The notes under the pieces are model-generated. The model searched no databases and had not been told where the DNA came from. It saw only the letters and a list, made by a program, of their open reading frames with translations. Positions 1 to 64,000 of a stretch of DNA of 64,000 nucleotides are shown here, in pieces; within the stretch, counting starts at the first letter, position 1, and each line of letters starts with the position of its first letter. The DNA is from Bdellovibrionota bacterium (GTDB lineage Bacteria > Bdellovibrionota_C > UBA2361 > CALJRW01). A program made the position numbers and the translations under genes. The DNA lies in contig JBGSMD010000039.1 of the NCBI GenBank assembly GCA_041740355.1, forward strand, positions 32,001 through 96,000, given 5' to 3'.

Positions 1-2
1 CT

Positions 3-581
3 AATCAAGTACTAAGCAGTGCTGTCGCAGTTGGTCTTTGGCTTACTAAAAATATTTCTATTGACCAAAAGATATTTATCTATGGGATGAATGGTCTACG
101 CGAACAAGTACTCAGCCTTGGCTATCAGCTTACTGAAGATCAAGATGCCGATCTTATCCTTGCTGGACTCAACATGGATATTACTTATGAAAAGTTAGCT
201 CGAGCTAGTTTAGCAATCCAAAATGGTGCTCGTTTGGTAGCCTCAAATGCCGATCTTACCTATCCTACAGAAAGAGGACTGCTCCCCGGAGCAGGAAGTA
301 CACTTAAAGCTTTGACTTCTGCTTCAGGAAAAGAACCAGAAGTTGTTCTAGGAAAACCAAGTAAAGAATTTTTTGCCTTAGCAGAAGATTTGCTACAGGT
401 GACGCCTAGTAAAATTTTAATGATTGGGGATCGACTGGATACAGATATTTTGGGTGCCAAGCAAGCTGGTATGAATACCCTATTAGTATTAACTGGAGTG
501 ACCAAAAAATCAGAATTAGCTAGTTCTGAAATTAGACCAGATTATATTCTTGAATCATTACTAAATATTGAGATCAAGTAA
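3..581 (+). CDS. HAD-IIA family hydrolase (NagD-like), 5'-partial
   Basis: Frame is open from the window start; motifs VLGKPS and MIGDRLDTDILGAKQAGM..LVLTGVT. Confidence 0.85.
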   Translation, partial: NQVLSSAVAVGLWLTKNISIDQKIFIYGMNGLREQVLSLGYQLTEDQDADLILAGLNMDITYEKLARASLAIQNGARLVASNADLTYPTERGLLPGAGSTLKALTSASGKEPEVVLGKPSKEFFALAEDLLQVTPSKILMIGDRLDTDILGAKQAGMNTLLVLTGVTKKSELASSEIRPDYILESLLNIEIK

Positions 582-592
582 TTAATTCATGA

Positions 593-1912
593 CTAAAGTG
601 AATTTAGGAAAAGTAATAAATCATCCCTTTCAGCTTTACTCAGATTTTTAAATAGTTGCTTAGAAAGCTCCGCTTCACCACCATGCCAAAGAATTGCTTC
701 TTCAATTGATCGGGCACGTCCGTCATGAAGAAATACTGGATTTTTCAAAGAAGGAGAAATTTCTTGAAAATATCCTAAACCCCAAAGCGGACTAGTTCTC
801 CACTCACTACCTAGAGCATCAAATTCAGCATGCTGATCGGCAAGCTCTGGTCCCATATCATGAAGTAACATGTCAGTGAATGGATGGATTACTTGATTTT
901 GTAATTCGGGATCAACATGAGTGCCTGTAGTTACGGTCATAGTGTGACAACTGTCACAACCAACTGCTTTAAAATTTTCTTTTCCAAAAAGAACTCTAGT
1001 ATCACTTTGGTTTCTAGCGCGTGGTACACCACCTATTCTTTGATAGATTGCTAGGCGGAATAAGGCATCATCAGAAACTTCGATCTTTCCATCTCCCGGA
1101 AAGAGCGAATTTTGAACGCGCATATCACTAAAAAACGCTGCGGCAGATTGTTGCTCCACAGTTGTATGGGTAGCTTTAAAACCAAATTTACCAATCCCCT
1201 TAATTCCTTTTCGAACATCAGGAACATAATTAACTTTGCCTGAAATCCCATCCTGATTAAGATCAAAAGGATCGCTCATTGCTAGAATCGTATCATCTGA
1301 TATTGCCTCCATTAATCCCATTCCAATAACTGGTGGAGTCATCCGAAGTGAATGAACAATTCTGCGAGGAATCATTCCATTGATGAAAAATTTTAATCTA
1401 GGTTTTCTAAGTTGATAGCTTGTACCATCTGGATAGCTACCCTCAAGATACTTCCATCTTAATCTTATATTATGTATATTTGTTTTATTACCTAAGGAAT
1501 GATTTCTTAACTGTTCCCCCACCCCTGGAATATTCCTAGTGGATCCATCAGCATTAAGTTTTGGTCGGCTAACCTTAATTACCATTGTTGTTCGCCTATC
1601 CGGAGCAAACGAGCCAATTGGTCCTCTGCCATTATTTAGGTGGCACCCATTACAGGAAGAATTAATAAAAGTAGGTCCTAAGCCTAATTTTTTGTTAAAA
1701 TTGCCATGAAAAACTCCAAATCCACTTCCTTGTAATGTTCTTCTCTCTATAGTTTGTATATTTGGAGCACCAACTTGAATGGAGTTTTTACCAATTAAAT
1801 CTGATGTTAAATCACCTCCAATTGAAGTTAGATCTTGAGCTGTAGCCCTAAAAGAACAAAGTAATATACAGAAAAAAACGGTTCGTAGAACTAATTCTCT
1901 TTTATTATTCAA
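593..1912 (-). CDS. Di-heme oxidoreductase (DHOR)-family protein
   Basis: Signal peptide, two CxxCH motifs (CNGCH, CDSCH), LLHDMG, WRTSPLWGLG, FLHDGRARSIEEAILWHGGEA. Confidence 0.85.
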   Translation of the reverse strand: MNNKRELVLRTVFFCILLCSFRATAQDLTSIGGDLTSDLIGKNSIQVGAPNIQTIERRTLQGSGFGVFHGNFNKKLGLGPTFINSSCNGCHLNNGRGPIGSFAPDRRTTMVIKVSRPKLNADGSTRNIPGVGEQLRNHSLGNKTNIHNIRLRWKYLEGSYPDGTSYQLRKPRLKFFINGMIPRRIVHSLRMTPPVIGMGLMEAISDDTILAMSDPFDLNQDGISGKVNYVPDVRKGIKGIGKFGFKATHTTVEQQSAAAFFSDMRVQNSLFPGDGKIEVSDDALFRLAIYQRIGGVPRARNQSDTRVLFGKENFKAVGCDSCHTMTVTTGTHVDPELQNQVIHPFTDMLLHDMGPELADQHAEFDALGSEWRTSPLWGLGYFQEISPSLKNPVFLHDGRARSIEEAILWHGGEAELSKQLFKNLSKAERDDLLLFLNSL

Positions 1913-1951
1913 TATTTAGCGAAATTAAAAAAACTGTCTAATGACATAATA

Positions 1952-2143
1952 TAGTAATGACAAGAAATAATTTACGTTAGTAAATTTAACAGAGTCATTA
2001 CGGCTAATGCAAATCTTGGAATCTTGTCACGCCAAAGCTTTAGCGTCGGCGATTATCCAAGTTTGCATAGCTAAAAACAACATAAATAGTGAGTCCAAGC
2101 AAAATCGTTAGTCTTTTAAAATAATTTATTTTTGGACTCACTA
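1952..2143 (-). mobile_element. MITE family A, copy 1 (carries an extra internal hairpin unit)
   Basis: Reverse-complement match to 27748-27907 and 57827-57987; flanked by TA at 1950-51 and 2144-45. Confidence 0.85.
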
Positions 2144-2529
2144 TATAAACCCAAAAATGCAATTTGCATTTTTCTAAGCAGTTTATCTAAAAACATAGTC
2201 AATTCTATTTTAACATATCAAACTTATTACTAAAATAGATTAAAGCCCATTTAATTGGCTTTAAAGGGATTGTTATTAGTTTTTGTATGTCTTACCTACT
2301 TATCTGACGTAAAGTATCGTCTGATTCTTCTAGATATCTTAGATTTATCAAATATTATGCCCAAACCTTTCTACAACGAAATTAAATATTAATTAAAGTG
2401 GCAAAATCTTGAATCGGCCAAATAGCTCTTAAACTCTCACAGGAGCGTCTTTCAGAAGCATAACTTTTTATAAGGCAAAGTTATGAATCATCATGACAAT
2501 ATGCCTAAAGGTTTTGCTACATTCGGCCG

Positions 2530-4191
2530 ATGATACTATCTATGGCAAGGACGCTAGTAGGTTTTATTCTTATAATCTTCATCTTTTCAGGATCAGCTCT
2601 AGCTGAAACCCTAGCTGGTTGGTCACACCTTAGTCCAGTTAATAATTCTACTGAAAAATCCGGAGTACTACTAAATGGTAATGCTGTAAATTATAGTTCC
2701 CCTAGAAGTGCAAACTTAGATGGCGATCCAACAAATGGACTAGAAACAGTTGTTGCCACTTCCGATGCTGTTGTTAATGCTGTAAGTGCCGATGGTAAAT
2801 TACTATGGTCTACACAACTACCAAATCATACCTGCACTGAAGCAAGTGCTGAAAATAAGCTTTTTTCTTCGGCAGCTGTCGGTAATATTTATGGTGATGG
2901 AAATATCCATGTTGTAGTTGGATATGGTGGTATAGGTGGCATCCCTTGTGGTGGCGGAGTACTGGCTCTTGATGGAAGAACTGGTCAACAGCTTTGGCAT
3001 TTTGATTTAAAAAAATTTGCCAAAGAACGTAATTTTGGAGCACCAATTGGTCATACAGTTTTTTCTTCACCTGTACTTAAAGATATTAATCGTGATGGAA
3101 AAATGGAAATTGCCTTTGGTAGTTATGATCGAAATATCTATGTTCTAAATACATATGGCGAGGCGGTTTGGTATTATCAAGCAGCCGATACAGTCTGGTC
3201 CTCAGGCTCATTTGCCGACATCGATGGGGATGGTCGTGATGAGCTAATTATTGGAACTGATATTTCTGAGAATAAATTCTTAACACCGGCAACTGAAAAT
3301 GGTGGTTATGTCTACGCCTTCAAAGTCAGAATAAAAAAGGAAAAGGCTCGCAAACGACAAGGATCAAGAAGACTTTTTAGTAAAAATTTAAAATTTTTCA
3401 ATTTTCAGAATCCAAAAGCATATTTTTGGAGAACTCATTTTCCACAAACTATTCACTCCACACCAAGTATTGGAGAACTAATTCCAGAAAATCCAGGCTT
3501 AGAAATTGCTGTTGGTACAGGCTGTTATTTCCCAGAAAACAATGACATCAAAGAAGGTCGTTGGATTAAAATTATCAGCTTGAAGACAGGTGCCGTTTTA
3601 AGAACATTAGATACTCCGGCATGCATGACTTCTTCCCCAGCAATTGCTGATATTGATGAAGATGGATTAAATGATGTTGTCGCTTATGCCAGTGGAAGTA
3701 AATCAATAGGTGCAGATGGTAAAAGTAAAGTCATGGCTTGGAATCCGAGAACGTCAACTCTATTATGGGAGACAAATCCCTTAGCTCAATCATTTAATGA
3801 TATTTGGGGGGGGCATTTCTCTTCACCAATAATCGCAGATTTGGATGGCACTGGATCATTGGAAGTTGTTGTTGGTAACATTAATGACTTAGTCATATTA
3901 GCAGGTAAAACAGGCGAACATTTAACTTGCAAAGCTGCAAATTGTGGAGATACAAGTAGATTATCAACTGGTGGTTTGATTCGAGGAACTCCGGAAGCAA
4001 TTGATTTGAATGCTGATGGAAAATTGGATTTAGTAATAGCTAGTCGTCGCAAATATTCATCCGCGATTTATGGTGCTCTGTTTGCCTGGACAAACCTAGA
4101 AGAAATAATAGATAGTGCTGACGGAATTCATCCTCCGTACTCTACACCATGGTCAATGTATAAAAATACGGTTCAAGGCAATGGTATCTAA
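2530..4191 (+). CDS. Secreted FG-GAP/VCBS-repeat beta-propeller protein
   Basis: Signal peptide; repeated SSP..ADxDGDGxxE motifs (DINRDGKMEI, DIDGDGRDEL, DLNADGKLDL). Confidence 0.8.
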   Translation: MILSMARTLVGFILIIFIFSGSALAETLAGWSHLSPVNNSTEKSGVLLNGNAVNYSSPRSANLDGDPTNGLETVVATSDAVVNAVSADGKLLWSTQLPNHTCTEASAENKLFSSAAVGNIYGDGNIHVVVGYGGIGGIPCGGGVLALDGRTGQQLWHFDLKKFAKERNFGAPIGHTVFSSPVLKDINRDGKMEIAFGSYDRNIYVLNTYGEAVWYYQAADTVWSSGSFADIDGDGRDELIIGTDISENKFLTPATENGGYVYAFKVRIKKEKARKRQGSRRLFSKNLKFFNFQNPKAYFWRTHFPQTIHSTPSIGELIPENPGLEIAVGTGCYFPENNDIKEGRWIKIISLKTGAVLRTLDTPACMTSSPAIADIDEDGLNDVVAYASGSKSIGADGKSKVMAWNPRTSTLLWETNPLAQSFNDIWGGHFSSPIIADLDGTGSLEVVVGNINDLVILAGKTGEHLTCKAANCGDTSRLSTGGLIRGTPEAIDLNADGKLDLVIASRRKYSSAIYGALFAWTNLEEIIDSADGIHPPYSTPWSMYKNTVQGNGI

Positions 4192-4281
4192 TTCTCCCCT
4201 TTTAGACCAACCCCCATTACTACAGTTATAGTCACAGAAACAGGGTCTCAAGAGAGGAGAACCAAATTATGAAAAGTTCGT

Positions 4282-5718
4282 TTATTCTTTGATGAATAAG
4301 AATAAATTCCCACCCTTCCGTTTGATTGTTAAGCGAATCCCCTTTTTAAGATCTAATTTTTCAATTGAAGAATAAAAATTATTAGCAGATTTAATTTCGT
4401 CGTTATTAATCTTAAGAAGAACATCTCCTTTACTTAATCCATTAAATTGAGCCAAACTTCCAGGCTGAACTTGCGTGATAACAACTCCGTTATCCTCTTC
4501 TAAACCCATACGAGCTTTAAGTTGAGGATCAATATCACTCACTTGAACTCCCAGATTATTCTCATTAATCTTTTCGGAGACACTAGGCATAGGACTTTCA
4601 TTTCCCAGCAGACCTACTTTCATTGATAATTCCTTGAATTTACCTTCGCGGAAAACTTTTAATGCCACAGATTTCTCCGGACTTGTCTGTCCAACTAAGT
4701 TTCTAAGTTGACTTGGGTCTTTAATTTTATGACCATCAAATTCAACTATAATGTCACCGGCATGAACTCCACCAATTTCTGCTGGGCCACCAATATTTAC
4801 TTCAGAAACTAATGCACCATCAGTTTCTTCAAAGGCAAAAGAGGCCGCCATATCTTCATCCAGTTTCTGGATCATCACACCTAAGAATCCACGAACTACT
4901 TTTCCATCTTTAATTAAGCTATCCATGATAGAACGAACCATGTTTACTGGAATTGCAAACCCAACTCCCATATATCCACCACTCTTAGAAAATATTGCCG
5001 TGTTAATTCCAATGACATCTCCGTTTAAGCTAACCAGAGGACCACCGCTATTCCCTGGATTAATTGCAGCATCAGTTTGGATAAAGTCTTCATAATCAGC
5101 AATCCCCACGTTAGAACGTCCAGTAGCACTAATAATTCCAGCAGTAATAGTTTGTGTTAAGTTAAATGGAGCACCAGCAGCAACTACCCACTGTCCAACT
5201 TTTAAGTCATCAGAGTTACCCAATTTGGCAAATTTCAAATCTTTTTGATCGATTTTAATTACTGCAATATCACTTTTAGGATCGGCTCCTACTAATTTAG
5301 CATCGTATTTTTTTTCATTATACATTACAACTTCAATCTCATCTGCTCCTTCAATCACGTGGTTGTTAGTCAAGATGTAACCATCATCGGAAACAACTAC
5401 ACCACTTCCCATTCCTCGACTAGGTGCGCCACTATCAGGCATTTGCTCAAAAAATCTTTCTAAAAACTCTTCATTAAAAAAATTATCAAGCGGTGCTTGG
5501 CCAGGAGCTTGAGGCGACTTCTTCATATTATTAGCTATTTTTTTAGCTTTCTTAATTGAGCTAATAGAAACAACGCTCGGTTTAATTACATTACTTACTC
5601 GTTCAAATGCGGAAGAAAGATTGTCAATTAACTTTAGCTCTTCGGCAACTTCAGACTCTTCGGCAAATAATGGAAAAGAAAAGCAAAGTAAAAATAGGAA
5701 AATAAATTTAATTTTCAT
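4282..5718 (-). CDS. DegP/DegQ (HtrA) periplasmic serine protease
   Basis: LTNNHV, DIAV and QTDAAINPGNSGGPL motifs; two PDZ domains. Confidence 0.93.
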   Translation of the reverse strand: MKIKFIFLFLLCFSFPLFAEESEVAEELKLIDNLSSAFERVSNVIKPSVVSISSIKKAKKIANNMKKSPQAPGQAPLDNFFNEEFLERFFEQMPDSGAPSRGMGSGVVVSDDGYILTNNHVIEGADEIEVVMYNEKKYDAKLVGADPKSDIAVIKIDQKDLKFAKLGNSDDLKVGQWVVAAGAPFNLTQTITAGIISATGRSNVGIADYEDFIQTDAAINPGNSGGPLVSLNGDVIGINTAIFSKSGGYMGVGFAIPVNMVRSIMDSLIKDGKVVRGFLGVMIQKLDEDMAASFAFEETDGALVSEVNIGGPAEIGGVHAGDIIVEFDGHKIKDPSQLRNLVGQTSPEKSVALKVFREGKFKELSMKVGLLGNESPMPSVSEKINENNLGVQVSDIDPQLKARMGLEEDNGVVITQVQPGSLAQFNGLSKGDVLLKINNDEIKSANNFYSSIEKLDLKKGIRLTIKRKGGNLFLFIKE

Positions 5719-5929
5719 AAAAACACAAATATTTAAATTTTAATAAGACTTGATAACGTAGACGACAAACTGGATTTTCTATTCAGTCAAATTTAGGACG
5801 TAACTACTATCAAAAATTTATGCGGAATTAACTAATGATCCTATTATGGCTTAAACTAATTCCAGATTGTATACAAAACAGGCACATTTTGAAGAGCCTT
5901 GATTCTATATAAACCGAGATAACAAAATA

Positions 5930-6235
5930 CTATATAACTGTTAAGTTAACAATTAGGTCTTTATTATCGGAATCCGAGATCAAGTTAAAAATTGATTTTT
6001 TACATTTTCGGCAAGAGAAAAGGAGTTTTGCTGGTTGCCCCCCAACCAACTTTACCCCAATAGCATCCATTAAACCTTGACAACTTGCCTCTCGATCCCC
6101 CGGGAAATTTAAATCAACATGTTTTGAAGTCAGGCAATTTGGGCAATGATTAGTATATCCAGATCCACTTACTTCCTGCCCACAGGATTCACAGATAAAA
6201 TTTTCTTTGCGTTTAATAAATCCTCTGCTGATCAT
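5930..6235 (-). CDS. RNHCP-domain zinc-binding protein
   Basis: FICESCG..YTNHCPNCLTSKHVD..PGDR..C.GLM. Confidence 0.8.
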   Translation of the reverse strand: MISRGFIKRKENFICESCGQEVSGSGYTNHCPNCLTSKHVDLNFPGDREASCQGLMDAIGVKLVGGQPAKLLFSCRKCKKSIFNLISDSDNKDLIVNLTVI

Positions 6236-6367
6236 TTTTGAAAATAATAAGTATAATTAAAGCAGGATGGGGTTATTTTATGGGGCAAAATAACTTAGCT
6301 AATATTTTATTTGCCCGCCGTCATTCATTTTATGTCAAAAGGAATAAAGCTTGGTTTAAATAACAAA

Positions 6368-7378
6368 CTACCTTTCTCGATCTCTTAAATAAACATACAA
6401 ATCAGAAACAGGAAAATCTCTACTAGCATTCTTTAGTCCATAGGCTGTTTCGGCGGAAGCGTTCGTATCAAACTGATAGTAATAAAACCGATCCACTCTG
6501 GCAATTTTGTCCTGTAGATATGGCCAAGTTTTTTCTACATAGGACAACTGTTTATTATAACCTTGCTCTCCTGATTCTGTAACCCAAATGCGCTTACTTA
6601 GTCCATTTAAAAAGTCAGCAATTCCATTATCGTCAATCACTCGTTCATACTGTTCTCCATAGTAATGGATGGCAAAAACATCTAAATAATCCTCAGCGCC
6701 AATTTCAATTAAACGCTTATTATAATTAAGAGTTGTCCGATAATCCTGATTAATAGCTGTAGTTGCAGCATTGACAACAAGCTTGGATGGAGCAATGTCT
6801 TTGGTGATGCTGAAGGCACGAGCTAGCATTTCTAAATAATTTTCAGGAATTGTTGCTATTTCAAGTACTGCATTTTCTGAATTAGCAACCATATTAGGCT
6901 CATTCCAAACTTGGTAGGCCGTAACTCTAGGATTATCTTTGTATCGATTGACGACTTTTTTATACCAAAGATCAATAAAGGTACTACGAATATTCCCATC
7001 GGAGCTCCAGTTGGCACTAGAATTCATCCATGAGGGTAGACCATTTACAACAAGTAAAGCCTCCGCGCCAACAGGCAAGCAATTAATTAGCTCATCATAG
7101 AAGGAAAAATTTGGATTAGAATTACGACTCGGCTGAACCGAATCATTCCAGTTGATTAAAACTCGATAATATCTCAGGTCAAGACTATTCTTAATTTCTG
7201 CATACTGCTGACAAGCGGTACCAAATTCACTGTTATTTCCAAAAGCATTGATTCCCATTTTAGAGACATCAATCTTCTTGCGATCAACACCATCAATAAC
7301 TTCTACTAAATCCTTAACCTCAGAAGAATCACATGCTAAAAAAAAGAATAAGAATATTAATAAGAGTTTATTTTTCAT
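6368..7378 (-). CDS. Clan-A glycoside hydrolase lipoprotein (GH39/GH5-like)
   Basis: Lipobox FLAC; acid/base motif VWNEPN; nucleophile motif IWVTESG. Confidence 0.7.
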   Translation of the reverse strand: MKNKLLLIFLFFFLACDSSEVKDLVEVIDGVDRKKIDVSKMGINAFGNNSEFGTACQQYAEIKNSLDLRYYRVLINWNDSVQPSRNSNPNFSFYDELINCLPVGAEALLVVNGLPSWMNSSANWSSDGNIRSTFIDLWYKKVVNRYKDNPRVTAYQVWNEPNMVANSENAVLEIATIPENYLEMLARAFSITKDIAPSKLVVNAATTAINQDYRTTLNYNKRLIEIGAEDYLDVFAIHYYGEQYERVIDDNGIADFLNGLSKRIWVTESGEQGYNKQLSYVEKTWPYLQDKIARVDRFYYYQFDTNASAETAYGLKNASRDFPVSDLYVYLRDRER

Positions 7379-7422
7379 AGGCTACTAATCTATATAATTT
7401 ATAATGTTCGGACAAGGTCTTA

Positions 7423-8334
7423 CTATACCAAGATGGATTGGAGTGGCTTGGCTTGAAATTCGTTAATTATGTCATTTAAAGTCTGATCCAATGGAATGCT
7501 TGGAGACCAAGCCAAATCAGTTTTAACTTTTTGATTGTCACCCATCAAAATTGGAAGATCGTTTTTTCGATAAAGTGTTGGGTCAACCTCAATTTCTACT
7601 TTCAAGTCTAGAATATTAATTACCCTATTTAACAAATCGTTAATACTTATAACCTTGCTAGAGCAAAGATTATAAATACCAGCACCCGCAGTTAGTGCTA
7701 AACAATAAGCCTTAACAATATCGCGTACATCGGTAAAATCACGCTCGGCTGATAAGTTTCCTACTTTTAAGATCGGTTCTTGTTGCTGATTTTTTATGGC
7801 TACTAACTGGCGAACGAAGTTGGGTAAAACAAAGGAAGGATTTTGTCTGGGACCAATATGATTAAAGGAACGAAAGATGACTATCGGAACTTGGCTTTCT
7901 CGTTGGTATTTTAGAACTAACTCTTCCGCCATGAACTTTGTAATTGCGTAATTATTATCTGGTCGAACAGGAGAAGTTTCAGTTAATGGCACATCTGCTG
8001 CACCTACAATACCATAAACATTTGCGGTACTAATAAAAATAATTCGAGGAGCTTTAGCGAGAAGCTGGGCTGATTTAAGAATATTATATGTTCCTGTGAC
8101 ATTAACTGCTATAGCTTCTTCAAAGCTCTCCTCACAGGTTGGAACGTGCGCTAATGCCGCAAGATGGTAAATTGCATCCGGATTAAAATTAGTAATTAAA
8201 TGACTTACCGCGGAAAAATTCCGAATGTCACAAGTGTGGCAATCGAGAGAAAGAATCTGATGCCCAAGCGAAGTTAGTTCTTCAAAAAGATATGACCCAA
8301 CAAATCCTGTTCCACCTGTAATTAGAATTTTCAT
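7423..8334 (-). CDS. rmd: GDP-4-dehydro-6-deoxy-D-mannose reductase-like SDR
   Basis: GGTGFVG, YAITK, FNHIGPRQ, GNLSAERDFTDVRD; adjacent to gmd. Confidence 0.7.
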   Translation of the reverse strand: MKILITGGTGFVGSYLFEELTSLGHQILSLDCHTCDIRNFSAVSHLITNFNPDAIYHLAALAHVPTCEESFEEAIAVNVTGTYNILKSAQLLAKAPRIIFISTANVYGIVGAADVPLTETSPVRPDNNYAITKFMAEELVLKYQRESQVPIVIFRSFNHIGPRQNPSFVLPNFVRQLVAIKNQQQEPILKVGNLSAERDFTDVRDIVKAYCLALTAGAGIYNLCSSKVISINDLLNRVINILDLKVEIEVDPTLYRKNDLPILMGDNQKVKTDLAWSPSIPLDQTLNDIINEFQAKPLQSILV

Positions 8335-8364
8335 ACTTAAATATCAACTCTTTCCAAGGGTGCA

Positions 8365-9336
<972 letters not shown>

Positions 9337-9473
9337 TCATCTTAATAAAATGTTGGCAAATGTTACCTCAAACTTGTAAAAAGTACAATTTAACTAATGC
9401 AATAATCAAAAGTTTTTGTTAAGTTTTAGCTATTATAAGCCTCTGGATTTAAGTTTCTCTAAATTCTAAGCAG

Positions 9474-10541
9474 TTAGAGTAAATCGGAACGATTCATTCT
9501 CTGTAACTCCATAACAATCTCTTTAACGCTTTGAGCATCTTGTTTTTTACAGACTAAAAGTGCTTCTTCGGTATCAACAATTATTAAATCATCAATACCA
9601 TATAAGGCAACTAACTTTTTACTATCTGATACCTTAATCATATTATTACTAGATTTAAGACAAACTGCCTGGCCTTGAATTGTATTGGCATTCACGTCAG
9701 GTGCGTGAAAATCTGCCCAAACATCCCAAGAGCCTATATCACTCCACCCCAAATTGTGTGCTTGAAAGAGTGTTAGTGATTTAGTTTTTTCAAGTATGCC
9801 ATTATCGATGGAAATTGAAGGTACTGCTTCAAAAAACTCACGAGTTATTTCAAATTCTTGATCAGTACCAATTGAATTTTGTAATCTTGGTATCCAGTTG
9901 CCAATTTCCGGTAGACACTCATGAAAAGCCTTGATTAACTGGCTAACTTTCCAAATAAAAATTCCGGGATTCCAGAAAAAATTACCCGCTAGGACAAATT
10001 TCTTTGCAGTTTCTAAGTCTGGTTTCTCTAAGAATTGTCTAACTTTAAAACAGTCTTTGATAGTTTCGTCGGCTGCTTCAATATAACCATACCCAGTATT
10101 TGGAAATTCTGGAGGAACTGCCACAAGGCCTAAAGTTTCGTTTTTTTCTATATAGTTAACAGCCAGATTAATTACTCTTTGGAACTCAGCTTCATTTTTG
10201 ATAGCCGCATCAGACCAAGTTGTTAACATCAAAGCATTCGGATCGATCTTAGAAAGAATTGCGGCTGCTAATGCAATTGGTGCTGCCGTATTTTTTGCTA
10301 TTGGCTCAGTAACTATCTTTGCTTTCGGCAAATGTTCGGCGCAAAGTTCGGCATGGTTGGCACTTGTCACAACTAGTATTTGTTCTTTAGTGACCAAGGC
10401 CATTCGTTCTGCTGTTGCTTGAATTAAACTATGACTACCATCCCCAAATTTTAAAAATTGCTTTGGCAAATCTTTACGACTCATTGGCCAAAAACGTGTT
10501 CCGCTTCCTCCAGCAATTATTACAGGATAAATCTTACTCAT
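9474..10541 (-). CDS. manC: Mannose-1-phosphate guanylyltransferase
   Basis: IIAGGSGTRFWPMSR..PKQFL, TGYGYI, EKPD, GWSDIGSW; no C-terminal cupin isomerase domain. Confidence 0.9.
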   Translation of the reverse strand: MSKIYPVIIAGGSGTRFWPMSRKDLPKQFLKFGDGSHSLIQATAERMALVTKEQILVVTSANHAELCAEHLPKAKIVTEPIAKNTAAPIALAAAILSKIDPNALMLTTWSDAAIKNEAEFQRVINLAVNYIEKNETLGLVAVPPEFPNTGYGYIEAADETIKDCFKVRQFLEKPDLETAKKFVLAGNFFWNPGIFIWKVSQLIKAFHECLPEIGNWIPRLQNSIGTDQEFEITREFFEAVPSISIDNGILEKTKSLTLFQAHNLGWSDIGSWDVWADFHAPDVNANTIQGQAVCLKSSNNMIKVSDSKKLVALYGIDDLIIVDTEEALLVCKKQDAQSVKEIVMELQRMNRSDLL

Positions 10542-10542
10542 T

Positions 10543-11418
10543 TTATTGTTGAAAATTGATTTGTTTTAAATGTGAAAGCAGACCATCTCTCCAAGTAATT
10601 GGTGGGTATCCTAAAATATCAGCCAATTTAGTACTATCTAAAGCAGAAAATTCTGGTCGCTTTGCTGGACGATTAAAATTAGCCGCAGAAACTGGGTTAA
10701 GTTTAAAATCTTTTTTTATCCGTGGATTGTGTTCTTTGGATAATTCAAGGATTGCTTCAGCAAAATCATACCAAGTAAGCGCCCCCTCGCCTGCTGCATG
10801 AATAATCCCACTAGCTCTAATCCTTGTTAAATCAAGAACCATTTCTGCTAACCAACCAGCCCAAGTTACGGTCATAAATTGATCGTTAACGATATCTAAT
10901 GAATTCTTCTCTTGAAAGAGTCGCAACATGGTATGCACAAAATTATTTCCTCTTTGTCCATGTAAAGATGAAGTTCTAATAATTAAAGCCTTATCACCTA
11001 AAATCTCCAAGGCAACTTTTTCGCCAGCTAGTTTTGATTTGCCATAAACATTTAGAGGATTTGTATCATCTGTTTCTTGATAAGCTGAACCTTTTTTGCC
11101 ATCAAAAACATAGTCCGTAGAAATTGAAACTAAATAAGAATTATTTCTAGCCACTGCCGTAGCAATATTCTTAACTCCTAATTCGTTAATCTCAAATGCT
11201 CTTTGTGGTTCGGTTTCGGCGAGATCCACTGCTGTATAAGCCGCACAATTGATCACAACATCTGGTGTAAACTTTTCTACTAAGAAATCGACTTGCTCGG
11301 CAAGTGTAACATCGACCTCAGATGTTACTGGAGAAATAATTTTAAAATTTAAATCTTTACAGCGCGAGATGATTTCGTAACCTAACTGGCCTGAACCTCC
11401 GAAAAGTAATAATTTCAT
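10543..11418 (-). CDS. rfbD: dTDP-4-dehydrorhamnose reductase
   Basis: GGSGQLG, NCAAYTAVD, STDYVFDG, YGKSKLAGE. Confidence 0.93.
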   Translation of the reverse strand: MKLLLFGGSGQLGYEIISRCKDLNFKIISPVTSEVDVTLAEQVDFLVEKFTPDVVINCAAYTAVDLAETEPQRAFEINELGVKNIATAVARNNSYLVSISTDYVFDGKKGSAYQETDDTNPLNVYGKSKLAGEKVALEILGDKALIIRTSSLHGQRGNNFVHTMLRLFQEKNSLDIVNDQFMTVTWAGWLAEMVLDLTRIRASGIIHAAGEGALTWYDFAEAILELSKEHNPRIKKDFKLNPVSAANFNRPAKRPEFSALDSTKLADILGYPPITWRDGLLSHLKQINFQQ

Positions 11419-12437
11419 AGAGATTTACCATAATGCTTTTGATAAAAATCTAGGTATTCCCCAGACTTAATTTTAGTCCACCAATCTTGGTTCTCTAGAT
11501 ACCAGTTAACTGTTAATTCTAGGCCCTTTGGAAAATCAACTTTGGGTGTCCAACCGAGATCATTAGAAATCTTGCTTATATCAACGCAATAACGACGATC
11601 ATGTGCCAAACGATCTTCGACCCGCTTTATTAGAGATATCGGCTTATTTAAAACTCTCAAGATTTCTGTTGTTACCGTTAAATTCGCTAACTCCGATTCT
11701 TCTGGGCCGCCAATATTATAAACTTCTCCAGTTATACCTTTTTCAGCGACTAAAATTAATGCTTCACAATGATCTTTGACATACACCCAATGACGAATTT
11801 GTTGGCCATCGCCATATACTGGTAAAGCTTTATCCTCTAAGGCATTAGTAATAAAAAGTGGAATTAATTTCTCCGGAAATTGATACGGACCATAGTTGTT
11901 GGTACATCTTGTTACTAGGGCATCAAATCCATGAGTTTTAGCCGCAGCTAAAACTAATAAGTCGGAGGAGGCTTTAGATGCTGCGTAAGGACTTGTTGGA
12001 TCTAGTGGAGTAGTTTCATGGAACTTACCAGTTGCTCCTAATGCACCATAAACTTCATCCGTAGAGATATGAATAAATCTTTTAACCTTAGAATGTCTAG
12101 CCGCATCTAGTAAGTTTTGTGTTCCAAGCACATTGGTTGTAACAAATTCTGCAGCACTATGAATAGAACGATCCACATGAGATTCAGCTGCTAAATGAAA
12201 AAGATACTCAATTGAATTCTTATTAAAAAATTCGCTTACAACCTTAGGATCAGCAATATCAATTTTGTGAAAGGTAATTCTATCGTCCCTAAGTAAAGGA
12301 GCGATATTCTCCATATTTCCTGCATACGTTAAGGAATCAAGCAGATAAATCCTCGCAGTTGGATAACGTTCACTTACTAAATAAGCTAAGTTACTTCCAA
12401 TAAAGCCTGCTGCTCCCGTTATAACAATATTATTCAT
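11415..12437 (-). CDS. rfbB: dTDP-glucose 4,6-dehydratase
   Basis: LTYAGN, AAESHVDRSI, STDEVYG, NNYGPYQFPEKLIP. Confidence 0.95.
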   Translation of the reverse strand: MNNIVITGAAGFIGSNLAYLVSERYPTARIYLLDSLTYAGNMENIAPLLRDDRITFHKIDIADPKVVSEFFNKNSIEYLFHLAAESHVDRSIHSAAEFVTTNVLGTQNLLDAARHSKVKRFIHISTDEVYGALGATGKFHETTPLDPTSPYAASKASSDLLVLAAAKTHGFDALVTRCTNNYGPYQFPEKLIPLFITNALEDKALPVYGDGQQIRHWVYVKDHCEALILVAEKGITGEVYNIGGPEESELANLTVTTEILRVLNKPISLIKRVEDRLAHDRRYCVDISKISNDLGWTPKVDFPKGLELTVNWYLENQDWWTKIKSGEYLDFYQKHYGKSL

Positions 12438-12525
12438 TTTAATTAATTAAATTTTAACTTAGATAATTTGTGGATAATTTATAGTTTTTTAATATTGAAT
12501 GCAATCCATGCTAATGCACTTTCTA

Positions 12526-15084
12526 CTAATTACTTGCCGCATTTGGATCCTGTAATAGTGAAAAACCTTGATTTAAAGCCCCTAAGCCTTTTAAGGTAAT
12601 TGTTGCGATGAAATCTTTTGAATTTGGATTAATCCTTTCTCTAAATCCTAAATCTAAATCCCAGCAATTACACTCACTACTAATTCTCAAGGCAAACTGA
12701 TTATCAATAAAATCATTTTTACTTTCATTATATCTGGCGTAATAACCTAGACGAAGCCTTTCATTAATCAGAATTTCGATATTTCCCTCTAGCTGACTGG
12801 TGTTACCTTCTGATTCGCTAGTTTCCTCTTCTAAATACGAATAACGTAATCGTAAACTATCACCCCGATCATCATAGAAATGTGTTCGAGTTCCCCAAGA
12901 GGAAAAATCTTGTTCCTCGGTGTTGAAGTTGGAATCAAACATCAGAGCTAAATAATTACTTGGATATAAACCAAAAGTATTTCCTAAATCTGACCAGGGA
13001 GAAGCCGCAGCCTCGGGATCGTCGACAGCTATGTCTCGGTCTGCATCACCTAAATAATTATATGTTTGATACAGGGACAGGCTTGCTAACTCGCGGATCG
13101 CAGCTCGATTTAAAACAGGCTTTGGTAAAATTTCACGGGAAGATCCCGAAACCCCAGGATATGAAAGTGTTTCAAGTGAGCTAACGGCAGGTACACTTCC
13201 GATTTCTGGAGCAAGTTCAGGAATTGAATCAGCAACTGTGTTAATTGGTTCAAATTTACCATAAATACTACTTCGGGCTTGCATTCCAACTAATTGTCTT
13301 TCCCTAATTCGGTCGACCGAATCAAATAATGGTAAACTATTTTGATCTTCATCTGGAACATAGGTAAAAGTAAGTCGTGGTTCTATCGTCTGCTTTATTC
13401 TTGTTAGACGTGTAGTTTGATGTGTACGACCAATTGATGTTAGCCAAGTAAGAGGTGAAGACTTACCAATATCAGAGACTCGCTCAACTTCCGTTCCAAC
13501 GTTTGCGGATAATGTATAAACATTTCGAGTATCTTCACTAACAATACTTTGAGGATCTGCGGGATCAAGATTGTTGTCTAAACTATAACTAGTTGAGTTA
13601 TAGCTGCTACGCAAATCCCCATTAAGAAAGTTCTTATAGTGATAAGGGATTTTTAACGATGGATTCAGATCAACACGCTGACCCTCATAACCAGTATTTC
13701 GTGTGAAATTGACTGCTTGGATATTATTTGCAGCCACTAATTTAAGACCTAATAAATTCTGCCCCAAAGGGCTCATAACTTTTTGCGATCTTAGATTTAC
13801 TTCAGGTGCTCTTTGAAAAATTAGATCCTGATCTGTCTGGAAGGCCTGGTTGTATTCACCTGATAATTCAGCTGATAATAATGGATCGATATTCGCTCGC
13901 ACCACAGATCGGCTTGTTGTAAAACGAGAATTATACAGACCTAACTGCGGATCATCAAATTCCCGAAGAAATAAACTATCACTTACCAAATGAATATTAG
14001 AATTCCAAGTTACAGGTGTTTCACTCTGGGTTGGATTACGCCATTGATGGGTCAAGAATCCTGCCATTCTTTGATCGTCAAATGTTTTATCAAATAAGTC
14101 ATCCGTATTTGTTCCCCGATTTTCTCCATCTCGAATCGATTCATCGGAGAAGTAAAAGCGACTGGCTAATTTACTACGAGTAGAAAACTCTTCATTGTAG
14201 TCAACGGCAACTCCATTACGAGTGCGACTTTCGGTAAAAGGGCGGATAATCAAATCTGTACTATCATCAACATCATAGAAATATGGGATCGTAAACATTG
14301 TTCCGTTTACGTTACTATAACCAAAACGAGGAACTAAAAGACCAGATTGTCGCTCACGCTTAAAAGGAAAAATAACTTTTGGTAAATAAAGTGCCGTTTT
14401 TTGGTTAATCTTGAATCTGAAATCATTAGCTTTTCCATATCCCTCTTCTCTTACCTTTAAATCAGAACATGTAATTGACCAAGGCTGACTTCCATCTGCG
14501 CATTGACATGGGGATAGCTCAGGTTGCTTGAAGTAATAATCAAACTCAGACACTTTACTGACCTGTTCTGCTTTAATGTTAAAATCACTCTCTTCGGCAA
14601 TTAATGTCGCATTTTTAAATGTGCCAGTTTCAGTCTCAAGATCGACTTCGGCAGAATCAGAGGCAATCGAGCCAGTCGGCCAGCCAAAAAAAACATTTCC
14701 TTTAACCTTGGCTTTTTGCTCTTCCATATCATATTGCCCCTGATCGGCTTGGATTTGCACATCTCCTCGACTTAATACTAAACCATTTTCTAATTTAATT
14801 TTATTTTGACCAGGTTGGTATTTTAAATCTGTGGAAGAAATTTGTAAGTCATTGTTAGCAGGTTGATCACTTTTTAGAATGGATTCTTTTCTTTTAGTTT
14901 TAATTCTTTGGTAGTTAGCAGTATCTTGTAAGAATAAACCATCAGGGTTTGGGGAATCTACTTGAGCAAAAGAATCTATTGCCGAAAATAAAAGACTACT
15001 AAATAAAACTAATATAAAACTAGTATAGAAAGTATCGCTCTTCTTTTTGGGAGATTTGTTTATTGAAGTTACGATATAATTCAC
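12526..15084 (-). CDS. lptD: LPS-assembly outer-membrane protein LptD
   Basis: N-terminal jellyroll-like region, RQSGLLVP motif, beta-strand-rich body, C-terminal CNCW and ITLKGLG. Confidence 0.8.
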   Translation of the reverse strand: MNYIVTSINKSPKKKSDTFYTSFILVLFSSLLFSAIDSFAQVDSPNPDGLFLQDTANYQRIKTKRKESILKSDQPANNDLQISSTDLKYQPGQNKIKLENGLVLSRGDVQIQADQGQYDMEEQKAKVKGNVFFGWPTGSIASDSAEVDLETETGTFKNATLIAEESDFNIKAEQVSKVSEFDYYFKQPELSPCQCADGSQPWSITCSDLKVREEGYGKANDFRFKINQKTALYLPKVIFPFKRERQSGLLVPRFGYSNVNGTMFTIPYFYDVDDSTDLIIRPFTESRTRNGVAVDYNEEFSTRSKLASRFYFSDESIRDGENRGTNTDDLFDKTFDDQRMAGFLTHQWRNPTQSETPVTWNSNIHLVSDSLFLREFDDPQLGLYNSRFTTSRSVVRANIDPLLSAELSGEYNQAFQTDQDLIFQRAPEVNLRSQKVMSPLGQNLLGLKLVAANNIQAVNFTRNTGYEGQRVDLNPSLKIPYHYKNFLNGDLRSSYNSTSYSLDNNLDPADPQSIVSEDTRNVYTLSANVGTEVERVSDIGKSSPLTWLTSIGRTHQTTRLTRIKQTIEPRLTFTYVPDEDQNSLPLFDSVDRIRERQLVGMQARSSIYGKFEPINTVADSIPELAPEIGSVPAVSSLETLSYPGVSGSSREILPKPVLNRAAIRELASLSLYQTYNYLGDADRDIAVDDPEAAASPWSDLGNTFGLYPSNYLALMFDSNFNTEEQDFSSWGTRTHFYDDRGDSLRLRYSYLEEETSESEGNTSQLEGNIEILINERLRLGYYARYNESKNDFIDNQFALRISSECNCWDLDLGFRERINPNSKDFIATITLKGLGALNQGFSLLQDPNAASN

Positions 15085-15132
15085 TTATTTAATTTTAAGG
15101 ATTACAATTAATTTAAGTAAAAGCTTAGCTTT

Positions 15133-15175
15133 TACTTAAATCCTCCGCATATTAAATTTGCAGAGGGTGAGTATA
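15133..15175. repeat. Hairpin repeat ending in GGTGAGTATAA (family D)
   Basis: TCCTCCGCA..TGCAGAGGGTGAGTATAA resembles 41465-41500; lies just past the accD stop. Confidence 0.55.
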
Positions 15176-15176
15176 A

Positions 15177-16031
15177 TCAGTTACCAAATCCGAAATTTGT
15201 CAAGATTAAGGCAATCTCTTCCCTTAACTTCGCTCTAGTAACAATACGATCAATCATACCATGTTCCAACAAAAATTCTGAACGTTGAAAACCTTCCGGT
15301 AATTTTTGTCTAATAGTTTGTTCGATCACTCGTGGTCCCGCAAATCCGATTAAAGCTTTTGGCTCCGCGAGAATTACATCGCCTAGCATAGCAAATGATG
15401 CAGCAACACCGCCAGTGGTTGGATCAGTTAATAATGAAATATATGGGACTCTAACTTGACCCAAACGAGCAAGAGCAGCACTAACTTTAGCCATCTGCAT
15501 TAATGAAAAAATTCCTTCTTGCATTCTAGCACCACCAGATGCTGAAATAATAATTACAGGACGCTTTTCTTCAATTCCCAGCTCGACCAGTCTCGTTAGT
15601 TTCTCTCCAACAACTGAACCCATGCTGCCACCCATGTAACTGAACTCGAAAACTCCCAACATTACTGGTACATTAAGAATCCTAGCACGACCAGTGATTA
15701 CAGCTTCATTAGAACCACTACTCTTTTCTGCAGCTTTAATTCTTTCTTTGTATTTTTTGGAATCTTTAAAACTTAAGGGATCGCTTGACTTGAGATTGCG
15801 GTCTAACTCCACAAAGGAGTGCCGATCAACCAATAATGGAATTCTTTCGCTTGATTTTAGGCGAAAATGATAACTACAGTGACTGCAAACCCCAAAGCTA
15901 CGTCGAAGATCACGAGTGTATAATACTGCCTGACAAGATGGACATTTTGACCAAATATCATCAGGAATCTCTAACTTTTCATTTTGCTCCAGAACAGGTC
16001 TTGGAGCTTTGCTTCTTGTAAACCAACTCAT
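15177..16031 (-). CDS. accD: Acetyl-CoA carboxylase carboxyltransferase beta subunit
   Basis: C4 zinc ribbon WSKCPSC..CSHC, MGGSMGSVVGEK, SGGARMQEG; start moved to ATG 16031 because the upstream extension is translated repeat. Confidence 0.95.
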   Translation of the reverse strand: MSWFTRSKAPRPVLEQNEKLEIPDDIWSKCPSCQAVLYTRDLRRSFGVCSHCSYHFRLKSSERIPLLVDRHSFVELDRNLKSSDPLSFKDSKKYKERIKAAEKSSGSNEAVITGRARILNVPVMLGVFEFSYMGGSMGSVVGEKLTRLVELGIEEKRPVIIISASGGARMQEGIFSLMQMAKVSAALARLGQVRVPYISLLTDPTTGGVAASFAMLGDVILAEPKALIGFAGPRVIEQTIRQKLPEGFQRSEFLLEHGMIDRIVTRAKLREEIALILTNFGFGN

Positions 16032-16069
16032 AGTTGCGCTAACATATCGCTTAACAAAAAATGTGTAAA

Positions 16070-16160
16070 GTGACACTGAATTTTGAAAAAATTCAGTGTC
16101 ACCACGCCGTAGCCGAAAGGCGTAGGCGGGTTCATCACGCCGAAGTATTAGCGAAGGCGG
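16070..16160. repeat. Palindrome cluster: 15-bp perfect inverted repeat plus two family-C hairpins
   Basis: GTGACACTGAATTTT-gaa-AAAATTCAGTGTCAC; CGCCGTAGCCGAAAGGCGTAGGCG; CGCCGAAGTATTAGCGAAGGCG. Confidence 0.8.
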
Positions 16161-16200
16161 TTCCTTCACTAAATTTAGATTTTATCTATTCTGCACCACA

Positions 16201-16959
16201 ATGAATATTTGGCAATTAAATCAGGCAATTAGTAACTTCCTTGAAACCTCAGAATATCCGGATGATTCTGTAAATGGATTACAAGTCGAAAGTAAAAATA
16301 CCTCAATCAAAAAAATTGCCTTAGCGGTGGATTCTGGTCTTTCTATTATCCAAGAAGCAGTTGATAGAAAAGCAGATCTTCTAATAGTACATCATGGACT
16401 TTTCTGGGGGCAGTCCAGCTCGATTACAGGTTTATTAGCAAAAAAAATTGATACTCTGCTAGCTAATTCCTGTTCATTAATTGCTCAACACCTTCCTCTT
16501 GATGGAAATCCATTTGTTGGAAATAACTATGAACTTGCTCGACTTTTTGAACTTGAAGAAATCATAGGCTTTGGTCCTCTCTCTGGAAATAAATACTATG
16601 GCTGTGCTGGTAAATTTTTTGAACCGAAGAAAATTGAACATTTCCTCAGTAAAGCTAATCAACTAGTTGGTTTTGACTACAAATTATCACTTCCCTTTGG
16701 CAAATCTGAAATCTTTACTTGTGCGATAGTTAGTGGCAGTGGAAGTTTTGCTATGGAACAATGTTATCATAAATATGATTTATTTATCTCTGGGGAACCA
16801 AAGCAGTCTGTTTTTCATGATTCCAAGGATAATCAGCAAAATGCCTTGTTTTTGGGACACTATGCCACAGAAACTATTGGAATTAAGGCCCTTGGTAAAT
16901 GGATTAATGATAATTATCAGATTGAAACTTTCTTTATTGATCAGCCAACACATATCTAG
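16201..16959 (+). CDS. Nif3/YbgI-like dinuclear metal-centre protein
   Basis: D.SVNGLQVE, LIVHHGLFWG, HLPLD, GHYATE. Confidence 0.9.
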   Translation: MNIWQLNQAISNFLETSEYPDDSVNGLQVESKNTSIKKIALAVDSGLSIIQEAVDRKADLLIVHHGLFWGQSSSITGLLAKKIDTLLANSCSLIAQHLPLDGNPFVGNNYELARLFELEEIIGFGPLSGNKYYGCAGKFFEPKKIEHFLSKANQLVGFDYKLSLPFGKSEIFTCAIVSGSGSFAMEQCYHKYDLFISGEPKQSVFHDSKDNQQNALFLGHYATETIGIKALGKWINDNYQIETFFIDQPTHI

Positions 16960-16964
16960 TTGCG

Positions 16965-17996
16965 ATGAAAGAAATCAAAATATCAGCACCAGGAAAAATA
17001 CATTTAATTGGTGAACACTCGGTTGTTTATGGTGAACCTGCTATTATTACTACTGTAAATCTCCATACCAATCTAATTTTTGAAGAATCTGAAAATATAA
17101 AAATTCAAATCAGTGAACAAAAATTTCAATATATTCAGGAAGAACTTGTGATCCTTGCGGATCAGGCAATGGAACTCTGGCATTTAGGCAAAGAAACAAA
17201 TAATTTTAATAATCTATTTAATTTATACAACAACAATCCACTTAATTTTTTAAAGATTGCCTTAGGTAACCTAATTAATAAATTTAAGGTCACAAAAGGC
17301 TTTCAGATTAAAGAAACTTCGAATCTTCCCCTAGGATCGGGTCTAGGTTCTTCCGCCTCATTTGCCGTAGCTTTAGCTGCTGGTTTCGAGAAGTTTTTTA
17401 CAGATACTTTTAATTTAGAAACAATTAATCAAAATGCTTTTAGTCTAGAACAAATAGCAAATGGTAATCCCTCAGGAGGTGATAATGCTTGCTGTTGCTT
17501 TGGAGGATTAATTAATTTCCAAAAACAGCCTGACTCCGAACAAGCAATAATTAAGCCCTTAAAAATAAATTTATCGCAAGAAAGTAATAAATTTATTTTA
17601 ATTAATACCGGAAAACCAGAAAAAACTACTGGAGAATTAGTGCAACAAGTTTCTTTATTAGATCCATTTTTTAGGAAGGAACGTTGTCAGTTAATCACCT
17701 CGTATATTTCACCCCTGCTTCTAGCACTAGAAAACAACGATCCTGATTCGATCTCTTTATGCCTTAATAATACCCATTCACAACTAAGCGAATTAGGTGT
17801 TTCAACATCGTTGCTAAACAAGCTGCAATCAGAAATTAAAAAGATTGGAGGGGGAGCAAAGCTTTGTGGTGCAGGTGGTGGTGGAATTCTTTTAGCATAT
17901 CATCAAAATCCCGAAGAATTAATTACTATCGCTAACAAGAATAAACTAAAGTATTACCAAGTCATGCTGGCGACTGAAGGAGTTTGTTTTTCATAA
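16965..17996 (+). CDS. mvk: Mevalonate kinase (GHMP kinase)
   Basis: [44 protein letters not shown]. Confidence 0.8.
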
Positions 17997-18000
17997 TTCT

Positions 18001-18639
18001 ATGTCTCAAAAAAATATTAAACTATTAAGCCATACTTTCCTTCCACAAATCTCTCATCACTATCAGGAAATAATAGACTTAATTGGAGAAGACTCCTCAC
18101 GCGAAGGATTAATTAAAACTCCGGAAAGAGCCTCTAAGGCAATCCAGTTTATGACGAGTGGCTACGAACAAGATGCCGAAGCAATCCTCAAATCAGCAAT
18201 CTTTAAAGAAGAATATCGCAACATGGTAATCGTTAAGGACATTGAGTTTTACTCTCTATGCGAACATCACCTTTTACCCTTTTTTGGAAAAGCTCATGTT
18301 GCCTATATCCCTAATGGCCAAATTGTAGGACTAAGTAAAATACCTCGAGTAATAGATGTATTTGCTAGACGACTTCAAGTTCAGGAAAGACTGACAAATG
18401 AAATTGTTACTTGCTTGCAAAAAACTTTAGAACCACTTGGAGTAGGAGTTATAATTGAAGCACAACATATGTGTATGATGATGCGTGGTGTACAAAAGCA
18501 AAATTCAATTACTAAAACAGCAGCCTTAACTGGAGTATTTGAAAGAGAAGAAGTTAGGATGGAATTCTTATCTTTAATTCAAAAAAAAGAATTGCAGAAT
18601 ATGCAAAAAACTAATCGGCGCAAAATTTTTAGGGAGTAG
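18001..18639 (+). CDS. folE: GTP cyclohydrolase I
   Basis: [45 protein letters not shown]. Confidence 0.96.
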
Positions 18640-19582
18640 CAATTTCTTGATACCACTTCCAGAATTTTGTTAGACCTTCCTCTAAATCAACCTTTGGTTG
18701 ATAATCAAATAATTTTTGGGCCTTAGTAATATCAGCAAAAGTTCTAGGAACTTCACTCTGTGGGGTTGGCACATTTTTAATAATTGCGGCTTTGCCAATA
18801 ACATTCTGGATGACTTGCATAAAATTATTTAAGGATACCGGATTACCTCGACCTAAGTTGACGATTTCGTAACCTTGCGGGCGATCAATTGCGGCAATAA
18901 AACCCTTAACTAAATCATCAACGTATGTCCAATCTCTTTCCATCTCGCCTTGACCAAAAATTGGAATCTCTTCCTGATTAAGAATTGATTCTGTAACACG
19001 ATATGGCATCATGTCGGGGCGACCTTTCGGTCCGTAGACATTAAAGAAACGCAGAGATGTAAAATTTAACCCATGTATATTATTATAGGCATGTCCTAAT
19101 AACTCAGCGGACTTTTTAGTGGCAGGATATGCTGCGAGTGGTGAATCGGATTGATCTGTTTCTTTAAAGGGAACAATGTCTCTCGCTCCATAGATCGAGC
19201 CAGTCGAGGCAAAAACAAAATTCTTAGCTTGATGTTCAACAGATAATTCTAAAAGGTTATTAGTTCCGGAAATATTTACATCAATAAAGACTTGTGGATT
19301 CTTTACAGAATAACGAACATTCGCCATGGCACCAAGATGGGCGACAACATCAGGCTGAAAACTTTCAAAGGCCTTGCTAAGCTTTAATCGATTACAAAAA
19401 TCAAGCTCTGCTAGCAGGCAATTTTCAAATGCTAATAATTCTTTAATATTACGACGTTTGAATTCTGGATTGTAATAATCGTTAAAATTATCAACTAAAA
19501 GTACGGAGTCACCCCGTTCCAATAATTTTTGGGCAAGGCTGCTACCAATAAATCCAGCACCACCAGTAACGAGAATCTTCAC
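18629..19582 (-). CDS. NAD-dependent epimerase (UDP-glucuronate 4-epimerase-like)
   Basis: [35 protein letters not shown]. Confidence 0.8.
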
Positions 19583-19585
19583 GTT

Positions 19586-20992
19586 CTACTTTTCCCACTC
19601 CGTATGAAAAGTTCCCTCAATATCTTTTCGTTGGTAGGTGTGTGCACCAAAGAAATCACGCTGTGCCTGGGTTAAATTTTGTGGCAAATTAGCAGAACGA
19701 TAACAATCATAATAAGATAAGGCTGTAGCCAGAGCCATTACTGGAACTCCACCTAAACAGGCATCGGATACAACTTTACGTAAACTTGGGATGTTTTTCT
19801 CTAATTCCTTAGTCATAAAATCCGCTAACATTAAATTAGCAATGTTTGGATTTGCTTGATAGGCTTTGGTAATATCACCTAGGAATTTAGCACGTATAAT
19901 ACAACCACCCTTCCAAAGAGCAGCAATCTCGTCAAGCTTTAAATCCCAGTGATATTGATTGGATGCTTCTTGTATAAGAGCCATTCCCTGAGCATAGGAA
20001 ATAATCTTGGCCGCATACAAAGCATTGTGCACTTCGGCTGCAAATTTATCTTGATCCAAATCCGTTATTTGAGTTAAGGCCGGAAGAATCTTGGAGGCCA
20101 CGACGCGCTGATCTTTAAAACTACTTAATGTTCTAGCTGTAACAGCGGCGGCAATAGTCGGAACAGGTATACCAAGTTCTAAGGCAACTTCCGAAGTCCA
20201 TTGTCCCGTTCCTTTTTGCCCGGCACGATCTAAGATTTTATCAACTAGAAATCCTTCCCCTTCCGGATCCTTAAATTTAAATATTTCAGTAGTAATTTCA
20301 ATTAAGAATGAACTTAAAACACCTTGATTCCATTTTTCAAAAGTTTTAGCGAGCTGTTCCGGTTTAAATCCAGCTAAGTCAGTTAAGGTTTGATAGCATT
20401 CGGCAATCAATTGCATGTCAGCATATTCAATTCCATTACGTACCATCTTTACAAAATGACCTGCACCATCTGGACCAATATAATTAGTACATGGTCCATC
20501 GACATTGGCAGCAATTTTAGAAAACATCTCAGCAACTTTTTCCCAAGCATGTTTTGGTCCACCTGGCATAATACTTGGGCCATTTAATGCACCAGTTTCT
20601 CCACCAGAAATTCCTGCTCCAATAAAATTAACCCCTATTTTAGCCAAAAGATCTACTCTTCTTTTAGTATCCTTAAACCAAGCATTACCTCCATCGATTA
20701 AGATATCACCAAGTTCTAAAAAGGGTGTTAAGCCTTGAATCACAGCATCCGTTGGTTCACCAGCTTTGACCATCAAGATAATCTTTCTTGGTTGTTGAAT
20801 ACTTTGGACAAATTCTTGTAATCCTTCGGTACCAACAAATTTTAGATTAGAAAATTCTTCAATAAATTGCTCTGTGACGCTAGCAGTTCGGTTGCATACT
20901 GAAACCTGATATCCACGACTCTCTAAGTTACGTGCCAAATTTGAGCCCATTACGGCTAATCCATATAATCCAACATCTGATTTTTTTTGCAT
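19586..20992 (-). CDS. gnd: NADP-dependent 6-phosphogluconate dehydrogenase
   Basis: GLAVMG, ILMVKAG, GQKGTGQW, QAQRDFFGAHTY. Confidence 0.95.
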   Translation of the reverse strand: MQKKSDVGLYGLAVMGSNLARNLESRGYQVSVCNRTASVTEQFIEEFSNLKFVGTEGLQEFVQSIQQPRKIILMVKAGEPTDAVIQGLTPFLELGDILIDGGNAWFKDTKRRVDLLAKIGVNFIGAGISGGETGALNGPSIMPGGPKHAWEKVAEMFSKIAANVDGPCTNYIGPDGAGHFVKMVRNGIEYADMQLIAECYQTLTDLAGFKPEQLAKTFEKWNQGVLSSFLIEITTEIFKFKDPEGEGFLVDKILDRAGQKGTGQWTSEVALELGIPVPTIAAAVTARTLSSFKDQRVVASKILPALTQITDLDQDKFAAEVHNALYAAKIISYAQGMALIQEASNQYHWDLKLDEIAALWKGGCIIRAKFLGDITKAYQANPNIANLMLADFMTKELEKNIPSLRKVVSDACLGGVPVMALATALSYYDCYRSANLPQNLTQAQRDFFGAHTYQRKDIEGTFHTEWEK

Positions 20993-21064
20993 TATCTTAT
21001 TCCCAAAAAATATTTGTGTATGAGTAGTCCCACCACTTAGTGCCTAAAGGCAGAATCAATTATA

Positions 21065-21204
21065 TAGTAAGTCCAAAAGTAATTTCCGTAGGGAATTACT
21101 TTTGGGGGCTTATATCCCCCGGTGGGATAATAAAATCATATAGTTGTGACAAAAATCACAAAACTTACTTTTAAATATTCGGAAAGTATTTTTTGTCATA
21201 ACTA
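21065..21204 (+). mobile_element. MITE family B, copy 1
   Basis: Homologous to 55110-55251; TA-flanked; two hairpin modules. Confidence 0.8.
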
Positions 21205-21211
21205 TAAGTTC

Positions 21212-21955
21212 TTAGCTGGACGTTTGTAACTCTAGAACTTCAACCCTTTTTTTACCTGATTTAACTTGAAAAACCAAATTCTGAGTTAGCTCCACGCAGC
21301 TAAGCATGTTTCCATAAACTAGCCCCGTATCTATCCCTAGCTTACTAGGATAATCATTAAAAATTGTTTTGAATGGTGTATGACCAAATACTATTGTTTT
21401 ATCAAATGAGTGTTGGCTCATAATAAATTCATCCCGAATCCAAAACAAATCTTCATCTCGCTGTGAAGTTAAATCTCGCAGTGGATTTAATCCAGCATGC
21501 GCCACGATAAATTTATCGTAACAAACAATCTTTCTTAAATTTTGAAAGAACTCAATGTGATTTGGGGGAAACTTGGCAAAGATTTCATTAACATCATCTT
21601 TTTGATCAAATCCATAACTAATTAATGTTTGGGCTCCCCCATTTCTAATAAAATTAGCTCCGAATGTCCCGCCTAGTCCCATGAAATCTAAAAACATATC
21701 TTCATGATTTCCCTTTAGAAACTTAGTATTTGGAAAATCTTTGGCAAAATCGATTAAAAAATTTACCAGTGAGCAAGATTCATAGCCACGATCAATATAA
21801 TCCCCAACAAAGACAACTTGATCTGACTGATTTAAAGTTTGTTTTTTCTGAAGATGATCTAATAAGCTAGCTGTCTCTGATAATGTGCCATGAAGATCTC
21901 CAACAACAAAAAGTCTTCCTTCATATGTTTCAATTTTACTTACTTGATCATTCAC
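21212..21955 (-). CDS. Metallophosphoesterase (PPP/ApaH-like phosphatase)
   Basis: GDLHG, GDYIDRG, GNHE, HAG, GHTP, IDTG. Confidence 0.9.
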   Translation of the reverse strand: MNDQVSKIETYEGRLFVVGDLHGTLSETASLLDHLQKKQTLNQSDQVVFVGDYIDRGYESCSLVNFLIDFAKDFPNTKFLKGNHEDMFLDFMGLGGTFGANFIRNGGAQTLISYGFDQKDDVNEIFAKFPPNHIEFFQNLRKIVCYDKFIVAHAGLNPLRDLTSQRDEDLFWIRDEFIMSQHSFDKTIVFGHTPFKTIFNDYPSKLGIDTGLVYGNMLSCVELTQNLVFQVKSGKKRVEVLELQTSS

Positions 21956-22019
21956 AATAATTACCTTTCATCTGGACAGAGCTAGGGCAGATTAATACAC
22001 TACTTTAAATTAATCTAGA

Positions 22020-23825
22020 CTATTCCTCATTCAACCTTAAAACAGCTAGAAATGCCTCCTGCGGAATCTCCACTTTACCGACACTCTTCATCCGTTTTTT
22101 ACCTTTTTTCTGCTTGTCCAACAATTTACGCTTTCGACTAATGTCACCGCCATAGCACTTTGCTGTTACATTTTTACGTAATGCTTTAACCGTACTTCGA
22201 GCAATAATCTTAGCTCCGATGGCAGCTTGGATTGCAACATCAAACATCTGTCGATCAATAATTTCTTCCAATTTTTCAGTAAGAATTTTTCCTCGGTGAA
22301 ATGCTTGATCCCGGTGAATAATAATTGATAAGGCATCAACATTTTCCCCATTAAGCTTAATATCAAGCTTAACAAGATTATCTTGGCGATAGCTCTTAAC
22401 TTCATAATCAAATGAAGCATAACCACGAGTTCGACTCTTAACACGATCATGAAAATCTAAGATTACTTCACTAAGTGGTAATTCATAAACTAAAACAGCA
22501 CGAGTCTCACCAAAAAAATCCATACTAATTTGAATTCCACGCTTTTCTTCGCAGAGTTTAATTAGATTACCTAAATATTCCTTAGGCGAGTGAATTGTAA
22601 CATGAGCAATAGGTTCTTCAATAAAATCAATATCTCCTGGATCGGGCATCTTAATCGGAGTATCGACATTAATGACTGTTCCGTCATTATGTCTTACTCG
22701 GTAAACAACACTTGGCGCCGTTGTAATTAGATCTAATAAAAATTCACGCTCTAATCGCTCTTGAATAATTTCCATGTGCAAGAGTCCGAGATATCCACAA
22801 CGAAAACCAAATCCTAAAGCAACAGAACTCTCTGGTTCAAAAGTAAAAGAGGCATCATTTAAACTAAGTTTTTCAAGCGCCGTTCTTAAGCTTTCATAAT
22901 CAGCAGCATCAATCGGAAAAAGTCCACCAAAAACCATTGGCTTAACTTCTTTATATCCAGGTAATGCTTCCACTTCAGCTTTTGCAAATGTAACGGTGTC
23001 TCCAATCTTTACATCATGTAGATCTTTGATTGAGGCTGATAAGTAACCAACTTCGCCGGAAGATAGACTAGCAACTTCTTTAGCATGCGGAGTGAACATC
23101 CCAAGTTTATAAACTTCGTATTCCGCACCGGTTTGAATAAATTTAATTTTATCACCCTTTTTGATTGCCCCATCAAAAACTCGTACTTGAATTAAGACAC
23201 CAAGATAGGAATCAAACCATGAATCATAAACTAGAGCTCTTAGTGGTGCATTAACATCCCCTCGAGTTGGAGGTGGGACTCTTTTAACAATAGCTTCCAA
23301 CATTTCTTCAATCCCGATTCCAGTTTTACCACTTACATGTAGGGCTTCACTGGCATCGATTCCGATCACATTCTCAATTTCTTCAGCAACACGATCAGGA
23401 TCCGCACTATTTAAATCAATTTTGTTAAGTGCTGGAATAATTTCTAAATTATTATCAATTGCTAAGTAAACATTGGCCAAAGTTTGCGCTTCTACACCTT
23501 GAGTAGCATCAACAACTAACAATGCTCCCTCACAGGCAGAGAGACTTCGGGAAACTTCATAACTAAAATCAACGTGCCCAGGAGTATCAATTAAGTTCAA
23601 ACGGTAAGTAATTCCATCTTTCGCTGGATAATTAATACAAACTGTTTGAGCTTTAATAGTAATCCCACGCTCTCTCTCAATATCCATTTTATCTAAAAAT
23701 TGAGATTGCATTTCCCTAGAAGTTAGCGCTTTGGTAAATTCCAAAATTCGATCAGCGAGTGTCGACTTACCATGGTCGATGTGGGCTATGATACTGAAGT
23801 TACGTATTAGTGATTTATTGTACAT
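22020..23825 (-). CDS. lepA: Elongation factor 4 (LepA)
   Basis: [42 protein letters not shown]. Confidence 0.98.
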
Positions 23826-23829
23826 ACTA

Positions 23830-23931
23830 CTAGGAAAAAAATGCTGTTTGCTCGTTTAAGCGTTTGAAATTTTTACAAAAAATTTCATCGGCAATGATAC
23901 TGAAGTTACGAATGAGACTCTTATTATACAT
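23830..23931 (-). other. 33-codon ORF that starts with a recoded copy of the first 14 LepA codons (att-like duplication)
   Basis: Translates [33 protein letters not shown]; 17-bp identity between 23894-23910 and 23788-23804. Confidence 0.8.
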
Positions 23932-24015
23932 ATGGGTACAAAACTATATTCTTGGCATTTAAAGCATTTCAAGTTAACGAGTGCGAAATGATATCACAAC
24001 TAGTAATTTAGTGTA

Positions 24016-24133
24016 AGCTTTCAAGTTTATTCGAGTTCTAGGAAGAAGGTTCTTCTCAAGCGCAGCTGTACTTGGAGTACAGCGAGCATTGAGAGGGTTC
24101 TTCTGACGTCGAAATCGGATAAAATTGAAAGCT
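24016..24133. repeat. ~118-bp TA-flanked palindromic element (family E)
   Basis: AGCTTTCAAGTTTATTCGA...TCGGATAAAATTGAAAGCT with core GCGCAGCTGTACTTGGAGTACAGCGAGCA. Confidence 0.75.
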
Positions 24134-25053
24134 TACTGATGACTGGCAAACCACTGATAAGTGTCTTGAAGTCCGGAGGCTAAATCTAATTTTGGAGACC
24201 AGCCCAGTAATTCTTTAGCTCTTGTGGAGGTAATTACACTGCGTTCCTGATCCCCTGCTCTTTGAGGCCCATAACTGGCTGGAATATTAAAGTTACCAGC
24301 TTTTATAATTTGCTGGTAAAGTTCATTTACTGAAGTTTCAATTCCAGTGCCAATATTGAAAGTATTAGTTATCCGTTGCTCTATAACAGATTCAATTGCC
24401 GAAACAACATCTAAGACATTCACATAATCTCTAGTAAATTTACCTGTGCCATTTATTGTTGGAATTTCACCACTAAGTAACTTCTTCAAAAATATTGCTA
24501 CAACTCCAGCTTCACCATGAGGATTTTGTCGAGGTCCATAAACATTAGCTAAGCGCAAAACTGCATACTTGAGTCCATAAACTCTCTGCCAAAGTGCTAA
24601 GTATTGCTCCACCACTGCTTTTGACTGACCATAAACACTTGTTGGTCGTAAAGCATGATCTTCTGGTGCAGGAAAAACATCTTGTTCTCCATATAGAGCA
24701 CCACCAGTGGAAATAAAAACAAAGAAAGGAAAATTATGTTTATCTAAGGCATTCAGTAAGTTTACAGTACCTTGCACATTGACTTTCACATCATGCAAAG
24801 GATCTTTCATGCTATCACTTACGGACATCTGAGCAGCTGTGTGAATAATAATATCTGGCTTAAAATACTTTATGGTATGAGCCGCTTCGGCATCGCAAAT
24901 ATCTTGTTGGAAAAACTGTGCCCGATCAGACAAATTATCAAGTGACCCGCTAGACAGATCGTCAATCACTGCAACTTCAAAGTTTTTTGCAACTAAACGA
25001 TCCACTACATGCGAACCAATAAACCCTGCTCCTCCAGTAACTAATGCTCTCAT
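24133..25053 (-). CDS. UDP-glucose 4-epimerase-like SDR
   Basis: [38 protein letters not shown]. Confidence 0.85.
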   Translation of the reverse strand: MRALVTGGAGFIGSHVVDRLVAKNFEVAVIDDLSSGSLDNLSDRAQFFQQDICDAEAAHTIKYFKPDIIIHTAAQMSVSDSMKDPLHDVKVNVQGTVNLLNALDKHNFPFFVFISTGGALYGEQDVFPAPEDHALRPTSVYGQSKAVVEQYLALWQRVYGLKYAVLRLANVYGPRQNPHGEAGVVAIFLKKLLSGEIPTINGTGKFTRDYVNVLDVVSAIESVIEQRITNTFNIGTGIETSVNELYQQIIKAGNFNIPASYGPQRAGDQERSVITSTRAKELLGWSPKLDLASGLQDTYQWFASHQ

Positions 25054-25982
25054 TACATTCTTGCTTTAAAATCACTAATTGTTTTGCCTAATCCGGTTTC
25101 TAAATTAATAACTGGCTCCCAAGCAAGTTCACTCTTAGCTAAACTAATATCAGGCTTACGACGCATTGGGTCATTCACTCGAAAATCTTGATAAACAAGT
25201 TCGGACTTGCTTTCGGTCATAGCAATTACTTGCTGAGCTAATTCTAAAATAGTCATCTCCTTAGGATTTCCTAAATTCACAGGTCCACTAAAACCATCTT
25301 TATTCATCGTCGCAATAATTCCATTTACTAAATCACTACAGTAACAAAAAGACCTAGTCTGCGATCCATCACCATGAATTTCAATTTTTTCATTATTAAG
25401 CGCTTTCACAATAAAATTAGAAACTACTCGACCATCATCAAATAACATCCGTGGACCATAAGTATTAAAAATACGAATAATTTTGGCATCTACACCATTA
25501 TGAATTCGGTAATCATTAGTTAATGTTTCCGCCACACGCTTCCCTTCATCATAACAACTTCTTGGACCAACTGTATTTACATTTCCATAATATGATTCAC
25601 GTTGAGGGTGCTCTAGCGGATCGCCATAAACTTCAGAGGTCGAAGCCATTAAAAATTTTGCGCCAACGCGCTTGGCAAGTCCCAACATATTGATCGTCCC
25701 AATTACACTAGTTTTAATAGTCTTAATTGGGTTGTATTGATAATGAACAGGTGATGCTGGACAGGCCATGTGATAAATCTCATCAACTTCTAGCAAAATT
25801 GGCAATGTTACATCATGACGAATAAATTCAAATTTAGAGCTTTTTTCAGCATCAACTAAATTTATTTTTCTTCCCGTAAATAGGTTATCCAAAGCTAGTA
25901 CTTCATGACCTTGCGATAAAAGCTGATCACATAAGTGTGAACCAATAAAACCGGCTCCACCGGTAACTAGTATTCTTGACAT
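25053..25982 (-). CDS. uxs: UDP-glucuronate decarboxylase (UDP-xylose synthase)
   Basis: [46 protein letters not shown]. Confidence 0.92.
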
Positions 25983-25986
25983 TGAA

Positions 25987-27312
25987 TTAAACTCCTAAAA
26001 CTGTTGCGCGACCGATAGAATGATATGTTAAACCAAAATTGGCAACCATCTCGGGATCAAATAAATTTCTGCCGTCAAACATCACTTTGTCTTTAACCTT
26101 ACTTGCTATTATCTTAAAATCCGGATTACGAAATTCGTTCCATTCAGTACATACAATTAAGGCATCAACATTTTCTAATGCTTGATAACTTTGCTCAAAA
26201 TAGCTGATGGCATCGTTTTGCCCAAAGTATTCAGGGAATGTTTTTAGTGCTTCCGGATCGTATGCTTGAATCTTAGCTCCACGACCAATAAGTTCACGAC
26301 AAATTGTTTGGGCAGGAGCTTCTCGCACATCATCTGTCTGTGGTTTGAAAGCTAAGCCCCAAACAGCGAATGTCTTGCCACAGATTTTTTCATTACCATA
26401 GTGACTTAAGATTTTTTTAATAATCAACTGCTTTTGTAAATAATTCACATCCTCCACCGCCGTAGCAATTTTAAGATCCACTCCATTATCCTTAGCAGTT
26501 CTAACTAAAGCCTGAACATCTTTTGGAAAACAAGAGCCCCCGTAACCAATACCTGGAAAAAGAAAGCTCATCCCAATTCGAGCATCTGTTCCCATGCCAA
26601 GTCTAACTTTAGTAACATCAGCGCCAACTTTTTCGCAAAGCAGAGAAATCTCATTCATAAATGAGATTCGCGTTGCTAACATGGCATTGGCGGCATACTT
26701 AGTCATTTCAGCGGAAGCAACATCCATGAAAATTATTGGATTGTTAGTTCTAACAAAAGGAGCATAAAGCTCTTTCATGATTTTAGTAGCTCGCTCACTT
26801 TCCACGCCGACTACAACTCGGTCAGGCTTTAAAAAATCATCAAGTGCAGCTCCTTCCTTAAGAAACTCAGGATTAGAGACAACATCAAATTCTTGATCAC
26901 TGTATTCCGCAATTACAGCTTTAACTTTGGCCGCAGTTCCAACTGGTACCGTTGATTTATCAACAATAACTTTATATCCATTAAGATTCTTCCCAATTCC
27001 TTCCGCAACTTTTAGAACATGTTGTAAATCAGCCGCACCATCTTCATCTTGTGGCGTACCAACAGCGACAAATATTACGGTAGAATCTTCAACGCCTTTT
27101 TTTAGATTACTTGTAAAAGTTAAACGCTTTTTACCAATATTCCTAGCTAATAAATCACTTAGTCCTGGCTCATAAATTGGACATTCGCCATTATTCAATT
27201 TGGCAATTTTATCTTCATTGATATCAACACCGATAACCTGATTACCATGCTCCGCAAAACAAGCAGCAGCGACTAAACCAACATATCCACTTCCGATAAC
27301 ACAAATATTCAC
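25987..27312 (-). CDS. ugd: UDP-glucose 6-dehydrogenase
   Basis: [32 protein letters not shown]; probable GTG start at 27312. Confidence 0.93.
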
Positions 27313-27594
27313 GGGCCCCCCAAAGTAGTTCGAATAAATCAGCAAAATCAATCGCTTACTGATTTTTTCTAAACCGTAATAAATCTTTGTTAATTTATTA
27401 CACTTTTTTACAGATAGTGGCTAGTAGTCTGCTTTTTTGTCTTTGACTGCTAATTATTGGTTTTTCTAGCATATCTCAATTTAGTTTATTCCCCATTTTT
27501 TAAATTTTAAGAACAACTAAAAGCCACTATTTTCGATTCACAAGTGCAAATTAAGTAACTCCATTATTGAATAATAGATACGGAATAAACTATA

Positions 27595-27948
27595 ATGAAA
27601 TTTAAAGAGATGATAAAGCTAATTGAAGCAGATGGTTGGATTTTAGTAAGAACAAAAGGTAGTCATCAGCAATTTAAACATCCAGTTAAAAATGGAATTG
27701 TGACTGTTGCTGGTAAAGGTATTTCCGAGATTGCACCAGGAACATTATAGTGAGTCCAAAAAATAAATTACTTTAAAAGACTATCGACTTTGCTTGGACT
27801 CACTATTTATGTTGTTTTTAGCTATGCAAACTTGGATAAAACCAAGATTTGCATTAGCCGTAATGACTCTGTTCAATTTACTAACGTAAATTGTCTTGTC
27901 TTTACTATAAACAGCATACTTAAACAAGCAGGACTGAAAAATGATTAA
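27595..27948 (+). pseudogene. hicA: HicA toxin gene interrupted by a MITE
   Basis: MKFKEMIKLIEADGWILVRTKGSHQQFKHP..IAPGTL, then the insertion, then NSILKQAGLKND*; removing the element and one TA restores a 63-aa ORF. Confidence 0.92.
27748..27907 (+). mobile_element. MITE family A, copy 2 (160 bp, TA target duplication)
   Basis: Inserted in hicA codon TTA; TA at 27746-47 and 27908-09; ends are TAGT..ACTA. Confidence 0.92.
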
Positions 27949-28162
27949 AAAATATTTAGTAATTATTGAAGAAACAAACACCGGATATTCCGCTTATTGC
28001 CCTGATTTACCAGGATGCATTGCCACTGGAAAGACTAATCGAGAAGTTGAAAAAAACATGACCGAAGCAATTGAATTTCATTTAAAAGGTTTAATAAACA
28101 ATGGTTTCAGAATTCCTATACCTAAGAGTTACTCAACCTATCATGAAGTTAAAGCAGCCTAA
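27941..28162 (+). CDS. hicB: HicB-family antitoxin (short form)
   Basis: YLVIIEE...YSAYCPDLPGCIATGKT..E...AIEFHL; overlaps the hicA end. Confidence 0.9.
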   Translation: MIKKYLVIIEETNTGYSAYCPDLPGCIATGKTNREVEKNMTEAIEFHLKGLINNGFRIPIPKSYSTYHEVKAA

Positions 28163-28180
28163 AATCAAATGACCTAATCA

Positions 28181-29584
28181 CTAATAAGCATTTTTATTGA
28201 TTAGACCCTTAAAAAAGGTCATGAGTAAAATCTTAATATCAAAAAATAGCGACCAATTGGTAATGTAGTAGAGATCAAATTCTATCCGCTTATCAATGGA
28301 AGTGTTGCCTCTCCAACCATTAACTTGTGCCCATCCAGTGATTCCCGCAGGAACTTTATGACGAAGCATATAATTAGGAATCTTATGGCGAAAATCCGAG
28401 ATATAAACTGGACGTTCCGGCCTTGGCCCAACTAAGGACATGTCCCCTCGAAAAACGTTAAACAACTGAGGAAATTCATCCAAACTAGTAGAACGTAAAA
28501 TTTTACCGATCCAAGTTACTCGACAATCGTTTTTTGTTGTCCAGCCAGGACCTTCCTGTTCGGCATCAAACGTCATGGTCCTAAATTTATAAATATTGAA
28601 GGTCTTGCCATCAAGACTAGCTCGCTCTTGCTTGTAAAATACGGGACCACGAGAAGAATATTTAACTATAATAGCAATAAGCAAAAATAGCGGAGAAAGT
28701 ATAAGTAAACCAATAAATGAAGAAACTAGATCAAAGAATCTTTTTGCTTGAAGATTAATCCCATTTAAAGGTGAATCTTGAATGTTAATAACAGGCAAAC
28801 CTTCAAACTCTTCAATTGACCCACCGACGCTAACAAAGCGATAAATGTCCGGAATAATTTTAATATCCACTAAAGAATCACCAGTTCGTTCTAATATCTC
28901 AGTAAGCAAATAATGATCTTCTAGTGGTAGTGCTATCACGATTTGATCAATTGCTTTCTCTTCCAAGAGGCGATCTAAATCATAGTAAGAACCTAAAACA
29001 GGCATCCCCCACGGTCCCTTTTCCTCAGTCCCAGTTTTAGATATACATCCAATTAATTGAATTCCTAGCTCACGGTGCAACCTAACTCGACTAGCAATAT
29101 CAGCTGCTACCTGACCAGCACCTACAATTAACATGTAACGTAAGTTGTAGCCTTTACGGCGAACTTCTCGCAGGAAAAACCTTAAGAATAATCTTTCTGC
29201 AATTGAAAAAATTGTTGCTGCGACCCCAAAGTAAATAAAAACTAACCTAGAAAAGGCAATTTCCTTTTCTTTTAATAAAAATGTTAGTGCTATTAAAATC
29301 AATACTGCAACTAAATTGGCATTAATCAACAACAGTATTTCTTTTGTGCGACGAACACCCCGCATCGGCTTATACAGTCCGGTTCGTTTATATACCGTTG
29401 CCCAAATTACCCAAATATATACCATCATGAATAAATATTCAGTGAAGGATGGTAATCCATAATATACTGGGACCCAGCCACTATGGAAGCGGAGCCAAAA
29501 AGCAAAAATCCACGCGATGCTAATGACGATCAAATCGGCAATTACATAAAGGATCTCAAAAAATTGTCTTTTTTGCTTAAGCAT
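28181..29584 (-). CDS. Undecaprenyl-phosphate glucose phosphotransferase (WcaJ-like)
   Basis: N-terminal TM helices; KFRTM, LRSTSLDEFPQLFNVFRGDMSLVGPRPERP, GITGWAQVNGWRG. Confidence 0.9.
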   Translation of the reverse strand: MLKQKRQFFEILYVIADLIVISIAWIFAFWLRFHSGWVPVYYGLPSFTEYLFMMVYIWVIWATVYKRTGLYKPMRGVRRTKEILLLINANLVAVLILIALTFLLKEKEIAFSRLVFIYFGVAATIFSIAERLFLRFFLREVRRKGYNLRYMLIVGAGQVAADIASRVRLHRELGIQLIGCISKTGTEEKGPWGMPVLGSYYDLDRLLEEKAIDQIVIALPLEDHYLLTEILERTGDSLVDIKIIPDIYRFVSVGGSIEEFEGLPVINIQDSPLNGINLQAKRFFDLVSSFIGLLILSPLFLLIAIIVKYSSRGPVFYKQERASLDGKTFNIYKFRTMTFDAEQEGPGWTTKNDCRVTWIGKILRSTSLDEFPQLFNVFRGDMSLVGPRPERPVYISDFRHKIPNYMLRHKVPAGITGWAQVNGWRGNTSIDKRIEFDLYYITNWSLFFDIKILLMTFFKGLINKNAY

Positions 29585-29595
29585 TAATAGTGATT

Positions 29596-30750
29596 TTATC
29601 GTTTTGTGCTGAGATGTCCAGACTCAATTAAAGTTTTAATTAGAGCATACCAACTAGTTCTAAAATGTTCTAAGTCAAACTTTTTGGCTTGTAAGCGACA
29701 ATCTTCTGCTAGAAATGATTCTTCCTGGCTAATAAAACATTTAACACCTTCGTTTATTTCATAAACTAGATTTTCATATTTATAACGAAAGAAAACACCT
29801 GTGCGCTGTCCACATTGGTCTGAGATATCTTCCCAATATTTAAGATTTTCTAAACTTTCTCTTAAGGCGCCAGTGTAAGGGGCAATAACTGGTAAACCAC
29901 AAGCTAAACTTTCCACAGGTATTAAACCAAAATCTTCTTTAGCAGCAAAGATTAAAGCTCGTGATTGCTGATAGAGTTCCGCCAATTGCTTGTCACTTAC
30001 TTTTCCCAGAAATTTGATATTAGCTTTGCTGATACTTTGCAATTTTTCCCTCTGAGGACCAGTACCAGCAATTACCAAAGGAAGACCGTTCAAATTAAAT
30101 GCTTCCACAATTTGAGTCACATTTTTGTATGGGACCAAAGCACCCGCGTATAAAAAAGATTGATTCCGACGATTCTCATTGCTAAGTTCTGGCTCTAACC
30201 AAAAATCTTTAATAGGTGGATAAATTACAACCGAGGTTCTCTTATAAAAACATCGAATGCGTGCGGCTACAAACCTACTAATTCCAACAAACTGAGTTAC
30301 TCCTTTGACACAATAGCGATCCCAAAAACGAAGTGTTAAAAGAATTGGCGCAAAAAAATAGCTAAGCCAGCCAAAGTAATTTAACATTTGATCCCAGGCA
30401 TAACGCATCGGCGTAAAACAATAGCAGACATGACAAGCTGGAGCTTTAACTAAAACATTTTTTGCCACGGCATGGTTTAGTGAAATGACTAAATCATATC
30501 CCTCAACTTTTAGATTACGAACAGCAAAAGGAAATAATGGTAATAGCCACCGATAAATCAGGGCGATGTACGGAATTTTATTTAAAAATGAAACTTGCTT
30601 AACCCGAGCATCAATTTGAGAATTTGTAGTCCCAGGAATATGAATTAGAGTAAAAATATCAGCTTCAGGGTAGAGATTAAGAAATTCCTCTAAGCAACGC
30701 TCCCCACCTCGCATCCCTGTTAACCAATCATGTACTAATGCTACTTTCAT
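29596..30750 (-). CDS. Glycosyltransferase family 4
   Basis: VALVHDWLTGMRGGE, EDFGLIPVESLACG. Confidence 0.9.
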   Translation of the reverse strand: MKVALVHDWLTGMRGGERCLEEFLNLYPEADIFTLIHIPGTTNSQIDARVKQVSFLNKIPYIALIYRWLLPLFPFAVRNLKVEGYDLVISLNHAVAKNVLVKAPACHVCYCFTPMRYAWDQMLNYFGWLSYFFAPILLTLRFWDRYCVKGVTQFVGISRFVAARIRCFYKRTSVVIYPPIKDFWLEPELSNENRRNQSFLYAGALVPYKNVTQIVEAFNLNGLPLVIAGTGPQREKLQSISKANIKFLGKVSDKQLAELYQQSRALIFAAKEDFGLIPVESLACGLPVIAPYTGALRESLENLKYWEDISDQCGQRTGVFFRYKYENLVYEINEGVKCFISQEESFLAEDCRLQAKKFDLEHFRTSWYALIKTLIESGHLSTKR

Positions 30751-31852
30751 TACTTAGGATTTTTCTATAATAATCTAGTAATTTATCAGATAAACTTAAA
30801 AGATCATAATTACTTAATTCATAACTATACTTCTTCCTACTATCCTGCTCATAGAATTTAAGAATTGCCTTTGCTAATGATTCCTGGCTAAAATCCACCG
30901 CAACGACATCTCCATTACCAATTAATTCTTGAATCGCTGGAATTGGACGAACAATCACTGGTGTGCCTTGGCTATGTGCTTGAAGAACTGGCAAAGAAAA
31001 CCCTTCCACTAACGAAGGGACTACTAAAGCTTCGGCTTGTGCCATTGTGCTTACTAATTCCGCATCAGATAAAGCACCTAAATTAATAATTTGCGGGTAA
31101 TCCCGTAATATTTTTTGGACATGAGGATTTGTAACTTTTTCTAGCTCCTTACCCACTAGTACCAAATAAAAATCCTTAGGGATTTGCTGCTTGAGAATTA
31201 ACTGACTAAATACTTTTAATAAATCAAGACAACCTTTATGAGGTTTTAAATTAGAGAAAAGTGCCATGATAAATTTCTTGGCTTCGATTCGTGGATTTTT
31301 AATCGTCGAAACTTCTTTACTGGACTCCCTGAAATTTTGACTAATTACATTTGGAATAATAGTTAGCTTATTGGCTACAAATTGATGGAAATATTTTTTA
31401 ATGATTCCGGCAGATGACTTACTAACAGTTAAAACTCCAGTAGCCTGCTTAATTGAATTTCCAATAATTAGTTTGGCTATAAGTGGATAATAAAACTTTT
31501 CAGGATGAGTGATTTGAATTAGATCGTGGATTGTAATCACGCTGGGGATCGGCAAATTACGCGGTATTGTTATGAATGGCGTATGATAAAGATCAAATTC
31601 TGTAAAATCTATTCTTTTGGTAAGATTAAAATACTCGTCTAAGGAAAGTACTTTTGCCAAATCTTCTTTCCAGTCCACCAAATTTAACCAAGAAAAATTT
31701 TCAGCTAAGATTTTATTTTTTTGATGAGGATTAATTAACAAGCAAAGTTTAAATTCAGTGCTTCGCGCAAGTGCTTCGATTAAATTTCGGGTATAAACTC
31801 CAATACCACCATCAAATATCTTACGAGCATCAAGTATTAGTCGGATCGTCAC
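30728..31852 (-). CDS. Glycosyltransferase family 4
   Basis: DARKI..GGIGVY, ITIHDLI, PSLVEGFSLPVLQA. Confidence 0.85.
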   Translation of the reverse strand: MTIRLILDARKIFDGGIGVYTRNLIEALARSTEFKLCLLINPHQKNKILAENFSWLNLVDWKEDLAKVLSLDEYFNLTKRIDFTEFDLYHTPFITIPRNLPIPSVITIHDLIQITHPEKFYYPLIAKLIIGNSIKQATGVLTVSKSSAGIIKKYFHQFVANKLTIIPNVISQNFRESSKEVSTIKNPRIEAKKFIMALFSNLKPHKGCLDLLKVFSQLILKQQIPKDFYLVLVGKELEKVTNPHVQKILRDYPQIINLGALSDAELVSTMAQAEALVVPSLVEGFSLPVLQAHSQGTPVIVRPIPAIQELIGNGDVVAVDFSQESLAKAILKFYEQDSRKKYSYELSNYDLLSLSDKLLDYYRKILSNESSIST

Positions 31853-31855
31853 TCG

Positions 31856-32866
31856 TTATTTGATTGCAGCCTGTCTTGACCAAGTTGATTCAGCAGTCTG
31901 GCTAAGAACACTTTTCTTGCCAGGCTCAATAAATCTTCGAACTGAATAAATACTTTTATTCTGAGACTCATAATATGTTCGAGCTAATACTTCGGCTAAA
32001 AGCCCAAAAACTAGAAATTGCAGACCAATCAGCACGCACATTACACCTAGTGAGAATAACGGCCGGCCACCCATTGGCACATCAAAAACAAATCTCTGAA
32101 AAATTGTCCAAGTGATTGCTAACGCACCCAAAAATCCTGCTCCGAGTCCGAGACTACCGAAAAGGTGAATTGGTCGTTTAGCAAAACCTAAGAAAAATTT
32201 CACTGTGATTAAATCTAGAATCACACGAAGCGTTCTGGAGATTCCATACTTAGAAGTGCCAAATTGTCGAGCACGATGATTTACTGGAACTTCGGCAATC
32301 CTTGCTCCCATCTCTACGGCTAAGGCTGGTATGAAACGATGCATTTCCCCATAAAGCTTAATGCCTTTAGCAATTTCTGAAGTCATTGCTTTAAGACTAC
32401 AACCATAATCATGCAACTGCACATTTGTTAATTTTGATATTATGTAATTAGCAATCTTACTTGGCAACTTGCGGCTAAGCCATTTATCTTGACGGTGCTT
32501 TCTCCAACCAGCAACTAAGTCATAACCACCTTCTAATAATTTGTTTACTACAATTGGAATTCCAGAAGGATCGTTTTGAAGATCACCATCCATTGTTACA
32601 ACAACATCATACTGAGAATGTTCTAAACCAGCTGCCATCGCCGCTGTTTGTCCAAAATTACGACGAAATTCAATAATTCTAACATTGGCATCCGCTCCCA
32701 CAGCTTTTAGAAGATTTTTAATTGTTTGATCTCGAGATCCATCATCAACAAAAATTAGCTCATAATCACAATCCATTGAGCTCATAACCTGACTTAGCTC
32801 TTGATAAAGGGGCTGAACATTTAATTCTTCGTTATATAGTGGAACGACGACTGAAACTCCTCGCAT
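31856..32866 (-). CDS. Glycosyltransferase family 2 (polyprenol-phosphate GT, ArnC/GtrB-like)
   Basis: VVPLYNE, VDDGS, RNFGQTAA, MDGDLQNDP; two C-terminal TM helices. Confidence 0.9.
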   Translation of the reverse strand: MRGVSVVVPLYNEELNVQPLYQELSQVMSSMDCDYELIFVDDGSRDQTIKNLLKAVGADANVRIIEFRRNFGQTAAMAAGLEHSQYDVVVTMDGDLQNDPSGIPIVVNKLLEGGYDLVAGWRKHRQDKWLSRKLPSKIANYIISKLTNVQLHDYGCSLKAMTSEIAKGIKLYGEMHRFIPALAVEMGARIAEVPVNHRARQFGTSKYGISRTLRVILDLITVKFFLGFAKRPIHLFGSLGLGAGFLGALAITWTIFQRFVFDVPMGGRPLFSLGVMCVLIGLQFLVFGLLAEVLARTYYESQNKSIYSVRRFIEPGKKSVLSQTAESTWSRQAAIK

Positions 32867-33005
32867 CGGTTATTCTCCGTAAATGGTAGTAAAATCAATA
32901 GTGATTATTATAATTTCAGTAAGAATGTATCATAAAAAGTCACTTAAACCAAATATAGTAAGTAGTTCTAGCTATCTAAACCCTAAGATACATAGAATAC
33001 CATGA

Positions 33006-33320
33006 TTATTTAAAGAGCTCCGCCAATTGCTGGAGTGCTGTGTTTAATGTTTGAATTTTACCATCATCCGATGCCAAATCTTCAAGATCTTTCTTCCACG
33101 CCTCCCCCGCTGCCTTAATTAGTGAGACCTGTGCTTTTGAAATCCGAGCTTCCTCTGATGAATTAGGACCACATAAATCTAATAGTGGTAAAAACTCCCC
33201 CACCGGTTTTGATTCCCGACTTAATTCTCCCATCTGAAAACGAACCGAATGATAAAGGGCACTCTTTGACCTTGGATCAACTTTAAAATATCGTGTATCT
33301 TGTAATGTTGGTTCTGCCAT
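33006..33320 (-). CDS. Hypothetical protein
   Basis: 104-aa ORF co-oriented within the glycosyltransferase run. Confidence 0.6.
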   Translation of the reverse strand: MAEPTLQDTRYFKVDPRSKSALYHSVRFQMGELSRESKPVGEFLPLLDLCGPNSSEEARISKAQVSLIKAAGEAWKKDLEDLASDDGKIQTLNTALQQLAELFK

Positions 33321-33353
33321 AAAATTACTGCTAAATAAAAACTTATTATAATC

Positions 33354-34481
33354 CTAGTAAAGTCGAGTATTCACAATCTGACTAAACAATTCCTGATACT
33401 GGTTAGCAATTACTTCCCAAGAAAAGTTCTGTTCCGCAAGTGATTTTGCTTTTTTACTTAAATCACTGCGTTTATCAGGAGAATCCAAGAGCTCCTGCAT
33501 TTTGTAACTTAAATCCTGGAAGTCATTAAAAGCATAATAAATACCGACATCTTCTAATACTTCTCGGTGCTCCGGAACATCATTAGCGATCACAGCGTTG
33601 CCGTAGGCCATTGACTCAACTAGTGCGGGATGAGTTCCTCCAACTTCTGTTGCCTGGATGTAGATCAGACAATTAGTGCGTAGTTCACGGTAGGCTTCTC
33701 TAAACTGAAAACCTGTAAATATCACTTTAGAATTAGCAACAGCTTTTAAATTTTCAATGTACTCTTTGGAGTAAGGAGCATCGCCCACAATTACTAAGGG
33801 GATTTCTGTTTCTAATTTGTTATAGGCTTGAATCACCCCAAGGGCGTTATTTTCCGGCTCTAATCGACTAACATAAAGAATATATTTCTTTTCTTCTAAA
33901 CAAAAATCTTGCAAAACTTTGCCGGAGTTAATTGGCTCTGGCTTACAACCATAACGAATTATATCAGTACGCAAATGATAATTATCTTCGTAATATTTAG
34001 CGATGATCTCCGCATCCGAGATTATTCGATCGGCAAACCACACGGACGTTTTTTCTCCCAGCAAATACCACAATTTACCTAGGGCATTCCACTTTGCTCG
34101 ACGTCGCTCAATCCCATCAACATTAATGGCAATTGGATAATTATTTAGTTTTAAAATCCAAGAGAATGGACTGTTAGCGGCGTTACAAATTAAGACTACA
34201 TCAAAATCTCGCTTTAAGGCATCAAGATAAGCGGTGATCGAACTAAGCGGCGTTTCTAGATATTTTTGATAAATAGTGCTTGTTGCAATTCGTTTGATAC
34301 CTTGATAATCAGAATTATCAGGCTTTTCCCCAAATTTTTTGCGACCATAAACCGTAACTTCATGCCCCAACTTTAAGAATTGTTTGGAAATTTCTTCGGC
34401 GAAGGTCTCAAATCCACCATAATTAGCGGGGAGTCCCCTCGTACCTAAAATAGCAATTTTTAAAATTGGATAATTTACCAT
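33354..34481 (-). CDS. Glycosyltransferase family 4 (DUF1972-like N-terminus)
   Basis: ILGTRGLPANYGGFETF, RLEPENN, VGGTHPALVESM. Confidence 0.88.
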   Translation of the reverse strand: MVNYPILKIAILGTRGLPANYGGFETFAEEISKQFLKLGHEVTVYGRKKFGEKPDNSDYQGIKRIATSTIYQKYLETPLSSITAYLDALKRDFDVVLICNAANSPFSWILKLNNYPIAINVDGIERRRAKWNALGKLWYLLGEKTSVWFADRIISDAEIIAKYYEDNYHLRTDIIRYGCKPEPINSGKVLQDFCLEEKKYILYVSRLEPENNALGVIQAYNKLETEIPLVIVGDAPYSKEYIENLKAVANSKVIFTGFQFREAYRELRTNCLIYIQATEVGGTHPALVESMAYGNAVIANDVPEHREVLEDVGIYYAFNDFQDLSYKMQELLDSPDKRSDLSKKAKSLAEQNFSWEVIANQYQELFSQIVNTRLY

Positions 34482-34699
34482 TATGCTTAGATGTAATATA
34501 CTTGCTTAGCCATTGTAAGTTAGACACTTTAACTTACTAATAAATGGTAGTAAATTCAGAAGCTTAACCAAATAAACTGACTAATACGGGGTTCCCAAAT
34601 TAACAATAATATATTGTAACCTATGTTTAGTTTAGATCATCTTAATTTTAAAGCCAAAATGCCACTAAGCAAGTTTTTATCTAGTTATCAACAAAGTTA

Positions 34700-37072
34700 A
34701 TGATACATTATTTTGAAATTTTATTTTTAGAATTTTGTAGCGGGTATTTTAGCACAAGCTTTATTCTTGGACTTCCAATCCTCTTGTTGGCTTGCGGATT
34801 TATTATTCTGCAATTTTTCAAACAAGAAAAGGCTATCTTTCCCGGCATCATCGCCTTAGTTTTATTCGCCTTCGAATTCTTTCATATCTTTCGATCAGAA
34901 GAAACTGTCACACAAATTGCTAATTATATTAATGAGCTTAATACCCCTGCAGCATACGTTCAACCTTTTCCTGTCGCAATTAACTGGCTTTTCGAACCGA
35001 TTTTTTCGCTCCTTGTTGCTCCCTACGAGCTTCGTCGTTTTCACCAAGAGCTAATTTTTGTCTTTTTTGGAACATATCTTGCCAGCTTGGCTATCATTAG
35101 CTTCAAAGAATATAAAAGGACTGGTGTAGTCTGGGGTGATATGTCGTTTGCAGCATTAGCCCAGTTTAAGGACAGCGATCGTCCTGTAAGATCGGACTTT
35201 AATGAATTAGGTTCTGGTGATTTGGCTCGTGCTGAAGAAATTAATCGGTGGATGAAACCATCTGGTAAACCTAATGATACAGTCTTACATGTTACTGACA
35301 TTCGTGGTTCTACCGGGGTCATCCATAAAGAGGCAAAACTTTATATTCCCGGTGGCGAGCGAAATCGTCACATGTTAGCAATTGCTAAAACTGGGGGTGG
35401 TAAAACTACCAAACTGATTCTTCCAATTCTATTCAATGATTGCATGGATAACTCACGCAGTACAATCGTGATCGACTCCAAACCCGAGATGTGGGGTAAA
35501 CTTGCTAACTTAGTTAAGAAAAATAATCCTCATAAAAAAATAATTTTATTTAATCCCCTAGATCGTGCCAGAAGTCTAAGTTGGAATATCTTAGCAAAAA
35601 TTGAGACTGATACTGATGCCAAACTAATTGCTAACACGGTTATCATGGCGACTGATAATCCCCAATCTAAATCTGATAGCCCATTCTTTAGAAATAATGC
35701 TCTTTCACTTTTAAACTCAATTTTTGTTGGATTACTAAACGACGATAATGACATTTTATCCATGCCCCGAGTTCACCAACTAGTTCAATCTGGAATGAGA
35801 GGACTTTGTGATTGGTTAGAAGCACATCCTGAATCAATTCGTACTGCTCGTTCTTTTGTCGATCTTGCTCGTTCCGGTTCTCAGAATGCTGATACAATTA
35901 TGTCAGAACTTTCCATGAGAATTAATGCTTGGGATTTATCAGACATTCGTGCCACTACAGCTTTTAATGAAATTGATCTTCGTTGTTTAATTGAAGAACC
36001 AACTTTATTTATTGTGGAACTACGTGAGTCTGAGTTAGAGATGTTACGACCACTAGCTAACGTTATTGTAATTGAGTTACTTCGATATTTAACAAAATGT
36101 GCCGAGTCCTTTCCAGGAAACAGACTTCCAATTCCAGTTGGATTTGTAATCGATGAGTTTGCTTCCGCACTGGGCCGATTGCCAGACATTCACGTCAAAC
36201 TTAATACACTCCGCTCTCGTAACGTAAGTATCGTAGCTGCGATTCAATCGATTACTCAGGTTAAAGCTAATTATGGTGATGATTCGGATTCCGTTTTAGC
36301 TGGTTTCAGTACTAAGATTTGCATGCCCAACTTGGACATCCAAGATGCCGAATGGGCCTCTAAGGAAAGCGGACAGATGACTATTCGTTTCCAAACAGTA
36401 TCTACAGGTAGCAACCGAAAGATCGTAGAAATGTTTGCCAGCAAAAACACCGGCTCTCAAGAACAAGTACAACAACGTGCAGTTTTAACTCCTGACGAAA
36501 TTGGGCGACCACTTGATGGAAGAAACACTTTCTTCTTACCAGATACTCAACCATTCCAAGGTTTCCTTGTTCCTTTTTATAAAATCCCCCATATGCTTCG
36601 GGAGATTGAGTTGTCTGAAAAAGGACCAAAATGGCAACTGCGAGAATCTCCAATAGAATATTCTGAAAATGACGTTAAGAAAGAAATTACCGGCGGAGCT
36701 TCCGGAGGTGGAGGATCAACTCCTGCTGCAACAGCGGCATATAATGGCTTACCACCTGGAATTACCGATACTCGGGGCATGTCAGATGCGGATGTACTTG
36801 CTAAAATCGATGGTTGCCGTAAAGGTCTGGACTGGGAAAATACTACTGGAAGCGCCAGAAAATGGTGGCAAACTTTTGAGGATGAAAACAAACATCGCCC
36901 AGCTCTTGTCCTACGACTTGCTGAAGAACTTGTAACTAGAAACGCTACAATAAGTGAATTCTTCTTATCCTATGTTTACAGTAACACTGATAACATTCAA
37001 GCCAATCTTCATTACCTAGATTACAGCCGGCTAAAGAAAGAAGAAGAGAAGAAAAAACAAGAAGCAGCTTAA
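34700..37072 (+). CDS. VirD4/TraG-like coupling ATPase with an extra C-terminal domain
   Basis: N-terminal TM helices; HMLAIAKTGGGKT (Walker A), VIDSKPE, FNP..S..WN, FVIDEFASALGRLP (Walker B), LRSRNV...IQSITQ. Confidence 0.8.
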   Translation: MIHYFEILFLEFCSGYFSTSFILGLPILLLACGFIILQFFKQEKAIFPGIIALVLFAFEFFHIFRSEETVTQIANYINELNTPAAYVQPFPVAINWLFEPIFSLLVAPYELRRFHQELIFVFFGTYLASLAIISFKEYKRTGVVWGDMSFAALAQFKDSDRPVRSDFNELGSGDLARAEEINRWMKPSGKPNDTVLHVTDIRGSTGVIHKEAKLYIPGGERNRHMLAIAKTGGGKTTKLILPILFNDCMDNSRSTIVIDSKPEMWGKLANLVKKNNPHKKIILFNPLDRARSLSWNILAKIETDTDAKLIANTVIMATDNPQSKSDSPFFRNNALSLLNSIFVGLLNDDNDILSMPRVHQLVQSGMRGLCDWLEAHPESIRTARSFVDLARSGSQNADTIMSELSMRINAWDLSDIRATTAFNEIDLRCLIEEPTLFIVELRESELEMLRPLANVIVIELLRYLTKCAESFPGNRLPIPVGFVIDEFASALGRLPDIHVKLNTLRSRNVSIVAAIQSITQVKANYGDDSDSVLAGFSTKICMPNLDIQDAEWASKESGQMTIRFQTVSTGSNRKIVEMFASKNTGSQEQVQQRAVLTPDEIGRPLDGRNTFFLPDTQPFQGFLVPFYKIPHMLREIELSEKGPKWQLRESPIEYSENDVKKEITGGASGGGGSTPAATAAYNGLPPGITDTRGMSDADVLAKIDGCRKGLDWENTTGSARKWWQTFEDENKHRPALVLRLAEELVTRNATISEFFLSYVYSNTDNIQANLHYLDYSRLKKEEEKKKQEAA

Positions 37073-37196
37073 TTTCCAGCTCATAAATCAAGAATCAAAT
37101 TAGCACCAATATTAATGTTTTTCTAAGCAAAAAAAGTATTAAGTTATTCTACTAACAACACGAAATAACTATAATTATATCTGTTCCACGAACTCT

Positions 37197-38087
37197 ATGC
37201 ATCCTGATCCTCAATATCTTCAAACTTTAAGCAAATCAGAAGTGATTAGTCTGGCAAACAGATGTGGACAAGAGACTACACAACTGGAAATCTTCCTTGA
37301 AAAAAGAGTTAATCGTCATAGTATTATAGATTTGAGTTTTAATGTGGCAAACATTTTACTCAGAACTTTAATCATTGGCCTTGATAAAGAAATTCTACCG
37401 ATTGCCCATGTACCACAAATTACAAATCAAATTTTTGAAGCTATTAGTAGTGAAAATTTATCATTAACCTTTTGGAATGATTTATCAAAAAAACAACAAG
37501 ATGATTTTCATGCCCTACAAAAAGAAGCGCTGGAGAAAATTAACAAACATAATGATGGAAGTGTCAGCGCAACTGAATTAAAAAAAATAGAAGATACAAC
37601 TGCATATAATTTACGCTACTTTAAATTACGGTACATAGATCTTTCGTCAGAAGAAATATTAGGACTTTTTACCCTAGCGAATCGGCCTGCTCAGGAAAGA
37701 AATTCTGTTCATTCACTTTTAATATTAAAAGACAATCCAGAAGAAGCAATAATTTCTCCACGAGAGTTGGGCATTGCCGCACATACTCTACTTTTTCGTG
37801 CTGATCGGCGACTCAATTCTCATCGACATGATTCGATCTCTTGCCATCAAGCATTACAGTTAATTGAATTAGCCTTAAATGCATTTGCTTTTTTGGGGAA
37901 AGAATCAAATTTGAAGAATGTGGATTTTGGAAATCCCGAGACCGCTTTAGCAATTAAAACTTGGGCAATAAAACAAGGAATCTTGGATCCAATTGAATCC
38001 GTTGGAAAAAAATTAACCACAACTCAAGATAAATCTGACTTTGCTTCACTACGAAGCTTTTATCAAAAAATTTTTAGCGCTTTATAA
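37197..38087 (+). CDS. Hypothetical helical protein
   Basis: 296-aa ORF with no recognised motif. Confidence 0.65.
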   Translation: MHPDPQYLQTLSKSEVISLANRCGQETTQLEIFLEKRVNRHSIIDLSFNVANILLRTLIIGLDKEILPIAHVPQITNQIFEAISSENLSLTFWNDLSKKQQDDFHALQKEALEKINKHNDGSVSATELKKIEDTTAYNLRYFKLRYIDLSSEEILGLFTLANRPAQERNSVHSLLILKDNPEEAIISPRELGIAAHTLLFRADRRLNSHRHDSISCHQALQLIELALNAFAFLGKESNLKNVDFGNPETALAIKTWAIKQGILDPIESVGKKLTTTQDKSDFASLRSFYQKIFSAL

Positions 38088-38099
38088 AGACGGATAAAA

Positions 38100-38942
38100 T
38101 TAGAATTTATAATCGATCTGATTACTAGCAACTGTCACACCAGTTTCATTTCTGGGCGTAAAGGATTTCAGCTCGGTATTAACACTACCAACAAATACTT
38201 CACTGGAAATTCTTAAAATTTCACGTTTAGCATCAGCAGTCACATAAATGTTTGCTTGTCTAAGTTTTTTAGATTCCTCATTTGAACTAATTTTCTTAAC
38301 TTTTGGCTGAATAACCCATACATCTTTTTGAACACCATTAACTCTCATCTTCACCATTTCTTTACTTGTAAAAGAAATTAGATAACGACTTTTACCATTA
38401 AAAGTATCAAAGTATCTTGTAGTTCCAGGCGACCAATCAAGACTTCTAGCAAAAAATGCCGCCGAAAACGGTTCCAACATCATATTGTTAGGGTCAAAAT
38501 CATAATCAATATCAGCCCTATTAGTGTCAGTATAATTTGATACTACTCGATCAGGGCTCTCAAAGCTGATATTTGCTACCTTATGTCTGGAATTCTCATA
38601 AGAATCGATTGTTGTTTGAATTGGACGATAATCAACTCCGGAGAGTAATCCATAAGCATGATACTTTAATTTGTAAAAAATACTGATCGCTGAATTAGTT
38701 TTAACATTAGTGGAAAGCTTGTAATTAACTCCTTCCTTATCAACATCAACTAAGACTGTAGCTGCTGGGATCCCTGCCCAACTGACCGAAAATTCATAAG
38801 TTCCAAGCTCTGGCTTAAATTCAGTGAACTCCGGCTGATAACTTGGAGTAGATACAATCAGTTTATCGAGCTCAACGACTTCTGCCTGAACACCAAGCGA
38901 TAAACCAAATGATAAGAATGTTGTGAGAAGTAGTTTTTTCAT
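38100..38942 (-). CDS. DUF3108-like exported protein
   Basis: Signal peptide MKKLLL; YEFSVSWAGIPAA and C-terminal IYVTAD..REILRI..VFVGSV pattern; start uncertain. Confidence 0.65.
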   Translation of the reverse strand: MKKLLLTTFLSFGLSLGVQAEVVELDKLIVSTPSYQPEFTEFKPELGTYEFSVSWAGIPAATVLVDVDKEGVNYKLSTNVKTNSAISIFYKLKYHAYGLLSGVDYRPIQTTIDSYENSRHKVANISFESPDRVVSNYTDTNRADIDYDFDPNNMMLEPFSAAFFARSLDWSPGTTRYFDTFNGKSRYLISFTSKEMVKMRVNGVQKDVWVIQPKVKKISSNEESKKLRQANIYVTADAKREILRISSEVFVGSVNTELKSFTPRNETGVTVASNQIDYKF

Positions 38943-39085
38943 ATTTAAGTTTTGATTTGTCATAATACTATTACACAGCACCCCTTTTAACCAGAGTAGA
39001 CTTGCCAAAGAACCGCAGCTATTCTACCATTTTACAGTTACTAAACAACAACTGCCCATCTAAGCATCTAAATTTACTAAGGATT

Positions 39086-39562
39086 ATGATTACTGGCTCA
39101 CTGCAAACCGACTCTCCTAGTCTTTATTCTAAACTAAAACGCTTGTTCACTATTTCGGAAATAAGTGAATTTGAAGCGAGTTACCAAGTAATCTCTAAAG
39201 AACCAAAGATTCGCTCCGAAAATGGATGGCGGGAAAAGGGCGTAAATTTCAATCCAAAACCAGCTAGGATTTTAGAAATTTTACTGGAATGTGGAATTAC
39301 ATCCAAAGGGACACTGCTTACTGCTCTCGAAACTCTCAGCGATCATGAGACACAAGCATCCCCCGAGCCAAATATCAGACTAGCATTAATCCTCGATGCG
39401 ATTAGACACCTAAGCTATCAGCAGACTCCACAAGAAAATTACCAACATCTAAAATCTGAATTTATCGCCTTGCAAGAAACATTTTCTAATAGTCCCAACT
39501 TGAATCGCAAATTATTAGACAAAGTTCACAGTGCTTTTAGACTTTATCAAAAGTTTTCTTAA
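39086..39562 (+). CDS. Hypothetical protein, possibly a degenerate HD-domain fold
   Basis: ATG at 39086 preceded by AAGGA; weak resemblance to SpoT/Mesh1 HD spacing. Confidence 0.55.
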   Translation: MITGSLQTDSPSLYSKLKRLFTISEISEFEASYQVISKEPKIRSENGWREKGVNFNPKPARILEILLECGITSKGTLLTALETLSDHETQASPEPNIRLALILDAIRHLSYQQTPQENYQHLKSEFIALQETFSNSPNLNRKLLDKVHSAFRLYQKFS

Positions 39563-39621
39563 TTCTAAGCTAAAAATTTGTCTTTTTATATTTTTCAGTT
39601 ATATTAGCTGTTCAGATTAGT

Positions 39622-39703
39622 GCCGGGGTGGCGGAATTGGTAGACGCGCCGGATTCAAAATCCGGTATCCTTGGATGTGCGAGTTCGATTCTCGCCTCCG
39701 GTA
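39622..39703 (+). tRNA. tRNA-Leu(CAA)
   Basis: Acceptor GCCGGGG/CTCCGGT, D-loop AATTGGTAGA, anticodon arm CCGGA-TTCAAAA-TCCGG, long variable arm, GTTCGATT; CCA not encoded. Confidence 0.95.
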
Positions 39704-39890
39704 TGATTTGCCCACTGGCAAATCATCCGCCGAAACTTTTGAAGCGAAGGTGGACTGTTCGCATAAATCTAATTAATTCTCCTAATTAATCTTAAACAGG
39801 AAAGAATCGAGCTCTACTGGTTATAAAATATCTTCATGTATAAAACAGCCAACGGGCAAATCATCCATTGAAGCTTTAGCGAAGTAATGA
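39704..39890. repeat. Two diverged GGCAAATCATCC + family-C hairpin units after the tRNA
   Basis: GGCAAATCATCCGCCGAAACTTTTGAAGCGAAGGTGGA and GGCAAATCATCCATTGAAGCTTTAGCGAAGTAATGA. Confidence 0.65.
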
Positions 39891-40045
39891 GTTACCTGTA
39901 TAAAATCAAACCATTTGTTCAATTTATCAAAATGAAGGAAATCAAAAACTCTGAATAGAGAATTTTGACTGTAAATCTTCTCAACAGAATCAAAAAAATT
40001 TCAGTCAAAATCTCTGAAAAATTAATTAATTAAGAACTTAAGCAT

Positions 40046-40540
40046 CTATTGAGCATCGATACAGATTGCATGAGCAGTCATCTCAGGTGAAACTTCGTAA
40101 TCAGCAATATTTACGTACAGACAATTAACTTGCAAACTACCCGTAGTAGGAGAATTACTAATAGAAAAGCTTGTCATTACATCAGCATAAGCCGCTACAC
40201 CAAAATCACATACCCCAGAAGTGGGTTTTTGCCCTAATGGACATTCTACACTTAGTGTATGAGAAGTACGTGGTTGAATTAAGACTGATTCGGTATCGCT
40301 GATATATCTACTATAATTTGTTACTCCATTAGGACCCTGAGGACCCTGAGGACCAACCGCTCCAATCTCAGCAAGTGTTTCTAAGTTAACAGTAATTTCA
40401 TTTTTACTTTTGCATTTAGGACGAACAAGAAAAGAATTGCTTTTACTGCTGTAGCACAATTTTAAGGGAGGGGTTTGCGCAATAGCAAAATTAGAAGAAA
40501 AAAAGACGAAAACCAAAAGTAGTAAAAAACTTTTATTCAT
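40046..40540 (-). CDS. Secreted protein with a short collagen-like linker
   Basis: Signal peptide; GAVGPQGPQGPNG between two Cys-containing domains. Confidence 0.7.
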   Translation of the reverse strand: MNKSFLLLLVFVFFSSNFAIAQTPPLKLCYSSKSNSFLVRPKCKSKNEITVNLETLAEIGAVGPQGPQGPNGVTNYSRYISDTESVLIQPRTSHTLSVECPLGQKPTSGVCDFGVAAYADVMTSFSISNSPTTGSLQVNCLYVNIADYEVSPEMTAHAICIDAQ

Positions 40541-40708
40541 AAAATCCTTAAAAAATAAACCTATTAAAAATCACATACATTAACATAAATATGTAAACTT
40601 TTTAGTATATTATATTATCCCGTCGTAACCTTCAATAGATCAAATTTTTAAGACGATTCTCAATAAACGCTTCTCCAGGTTGAAATAAGAAAGATTTCCT
40701 TACTTAAT

Positions 40709-41443
40709 TTAACCCAGATCATTAAAATGCTCTTGGAATTCAATGTTATGATAAACTTTTACAATATCCTCCCCTGCTTCTAACATATCAATTAGCTTCA
40801 TGTTGGCTAAGTATGATTCATCATCTATGGTCTTGTAGCTAACAGGAATCTGCGCCAAACTTGCTTCTTCTGGAATGATACCAAGGCTTTCTAACTTTTT
40901 AGAAATAGCACCAAAGTTTTCCTTAGCAGCATAAACAGAAAAATATCCATCTTCATTTTCAATGTCGTCTGCTCCGGCATCAATCATTTCTAAAGTGAAA
41001 TCATCTTCGTTAAGTCCAGCATTTGGAACTTCAAAAACAGCTTGGCGATTAAAAATAAATTGTAATGATCCTTGGGTTTCTAGCGAACCGCCACATTTAT
41101 TAAAGCAAAGTCGAACAAAGGCAATTGTTCTAGTAACATTATTAGTAGATGCTTCAACAAAGATTCCTACACCTTTTGGACCATAGCCTTCATAAGAAAC
41201 TTCATGTTCCTCATCAACTCCATCGCCTAATCCCCGTTTGATAGCTTTATCAATGTTATCTTTAGGAACGTTATTTTTCTTACATTTCTCAAAAGCAACT
41301 TTTAAGAGAAAATTAGTATTTGGATCTTGCCCGCCTTTTTTAACAGCCGCCGTAACTTCAAATAAAATTTTAGTATAAACCAAACTACGCTGTTGATCCG
41401 CAGCACCTTTCTTATTTACAATGTTGGCCCATTTTCTGCCCAT
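40709..41443 (-). CDS. yebC: YebC/PmpR-family protein
   Basis: MGRKWANI..KKG, NVPKDNIDKAIKRG, YEGYGPKG, TNN..RT. Confidence 0.93.
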   Translation of the reverse strand: MGRKWANIVNKKGAADQQRSLVYTKILFEVTAAVKKGGQDPNTNFLLKVAFEKCKKNNVPKDNIDKAIKRGLGDGVDEEHEVSYEGYGPKGVGIFVEASTNNVTRTIAFVRLCFNKCGGSLETQGSLQFIFNRQAVFEVPNAGLNEDDFTLEMIDAGADDIENEDGYFSVYAAKENFGAISKKLESLGIIPEEASLAQIPVSYKTIDDESYLANMKLIDMLEAGEDIVKVYHNIEFQEHFNDLG

Positions 41444-41459
41444 AGGATTCTTTTTAAAT

Positions 41460-41695
41460 AATAAACCCTCCGCAAATAAAATTTGTGGAGGGCGAGCGTA
41501 ATCTTGGTTTTAGTCAAGTTACGCCGTAGAAGACAAAACTAATACTCACCGCCTATCTGCGTTGGGTTTAGTTGTTATTTTCTACGGCAAAACCTGCCTT
41601 CCACCTTCGCTAAAGCTACGGCGGACAAGGCGACAGGATTTTGCTCGCTCACCTATCTTTTCATTTTTCTCAAAAATGAAAAGCGGTGAGTATAA
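41460..41695. repeat. Mosaic of palindromic repeats upstream of yebC
   Basis: At least four adjacent hairpins, including family C (41600-41625) and family D units. Confidence 0.7.
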
Positions 41696-41912
41696 ATAGT
41701 TACGAACTTAACTTATAACAGGTTTGATTTTGGATCAAAACTTTGAGAATTAGCTTTTATCACCCATCAGATACACAAGGCAAAATTTATATGATAAACA
41801 TATTAAATTATTAATCTTCTTATAAACAAATTACCCAATCGACTTGTAGAAAGACTGCAATCATTTTTATTTTATGGTATAAAAAATTTAACATTGAATT
41901 AGGTCATATATC

Positions 41913-43016
41913 ATGAAACTTTTAATTACACTGGTTCTCCTCATATTACCTTCCCAGATTTATGCGGAAGCACCAAAGGTCAAGATACCTGTCCTAATCC
42001 CCCTAACTGGAAATGCCAGTGAACAAGCTATTTGGATTAAGCAGGGATTAGAACTAGCAACCCATCAAATAAATCAAAGCTCAGATTTTCAAATTGAATT
42101 ACTGTATCAAGACACACAACTCGATCCGAAAACTGCTATTTCGGCCTATCGCCATTTAAAAAGCTTTGACTCATTTCCAGCAATTATTACCATGGGTTCG
42201 GGAGTTGCAATGGCACTCTCACCAATAGTTAATCAGGATCAGGTAATTCAAATGGGAGTTGCCACAGAAACTGTTGATTATACTTCTCCTGATGACTACA
42301 ACTTTCGGACATCTCCAACTGCTGAACAAGTTGCCGGTTTTGCTGAAAACTTCATAACTAATCAGCTTAAAGCAAATAAAATTGCGATCATTAAAATCAA
42401 TAATGATTATGGAATTAGCTCTGCTAATGAATTAAAGAAAAAATTTCTGCGTGACGGAAATTTAATTGTCGCCGAAGAAGTCGTTCAGCCAGGTGATAGT
42501 AATTTTCGATCTCAACTTCTTAAAGTCAAAACAAGTGCTCCCGATTTAATTTACTTAATATCGTATCCAAATGAAGGCGCATTAATCCTAAAACAAGCTA
42601 AACAATTAGGTTTAAATACTAAGATTCTGGCAACCACAGCAATTAATGGTAATGAAAACTTTTTAGAATTAGCCGCTGGTGGAGCCGAAGGAATTTCGGT
42701 AATCTCCATGACTCCCGTAATTCCGAATAGCCCCAATCCGCTTACTGTAAAATTTATTAAAGACTTTGAAGGTTTCTTTAAGTTTCCACCTTCGCTTCAA
42801 GCCTTCTTGGCACTCAAATCTTATGATGCGCTAATGATTCTAGCCAATCAAATTAAAACTTGTGGACCCAAGGACACAGCCTGTATTAAAGAAAAACTGT
42901 TTCAAGTAAAATCTTACCAAGGTTCCAGTGGCAAAATTGCCTTTGACCATAATGGCGATGTAACTTCAGATTTGTATATTTTGACTGTCAAGGATGGCGC
43001 GTTTATTCTTTCTTAA
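41913..43016 (+). CDS. LivJ/K-like ABC substrate-binding protein (orphan)
   Basis: IPLTG..S, DTQLDPKTA, NFRTSP, NNDYG, YDAL, GKIAFDHNGD. Confidence 0.85.
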   Translation: MKLLITLVLLILPSQIYAEAPKVKIPVLIPLTGNASEQAIWIKQGLELATHQINQSSDFQIELLYQDTQLDPKTAISAYRHLKSFDSFPAIITMGSGVAMALSPIVNQDQVIQMGVATETVDYTSPDDYNFRTSPTAEQVAGFAENFITNQLKANKIAIIKINNDYGISSANELKKKFLRDGNLIVAEEVVQPGDSNFRSQLLKVKTSAPDLIYLISYPNEGALILKQAKQLGLNTKILATTAINGNENFLELAAGGAEGISVISMTPVIPNSPNPLTVKFIKDFEGFFKFPPSLQAFLALKSYDALMILANQIKTCGPKDTACIKEKLFQVKSYQGSSGKIAFDHNGDVTSDLYILTVKDGAFILS

Positions 43017-43106
43017 CTGCGAAAGAAGAGTTTATTTTAATTGATTTTCTTCTAACATCAGTTCGACTTAAGATTCGTCACGAGACAAGCAAAGTGACTG
43101 AAATAT

Positions 43107-43163
43107 TAGTTATGACATCTTTAAAGATTCTCAAAACCATTTATTAATTTATTGTCATAACTA
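43107..43163. repeat. Solo TAGTTATGACA..TGTCATAACTA module
   Basis: 11-bp perfect inverted repeat, the same as the ends of the second module of family B. Confidence 0.65.
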
Positions 43164-43198
43164 AACTATTAACTCCCTCTGGGGGTTTTAATAATTGT

Positions 43199-43284
43199 AA
43201 TTTGACTAGAAAAAATAAAAAATTCACGCGGAGGCGTAATAGTATTACGGCGAGCATGAATTATTTTCTTTTTTCAGGCAAATT
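43199..43284. repeat. Palindromic element with a family-E-like core
   Basis: AATTTGACT..AATTCA-CGCGGAGGCGTAATAGTATTACGGCGAGCA-TGAATT..AGGCAAATT. Confidence 0.65.
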
Positions 43285-44053
43285 CTGTTAATTTGTTTGT
43301 CGTAGTAGAATCCTTATGTCGAATTGAGGTTTCTAAATATTCACAAATACTATTTAATGCTATAGTTATTTTTAATTCAATCCCCAATAGTTCTTGTTTA
43401 GTAAAATAGTCCCCTAGCTCATTCTTTAATTTTTGAGGATTAAGATTAATAACCTCTTTTCTAAGCAACTCTATGAATTCTACTAAGCTCAGGGAGGTTT
43501 TGGCGTTCTTGAGATTTCTAGCAAATTCAATTTTTTTTAGACGCTTATTTAGTATCTGTAGATCTGGCCTAACGTTTAAAAAAGTATAAAGATAATAAAT
43601 ATCATATAAATCTTTAGCTAATCGTCTTTCTAACCAAGCCGCAATCTTATTCGATAAGGACCATTCTAAATCTGCTATCCTAACTATGAATGATGGCATT
43701 TTTATCTCAGGCAAAGCTTCTGTGCTAATTGCCATAGATTTTAAATGACTATACGTCTTAATCTCTAATTGACTTTTAAATCCCTGATAATCCAAACTTA
43801 CCCGTAGACACTGGGAGTTTAATTCATATTGATATTTTAAATTTTCAATACTATCCAATAACTCCAAGAGTGGCTTTAAAATATCCTTTTTGGATTTAAA
43901 GGGAACAAAGGCATAATCTAGATCGTTAGTGTACCTTTTAGAATTGAGCAAATACAAAGCCATTCCGCCTCGAATGATTGCCTGCGAACGAAATTTTTCG
44001 CTAATAGCTTTCATCATAAATACCATCAAATCAATTTCTGATTTAATATTCAT
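43274..44053 (-). CDS. AbiEii/AbiGii-family nucleotidyltransferase toxin (type IV TA)
   Basis: IIRGGMAL, RYTNDLDY, NKIAAWLER..KDLYDI; start chosen at the ATG overlapping the upstream gene. Confidence 0.85.
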   Translation of the reverse strand: MNIKSEIDLMVFMMKAISEKFRSQAIIRGGMALYLLNSKRYTNDLDYAFVPFKSKKDILKPLLELLDSIENLKYQYELNSQCLRVSLDYQGFKSQLEIKTYSHLKSMAISTEALPEIKMPSFIVRIADLEWSLSNKIAAWLERRLAKDLYDIYYLYTFLNVRPDLQILNKRLKKIEFARNLKNAKTSLSLVEFIELLRKEVINLNPQKLKNELGDYFTKQELLGIELKITIALNSICEYLETSIRHKDSTTTNKLTEFA

Positions 44054-44645
44054 AATCATCCAAAAGTTTCTGAACAAAAGATCTAAATTTTACGTTGTTA
44101 TAATTGGTTAAGAGACTATCAACCTTAGAACGTTTTAATAGCGACAGGTTTAAATCTGAATAAATGTTAAATGAAGGCACAAAGCCTTTCTGGTAATAAT
44201 ATAACAAATCTAAAAATGCTTTCTCTTTAGAGGCATATTTAATTCCATTTTTAAATTCAAAATCTAAAAACAAGTCTTTAGAAATACTGAAATAAATTAT
44301 TCTAATTCCACAATTATTAAACTCCTTATTTCTACCTAATTTAACAGCATAAATAGTCATTTGCGGAACAGAGCCAATAATTAAATTCTTAGCTAAAATT
44401 GTTCCCAAACTAAGATATGATTCTGGGTAAATTTTTTGGCATAATAATTCTGGATCAAAGTTATCGGAGAGATAAAAACCGTTAATAAAGCGTTTAATGA
44501 TCTTACATTCGATGCACTTCTTCAGAGCAGAATTAATCTTTTGGGAATCAGACAATCCAACAAGATTCGCGAAGTCAGCAATACTAACTACTCCCCCCAG
44601 TTTGTTAATTTCTTGCTGATATAATGATAATTCACCAAATTTCAT
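44043..44645 (-). CDS. AbiEi-like antitoxin
   Basis: N-terminal wHTH-like region, PESYLSLGTILA, ASKEKAFLDLLY; overlaps the toxin gene. Confidence 0.8.
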   Translation of the reverse strand: MKFGELSLYQQEINKLGGVVSIADFANLVGLSDSQKINSALKKCIECKIIKRFINGFYLSDNFDPELLCQKIYPESYLSLGTILAKNLIIGSVPQMTIYAVKLGRNKEFNNCGIRIIYFSISKDLFLDFEFKNGIKYASKEKAFLDLLYYYQKGFVPSFNIYSDLNLSLLKRSKVDSLLTNYNNVKFRSFVQKLLDDYEY

Positions 44646-44687
44646 AATGATACTTTTATATCATAAAATGATATTTCTGTCATTATG
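44643..44687. promoter_or_regulatory. Putative AbiE operator (inverted and direct repeats at the start codon)
   Basis: CATAATGA...TCATTATG inverted repeat plus a TCATAA(AA)TGATA direct repeat. Confidence 0.45.
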
Positions 44688-44989
44688 TTTATATTACCCA
44701 GCTGTAGTGATTTATCGTTTGGAGCACTGCCAAAGTTGCAGTAAATAATATTTTAAATGGAAAACTTGCCAGTGTTTTGGTAGATTATAGAAAGTATTAT
44801 TGCCCTGACTAATCGCTCAAAAAAAGTTGGAGTAAGTTCCGCACCCCTCTACTTGCTAAAAATCAAATTTATTATAGTTTTTTCAGTAAGTTACTCTAGT
44901 TTGAAACAGCTAGTTTTTTCACAAATATATACTAGTTTTTGTGAAAAATTATCTGTGTAACTTAGATACCAAATAGGTCCAAAATGACA

Positions 44990-47900
44990 TTAATTAGGCC
45001 GATTCTTCTTAAAATTCTCAGCCTGCTCAAAGATCTCCACGTAAACCTCATCCTTATCCACTGGTGGATAACCAAATTGATCAAGCAGAATAATTAGTCC
45101 AACCTTTAAGGCAGCTTTAATATCATCGCGCTTATTCCAGTCGGGGAATTTAGATTGACCCTCCACTAAATCCTTAACAGCTATTGCTAATTCAATTAAT
45201 TTATCTTCTGGATAGCGAAAGTCATACTTTACACAAAGTTCTTTTAGAATGTCGTAAAAAGCTTTCTCTTCAAAATCAATTCCTAAGGCATCACCTGCGG
45301 AAAACTCTTTATGAACTTCCCAAATAAGCTCAGTCAGCTGATCCGCCATATCTTCATAAACTTCACTGCGTAGCACATCACTTTCGTCACGTTCGTTGTA
45401 ACGCTCCACCAAGGCTTGCATCTTTTTAGAGAAATCTATGCCCTTTACTCGATTCACCTTTTTAATTTCACCAATTACTTTAGCAAGCAACTGTTGCAAC
45501 AATTTGATTTTAGTATTTGGTAATTTAATTTTATCAATTTTTGCTAGGTAATCTTCATCAAAAATATCCTGCGTGTTATCCTCTGAATCTCCTAGCTTGA
45601 AGATCTCCTGCACGCCATCACTTTCTAGCGCTTGCTTAATCATTTCCCTAACTCGGGCATTCATTTGCGCTGTGTCAGGGGCATTTCCCTTGGTTAATTT
45701 AAAGACAATTGAACGAACTGCTAAGTAAAAATGAGTAAAGTCTTTTTCATTTTGCGTTAGTTTCTCACTTCCAGAGCAAATGTCATAAGCCGCCTTTAAG
45801 CGCTTAACCATTTCCATAAAACGAGTTTCAAAGTCTTTCGTTTGTTGAGCAAACTCAGCCGCTAGCTTTAGGCAACTTAATTGCTCTAGTGAGGAACCAT
45901 GGAAATATTTAGTACTATCAAATTTATGAAAAAGTTTGGCTAGCAAATCTAAATGATTTCTAACAACGACTAAAGACTCGGCAACATCTTCAAAATTATC
46001 TTTGTCGCCTTTATTGTACTTAGCTAAAGCTAAATTCATTTGCTTTTTAATACCGATGTAATCGACAACTAAGCCCTTATTCTTGTCCTTAAACTTACGA
46101 TTAACCCGAGAGATGGTTTGGATTAAGTTGTGTTGTTTAATTGGTTTATCAATGTAAATACTATCAAGGAATGGCACGTCAAACCCAGTGAGCCACATGT
46201 CAACAACTATCGCAATTTTGAAATTGGATTTTTCATTCTTAAACTCAACATCTAAAGTTTTTCTGTACTCACTTGTTCCTAATAAATCATAAAGTGCTTT
46301 CTCGTCATCCTTACTCCGAGTCATCACTAAATTAATTTGTTGGATTGGTTTAATCTTCTTCTGTTCTTCTTCCGAAAGTTCAATATTATCTGCGGAAACT
46401 TTTATTTCTTTCCATTCGGGACGAATATCCGTCACATACTTATAAAGATCATAAGCAATCTCCCTACTACTACAAACAAACATCGCTTTGCCTTTAACAG
46501 TAGCACCTTCTGATATTCTTTTGTCGTAATGTTCTACGAAATCCTTTGCGACAGCTTTTAATCGTTTCGGGTCTCCCAGAATCGCATTCATTTTGGCAGA
46601 TTCTTCTTTGCTCTGTTCAATCTGGTATTCATTAGCCCCCTCTAGTGCAACTTCTTCGTAATACTTTTCAATTTTCTCAAGTTCACTATTATTAAGTGCC
46701 ACCTTAGCAGCGCGTCCTTCATAAACAATTCGAACTGTAATTTCATCGCGCACAGATTCGGTCATGGTGTAGGAATCCACGACTTTCCCAAAGACATCCA
46801 GCGTGGCGTCAATTGGCGTTCCCGTAAAACCTACAAAGGTAGCATTAGGCAGTGAATCATGCAGATACTTGGCAAAACCATAAGTTTTCTTTACTCCCGT
46901 TTCTGTTACCTTCACCTTCTGGTCTAAATTCACCTGACTGCGATGTGCTTCATCGGAAATACAAATCACATTGTTTCTTTCGGTGAGTAATTGAGTATCT
47001 TCAGTGAACTTGTGGATCGTGGTCAGAAATACCCCACCGCTTTGCCTTCCTTGAATTAACTCTCGGAGCTGTGCCCTGCTCTCCACACTAATAATCTGAT
47101 TATCCCCAATAAAGTGCTTGGCATTAGTAAATTGCCGGGACAACTGATCATCTAAATCAGTTCTGTCGGTAATCATAATTATTGTAGGGCTAGCAAAGTA
47201 CTCACTTTTCATTAGTAACCTAGCTAAGTAGAGCATAGTAAAGCTCTTGCCACAGCCAGTCGCTCCAAAGTAAGTACCCCCTTTTCCATCTCCCTTAGGT
47301 TTTTGTGCTAATTTAATATTTTCAAATAAACACTTAGCCGCGTAATATTGTGGATAACGGCACACTATCTTTTCATCAATTTTGGATGTGTCGGGAATGT
47401 ATATAAAGTTCCGAATAATATCCCGCAGTCTATTTTGATTAAACATGCCCTGCACCAAGGTGAACATGCTATCAATCCCATCCACATCCTTTGCTAACCC
47501 TGCAACTCTTCGCCAAGCATAGAAAAATTCATACGGTGCAAAAAAGGAACCTGCTTTATTATTCACCCCGTCACTAATCACACAGAAAGTGTTGTACTTA
47601 AAAAGCTCGGGGATATCCCTTTTGTAACGAATAGTTAATTGAGTAAAAGCGTCATGGATAGTTGCTTCTTCCCTAACAGCACTCTTAAATTCAAAAACTA
47701 CTATGGGCAAACCATTGATGTAAACAATTCCATCAGGAATTCGCTTTTCCGATCCAACAATTTCTAATTGATTTACAAATTTATAGATATTCTGATCTGT
47801 TGGGTAAGCTAATTTCTTATCAGCAACAATCGTATCTAAATCATTACTAGCTAGTTGTACTTCAAGCCCTGCATAATCAATTAACTCAATGTGAATGTCT

Positions 47901-48199
47901 TTCTGATTGCGATCTTCCCGCTTTAAAATGAACCCATCACTTAACCACCTTAAGATGGTTTTATTACTTTCATATAAATCACTAGCTGGTAAACTTTTAA
48001 GTTGCAGTACAATTGATTTAGCTTCAGTATTAGTTAGGTTTTGCTTTTGATACTTAGTAAGTAAATATTTAAGCAGATCTTCTTCGATTAAAACTTCATC
48101 CACTGACCTAGTGATGGTGTTGCCCAAATGATGTGGGAAACCTTCTTGCTCTAGTAATTCGATAAAGGCATTTTCTAGTTTAGCTTCGGTGAATTTCAT
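44990..48199 (-). CDS. hsdR: Type I restriction enzyme R subunit
   Basis: RIPDGIVYINGLPIVVFEFK nuclease motif, GATGCGKS, DEAHRS, FTGTP, MWLTGFD, QTISRVNR. Confidence 0.95.
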   Translation of the reverse strand: MKFTEAKLENAFIELLEQEGFPHHLGNTITRSVDEVLIEEDLLKYLLTKYQKQNLTNTEAKSIVLQLKSLPASDLYESNKTILRWLSDGFILKREDRNQKDIHIELIDYAGLEVQLASNDLDTIVADKKLAYPTDQNIYKFVNQLEIVGSEKRIPDGIVYINGLPIVVFEFKSAVREEATIHDAFTQLTIRYKRDIPELFKYNTFCVISDGVNNKAGSFFAPYEFFYAWRRVAGLAKDVDGIDSMFTLVQGMFNQNRLRDIIRNFIYIPDTSKIDEKIVCRYPQYYAAKCLFENIKLAQKPKGDGKGGTYFGATGCGKSFTMLYLARLLMKSEYFASPTIIMITDRTDLDDQLSRQFTNAKHFIGDNQIISVESRAQLRELIQGRQSGGVFLTTIHKFTEDTQLLTERNNVICISDEAHRSQVNLDQKVKVTETGVKKTYGFAKYLHDSLPNATFVGFTGTPIDATLDVFGKVVDSYTMTESVRDEITVRIVYEGRAAKVALNNSELEKIEKYYEEVALEGANEYQIEQSKEESAKMNAILGDPKRLKAVAKDFVEHYDKRISEGATVKGKAMFVCSSREIAYDLYKYVTDIRPEWKEIKVSADNIELSEEEQKKIKPIQQINLVMTRSKDDEKALYDLLGTSEYRKTLDVEFKNEKSNFKIAIVVDMWLTGFDVPFLDSIYIDKPIKQHNLIQTISRVNRKFKDKNKGLVVDYIGIKKQMNLALAKYNKGDKDNFEDVAESLVVVRNHLDLLAKLFHKFDSTKYFHGSSLEQLSCLKLAAEFAQQTKDFETRFMEMVKRLKAAYDICSGSEKLTQNEKDFTHFYLAVRSIVFKLTKGNAPDTAQMNARVREMIKQALESDGVQEIFKLGDSEDNTQDIFDEDYLAKIDKIKLPNTKIKLLQQLLAKVIGEIKKVNRVKGIDFSKKMQALVERYNERDESDVLRSEVYEDMADQLTELIWEVHKEFSAGDALGIDFEEKAFYDILKELCVKYDFRYPEDKLIELAIAVKDLVEGQSKFPDWNKRDDIKAALKVGLIILLDQFGYPPVDKDEVYVEIFEQAENFKKNRPN

Positions 48200-48203
48200 T
48201 GGG

Positions 48204-49463
48204 TTAATTTTCTATGGTTGCTAGTTTGGAAAGAATCAAGTCATTCAATTTTTTAGCCTTACTACACTCATTAATTTTATTGAGAATTGTTTCGATCATA
48301 GGCTTACATATGTTATTAAAACATTTGATAATGGTTTCTGTCGGTAAAACCATCTTTATCTCTTCAATCTGTTTGTAACTAATATTTGCCTGGGCGCTAT
48401 CTCCGCCGACATTTGCAATCTCATTTCTTACAAAATCGGTTAATAAATTAAAATATAGAAATGCTGCTTTCTTAATTGGTTTCTCACCTAGATCAAAGAC
48501 TCCAACACGCTGATTTACAAAAATTGTTGTATTTATTTCTGGAACTAATCCTATCTTTCCAATTGTTGCACCAGTCATTGCAATTACAATATCACCTTTT
48601 TGTACTTGATAGCTTTCTGCCTTTTTTGCCTTATTTTCATTAATATAACCTAATGAATTAAAATCAATTGTATTATTAGCAATACTTCCAATTTTAATTA
48701 CGGGAAGACCATTTGTATTCCACCATTCGCTCTTAAAAGCATACCCAGATTTTACCTTTGAATATTGACCAATACTAGAAACTTCCCACCCTTTTGGAAT
48801 CTCTCTGTCTAATTCTTCATTATAAATCATTTCACCACCGCTACTTTTATAAGGCTTACCATTTTTATCAGGCTTGCCCTGAGCGAAGTCGAAGGGAAAT
48901 TCAAAATCAACAAACCACTGCTTATAAATTGCTTGCGCTGTTTCTTCTAACTTTTGAATCAGTTGGTGATTAAGTTCAATCCGATCTTGGATAACTTTAT
49001 ATTCTTTAACAACCTGTTTTTGCTTTGCAATGGAGGGGACTGGCAATTTCATTTCACAAAAATCCTCCCATTCTAAGCTTCCCCTAACTCCACCAACTGC
49101 ATTAAAACATGCTTCCCGATCAAACTCAGAACGAATAAACCACATCATTAGATATTCAGGAATAAGTTCTTCAAGATTTTTTATTTCAAAAACAGAATAA
49201 GCTTGTGAAATAATGGCCTCTTCTAACTCTTCCAATAAGGCAACAGGCATCTTTTTGTCGCGTCTTACTTGCATGGTACTACATGCAAATTGGTTTTTTC
49301 GGATAATTTTATAGTTTTCCATATCTGTGCCAATTATATTAGCAACAGATGGAATAAATTGTTTCGAGATACTCAATCCTAAAAGTTGTTTAACCTTAAG
49401 ACCTTTATTTCGTTCATCTACTAGCTGGATATGTTGACCAATGCTTTTATAACTTGATTTCAT
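48204..49463 (-). CDS. hsdS: Type I restriction-modification S subunit
   Basis: Two TRDs separated by the conserved LEETAQAIYKQWFVDFEF..YKSSGGEM..EIPKGW spacer. Confidence 0.92.
   Translation of the reverse strand: MKSSYKSIGQHIQLVDERNKGLKVKQLLGLSISKQFIPSVANIIGTDMENYKIIRKNQFACSTMQVRRDKKMPVALLEELEEAIISQAYSVFEIKNLEELIPEYLMMWFIRSEFDREACFNAVGGVRGSLEWEDFCEMKLPVPSIAKQKQVVKEYKVIQDRIELNHQLIQKLEETAQAIYKQWFVDFEFPFDFAQGKPDKNGKPYKSSGGEMIYNEELDREIPKGWEVSSIGQYSKVKSGYAFKSEWWNTNGLPVIKIGSIANNTIDFNSLGYINENKAKKAESYQVQKGDIVIAMTGATIGKIGLVPEINTTIFVNQRVGVFDLGEKPIKKAAFLYFNLLTDFVRNEIANVGGDSAQANISYKQIEEIKMVLPTETIIKCFNNICKPMIETILNKINECSKAKKLNDLILSKLATIEN
48873..48896. repeat. 24-bp palindromic unit in frame within hsdS (encodes PFDFAQGK)
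   Basis: CTTGCCCTGAGCGAAGTCGAAGGG is a GC-rich hairpin in an AT-rich gene, at a normally contiguous motif. Confidence 0.7.
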
Positions 49464-51009
49464 AACCCAGTTCTTTAAAAACATTCAGTAAATCATCCTT
49501 AGAACTAGATTCGGCTTTTAATAATCCAGTAAATTCATCTTGCAAAGATTTCATCTTTTCATCAAAGTCAATATTTTCATCACGATTAATGAATTTGATA
49601 TATTTACTTGGGACCAAGGAGAAATCTTTTTTGATAACTTCTTCAATTGAAGCGGAATAACAGAACTCAGCGATATCTTGATAGGAATTATTTTCTTGTT
49701 GCCAGTTGTGATAAGTTGCTCCAATATTTTTAATCTGCTCATCGCTAAATTGGATAAATTTCTTTTCAAAAGGTACTCCAATCTGCCTTAAATCCAGAAA
49801 TAAAATTTCTTTTTCACGGTCGCGATAATTTCGTTGCTCGTCACCAATACTTCGACTATGTGCTTTCTTATTCTTGTTTAGAATCCAAATCGTTACGCTA
49901 ATATTTGTGGTGTAAAACATGTCTTGAGGCAAAACCATAATTGCTTCTACAATATTATTTTCAATTAACTTTCTTCTAATCTTATACTCTTCCCCACCAC
50001 CACTAAGTGCACCATTAGCCAGAATAAACCCAGCTACTCCATTTTCAGAAAGCTTAGAAACCATATTTAAAATCCAAGCATAATTGGCATTACTCTTAGG
50101 TGGAGTTTCGTATCCTTTCCAACGGGGGTCATCTGTTAATTCACTTTGCGCGCGCCAGTCTTTTTGATTAAACGGCGGATTTGCCATAATAAAATCAGCT
50201 TTTAAATCCTTGTGCTGATCGTCGGCAAATGTGTCAGCCGCTTTCTCCCCTAAGTTTCCAGCAATTCCCCTGATCGCTAAGTTCATCTTAGCAAGTTTGT
50301 AGGTGGTGTTAGTATATTCTTGTCCGTAAATAGAAATTTCTTTTTTGTTACCGTGATGGTTTTCAATAAATTTAATCGACTGTACAAACATACCGCCAGA
50401 TCCACATGCTGGGTCATAAATAATTCCTTTGTAAGGCTCAATCATTTCAGCAATTAAGTTTACAATGCTTTTAGGTGTATAGAACTCTCCCTTTCCCTTG
50501 CCTTCAGCTAAAGCAAATTTTGACAAGAAATATTCATAAACTCGCCCAACAATGTCTTGGGATTTATCTTTTAAGGTATCAATATCATTAATGGTATCCA
50601 GCAGTGAGGCTAATTTTGTAATGTCTAGTCCTAATCGGGAGAAGTAATTATCGGGCAAAGCTCCTTTTAAGGCTTTGTTGTTTTTCTCGATGTTGTGAAG
50701 GGCAGTGTCAATTTTAAGAGCAATGTCGTTCTGCTTGGAATTTTTCATGATAAAACTCCAACGGGAGATTTCATCTAAGAAAAACACATTGCTTTGATTA
50801 TAGAACTCAGCCATTTCCATGTACTTTTCTTGCCCCTTCGCAATTAAAGTTTGGCGATGTTCTTCAAATTTATCACTAGCAAACTTTAGGAAGATCAGAC
50901 TTAATACTACGTGTTTGTATTCTGCTGGCTCGACACTTCCCCTTAGCTTATTAGCTGAATCCCAAAGTGTTTCTTCGATTGATTTTTGTTTTACTTCTTT
51001 TTTCGCCAT
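49447..51009 (-). CDS. hsdM: Type I restriction-modification M subunit (m6A methyltransferase)
   Basis: LWDSANKLRG, GEFYTP, YDPACGSGG, MANPPF. Confidence 0.96.
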   Translation of the reverse strand: MAKKEVKQKSIEETLWDSANKLRGSVEPAEYKHVVLSLIFLKFASDKFEEHRQTLIAKGQEKYMEMAEFYNQSNVFFLDEISRWSFIMKNSKQNDIALKIDTALHNIEKNNKALKGALPDNYFSRLGLDITKLASLLDTINDIDTLKDKSQDIVGRVYEYFLSKFALAEGKGKGEFYTPKSIVNLIAEMIEPYKGIIYDPACGSGGMFVQSIKFIENHHGNKKEISIYGQEYTNTTYKLAKMNLAIRGIAGNLGEKAADTFADDQHKDLKADFIMANPPFNQKDWRAQSELTDDPRWKGYETPPKSNANYAWILNMVSKLSENGVAGFILANGALSGGGEEYKIRRKLIENNIVEAIMVLPQDMFYTTNISVTIWILNKNKKAHSRSIGDEQRNYRDREKEILFLDLRQIGVPFEKKFIQFSDEQIKNIGATYHNWQQENNSYQDIAEFCYSASIEEVIKKDFSLVPSKYIKFINRDENIDFDEKMKSLQDEFTGLLKAESSSKDDLLNVFKELGYEIKL

Positions 51010-51168
51010 GATCTACTTTAATGCTACTTTCTTCCTGGCTATAACTTAAGACGATGTCTTAGCTTCTGTTTAGAAACGCCATTCTGAATAGAAAATTTAG
51101 GCTAAAAGGACTGGTCTGGCAATTGTTAAAGCGCCTTTAGACTCGAATTTGGGCTGATCTAGCATTCC

Positions 51169-52359
51169 CTATCTTCGCAAAAACCGATCGGTAAAAGTTT
51201 CCTCTTTGAATTCAAAGTTTTTAGGTTCTAGTTCCATTAAGAATTGGTTAGGATCATCTAAGCCAATTTCAATTTGACTCAGGTAATTTTCTATAAATCT
51301 GTTTCTCATCAGTTCCAAGTCTTGGGGTACCCGAACATCAATTACTTGGCTAACCGGAAAATGATTTAAGGAGGCGCTGAGATGTTCTAAAGATACCCAA
51401 TAAATTCCATTAGACGAATCAATGATTTGTAGATCCATCTTGCCATCTTCCACTTTATATCCAGAAATGACAACTGCATGGCTATCTATTTTGTTGCTTT
51501 GATTACCGGACATTAAATAGCTAGCAGAAACTGAGACATAAATCGGGTCACCGCAATCTAGTAAGTCTTTAATTACAGCAGCATTATGTTTTACTGCGAT
51601 ATCTTCTTTAGTTGCAGATAAATCCTGTTCAAATTTTAATTTAAGGAGGGAAGTTATTATATCTTCATTACCTGATAATTTACCCAAGGCTTCAGCAAAT
51701 AAATTATTTTTAAAAATTGTTGGATCAAAATAAGCAGCGAGTCCCAGCTCCACCTGCTTGTCTCTAGTTGAAATCAAATGAGCTTTTGTCGGTGTTAATT
51801 CTAAATTACTAGATGGAACTAACTCGATTGCTAATTCAATTGTTGGAATATTTAAACCATTTCGATCAACTGCGGCGTTTAATAAACTAGTTAAAAGAGT
51901 TGGATCTATCTGATGCCCCCGACAAAGTAGTCCATGAGTCATGGCCCAGGCGGCGCAAGTTCCATGCATTGATTGATAATGCCACCCACCTTGGTATTCC
52001 CTATTGCCATTTGGAAGTTCCGTATTAAATCGCGCACTAGCTTCTATTGTTGATTGTAGAAACTTCCCCGTATCAGGCATTAGCAGATTTACATTATGAT
52101 CAATTGGACTTGCTAATAATCTTCGGACACTTTGCTGAGAGTAAGAATCTACCGGTTCATCGCTTCGGCATTTATTAAAATTTTGAATTGCTTCGAATAA
52201 TCGAACTAATACTACCTTATCTTCTGATACGCATGGAATGGAATTATATAATTTTAGGTCTTTGATAATATTATCAAACAACTCGAGTGGTCCCACGGGC
52301 AAGACTGGCTCTCCTTTCTTTATATGATTACTACTTTGTGGGTCGTTACTTGGTTGCAT
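51169..52359 (-). CDS. Hypothetical protein with a papain/C39-like cysteine peptidase signature
   Basis: YQSMHGTCAAWAM, SHAVVISGY, QIIDSS give Q-C/H/D in the expected order. Confidence 0.6.
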   Translation of the reverse strand: MQPSNDPQSSNHIKKGEPVLPVGPLELFDNIIKDLKLYNSIPCVSEDKVVLVRLFEAIQNFNKCRSDEPVDSYSQQSVRRLLASPIDHNVNLLMPDTGKFLQSTIEASARFNTELPNGNREYQGGWHYQSMHGTCAAWAMTHGLLCRGHQIDPTLLTSLLNAAVDRNGLNIPTIELAIELVPSSNLELTPTKAHLISTRDKQVELGLAAYFDPTIFKNNLFAEALGKLSGNEDIITSLLKLKFEQDLSATKEDIAVKHNAAVIKDLLDCGDPIYVSVSASYLMSGNQSNKIDSHAVVISGYKVEDGKMDLQIIDSSNGIYWVSLEHLSASLNHFPVSQVIDVRVPQDLELMRNRFIENYLSQIEIGLDDPNQFLMELEPKNFEFKEETFTDRFLRR

Positions 52360-52513
52360 ATTCACAAAAACATCTGCAGAATTTCCTTTCTTGGTTATAA
52401 CTAAATCACTGAGTAGTGTTGCATAAAATCCACTTATTTTGCTTCCCCGAGGTCCCTGACACCTTAATAATGAAATAAATCCACTTAAATTTCTAATTAG
52501 ACCAAAAAATACT

Positions 52514-52542
52514 TGTTTATAGTTTATAGTAAACTATAAACA
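52514..52542. promoter_or_regulatory. Perfect 13-bp inverted repeat
   Basis: TGTTTATAGTTTA-tag-TAAACTATAAACA. Confidence 0.5.
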
Positions 52543-52739
52543 TGAAATTAGAGACAAAAAATAGAATCTTGGAATTGTTGTCTTCTAACTCAGCACAAAG
52601 ACCAGAGGTTCTGGCAACTCAACTGAAGATTTTACCACAAGCATTACCTCGCCATCTAAAGATCCTTACTGAGAATAAGTAGCTCATTAGATTGGGACTG
52701 CACCTCAAGTCTTGTATGAATTACCACCCAAACTCCGCT

Positions 52740-53687
52740 TTAAAATTCTAAGACAGCCATAACCTCCTGCAAGCTTGTGGTCCGTTTAATTCTATCAAAA
52801 AACTCTCTTCCAACTAAATCATTCTTAGAAAACCAAATCGAAAACTCCTTATAAACTCCAATAAATTTCTTTTTAGAAACTTGCTCCTTGGCTAGGTATG
52901 CCTGTAAGAGTCTTTTAGCAAAATCAAGGAGCATCTCTTTGGTAACAACAAACTCCTCCTGCTTTTGAAAATAAGATTTCAATTCATTAAATAAAAATGG
53001 ATTGGTAATAGCAGGACGCCCACACATAATCCCCGAAACGCCAGTTTCTAAAACACGCTTAGCGATTTCCACACTACTAATATCGCCATTGCCAATTACT
53101 GGGTACGGCAAAATCCTAACGGCATCATTAAAAAAATCATAATTAACTTTCTCTTCGTATTTCCCAGCCTGACTACGAGCATGAACTGTCAGGAAATCTA
53201 AGGGGCAATCTTTTAGAACTTCCAAGATTTCAGTAAAGTTTTCACTACTTTGAAAACCCAGTCTGGTTTTAATTGATAAAGTCCCAGAATGAACTCCGCG
53301 CATCGCCTGAATAATTGCAACTAGTTTTTTAGGATCTAATAGCAAGGCTGAGCCTGCGCCACTACAGGTAACTCTTTTGGAGGGGCAACCCACATTTAAA
53401 TCTATCCAGTCAGAATCTTGCAGTGTACTTCTTATTTTTAAAAATTTCATGCAATTGCTAATTACTTGCGGTGTCGTTCCCATGACCTGCACTTGAAGTG
53501 GGACTTGATAGCGATTAAATTCAGGAATCTTTTGGCGTTCGCCTGTAATTCTAATAAATTCAGTGGCAACAACATCCACTCCTCCCAGATCCACAATTTC
53601 TTTTCGAAAAATAGAATTAGTAATGCCCTCCATTGGAGCAAGGAATAAGACTGGTTTGTTTTCTTTTTTAAAAATCTCTGGGGACAT
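52740..53687 (-). CDS. tRNA-dihydrouridine synthase family protein
   Basis: LAPMEG, IDLNVGCP, GAGSALL, KTRLG, TVHAR, IGNGDI, MCGR; start uncertain. Confidence 0.9.
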   Translation of the reverse strand: MSPEIFKKENKPVLFLAPMEGITNSIFRKEIVDLGGVDVVATEFIRITGERQKIPEFNRYQVPLQVQVMGTTPQVISNCMKFLKIRSTLQDSDWIDLNVGCPSKRVTCSGAGSALLLDPKKLVAIIQAMRGVHSGTLSIKTRLGFQSSENFTEILEVLKDCPLDFLTVHARSQAGKYEEKVNYDFFNDAVRILPYPVIGNGDISSVEIAKRVLETGVSGIMCGRPAITNPFLFNELKSYFQKQEEFVVTKEMLLDFAKRLLQAYLAKEQVSKKKFIGVYKEFSIWFSKNDLVGREFFDRIKRTTSLQEVMAVLEF

Positions 53688-53789
53688 CTGGAAAAGATAG
53701 CAAGAGATTCTGTTTTTTACCAATTAGCAATTGATTTTTCAGAAGAGAATCAATTAGGAAAAGGATTTAGGAGAAAATTGGAGTGGAAG

Positions 53790-53816
53790 AATCCCCCCTA
53801 TTAACTAGGGAGGATT
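53790..53816 (-). terminator. Hairpin downstream of the Cys-rich lipoprotein gene
   Basis: AATCCCCCCTA-ttaac-TAGGGAGGATT close to the stop codon. Confidence 0.5.
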
Positions 53817-53830
53817 AGATTAAGACGAAC

Positions 53831-54109
53831 TTAATTACAAGATTTTTGTCCAGCGGAAGCCCCACATTTAGCAGCACCACAAGATTTTGCATCTTTAGCT
53901 TCACCAGATTTTCCTGCGCCACAAGAAGATTTATCCATTTCACTTTTCATCTCTTTTGCTTTATCACAGGAAGCTGTGCAACCAGATTCACACATACCTT
54001 TGGCTTTCATGTATGGACATGTCCCTCGATATGGACAATTACCTCGAGTGGTACATGACACCAAAAATACGAGAGAAAGAACTAATAGAATTTGAATAAT
54101 TTTTTTCAT
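53831..54109 (-). CDS. Small Cys-rich lipoprotein with an HvfA-like C-terminal repeat
   Basis: MKKIIQ..VFLVSC lipobox; 10 Cys; SCGAGKSG and SCGAAKCGA. Confidence 0.7.
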   Translation of the reverse strand: MKKIIQILLVLSLVFLVSCTTRGNCPYRGTCPYMKAKGMCESGCTASCDKAKEMKSEMDKSSCGAGKSGEAKDAKSCGAAKCGASAGQKSCN

Positions 54110-54289
54110 GGAATTAACTTTAATAATTAAAATATACCCACCGGCAATCATTTATTTTCTAAAATAATACGCGGGAGGTTAAATAATTAGTACGAAAGAT
54201 TTAGTAGCTTACATTTCGTTACTAACCATCTACAATAATGCAACATTTTAATACTTATATCTTTGAGCCACAAGGGTATCAAATGAGTA

Positions 54290-54955
54290 TTATTCTATTG
54301 GAAAAATATAAACTAAACCAAACATTAAACTGGCACTGTCATAAGCCACGTTATAGGTACTTGTTGAGTTAGAAACATCGGGACTAGATGCCGAGAAAAT
54401 CCTAGCTTCTGTGAAAAAACGAAATTCACGGTTAATTGGCACTTCTAATCCCAGTAATCCTTGAAGCGCAAAAGCCTGGCCATCACTGGAATGTGTAGAA
54501 CCAAAATTAGCAATTTCGATTTCTTGTTCCAAATCTGTCTGCATTCCAAGTCCAAATCCTACATAGGGATTTACATATTCAAAGGCCGTAATGTAATAAA
54601 TGGCATTCACCATGATTGCACTTGATTTCATGTCACCAGAGCTAAGTAAATCACCATTTATGACGGAGACAGTATCGATTCCATGAGTTCTGTGCGCATA
54701 TTCTAATTCTAGAGCAAAACTTTCATTAAAACGGTAACCACCTGCTAGTACTGCAATATTTCCGATATCAAAATCAGCAGTGGCATCAATATAATCATTA
54801 TTATTATTCCCACTTTTAAAATCATACCCATCTAGGTAATCGACCCCTAAGGCGATTTTTGCGTATGGTCCAGTTACTTCTTGCGCCTGTGAGCTAAGAG
54901 CGGAAAGTAAAATAAAGGCAAAAGTAGCAAAAGATTGAAGCAGAGGGTTTTTCAT
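54290..54955 (-). CDS. Outer-membrane beta-barrel protein (8-strand, OmpA/OmpW-like)
   Basis: Signal peptide; GYRF..LELEY, MVNAIY, PYVGFGLG, ALQGLLG. Confidence 0.8.
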   Translation of the reverse strand: MKNPLLQSFATFAFILLSALSSQAQEVTGPYAKIALGVDYLDGYDFKSGNNNNDYIDATADFDIGNIAVLAGGYRFNESFALELEYAHRTHGIDTVSVINGDLLSSGDMKSSAIMVNAIYYITAFEYVNPYVGFGLGMQTDLEQEIEIANFGSTHSSDGQAFALQGLLGLEVPINREFRFFTEARIFSASSPDVSNSTSTYNVAYDSASLMFGLVYIFPIE

Positions 54956-55109
54956 ATTGGGAACAAAATAAAAGTACTATTTCAGTTGTAGCTTTGATTA
55001 AATATTTCAGCAAGTTACAGACTGAGGCAGATATCTCCTTAGCGAATTGGATATCCCAGCAATCTTAATGACTTTTAGAAAGTAAATTTATAGTTACTGT
55101 CATTAATTA

Positions 55110-55251
55110 CAGTAAGTCCAGAAAGTAATTTCCAATAGGAATTACTTTCTGGGGCTTACTAACCCCCGCAAGCGTTATAAAATCATATAGTTATGACAAA
55201 AATCACAAAACTAACTTTTGAATATTCGGAAATTAGTTTTTGTCATAACTA
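55110..55251 (+). mobile_element. MITE family B, copy 2
   Basis: Homologous to 21065-21204; TA at 55108-09 and 55252-53. Confidence 0.8.
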
Positions 55252-55354
55252 TAATACTTCTAAATTTGTCAAAATTATCTTGCATTCGCTTATTGTTTTA
55301 CTTGATTAGATAGAGTAAAATGATTGGTATAGTAAATTTTTGCTTGATATACCG

Positions 55355-55585
55355 ATGACACTTCCATTAACTGACCTTCCTCGAAATGCTACTGCGATAA
55401 TCAGTCAAATCGAGGCAATTCCTGAAATTGATCGCTTGAAGTCCGTTGGCTTTGTCGCTGGAACTAAAATTCAGGTGATGAAAACGGGCCGAACATTACT
55501 AGTAAAGCTTCCAGGGACAACTTTCGGACTTAGCGCCAATTTGGCTAAGTCAATCATGGTATCCGCTGAATTTTGTAATAATTAA
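55355..55585 (+). CDS. feoA: Ferrous iron transport protein A
   Basis: RLKSVGFVAGTKIQV..LS..LAKSIMV SH3-like pattern; upstream of feoB. Confidence 0.85.
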   Translation: MTLPLTDLPRNATAIISQIEAIPEIDRLKSVGFVAGTKIQVMKTGRTLLVKLPGTTFGLSANLAKSIMVSAEFCNN

Positions 55586-55773
55586 ATTCAGATTCTCCAG
55601 ATCTTTAACTTATCAATAATTGCTGATTAGCTTAGGAAAGTGTTTCACATCTTATTAAAACTTTCGCGAACAAGAAACAGATTGTTTTCATGTTGGGGTT
55701 TTAGTGTGTTTGTTTTTCCCCGTAATTAAACTTATATATTAGGCGATTAAATTTTTAAATTTAGTAATTTCAA

Positions 55774-57606
55774 ATGTCGCCCAGTATAGAAAATCAAAAA
55801 TTTCAGCAGATAATTCTGGTTGGAAATCCAAATACTGGGAAATCATTATTCTTTAGTAAGTTAACTAAACAAAAAGCAGCTTCCGCTAATTATTCTGGCA
55901 CAACCCAAACCTTAAAATCTTGTTCACTCAAAATCAATGAAAAGAATTATCAGATTATTGATTTGCCAGGAATTTACGACCTAGATACAACGCTACCTGA
56001 AGAAATTATTACTGTTAATTACCTAAATTCTTTTTGTAAATCATCAGGTGCACTGATTTTATTTTTTCTAGATGCCACGCGTTTAGAGCAAGGTATCTAC
56101 TTACTTAGTCAAATCCTGGAAGATAACAAATCGTTGGTTGTTCTGCTAACTCAATATGACATCGCTACTAAAAAGAATTTAGAAATTGATTACCAAAAGC
56201 TTGCTGAAAAACTTGCTGTTAAAATCATCCCAACTTCCAACTTACATGATTCTAGTCTGAAAATTTTAAATCAGGCTTTAGCGGATTTCACTCCCAAAAC
56301 GACTCCCGAAGCAAGTGATTCCTGTACTAGATGTACATCTTGTAATTTCCAAGAACGTCACCAAATCGCACGGCAAATAAAAAATGAAATTAGTAGCCGA
56401 GAAGTTTCCAGTATATGGTCTGATCGCTTAGACCAAATTTTACTAGATCCACTCTACGGCACTCTTTCCTTTCTACTAATAACATTTACTTTTTTTTGGT
56501 TAATATTTTTCATGGCAAGCTGGCCAATGGATTTAATTGATCAAGCCTTTGCCTTCCTAAGCAGCAAATTAACTTTAATATTACCGTCAGGATTATTAAC
56601 TGATTTACTACTAAATGGTATTATACCGGGACTGAATGGCGTAATTATTTTCCTTCCGCAAATATTTATTCTCTTCTTCTTAATTAATTTACTCGATAAC
56701 TCAGGGTATCTGGCCCGAATGGTTTGTATTATGGACCGCTACCTGCGAAAATTTGGTCTATCCGGAACTGCATTTTTACCAATACTATCTGCTCATGCCT
56801 GCGCAATTCCAGCAATCTTAGGAACAAAAGTTATTAAAAATAAACATGAGAGATTTTTAACTATCTTTATTATTCCATTTTTTTCTTGTTCGGCAAGATT
56901 GCCAGTTTATGTGATGCTGACCGCCTTGATGTTTCCAAAGTCACCACTACTGGCTGCGGCTGTCTTTGTTGCCTGCTACTTAAGTGGCGCAATAATTGCT
57001 TTTCTAACAGCATTAATTATTAAAAAAGTATTTATTTCTACTCCGACAACACATCTGCTACTTGAGCTTCCAGCCTATCGTATTCCACCTTTAAAACTTG
57101 CTTGGCAAGAGGCTGGCTGGCAATCATTTGGTTTCATCAAAAAAGCAGGCACATTTATCTTGGGCTTTTCGGTTGTGATTTGGGCACTATCCACATTTCC
57201 TAATCCTGAAATTGAAAAATCATACTTAGCTATTATTGGAAATTTTGTTCAGCCAATTTTTGAACCTCTGGGCTTTGACTGGCGGATCACTGTTGGCATT
57301 CTGACTTCTTTTGCCGCACGTGAAGTGATTGTTTCCACTTTGGCAATCATTTTTGCAGGTGGTTCGGATTCTGTCGAATTAACTACCAGACTGCAACAAG
57401 CAACTTTACCTAATGGTGATTTATTGTTTAATTTAGGAACAATCGCCAGTTTGCTTGTATTTTTTATCTTTGCCTTGCAGTGTTTTCCAACTTCAGTAGC
57501 GGCATGGAAAGAAACGGGTTCTAAAACATTTGCAATTACTCAACTACTGTATGCTTCCGCCATAGCCTATTTATTAGCTTGGGTTGTAGGAAGAATTCTT
57601 TCGTAA
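55774..57606 (+). CDS. feoB: Ferrous iron transporter B
   Basis: VGNPNTGKS, DLPG, SGYLAR, CAIPA, SCSARLPVY, AAREVIVSTL. Confidence 0.93.
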   Translation: MSPSIENQKFQQIILVGNPNTGKSLFFSKLTKQKAASANYSGTTQTLKSCSLKINEKNYQIIDLPGIYDLDTTLPEEIITVNYLNSFCKSSGALILFFLDATRLEQGIYLLSQILEDNKSLVVLLTQYDIATKKNLEIDYQKLAEKLAVKIIPTSNLHDSSLKILNQALADFTPKTTPEASDSCTRCTSCNFQERHQIARQIKNEISSREVSSIWSDRLDQILLDPLYGTLSFLLITFTFFWLIFFMASWPMDLIDQAFAFLSSKLTLILPSGLLTDLLLNGIIPGLNGVIIFLPQIFILFFLINLLDNSGYLARMVCIMDRYLRKFGLSGTAFLPILSAHACAIPAILGTKVIKNKHERFLTIFIIPFFSCSARLPVYVMLTALMFPKSPLLAAAVFVACYLSGAIIAFLTALIIKKVFISTPTTHLLLELPAYRIPPLKLAWQEAGWQSFGFIKKAGTFILGFSVVIWALSTFPNPEIEKSYLAIIGNFVQPIFEPLGFDWRITVGILTSFAAREVIVSTLAIIFAGGSDSVELTTRLQQATLPNGDLLFNLGTIASLLVFFIFALQCFPTSVAAWKETGSKTFAITQLLYASAIAYLLAWVVGRILS

Positions 57607-57826
57607 AGTAGAGGCGGGACAAACTCTGCGATCCTCACATTTTATATCATCTCAACTAAGCGTTTAAAATTCAGCAGAGGTCGCATTTAAAAATTGTTAA
57701 ACGCAGTTACCTTTTGTGTCGCAAGAGATTATCTTAACAAACAGTCAATTAGACTGGAGATGGAAAACAGGAGAATTTAGTACCACAAGTATTAAGAATA
57801 TTTTTCATTGATAGATAAGCTAAATA

Positions 57827-57987
57827 TAGTGAGTCAATAAATAAATTACTTTAAATGATTAACGATTTTGCTTGAGCTCACTATTAATGTTGTTTTTAGC
57901 TATGCAAACTTGGATAAAACCAAGATTTGCATTAGCCGTAATGACTCTATTCAATTTACTAACGTAAATTATTTTTTGTCATTACTA
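57827..57987 (+). mobile_element. MITE family A, copy 3
   Basis: Near-identical to 27748-27907; TA at 57825-26 and 57988-89. Confidence 0.88.
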
Positions 57988-57996
57988 TATATGCTT

Positions 57997-60333
57997 TTAA
58001 ATAATACCGCTTAATAGCACCCGACCAAACTTAGCATAAACTTCATCTTGATTTAGATTACGCCCATCAATGATGTCGGCTTCATAATAGTCGGGGTGGA
58101 AACGCATCATGTGTTCAAGTACGGCACGGTCATGATCGGATTTAGAAATAATTGCCCAAATATTCTTGCCAATTTCAGAGTGATTTTTAATTCCCCACTC
58201 CATCATTTTATTAATATAATTTGCCACTGTCTTTAATTCTTCAGGAGCTGGTGGACGATCAAACCCATAAGACCCCCCACTGTTTCTCATCCGATCTACT
58301 ACAGAAATTAAATTATCTACTAGCTGTTTACTACAGCTTTCCGATAGGATTTTTCTTTCCAATTCAGAATTCAGATAAGTCATTTTAATTGGGTGAACAC
58401 GACGTAATAATGCATCGTTTAAATCACGTTCATAGTTTTTAGTTAGAACGATTAATAAATTATCTAACTTTGCGTCAATCGGCGGTCGGCTTTCCAAGAA
58501 AATTGTAGCATCCTGGAGTGGCCCTAAAAAGAAAGTATCAATGGCAACATCAACTTTATCAATCTCATCGACAAGTAATACAACTGGCTGATTCTGGGAT
58601 TTTAAAAATGCTCGGGCAATAATCCCCAAGTTCATTAAATCTGATTTAGAATTCACATCTTTTCCAGCCATTGCTTGAGCCATAGCAACTTCTGATGGTG
58701 CTTCAATTAAATGTTGCAAATTCATTCCGCTGTAACAGCTTAAGCACATGAAATCGGCACCACAAATCTTAGACATTGCTTTTGCCAAATATGACTTACC
58801 ACAACCCGGAGGTCCTTCTAAGAGTAAAGTTCTAACTTTCTCGGTTGGAGTGTTAAGTAGTAAACAAACTTGAGTGGCTAAGAATGGTAAACATTCGTAT
58901 TTAACTTCTTCTAACTTTCCAATTAACTCTTCCGGAGTTCCCACGTTAACAAGTCCGACTTGTTTGGCTTTATAAGTATTTTTACGTTTAGAATCTTCCG
59001 GGTCAGGAACAATCCCTTTTAAGACTTCACGACCTAACTTGGCATGAACCTGATCAATGTGTAATTGGCGGCCATTTGGATAAAGCGTATCATGAAAATT
59101 TGGATGATAACGCATCATTAATTCAAGAATCTGCCGGTCATTTTCCGACTTAGCAATCATCTGCCAAATGTTTCTACCAACGAAACTAAAATCAACGATA
59201 TCCCAATTTAATAACTGAGTTACATACTTACCGATCTTTAATAATTCTTCCGGAGCTGGTGGACGATCAAATTGATATGCTCCATCACTGTAACGCATGA
59301 CGTCAGCAATCTTTACTAAGTTATTAATTAATTCTGGAATACAATAATTAGAAAGAATTGCTCTTTCTTGCTCCATATCCAAAAACTTGAGTGTAATTGG
59401 TTGAACACGACGAAGTAAGGCATCATTCAGCGAGCGATCAAAGTTCTTAGTAAAACAAATTAATAAATTTTCATTACGAGCTTCTATTACTTCACCTGAT
59501 TCTAAGAAAATCTTAGCATCTTGGAGAGGCCCTAAGAAGAAAGTATCAATTCCAATACTTACCTTATCTAACTCATCCACTAGTAAAATTACTGGCTTTT
59601 CCTGGGAAACTTTAAAAGCACGTGAGATAATACCAAGGGTCATCATTTCAATGTCTTCGCCATCTTTGGCGTTCATCGACTTCACGGCATTAGCTAAAGC
59701 CATACTTGATGGTGCTTCGATTAATTGCTGTAAATCCATACCTGGATAACAACTTAAGCACATAAATTCGGCACCAGTAATCCGAGCTAATGATTTGGCG
59801 AGGTAAGACTTACCGCAACCAGGAGGACCTTCTAATAAGATCGATCTAATCATGCTAGATTTTGTATTCATTGCCAAAGCAACCTGCGCTGCTAGGTATG
59901 GAGCACAATGATATCCAACACTGTCTAATTTGAAAACTAAATCTTCCGGACTACCAACATCACTTAAACTGGCCTGAACGTTAATTTCTTTAATGGCGTA
60001 TTCTGGCTCGATGTCTGAGAATTGATTCTTAGATTCTTTTAGTAATTCTTTATAATCTAAAAACTCTTGAGATTCTTCTTCTTCAATTTTTAGCATTTCA
60101 GCTAAATGATCAGTTTCAACCTGATGCTGATAATCTTCGGAAAGCAATAAATCTAATTCTGAAGCATAAGATTTGGAATGAGAATTATTATTTGCTTCGT
60201 TGGAATTGGAAGATGAACTTGTACCTTCATCTTTGGCTGAAGGAATAAGTGGCACAACCGGCTTCATCCTGGTTGGACCGGTGTCCTCATCTATGGAGAT
60301 ATCTAATCTAAAAAAATCCTTTTCTTCGCCCAT
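57997..60333 (-). CDS. Tandem MoxR/CoxD-like AAA+ ATPase (two modules) with an acidic N-terminus
   Basis: Present twice: LLEGPPGCGKS, LLVDE[LI]DK, LNDALLRRV, FDRPPAPEEL. Confidence 0.85.
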   Translation of the reverse strand: MGEEKDFFRLDISIDEDTGPTRMKPVVPLIPSAKDEGTSSSSNSNEANNNSHSKSYASELDLLLSEDYQHQVETDHLAEMLKIEEEESQEFLDYKELLKESKNQFSDIEPEYAIKEINVQASLSDVGSPEDLVFKLDSVGYHCAPYLAAQVALAMNTKSSMIRSILLEGPPGCGKSYLAKSLARITGAEFMCLSCYPGMDLQQLIEAPSSMALANAVKSMNAKDGEDIEMMTLGIISRAFKVSQEKPVILLVDELDKVSIGIDTFFLGPLQDAKIFLESGEVIEARNENLLICFTKNFDRSLNDALLRRVQPITLKFLDMEQERAILSNYCIPELINNLVKIADVMRYSDGAYQFDRPPAPEELLKIGKYVTQLLNWDIVDFSFVGRNIWQMIAKSENDRQILELMMRYHPNFHDTLYPNGRQLHIDQVHAKLGREVLKGIVPDPEDSKRKNTYKAKQVGLVNVGTPEELIGKLEEVKYECLPFLATQVCLLLNTPTEKVRTLLLEGPPGCGKSYLAKAMSKICGADFMCLSCYSGMNLQHLIEAPSEVAMAQAMAGKDVNSKSDLMNLGIIARAFLKSQNQPVVLLVDEIDKVDVAIDTFFLGPLQDATIFLESRPPIDAKLDNLLIVLTKNYERDLNDALLRRVHPIKMTYLNSELERKILSESCSKQLVDNLISVVDRMRNSGGSYGFDRPPAPEELKTVANYINKMMEWGIKNHSEIGKNIWAIISKSDHDRAVLEHMMRFHPDYYEADIIDGRNLNQDEVYAKFGRVLLSGII

Positions 60334-60569
60334 TTTTACCTTATAAATCTATGAGGAATTGCTAAATTAACTATTTTTTTGAGTAGCTAATTTTAAGTTT
60401 TACGATAATAACGCAGAACTTGCCCCTTGATTTTCGACAACCTAAGTATAAATCATTAGTATTTTCTATTTTGACTCTAAAAAAGTGAATTTTAGCGCGT
60501 AGTTATAAAACGTTAGTATAAAAAAATAAGATTTGGCTAGGATTTCAACGAAACTTAACATTTAAGCCG

Positions 60570-60941
60570 TTAAAAGGGCGTTTTAGCCTCCAGAAGCGAA
60601 TTTATCCAAGAATCATATTCATCTTGCTCCTTTTGCTGCAGCTTAAGATATCGTTCGGGAGATTTTTCTTTTAATCCCCACTTTTTAGAAGTGTAAGGAT
60701 ATTCAGCAATACAAAGTAAGTCCCTAAAATCATAATTAGCAATTTCGATTAACGATTTAATCTTTGCTATATTTCCATTAGAAGCCTTCAATATACCAAG
60801 GCGAACTCTATCACCTTCCAAATGTTTATATTCAGCTAATAATTTTTGTATTTCAAGTTTTTGAGCATGCTCAGGAAATAATTTATCAATTATAATTGGT
60901 AGTAATAAATTATAATCACGAACCGAAGAAAGATCGCTCAT
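60570..60941 (-). CDS. Hypothetical protein
   Basis: 123-aa ORF directly downstream of aroC. Confidence 0.65.
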   Translation of the reverse strand: MSDLSSVRDYNLLLPIIIDKLFPEHAQKLEIQKLLAEYKHLEGDRVRLGILKASNGNIAKIKSLIEIANYDFRDLLCIAEYPYTSKKWGLKEKSPERYLKLQQKEQDEYDSWINSLLEAKTPF

Positions 60942-60971
60942 TAATTATTTATTCTCAAAACTTTATTACAG

Positions 60972-62051
60972 CTAATTGTAAGATTTATATTTAAGATAAA
61001 AATCTAGAACCACAATCGCCGACATAGCATCAACTATCGGAACAGCTCTTGGCAATACGCAAGGGTCATGCCGCCCTGTAGCTTCCAATTTAACTTCTTG
61101 ATTAGCTTGGTTTACGGTATCTTGAGATTTACTAATCGTAGCCACTGGCTTGAACGCAACTCTAAATTCGACTGGAGCCCCGGTTGTAATTCCACCAAGT
61201 GTTCCACCAGCTTGATTTTTCTCAATTACTACCTGTGCATCCTTAATTCGAAAAGGGTCATTATGATCGGAGCCTTTATAGTTTACACAATCAAATCCAC
61301 TACCGAAGTCAAAACCTTTAACCGCGTTAATACTAAGCATTGCTTTCCCCAGCTCGGCTGAAAAGCGATCAAAGACAGGTTCTCCCAATCCAATAGGCAA
61401 GTTTTTAATCACTCCTCTTATAATCCCACCAACAGAATCTCCTTCATCCCGAATTCCCTCCACAAAAGAAATCATCTCTTCTGCGACTTTGGCATCGGGA
61501 CATCTAACAATATTCGCTTCGATTGCTTCCATCGTTACTTCCGACGGTATGATCGAAGTTTTAAGATGATGAATCTGTTCGACATAACTTAAGATTTCAA
61601 TTTGTAATTTTTCTTTTAAAAACTTCTTGGCAATTGCACCTGCGGCCACTCGAGCTAGTGTTTCCCGAGCTGAGGCTCTTCCACTTCCACGGTAATCGCG
61701 AACTCCGTACTTTTTTTCATATGTAAAATCAGCATGTGAAGGACGATAAAGCTTAGAAAGTTCCGAATAATCTTGCGGACGCATGTCTTTATTAAAAGCC
61801 ATGATCATAATTGGAGTTCCCGTAGTTTTGCCTTCAAAGACTCCAGAGTAGATTTTAATCTCATCTTCTTCTTTCCTTGGTGTTGTAATTTTACTTTGTC
61901 CTGGCTTACGACGATCAAGCTCTGGCTGAATATCAGCTTCTGTTAACAAAAGACCTGCCGGGCAACCATCAATTACTACGCCAACAGCTCCACCATGAGA
62001 TTCGCCAAATGTTGTAATCTTAAATAAATCACCGAATGAACTACCTGGCAT
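60972..62051 (-). CDS. aroC: Chorismate synthase
   Basis: TFGESHG, RPSHAD, GRASARET, GRHDPCVLPRA. Confidence 0.97.
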   Translation of the reverse strand: MPGSSFGDLFKITTFGESHGGAVGVVIDGCPAGLLLTEADIQPELDRRKPGQSKITTPRKEEDEIKIYSGVFEGKTTGTPIMIMAFNKDMRPQDYSELSKLYRPSHADFTYEKKYGVRDYRGSGRASARETLARVAAGAIAKKFLKEKLQIEILSYVEQIHHLKTSIIPSEVTMEAIEANIVRCPDAKVAEEMISFVEGIRDEGDSVGGIIRGVIKNLPIGLGEPVFDRFSAELGKAMLSINAVKGFDFGSGFDCVNYKGSDHNDPFRIKDAQVVIEKNQAGGTLGGITTGAPVEFRVAFKPVATISKSQDTVNQANQEVKLEATGRHDPCVLPRAVPIVDAMSAIVVLDFYLKYKSYN

Positions 62052-62718
62052 TTAACATCTCCTGAAATAAATTGTATTGTTGTAAACTTAACTGTCCATT
62101 AATCACTGCTTTGTTTAAGGTTCGTGGCGCATAAATAATTGCTTGCTGATCTAGAAAGCAAGCAAACCTAGAAAGTAATCCTTCTTTACCAGCACCAAGA
62201 ATAATTAATTGATTAGCACTTGTTGAGTATAAATCTTTTATTTTTAGTAAGTTTAGTAAATCATTACGGCAATTACAGAAACAAGCTATTTTATAAAACT
62301 CTGCTGTAACCTTTAACATCGCAACAAGAATCTCTTCTAATCCAGAATAATCAGGGGTTATTTGATAATTATGATAAGAAAGAATTAGTTTAGATTTGGC
62401 ATTAAGATTATTCCAAAATTCTAATTCTTCTTTTTGAACTAAAAAATCTAAATCTACATAAACTCCAGCTTGGCTTACCAGTTCCAAAACAGCTTGCCTT
62501 TCTAGTGATGTTAAATTAAGCAGTTCCTGATCATTTCGACGAGTCAGTATCAGTAGTTGACTGGAATACTTTTCCGCAACTTCCTTAACAAATGCTAAAT
62601 CCCAATCCGTAATATAATCTAACCAAAGCTCAACTAAGTCATATCCTTCTAAGGCATTGTCAGCGAGCTTAAGAAATTCAGCTTTAGTTGTAACTATTTC
62701 CCCTAAACAAAACTTCAT
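62041..62718 (-). CDS. aroD: Type I 3-dehydroquinate dehydratase
   Basis: VELWLD, ILSYHNY..TP, KIA, SR..GQL; ATGA overlap with aroE. Confidence 0.8.
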   Translation of the reverse strand: MKFCLGEIVTTKAEFLKLADNALEGYDLVELWLDYITDWDLAFVKEVAEKYSSQLLILTRRNDQELLNLTSLERQAVLELVSQAGVYVDLDFLVQKEELEFWNNLNAKSKLILSYHNYQITPDYSGLEEILVAMLKVTAEFYKIACFCNCRNDLLNLLKIKDLYSTSANQLIILGAGKEGLLSRFACFLDQQAIIYAPRTLNKAVINGQLSLQQYNLFQEMLNAR

Positions 62719-63551
62719 ACTAACTTCCATTTAAAATGCGAGTACAAGACTTTACGGAAGATTTCACTGTCAATTTCCTTTCCAGTATATAAAAGGAATT
62801 GCTCTTTAGCTTGCTGGGTAAACATCTCCACACCATGAATTGTTTTTGCACCTTGAGATTTAGCATCACGAAGGAGTGCGGTAGACTCTTGATTATAGAT
62901 ACAATCAAAAATGATCTGCTCTTTCTTGATTAACTTTTTCAAAACTGGTGAAGCATCATTAGGATCAAGTCCAATGGAAGTGCAATTAATAATGATATCG
63001 AATTCAGCTAATTCTGATAAAGTTTCCCACGAACCATGTTCTACCGAGAATTCCTCGGCTAAGTCTTCGGCTTTACTAGCTGTTCGATTAAAAATCTTAA
63101 CATTCGCCTCGGCGGAACTCATCGCATAAATTGCTGCTCGGGCAGCTCCGCTGGCGCCAAGAATTGCAACTGATTTGCCTGTCAAATGAGTTATCTCTTC
63201 CAGTGGCCTAAGAATTCCTAAATAGTCGGTGTTCTCTGCGTGCCAAGTGGAATTCTTACGTATTAATGTATTAGCAGCACCAATCTTATCTACTGCCCAA
63301 GAAGATGTACCAGCAAAAGGTAAACAATTAATCTTATGAGGTAGAGTAACGCTAACTCCCACTGCACCAAGTTGTGCTAGGGTTTCTAGACCGGAATCAA
63401 GATCTTCGGGTTTAATTGGAAAGGCTCGAAAACTATACTCATTCTGAATACCGAGTGCTTCGTAACCAGCATTATGAATTAATGGGGAAAGACTATGTTC
63501 AATTGGATAACCAATTACACAACATAATTTAGGTGTTTTAGTTACTGGCAT
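62715..63551 (-). CDS. aroE: Shikimate dehydrogenase
   Basis: GYPIEHSLSPLIHN, VTLPHK, GAANT, NTDYLG, GASGAARA. Confidence 0.95.
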   Translation of the reverse strand: MPVTKTPKLCCVIGYPIEHSLSPLIHNAGYEALGIQNEYSFRAFPIKPEDLDSGLETLAQLGAVGVSVTLPHKINCLPFAGTSSWAVDKIGAANTLIRKNSTWHAENTDYLGILRPLEEITHLTGKSVAILGASGAARAAIYAMSSAEANVKIFNRTASKAEDLAEEFSVEHGSWETLSELAEFDIIINCTSIGLDPNDASPVLKKLIKKEQIIFDCIYNQESTALLRDAKSQGAKTIHGVEMFTQQAKEQFLLYTGKEIDSEIFRKVLYSHFKWKLV

Positions 63552-64000
63552 AAAATTAATTTAATTTCTTGGGCAACTTGTTGAATGCTAAAGATATCAG
63601 TATCAATCGTGTAGTCGGCGACTTCTTGATATCTGTCTTGTCTTTCTTGATATAAACTCTGTGCACGATTTAAATCTAAAAATAGTGGCCGGGATTTATC
63701 ATCTGCAAGACGAATTTTAATATTATTAAAACTTGTCTTTAAGTAAAAAACGCTAAGGTCGGATTCTTTTAGCAACAACAAATTATAATTATTTGCTAAA
63801 ATACCACCACCAGTTGAGAGAACAAAATCATCATCTTCATCCAAAGTTTTCTCTAATAACTCTGATTCAATTTTTCGGAAAGCTTGCTCGCCTTCAGCTT
63901 TAAATAATTCAGCCACACTGGCATATTCAGTTTTAGTTAAAATCTCCCGATCTAATTCAATTAACTTCAAACTTAAATCATTTGCGACAATCTCAGCAAC
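63542..64000 (-). CDS. aroK: Shikimate kinase, 5'-partial
   Basis: ELD, GEQAFRKIE, STGGG, RPL, LYQERQ..Y; frame is open to the window end. Confidence 0.9.
   Translation of the reverse strand, partial: VAEIVANDLSLKLIELDREILTKTEYASVAELFKAEGEQAFRKIESELLEKTLDEDDDFVLSTGGGILANNYNLLLLKESDLSVFYLKTSFNNIKIRLADDKSRPLFLDLNRAQSLYQERQDRYQEVADYTIDTDIFSIQQVAQEIKLILCQ

Follow-up and report, generated by a model that had tools for sequence, protein, structure and literature searches.

A silently recoded second lepA start in an uncultured bacterium, a probable relic of site-specific integration

Results

A second lepA start precedes an intact lepA gene

Within the window, by which we mean the whole 64,000-nt stretch of DNA that was analysed, an intact lepA gene encoding the translation factor EF4 lies on the reverse strand. 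The gene directly upstream is putatively epimerase/dehydratase-like, a name read off the sequence and not taken from a family search. The intergenic stretch between the two holds a truncated second copy of the first lepA codons, hereafter the stub, together with a long hairpin and a promoter-like site (Table 1).

Table 1. Features of the lepA locus, in window coordinates
Feature	Position	Strand	Basis or remark
lepA (EF4), intact, 601 aa	22020..23825	-	ORF list
Functional lepA 5' end, codons 1-14 (downstream repeat copy)	23784..23825	-	
Exact 17-nt core, lepA copy	23788-23804	-	
Exact 17-nt core, stub copy	23894-23910	-	
Intergenic stretch, 307 nt, specific to the present genome	23826..24132	-	Alignment with G001
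Spacer, 64 nt, from the stub's 14 lepA codons to the lepA ATG	23826..23889	-	
33-codon ORF, lepA stub plus 19 unrelated codons	23830..23931	-	
Stub, upstream copy of lepA codons 1-14	23890..23931	-	8 silent differences
Promoter-like site, TTGAAA-18-TATAGT, 10/12 consensus	23943..23972	-	Ends 11 nt 5' of the stub ATG
Long imperfect hairpin, 124 nt	24013..24136	-	Arms 26 nt, 88% complementary
NAD-dependent epimerase/dehydratase-like gene, 306 aa, directly upstream	24133..25053	-	

A repeat search returned the two copies as a single direct repeat (23784-23826 versus 23890-23932; 43 nt, 81% identical) with a start-to-start spacing of 106 nt. Across the 14 codons, 8 of the 42 coding bases differ (bases 6, 12-15, 18, 21 and 39), which leaves identical runs of 5, 5, 2, 2, 17 and 3 nt. 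The original prediction, made from the sequence without database searches, had described a duplicate of the lepA 5' end that encodes the same 14 residues with purely synonymous differences, shares an exact 17-nt core and is read in an ORF ending 4 nt 5' of the lepA ATG, and each of these details was borne out. When 8 random substitutions were placed in 42 nt in 1,000,000 simulations, all 14 residues were left unchanged in approximately one case in a million. With all 8 differences silent at a chance of approximately 1e-6, both copies must be descended from translated lepA starts, and a recent simple tandem duplication is excluded, as had been proposed.

Similarity of the stub to lepA breaks off abruptly after codon 14 and non-lepA DNA follows, into which the reading frame runs on to a TAG stop (23832-23830); a second in-frame TAG and a single T then precede the lepA start, giving TAG TAG T ATG. 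By our own arithmetic, 19 open codons behind the stub are expected by chance in approximately 1 of 4 cases at the local base composition. Only 89 nt separate the two cores. Of 49 other lepA genes coding for the same residues, none contains the core exactly, the nearest having 1 mismatch, and the lepA gene of G001, the only relative from the same genus, departs from it at 3 positions. Taken alone, the bunching of identical codons is not significant: with 6 of 13 degenerate codons differing, an unbroken series of 5 or more matching ones arises with P = 0.11. This counts against reading the locus as a recombination junction. Codon usage does not discriminate between the copies, the stub being slightly more typical of the genome than the lepA start (sum ln f = -16.0 vs -18.3). 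A diversity-generating retroelement was considered, as 5 of the 8 differing positions are A in lepA, and was ruled out, since each change, at a gene start, is silent and either falls on a third position or switches within the serine family.

Both copies are joined in contigs from two samples

As the genome was drafted from a metagenome, in 74 contigs, an assembler might have fused two strains at the repeat. Such an artefact is highly improbable. A contig built separately from run X1, which is possibly the source sample (2765 nt, depth 8.8), covers 23300-24391 with 0 differences, and a 249-nt contig from X2, a second sample of the same study, covers 23804-24052, also with 0 differences, and leads from the lepA-side copy through the spacer and the stub into the hairpin. 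In addition, the longest exact repeat is only 17 nt, which is shorter than the word length of assemblers. The strain chimera that sequence linking both copies was meant to exclude can thus be set aside on assembled contigs from two samples, as opposed to raw reads. No joint deleting the segment between the copies was found in the contigs mapped here, a form of data from which rare variants drop out.

The insert carries a structured hairpin and no sizeable gene

The spacer contains a perfect palindrome of 9 bp with a 3-nt loop (23866-23886), three AAAC(G/A) words spaced by 8 nt, and the tandem TAG TAG. The promoter-like site is a consensus match only, with 3 such sites in the region compared with 2.5 +/- 2.0 in shuffled sequence. 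At the far end of the insert, the first bases of the hairpin make the TAA stop codon of the epimerase gene, and the word AGTA stands at both insert borders (24134-24137 and 23828-23831). The region 23826-24140 folds at -78.8 kcal/mol (z = -6.06). No ORF of at least 60 aa was found in 23826-24132. A search of 90 other genomes of the order gave no credible homolog of the spacer or of the other non-lepA parts of the insert; the best match to the insert in the order, in G002 (76% over 51 nt), sits inside a long coding ORF and was taken as chance. Compared with its own genome, the non-lepA parts of the insert matched only words of 14-19 nt.

The 25-nt tip of the hairpin matches a dispersed family of 126-nt hairpin repeats, aligning locally with the family profile over 37 nt, and its length (124 nt) and architecture are alike. 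The profile places 34 copies in the genome at E <= 0.01; the insert hairpin is not among them and fails as a full-length match that includes the conserved family ends at this threshold, while nhmmer queries with single copies reach it at E = 0.005 and 0.009. Among the 31 genomes searched, the family has 31 matches here, 1 in G001 and 0 in the 29 others. When the insert hairpin was searched across the order, matches were confined to the tip. An Rfam scan of 23600-24400 placed RF02662 over the hairpin below threshold (20.9 bits vs a gathering score of 61, E = 0.28), and this assignment was rejected.

The insert is specific to the present genome

At the protein level, lepA is 97% identical to that of G001 and 70-75% identical to those of 29 other genomes of the order. 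G001 offers a candidate empty site: its single lepA start follows the epimerase stop codon by 8 nt, compared with 307 nt here. The segment absent from G001 therefore measures approximately 300 nt and includes the hairpin and the promoter-like site; it is not the stretch of approximately 106 nt between the repeats. Because G001 lacks the whole intergenic stretch, and not just the approximately 90 nt between the cores, a one-step model of attL and attR followed by deletion is incomplete. The epimerase gene is collinear with that of G001 (76-90% nucleotide identity in 90-nt windows), and the divergence profile is flat (0.76-0.90) over this gene and lepA, with no imported tract visible. More broadly, the distance from the upstream ORF stop to the IRNF motif of lepA is at most 60 nt in 14 of the 28 genomes of the order that have an upstream ORF on the same strand, and 325 nt in the present genome.

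No second lepA start was found in 123 other genomes of the phylum (70 with one match, 53 with none) or in the flanks examined of 109 other lepA loci. The hexapeptide MYNKSL at the lepA N-terminus is present in G001, and the other 28 relatives of the order differ. As this N-terminus is lineage-specific, the stub originates from the genus-level lineage found here or from an element adapted to it. A degenerate pattern for the full 14-residue start retrieved one other record (L223) among species-representative genomes and 0 matches in viral contigs. In run X3, a 151-nt contig over 24095-24243 is approximately 89% identical to the locus (16 differences), which suggests that its organism is a relative that also has DNA like the first arm of the hairpin behind the epimerase stop codon; no X3 contig covers 23828-24091. 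A metagenome scan with the lepA protein gave at least 80 loci, and those among the matches listed, which are 57-66% identical in the best segment and include no close relative, were used as a control set only.

The comparison of the lepA upstream region across relatives thus favours the original prediction in one respect, the single 5' end in G001, and goes against it in that neither an element at this site nor a conserved upstream ORF appears in the phylum. By the refuting condition set with the prediction, the att idea would fail inside the phylum; what supports it comes from prophages of other phyla and from the internal anatomy of the locus.

The lepA 5' end is used as an integration site

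That the lepA 5' end serves as an integration site, also part of the prediction, is documented for the Salmonella prophage Gifsy-1. Published work describes lepA as an occupied hotspot in Salmonella (PMC3603311), integration of Gifsy-1 within lepA with gene function unaltered (PMC4632033), and an excision site within the first 123 bp (PMC13090387). A preprint on PAO1161 was set aside as not relevant, as lepA there merely adjoins a tRNA-Lys site.

Viral contigs extend this picture. A search with an IRNFSIIA pattern gave 63 matches, comprising 29 full lepA genes, 2 genes cut by contig ends, 23 stubs and 9 unrelated sequences. The 23 stubs run on through AHI and so leave lepA 2-4 codons further downstream than the stub described here. 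After 22 of them, an ORF of 375-469 aa follows on the same strand within approximately 340 nt, the remaining locus ending too early, and all 8 of the adjacent ORFs that were scanned contain the domains Arm-DNA-bind_3, Phage_int_M and Phage_integrase. In three viral contigs, a lepA stub at one end is paired with a full lepA at the other (L129/L165, L144/L134 and L176/L131). Compared codon by codon (=, identical; s, silent difference; x, differing residue), these three pairs read '=ss=sssss==s===', 'ssssxss=s======' and 's=xx=ss==sss===' before passing into unrelated sequence; the pair in the present genome reads '=s=ssss=====s=' and then does the same. Separately, a tblastn search of phage records with the first 40 lepA residues returned mostly host lepA, TypA or EF-G inside the records, and two short partial matches (H13 and H17).

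Discussion

We propose, with a probability of about 0.65, that site-specific recombination of the tyrosine-integrase type at the lepA 5' end left the upstream copy behind as a junction. An element landing in the lepA start brings its own version of the first codons and so keeps the gene intact; integration then leaves two starts that encode the same peptide in different codons, share an identical crossover core and diverge abruptly behind it. The locus has this anatomy: a segment of the target gene is directly repeated with an identical core, and in one copy the gene end is cut short and gives way abruptly to non-gene DNA. What is directly observed is this anatomy, its restriction to one lineage and its likeness to real prophage junctions. 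The element would since have been lost, with the core-to-core remnant frozen in place. With just 89 nt from core to core, and neither an integrase nor any other gene left, the structure is most likely a decayed relic, a "minimal CIME", and not a live element.

Several results count against this reading. No integrase, excisionase or other element gene was found at the junction, and the nearest matches to Phage_integrase (PF00589), at 28983-31169 of contig C39, lie past the opposite end of lepA at a distance of approximately 23 kb. The crossover point is not that of the 23 viral stubs, which end 2-4 codons further on. Direct evidence of elements targeting lepA in this lineage was not obtained, with second starts in 0 of 123 genomes of the phylum and 0 of 109 loci. 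Furthermore, the stretch missing from G001 exceeds the core-to-core segment and its non-lepA parts match nothing, so at least one further event, or an unusual mechanism, would be needed. The earlier view of the two copies as attL and attR of an element of approximately 90 bp therefore holds in part: the att-like anatomy and the parallels at the lepA site agree with it, and the lack of an integrase and the absence of approximately 300 nt from G001 do not.

Which of the two starts would be native is close to an even call. In a classical arrangement of attL, remnant and attR, the stub would be the old native start and lepA would now use a start supplied by the element. Alternatively, the functional start and its 5' flank would be native and the insert of approximately 300 nt an attP- or attL-type fragment beside an intact site, consisting of the hairpin, the promoter-like site, a recoded start, the core and 64 nt, and derived from an element or a sister lineage. 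At the variable codons, the functional start agrees with G001 lepA at 4 of 6 and the stub at 2 of 6, against a background codon identity of 0.56 (319/570) for orthologues and 0.34 for distant lepA genes; we calculate a likelihood ratio of only about 4-6 against the classical arrangement. In the 5' flank, the functional start has a word of 6 nt in common with G001 (AGTAGT; 7 nt with the A of the ATG), compared with a longest word of 4 nt for the stub; when random 20-mers were drawn from the genome, 1.8% of trials gave a match of at least 7 nt to the G001 flank. This weak evidence leans towards a native functional start, opposite to the earlier claim that lepA now uses an element-derived one. 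A further reading, which we regard as unlikely, takes the insert as a fossil attP and not an attL: a copy of the whole attachment region of a lepA-targeting element would have come to lie beside an intact attB and have since been domesticated. Such a copy would comprise an insulating hairpin, a promoter, the recoded gene start and the core, followed by 64 nt from the beginning of the other arm; an abortive integration, with repair from the synapsed partner, is one way in which it could have arisen. It would now give lepA its own promoter, with the 33-codon ORF restoring the coupling of stop to start known from the preceding gene in relatives.

Among explanations without an integrase, the one we would rank first, still improbable, is import of a sister-lineage fragment, made up of the lepA upstream region and first codons, that became joined before the native gene by illegitimate recombination, homology-facilitated illegitimate recombination or templated break repair, with the AGTA words as its joints. 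Relative to G001 the insert is a single clean indel bordered on each side by AGTA, the functional start has a native look, as does its flank, the genus-specific stub peptide points to a close donor, and the hairpin family is confined to the genus among the 31 genomes searched. Import gives no account of why lepA similarity ends within a few codons of the att point that integrases use elsewhere, nor of the common exact 17-nt run, found in none of the 49 other lepA genes; the stub is followed by 64 nt of non-lepA sequence, and the even identity to G001 over the epimerase gene and lepA (0.76-0.90) reveals no imported tract. The hairpin might instead have been the vehicle, a mobile 124-nt unit that carried adjoining DNA and a lepA start from an earlier site to its place behind the epimerase gene. 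Its tip and overall build are common to a family present at 34 places in the genome and expanded here relative to G001, and it supplies the epimerase stop codon. Capture of this kind is unlikely nonetheless: the family profile misses the insert hairpin at E <= 0.01, no other copy is flanked by anything like the stub, the spacer or the 81-nt part of the insert, and landing beside lepA while bearing a lepA start would be an unexplained coincidence.

About as unlikely, and if anything slightly more so, is a selected duplication in place, in which the 33-codon ORF would be a functional leader that requires an EF4-like N-terminus and is translationally coupled into lepA; a retained leader had been the alternative offered originally. 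In its favour are the purely silent divergence, the stop codon only 4 nt short of the lepA ATG in a lineage whose lepA genes mostly adjoin the ORF before them, and the promoter-like site just upstream. The leader receives no support from conservation, however, as G001 lacks the ORF and a second copy occurs in 0 of 123 other genomes of the phylum, and the 19 open codons are expected by chance in approximately 1 of 4 cases. In the left arms, moreover, the two copies share 1 of 6 codons compared with 4 of 6 between lepA here and that of G001, so a duplication in place would predate the species split and would need a precise loss in G001.

In consequence, lepA would now be cut off from the gene upstream, with which it forms a tight junction in relatives. 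Its transcription probably begins inside the insert, and the 33-codon ORF stops 4 nt short of its ATG. We infer the involvement of an integrase, the order of events and any effect on expression from sequence comparison. If the relic supplies both a promoter and a coupling ORF, an integration scar would have rewired the expression of a conserved translation factor. On present evidence, the 33-codon ORF should not be named a gene in annotation. The locus is a clean, small example of how integration scars may leave silently recoded duplicates of gene starts that could pass for leader peptides or tandem duplications. Gifsy-1 in Salmonella and many viral contigs already mark the lepA 5' end as a landing site; the locus would add an uncultured hot-spring lineage, where elements of this sort have not been seen. 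As a type, the scar is ordinary among genomes; the bacterial lineage is unusual.

Four known systems offer comparisons. Phage e14 in icd of Escherichia coli is likewise integrated inside a protein-coding gene with a duplicated gene end, and the length of the ORF is kept (PMC3603311); e14 is a complete element that uses the 3' end of its target, whereas a remnant at a 5' end is found here. By definition, CIMEs have lost their integration and transfer genes, keep attL and attR, and can be stacked by later integrations (PMC5704250). The state proposed here, with both att sites kept and the recombination and transfer genes gone, resembles them at the level of sequence only. CIMEs described so far are kilobases long. 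The present one would be approximately 0.1 kb, and a remnant of this size is probably too short to circularise.

Gifsy-1 is alike at the gene level, as it uses the same end of the same target and leaves lepA functional (PMC4632033, PMC3603311, PMC13090387). It differs in being a complete, inducible prophage with an integrase in Salmonella, compared with 89 nt and no gene between the cores in an uncultured bacterium. That Gifsy-1 carries a replacement gene start follows from general knowledge of intragenic att sites. In the viral stub junctions of IMG/VR, which have a P4-like tyrosine integrase, an integrase ORF lies within about 100-340 nt and a prophage of 50-80 kb separates the copies, neither of which is the case here, and the N-terminal peptides of the two copies are unlike, whereas 14 of 14 residues are identical in our pair. 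Even so, both have the stub upstream and the full gene downstream, and both combine a truncated lepA start and silent differences in the left arm with an identical run and an abrupt switch to other sequence.

Duplication of the lepA start

The duplicated start of lepA is real, lineage-specific and silently recoded; the reading we prefer is that site-specific recombination at a known landing site left it behind as a junction that has since decayed. Codons 1-14 of a 33-codon upstream ORF encode the same 14 residues with which lepA begins, and a repeat search returned this upstream copy (the stub) and the lepA start as a single direct repeat. The copies differ at 8 of 42 coding bases, all eight silently, one being a TCA/AGT serine switch; the ORF ends in TAG TAG plus one T before the lepA ATG. 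The original prediction, which left the strand unstated, had described the 14 residues, silent differences, 17-nt core and preceding stop correctly in every detail. In simulations, eight random substitutions left the 14 residues unchanged in about one in a million trials, and therefore both copies must descend from sequences once selected for encoding this peptide.

A strain-chimeric assembly, which the original prediction had named as a possible source of the duplicate, is very unlikely. An independently built contig from run X1, which may be the source sample, covers 23300-24391 with 0 differences, and a 249-nt contig from X2, another sample in the study to which X1 belongs, covers 23804-24052 with 0 differences, running from inside the lepA-side copy through spacer and stub into the hairpin; these bridges are assembled contigs, not raw reads, at a place where the longest exact repeat is just 17 nt.

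Features of the lepA junction and of related sequences (window coordinates unless a contig is named)
Feature	Position	Strand	Length	Remark
lepA (EF4)	22020-23825	minus	601 aa	
Upstream ORF	23830-23931	minus	33 codons	same strand as lepA
Direct repeat	23784-23826 and 23890-23932		43 nt	81% identity, spacing 106
Core (longest identical run)	23788-23804 and 23894-23910		17 nt	
Intergenic stretch	23826-24132		307 nt	epimerase-like gene to lepA
Long imperfect hairpin	24136-24013		124 nt	first bases supply epimerase stop codon
Promoter-like segment			81 nt	contains TTGAAA-18-TATAGT, a site ending 11 nt 5' of stub ATG
Stub			42 nt	
Spacer			64 nt	carries tandem stops
Spacer palindrome	23866-23886			perfect, 9 bp, 3-nt loop
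Three AAAC(G/A) words	23843-23866			8-nt spacing
Partial 126-nt family copy	about 57656-57724			C39:89656-89724
126-nt family copies (examples)	C13:40036-40160, C51:133588-133712, C5:32845-32969			
Nearest Phage_integrase matches	C39:28983-31169		353 aa and 85 aa	open frame and fragment, just left of window start

Comparison with relatives

The single lepA 5' end that the original prediction looked for in relatives is found in G001, the sole other species of the genus among the genomes compared, whose lepA, 97% identical in protein, starts 8 nt past the point where the same upstream epimerase-like gene stops. Within the order, lepA is often found directly behind its neighbouring gene: the stop of an upstream same-strand ORF lies at most 60 nt from the IRNF motif in 14 of the 28 order genomes having such an ORF in the flank examined, the distance being 26 nt in G001 and 325 nt here. 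Among 110 lepA loci (30 from the order, including this one, and 80 metagenomic loci among the matches listed), a 12-residue motif occurs once in 99, is absent from 10 where it is cut off or variant, and occurs twice only in this genome. A degenerate DNA pattern for IRNFSIIA likewise matched twice solely here, once in 70 and not at all in 53 of 124 genomes of the phylum.

The first six residues of the protein are specific to this lineage: residues before IRNF differ in the other 28 order relatives, and a pattern for all 14 residues found one other record among species-representative genomes and no match in viral contigs. The stub must therefore originate in this genus-level lineage or in something adapted to it. 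The divergence profile against G001 is flat, with no imported tract visible.

Content of the extra DNA

Ordered toward lepA, the 307 nt comprise the hairpin, the 81-nt segment, the stub and the spacer, and nothing credible matched the non-lepA parts, either elsewhere in this genome or among 90 further genomes from the order. The promoter-like site is a consensus match only, in a region not enriched in such sites. The spacer palindrome begins 3 nt past stub codon 14 with the AAAC(G/A) words behind it; these could be sites for a recombinase or an accessory protein, or they could be there by chance.

The 25-nt tip of the hairpin matches that of a family of 126-nt hairpin repeats, whose ends and tip are conserved and which occurs at 34 places in the genome. 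One member copy used as query gave 31 matches in this genome against 1 in G001 and 0 in the 29 further relatives searched, which marks a recent expansion of the family. A full family profile search of the genome did not reach the lepA-side hairpin, which would thus be at best a diverged member. Several family copies have extra hairpins inserted near the tip, and many copies follow a gene immediately, with TAA or TAG as their first bases. The 126-nt elements often have directly beside them a shorter hairpin of a second type, with words resembling those in the outer stem of the lepA-side hairpin (for example right of C5:32845-32969, C16:76338-76461 and C9:35751-35903); this suggests composite arrays. 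The 126-nt family may be a more unusual object in the genome than the lepA duplicate.

The lepA 5' end as a landing site

Available passages of published work report that Gifsy-1 integrates within lepA and leaves its function unchanged (PMC4632033), that lepA ranks with the integration hotspots most often occupied in Salmonella (PMC3603311) and that the site of Gifsy-1 excision falls within the 5'-most 123 bp of lepA (PMC13090387). The predicted role of the lepA 5' end as an integration site was borne out in a viral-contig collection, where the IRNFSIIA pattern gave 63 matches: 29 run on into ordinary lepA, 2 break off at a contig end, 9 are unrelated and 23 are stubs that depart from lepA just past IIAHI. 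A same-strand ORF of 375-469 aa lies within about 340 nt behind 22 of these 23 (the last locus ends too early), and all eight ORFs scanned contain Arm-DNA-bind_3, Phage_int_M and Phage_integrase domains. Three viral contigs, 52-83 kb long, have a stub at one end and the complete lepA gene at the opposite end; codon by codon, each pair shows silent left-arm differences, an identical-codon run and then unrelated sequence, the same picture as the pair described here. Silent recoding is thus what a replacement gene start brought in by an element normally shows, and is nothing peculiar to this locus.

Nine viral contigs (L126, L132, L136, L142, L148, L164, L167, L178 and L185) share a near-identical 15-residue lepA stub, then a stop, preceding a 413- or 438-aa ORF; the one scanned, from L126, is a P4-like tyrosine integrase, and the nine seem to represent a widespread family of elements that target lepA. 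Short matches resembling the lepA N-terminus near the ends of two phage records (MT838853.1, 4560-4622; KR093631.1, Moraxella phage Mcat7, 129-209) are possibly further att-type stubs.

Which start is native

In the classical model of the original prediction, which we hold about as likely as its alternative, the stub and everything to its left would be native and the functional start element-derived. In G001 the hairpin and the 81-nt segment are missing too, so this model needs at least one more event. Of six variable left-arm codons, the functional start shares four with G001 (two of them rare), the stub two, and the copies one with each other, against background identities of 0.56 for orthologues (319/570) and 0.34 for distant lepA; by our arithmetic the resulting likelihood ratio is just about 4-6. 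The 6 nt 5' of the lepA ATG, AGTAGT, recur in the G001 junction, whereas the stub flank has no more than 4 nt in common with it. Once the A of ATG is counted the shared word reaches 7 nt, and chance produced words of 7 nt or more in 1.8% of trials; AGTA is present at either end of the extra DNA. The DNA missing from G001, the codon sharing and this flank point to a functional start that may be native, with the whole insert then an attP- or attL-type fragment set down next to an undamaged site, a topology about as likely as the classical one. Yet the replacement arm that an element carries should itself resemble the host gene start, the kinship of the hairpin with repeats from this genus would agree with an upstream region that is native, and in run X3 an approximately 89%-identical organism seems to carry hairpin-like DNA behind the epimerase stop.

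Since its stop adjoins the lepA start and a promoter-like site lies upstream, the 33-codon ORF is plausibly translated, with lepA translation following from it; in relatives, by contrast, lepA translation follows the upstream gene. Origin as an in-place duplication kept by selection as a leader has low probability: it would have to predate the split from G001 and then have been lost precisely there, the conservation that the original prediction associated with a leader was not seen, the ORF occurring in no other genome examined, and by our arithmetic chance alone would leave the 19 extra codons open in roughly a quarter of cases. The relic could nevertheless have a secondary role.

As for the preferred reading, a decayed recombination junction, no integrase-bearing element lies between the cores: just 89 nt separate them, and the whole intergenic stretch holds no ORF of at least 60 aa. 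The six Phage_integrase matches in the genome all lie elsewhere, the nearest, possibly an integrated element, being about 23 kb off beyond the lepA 3' side, and at 106 bp the segment is probably too small for excision in circular form. A CIME is described in the available text of one source as a decayed element retaining attL and attR (PMC5704250), a definition that the structure in the window fits in extremely reduced form.
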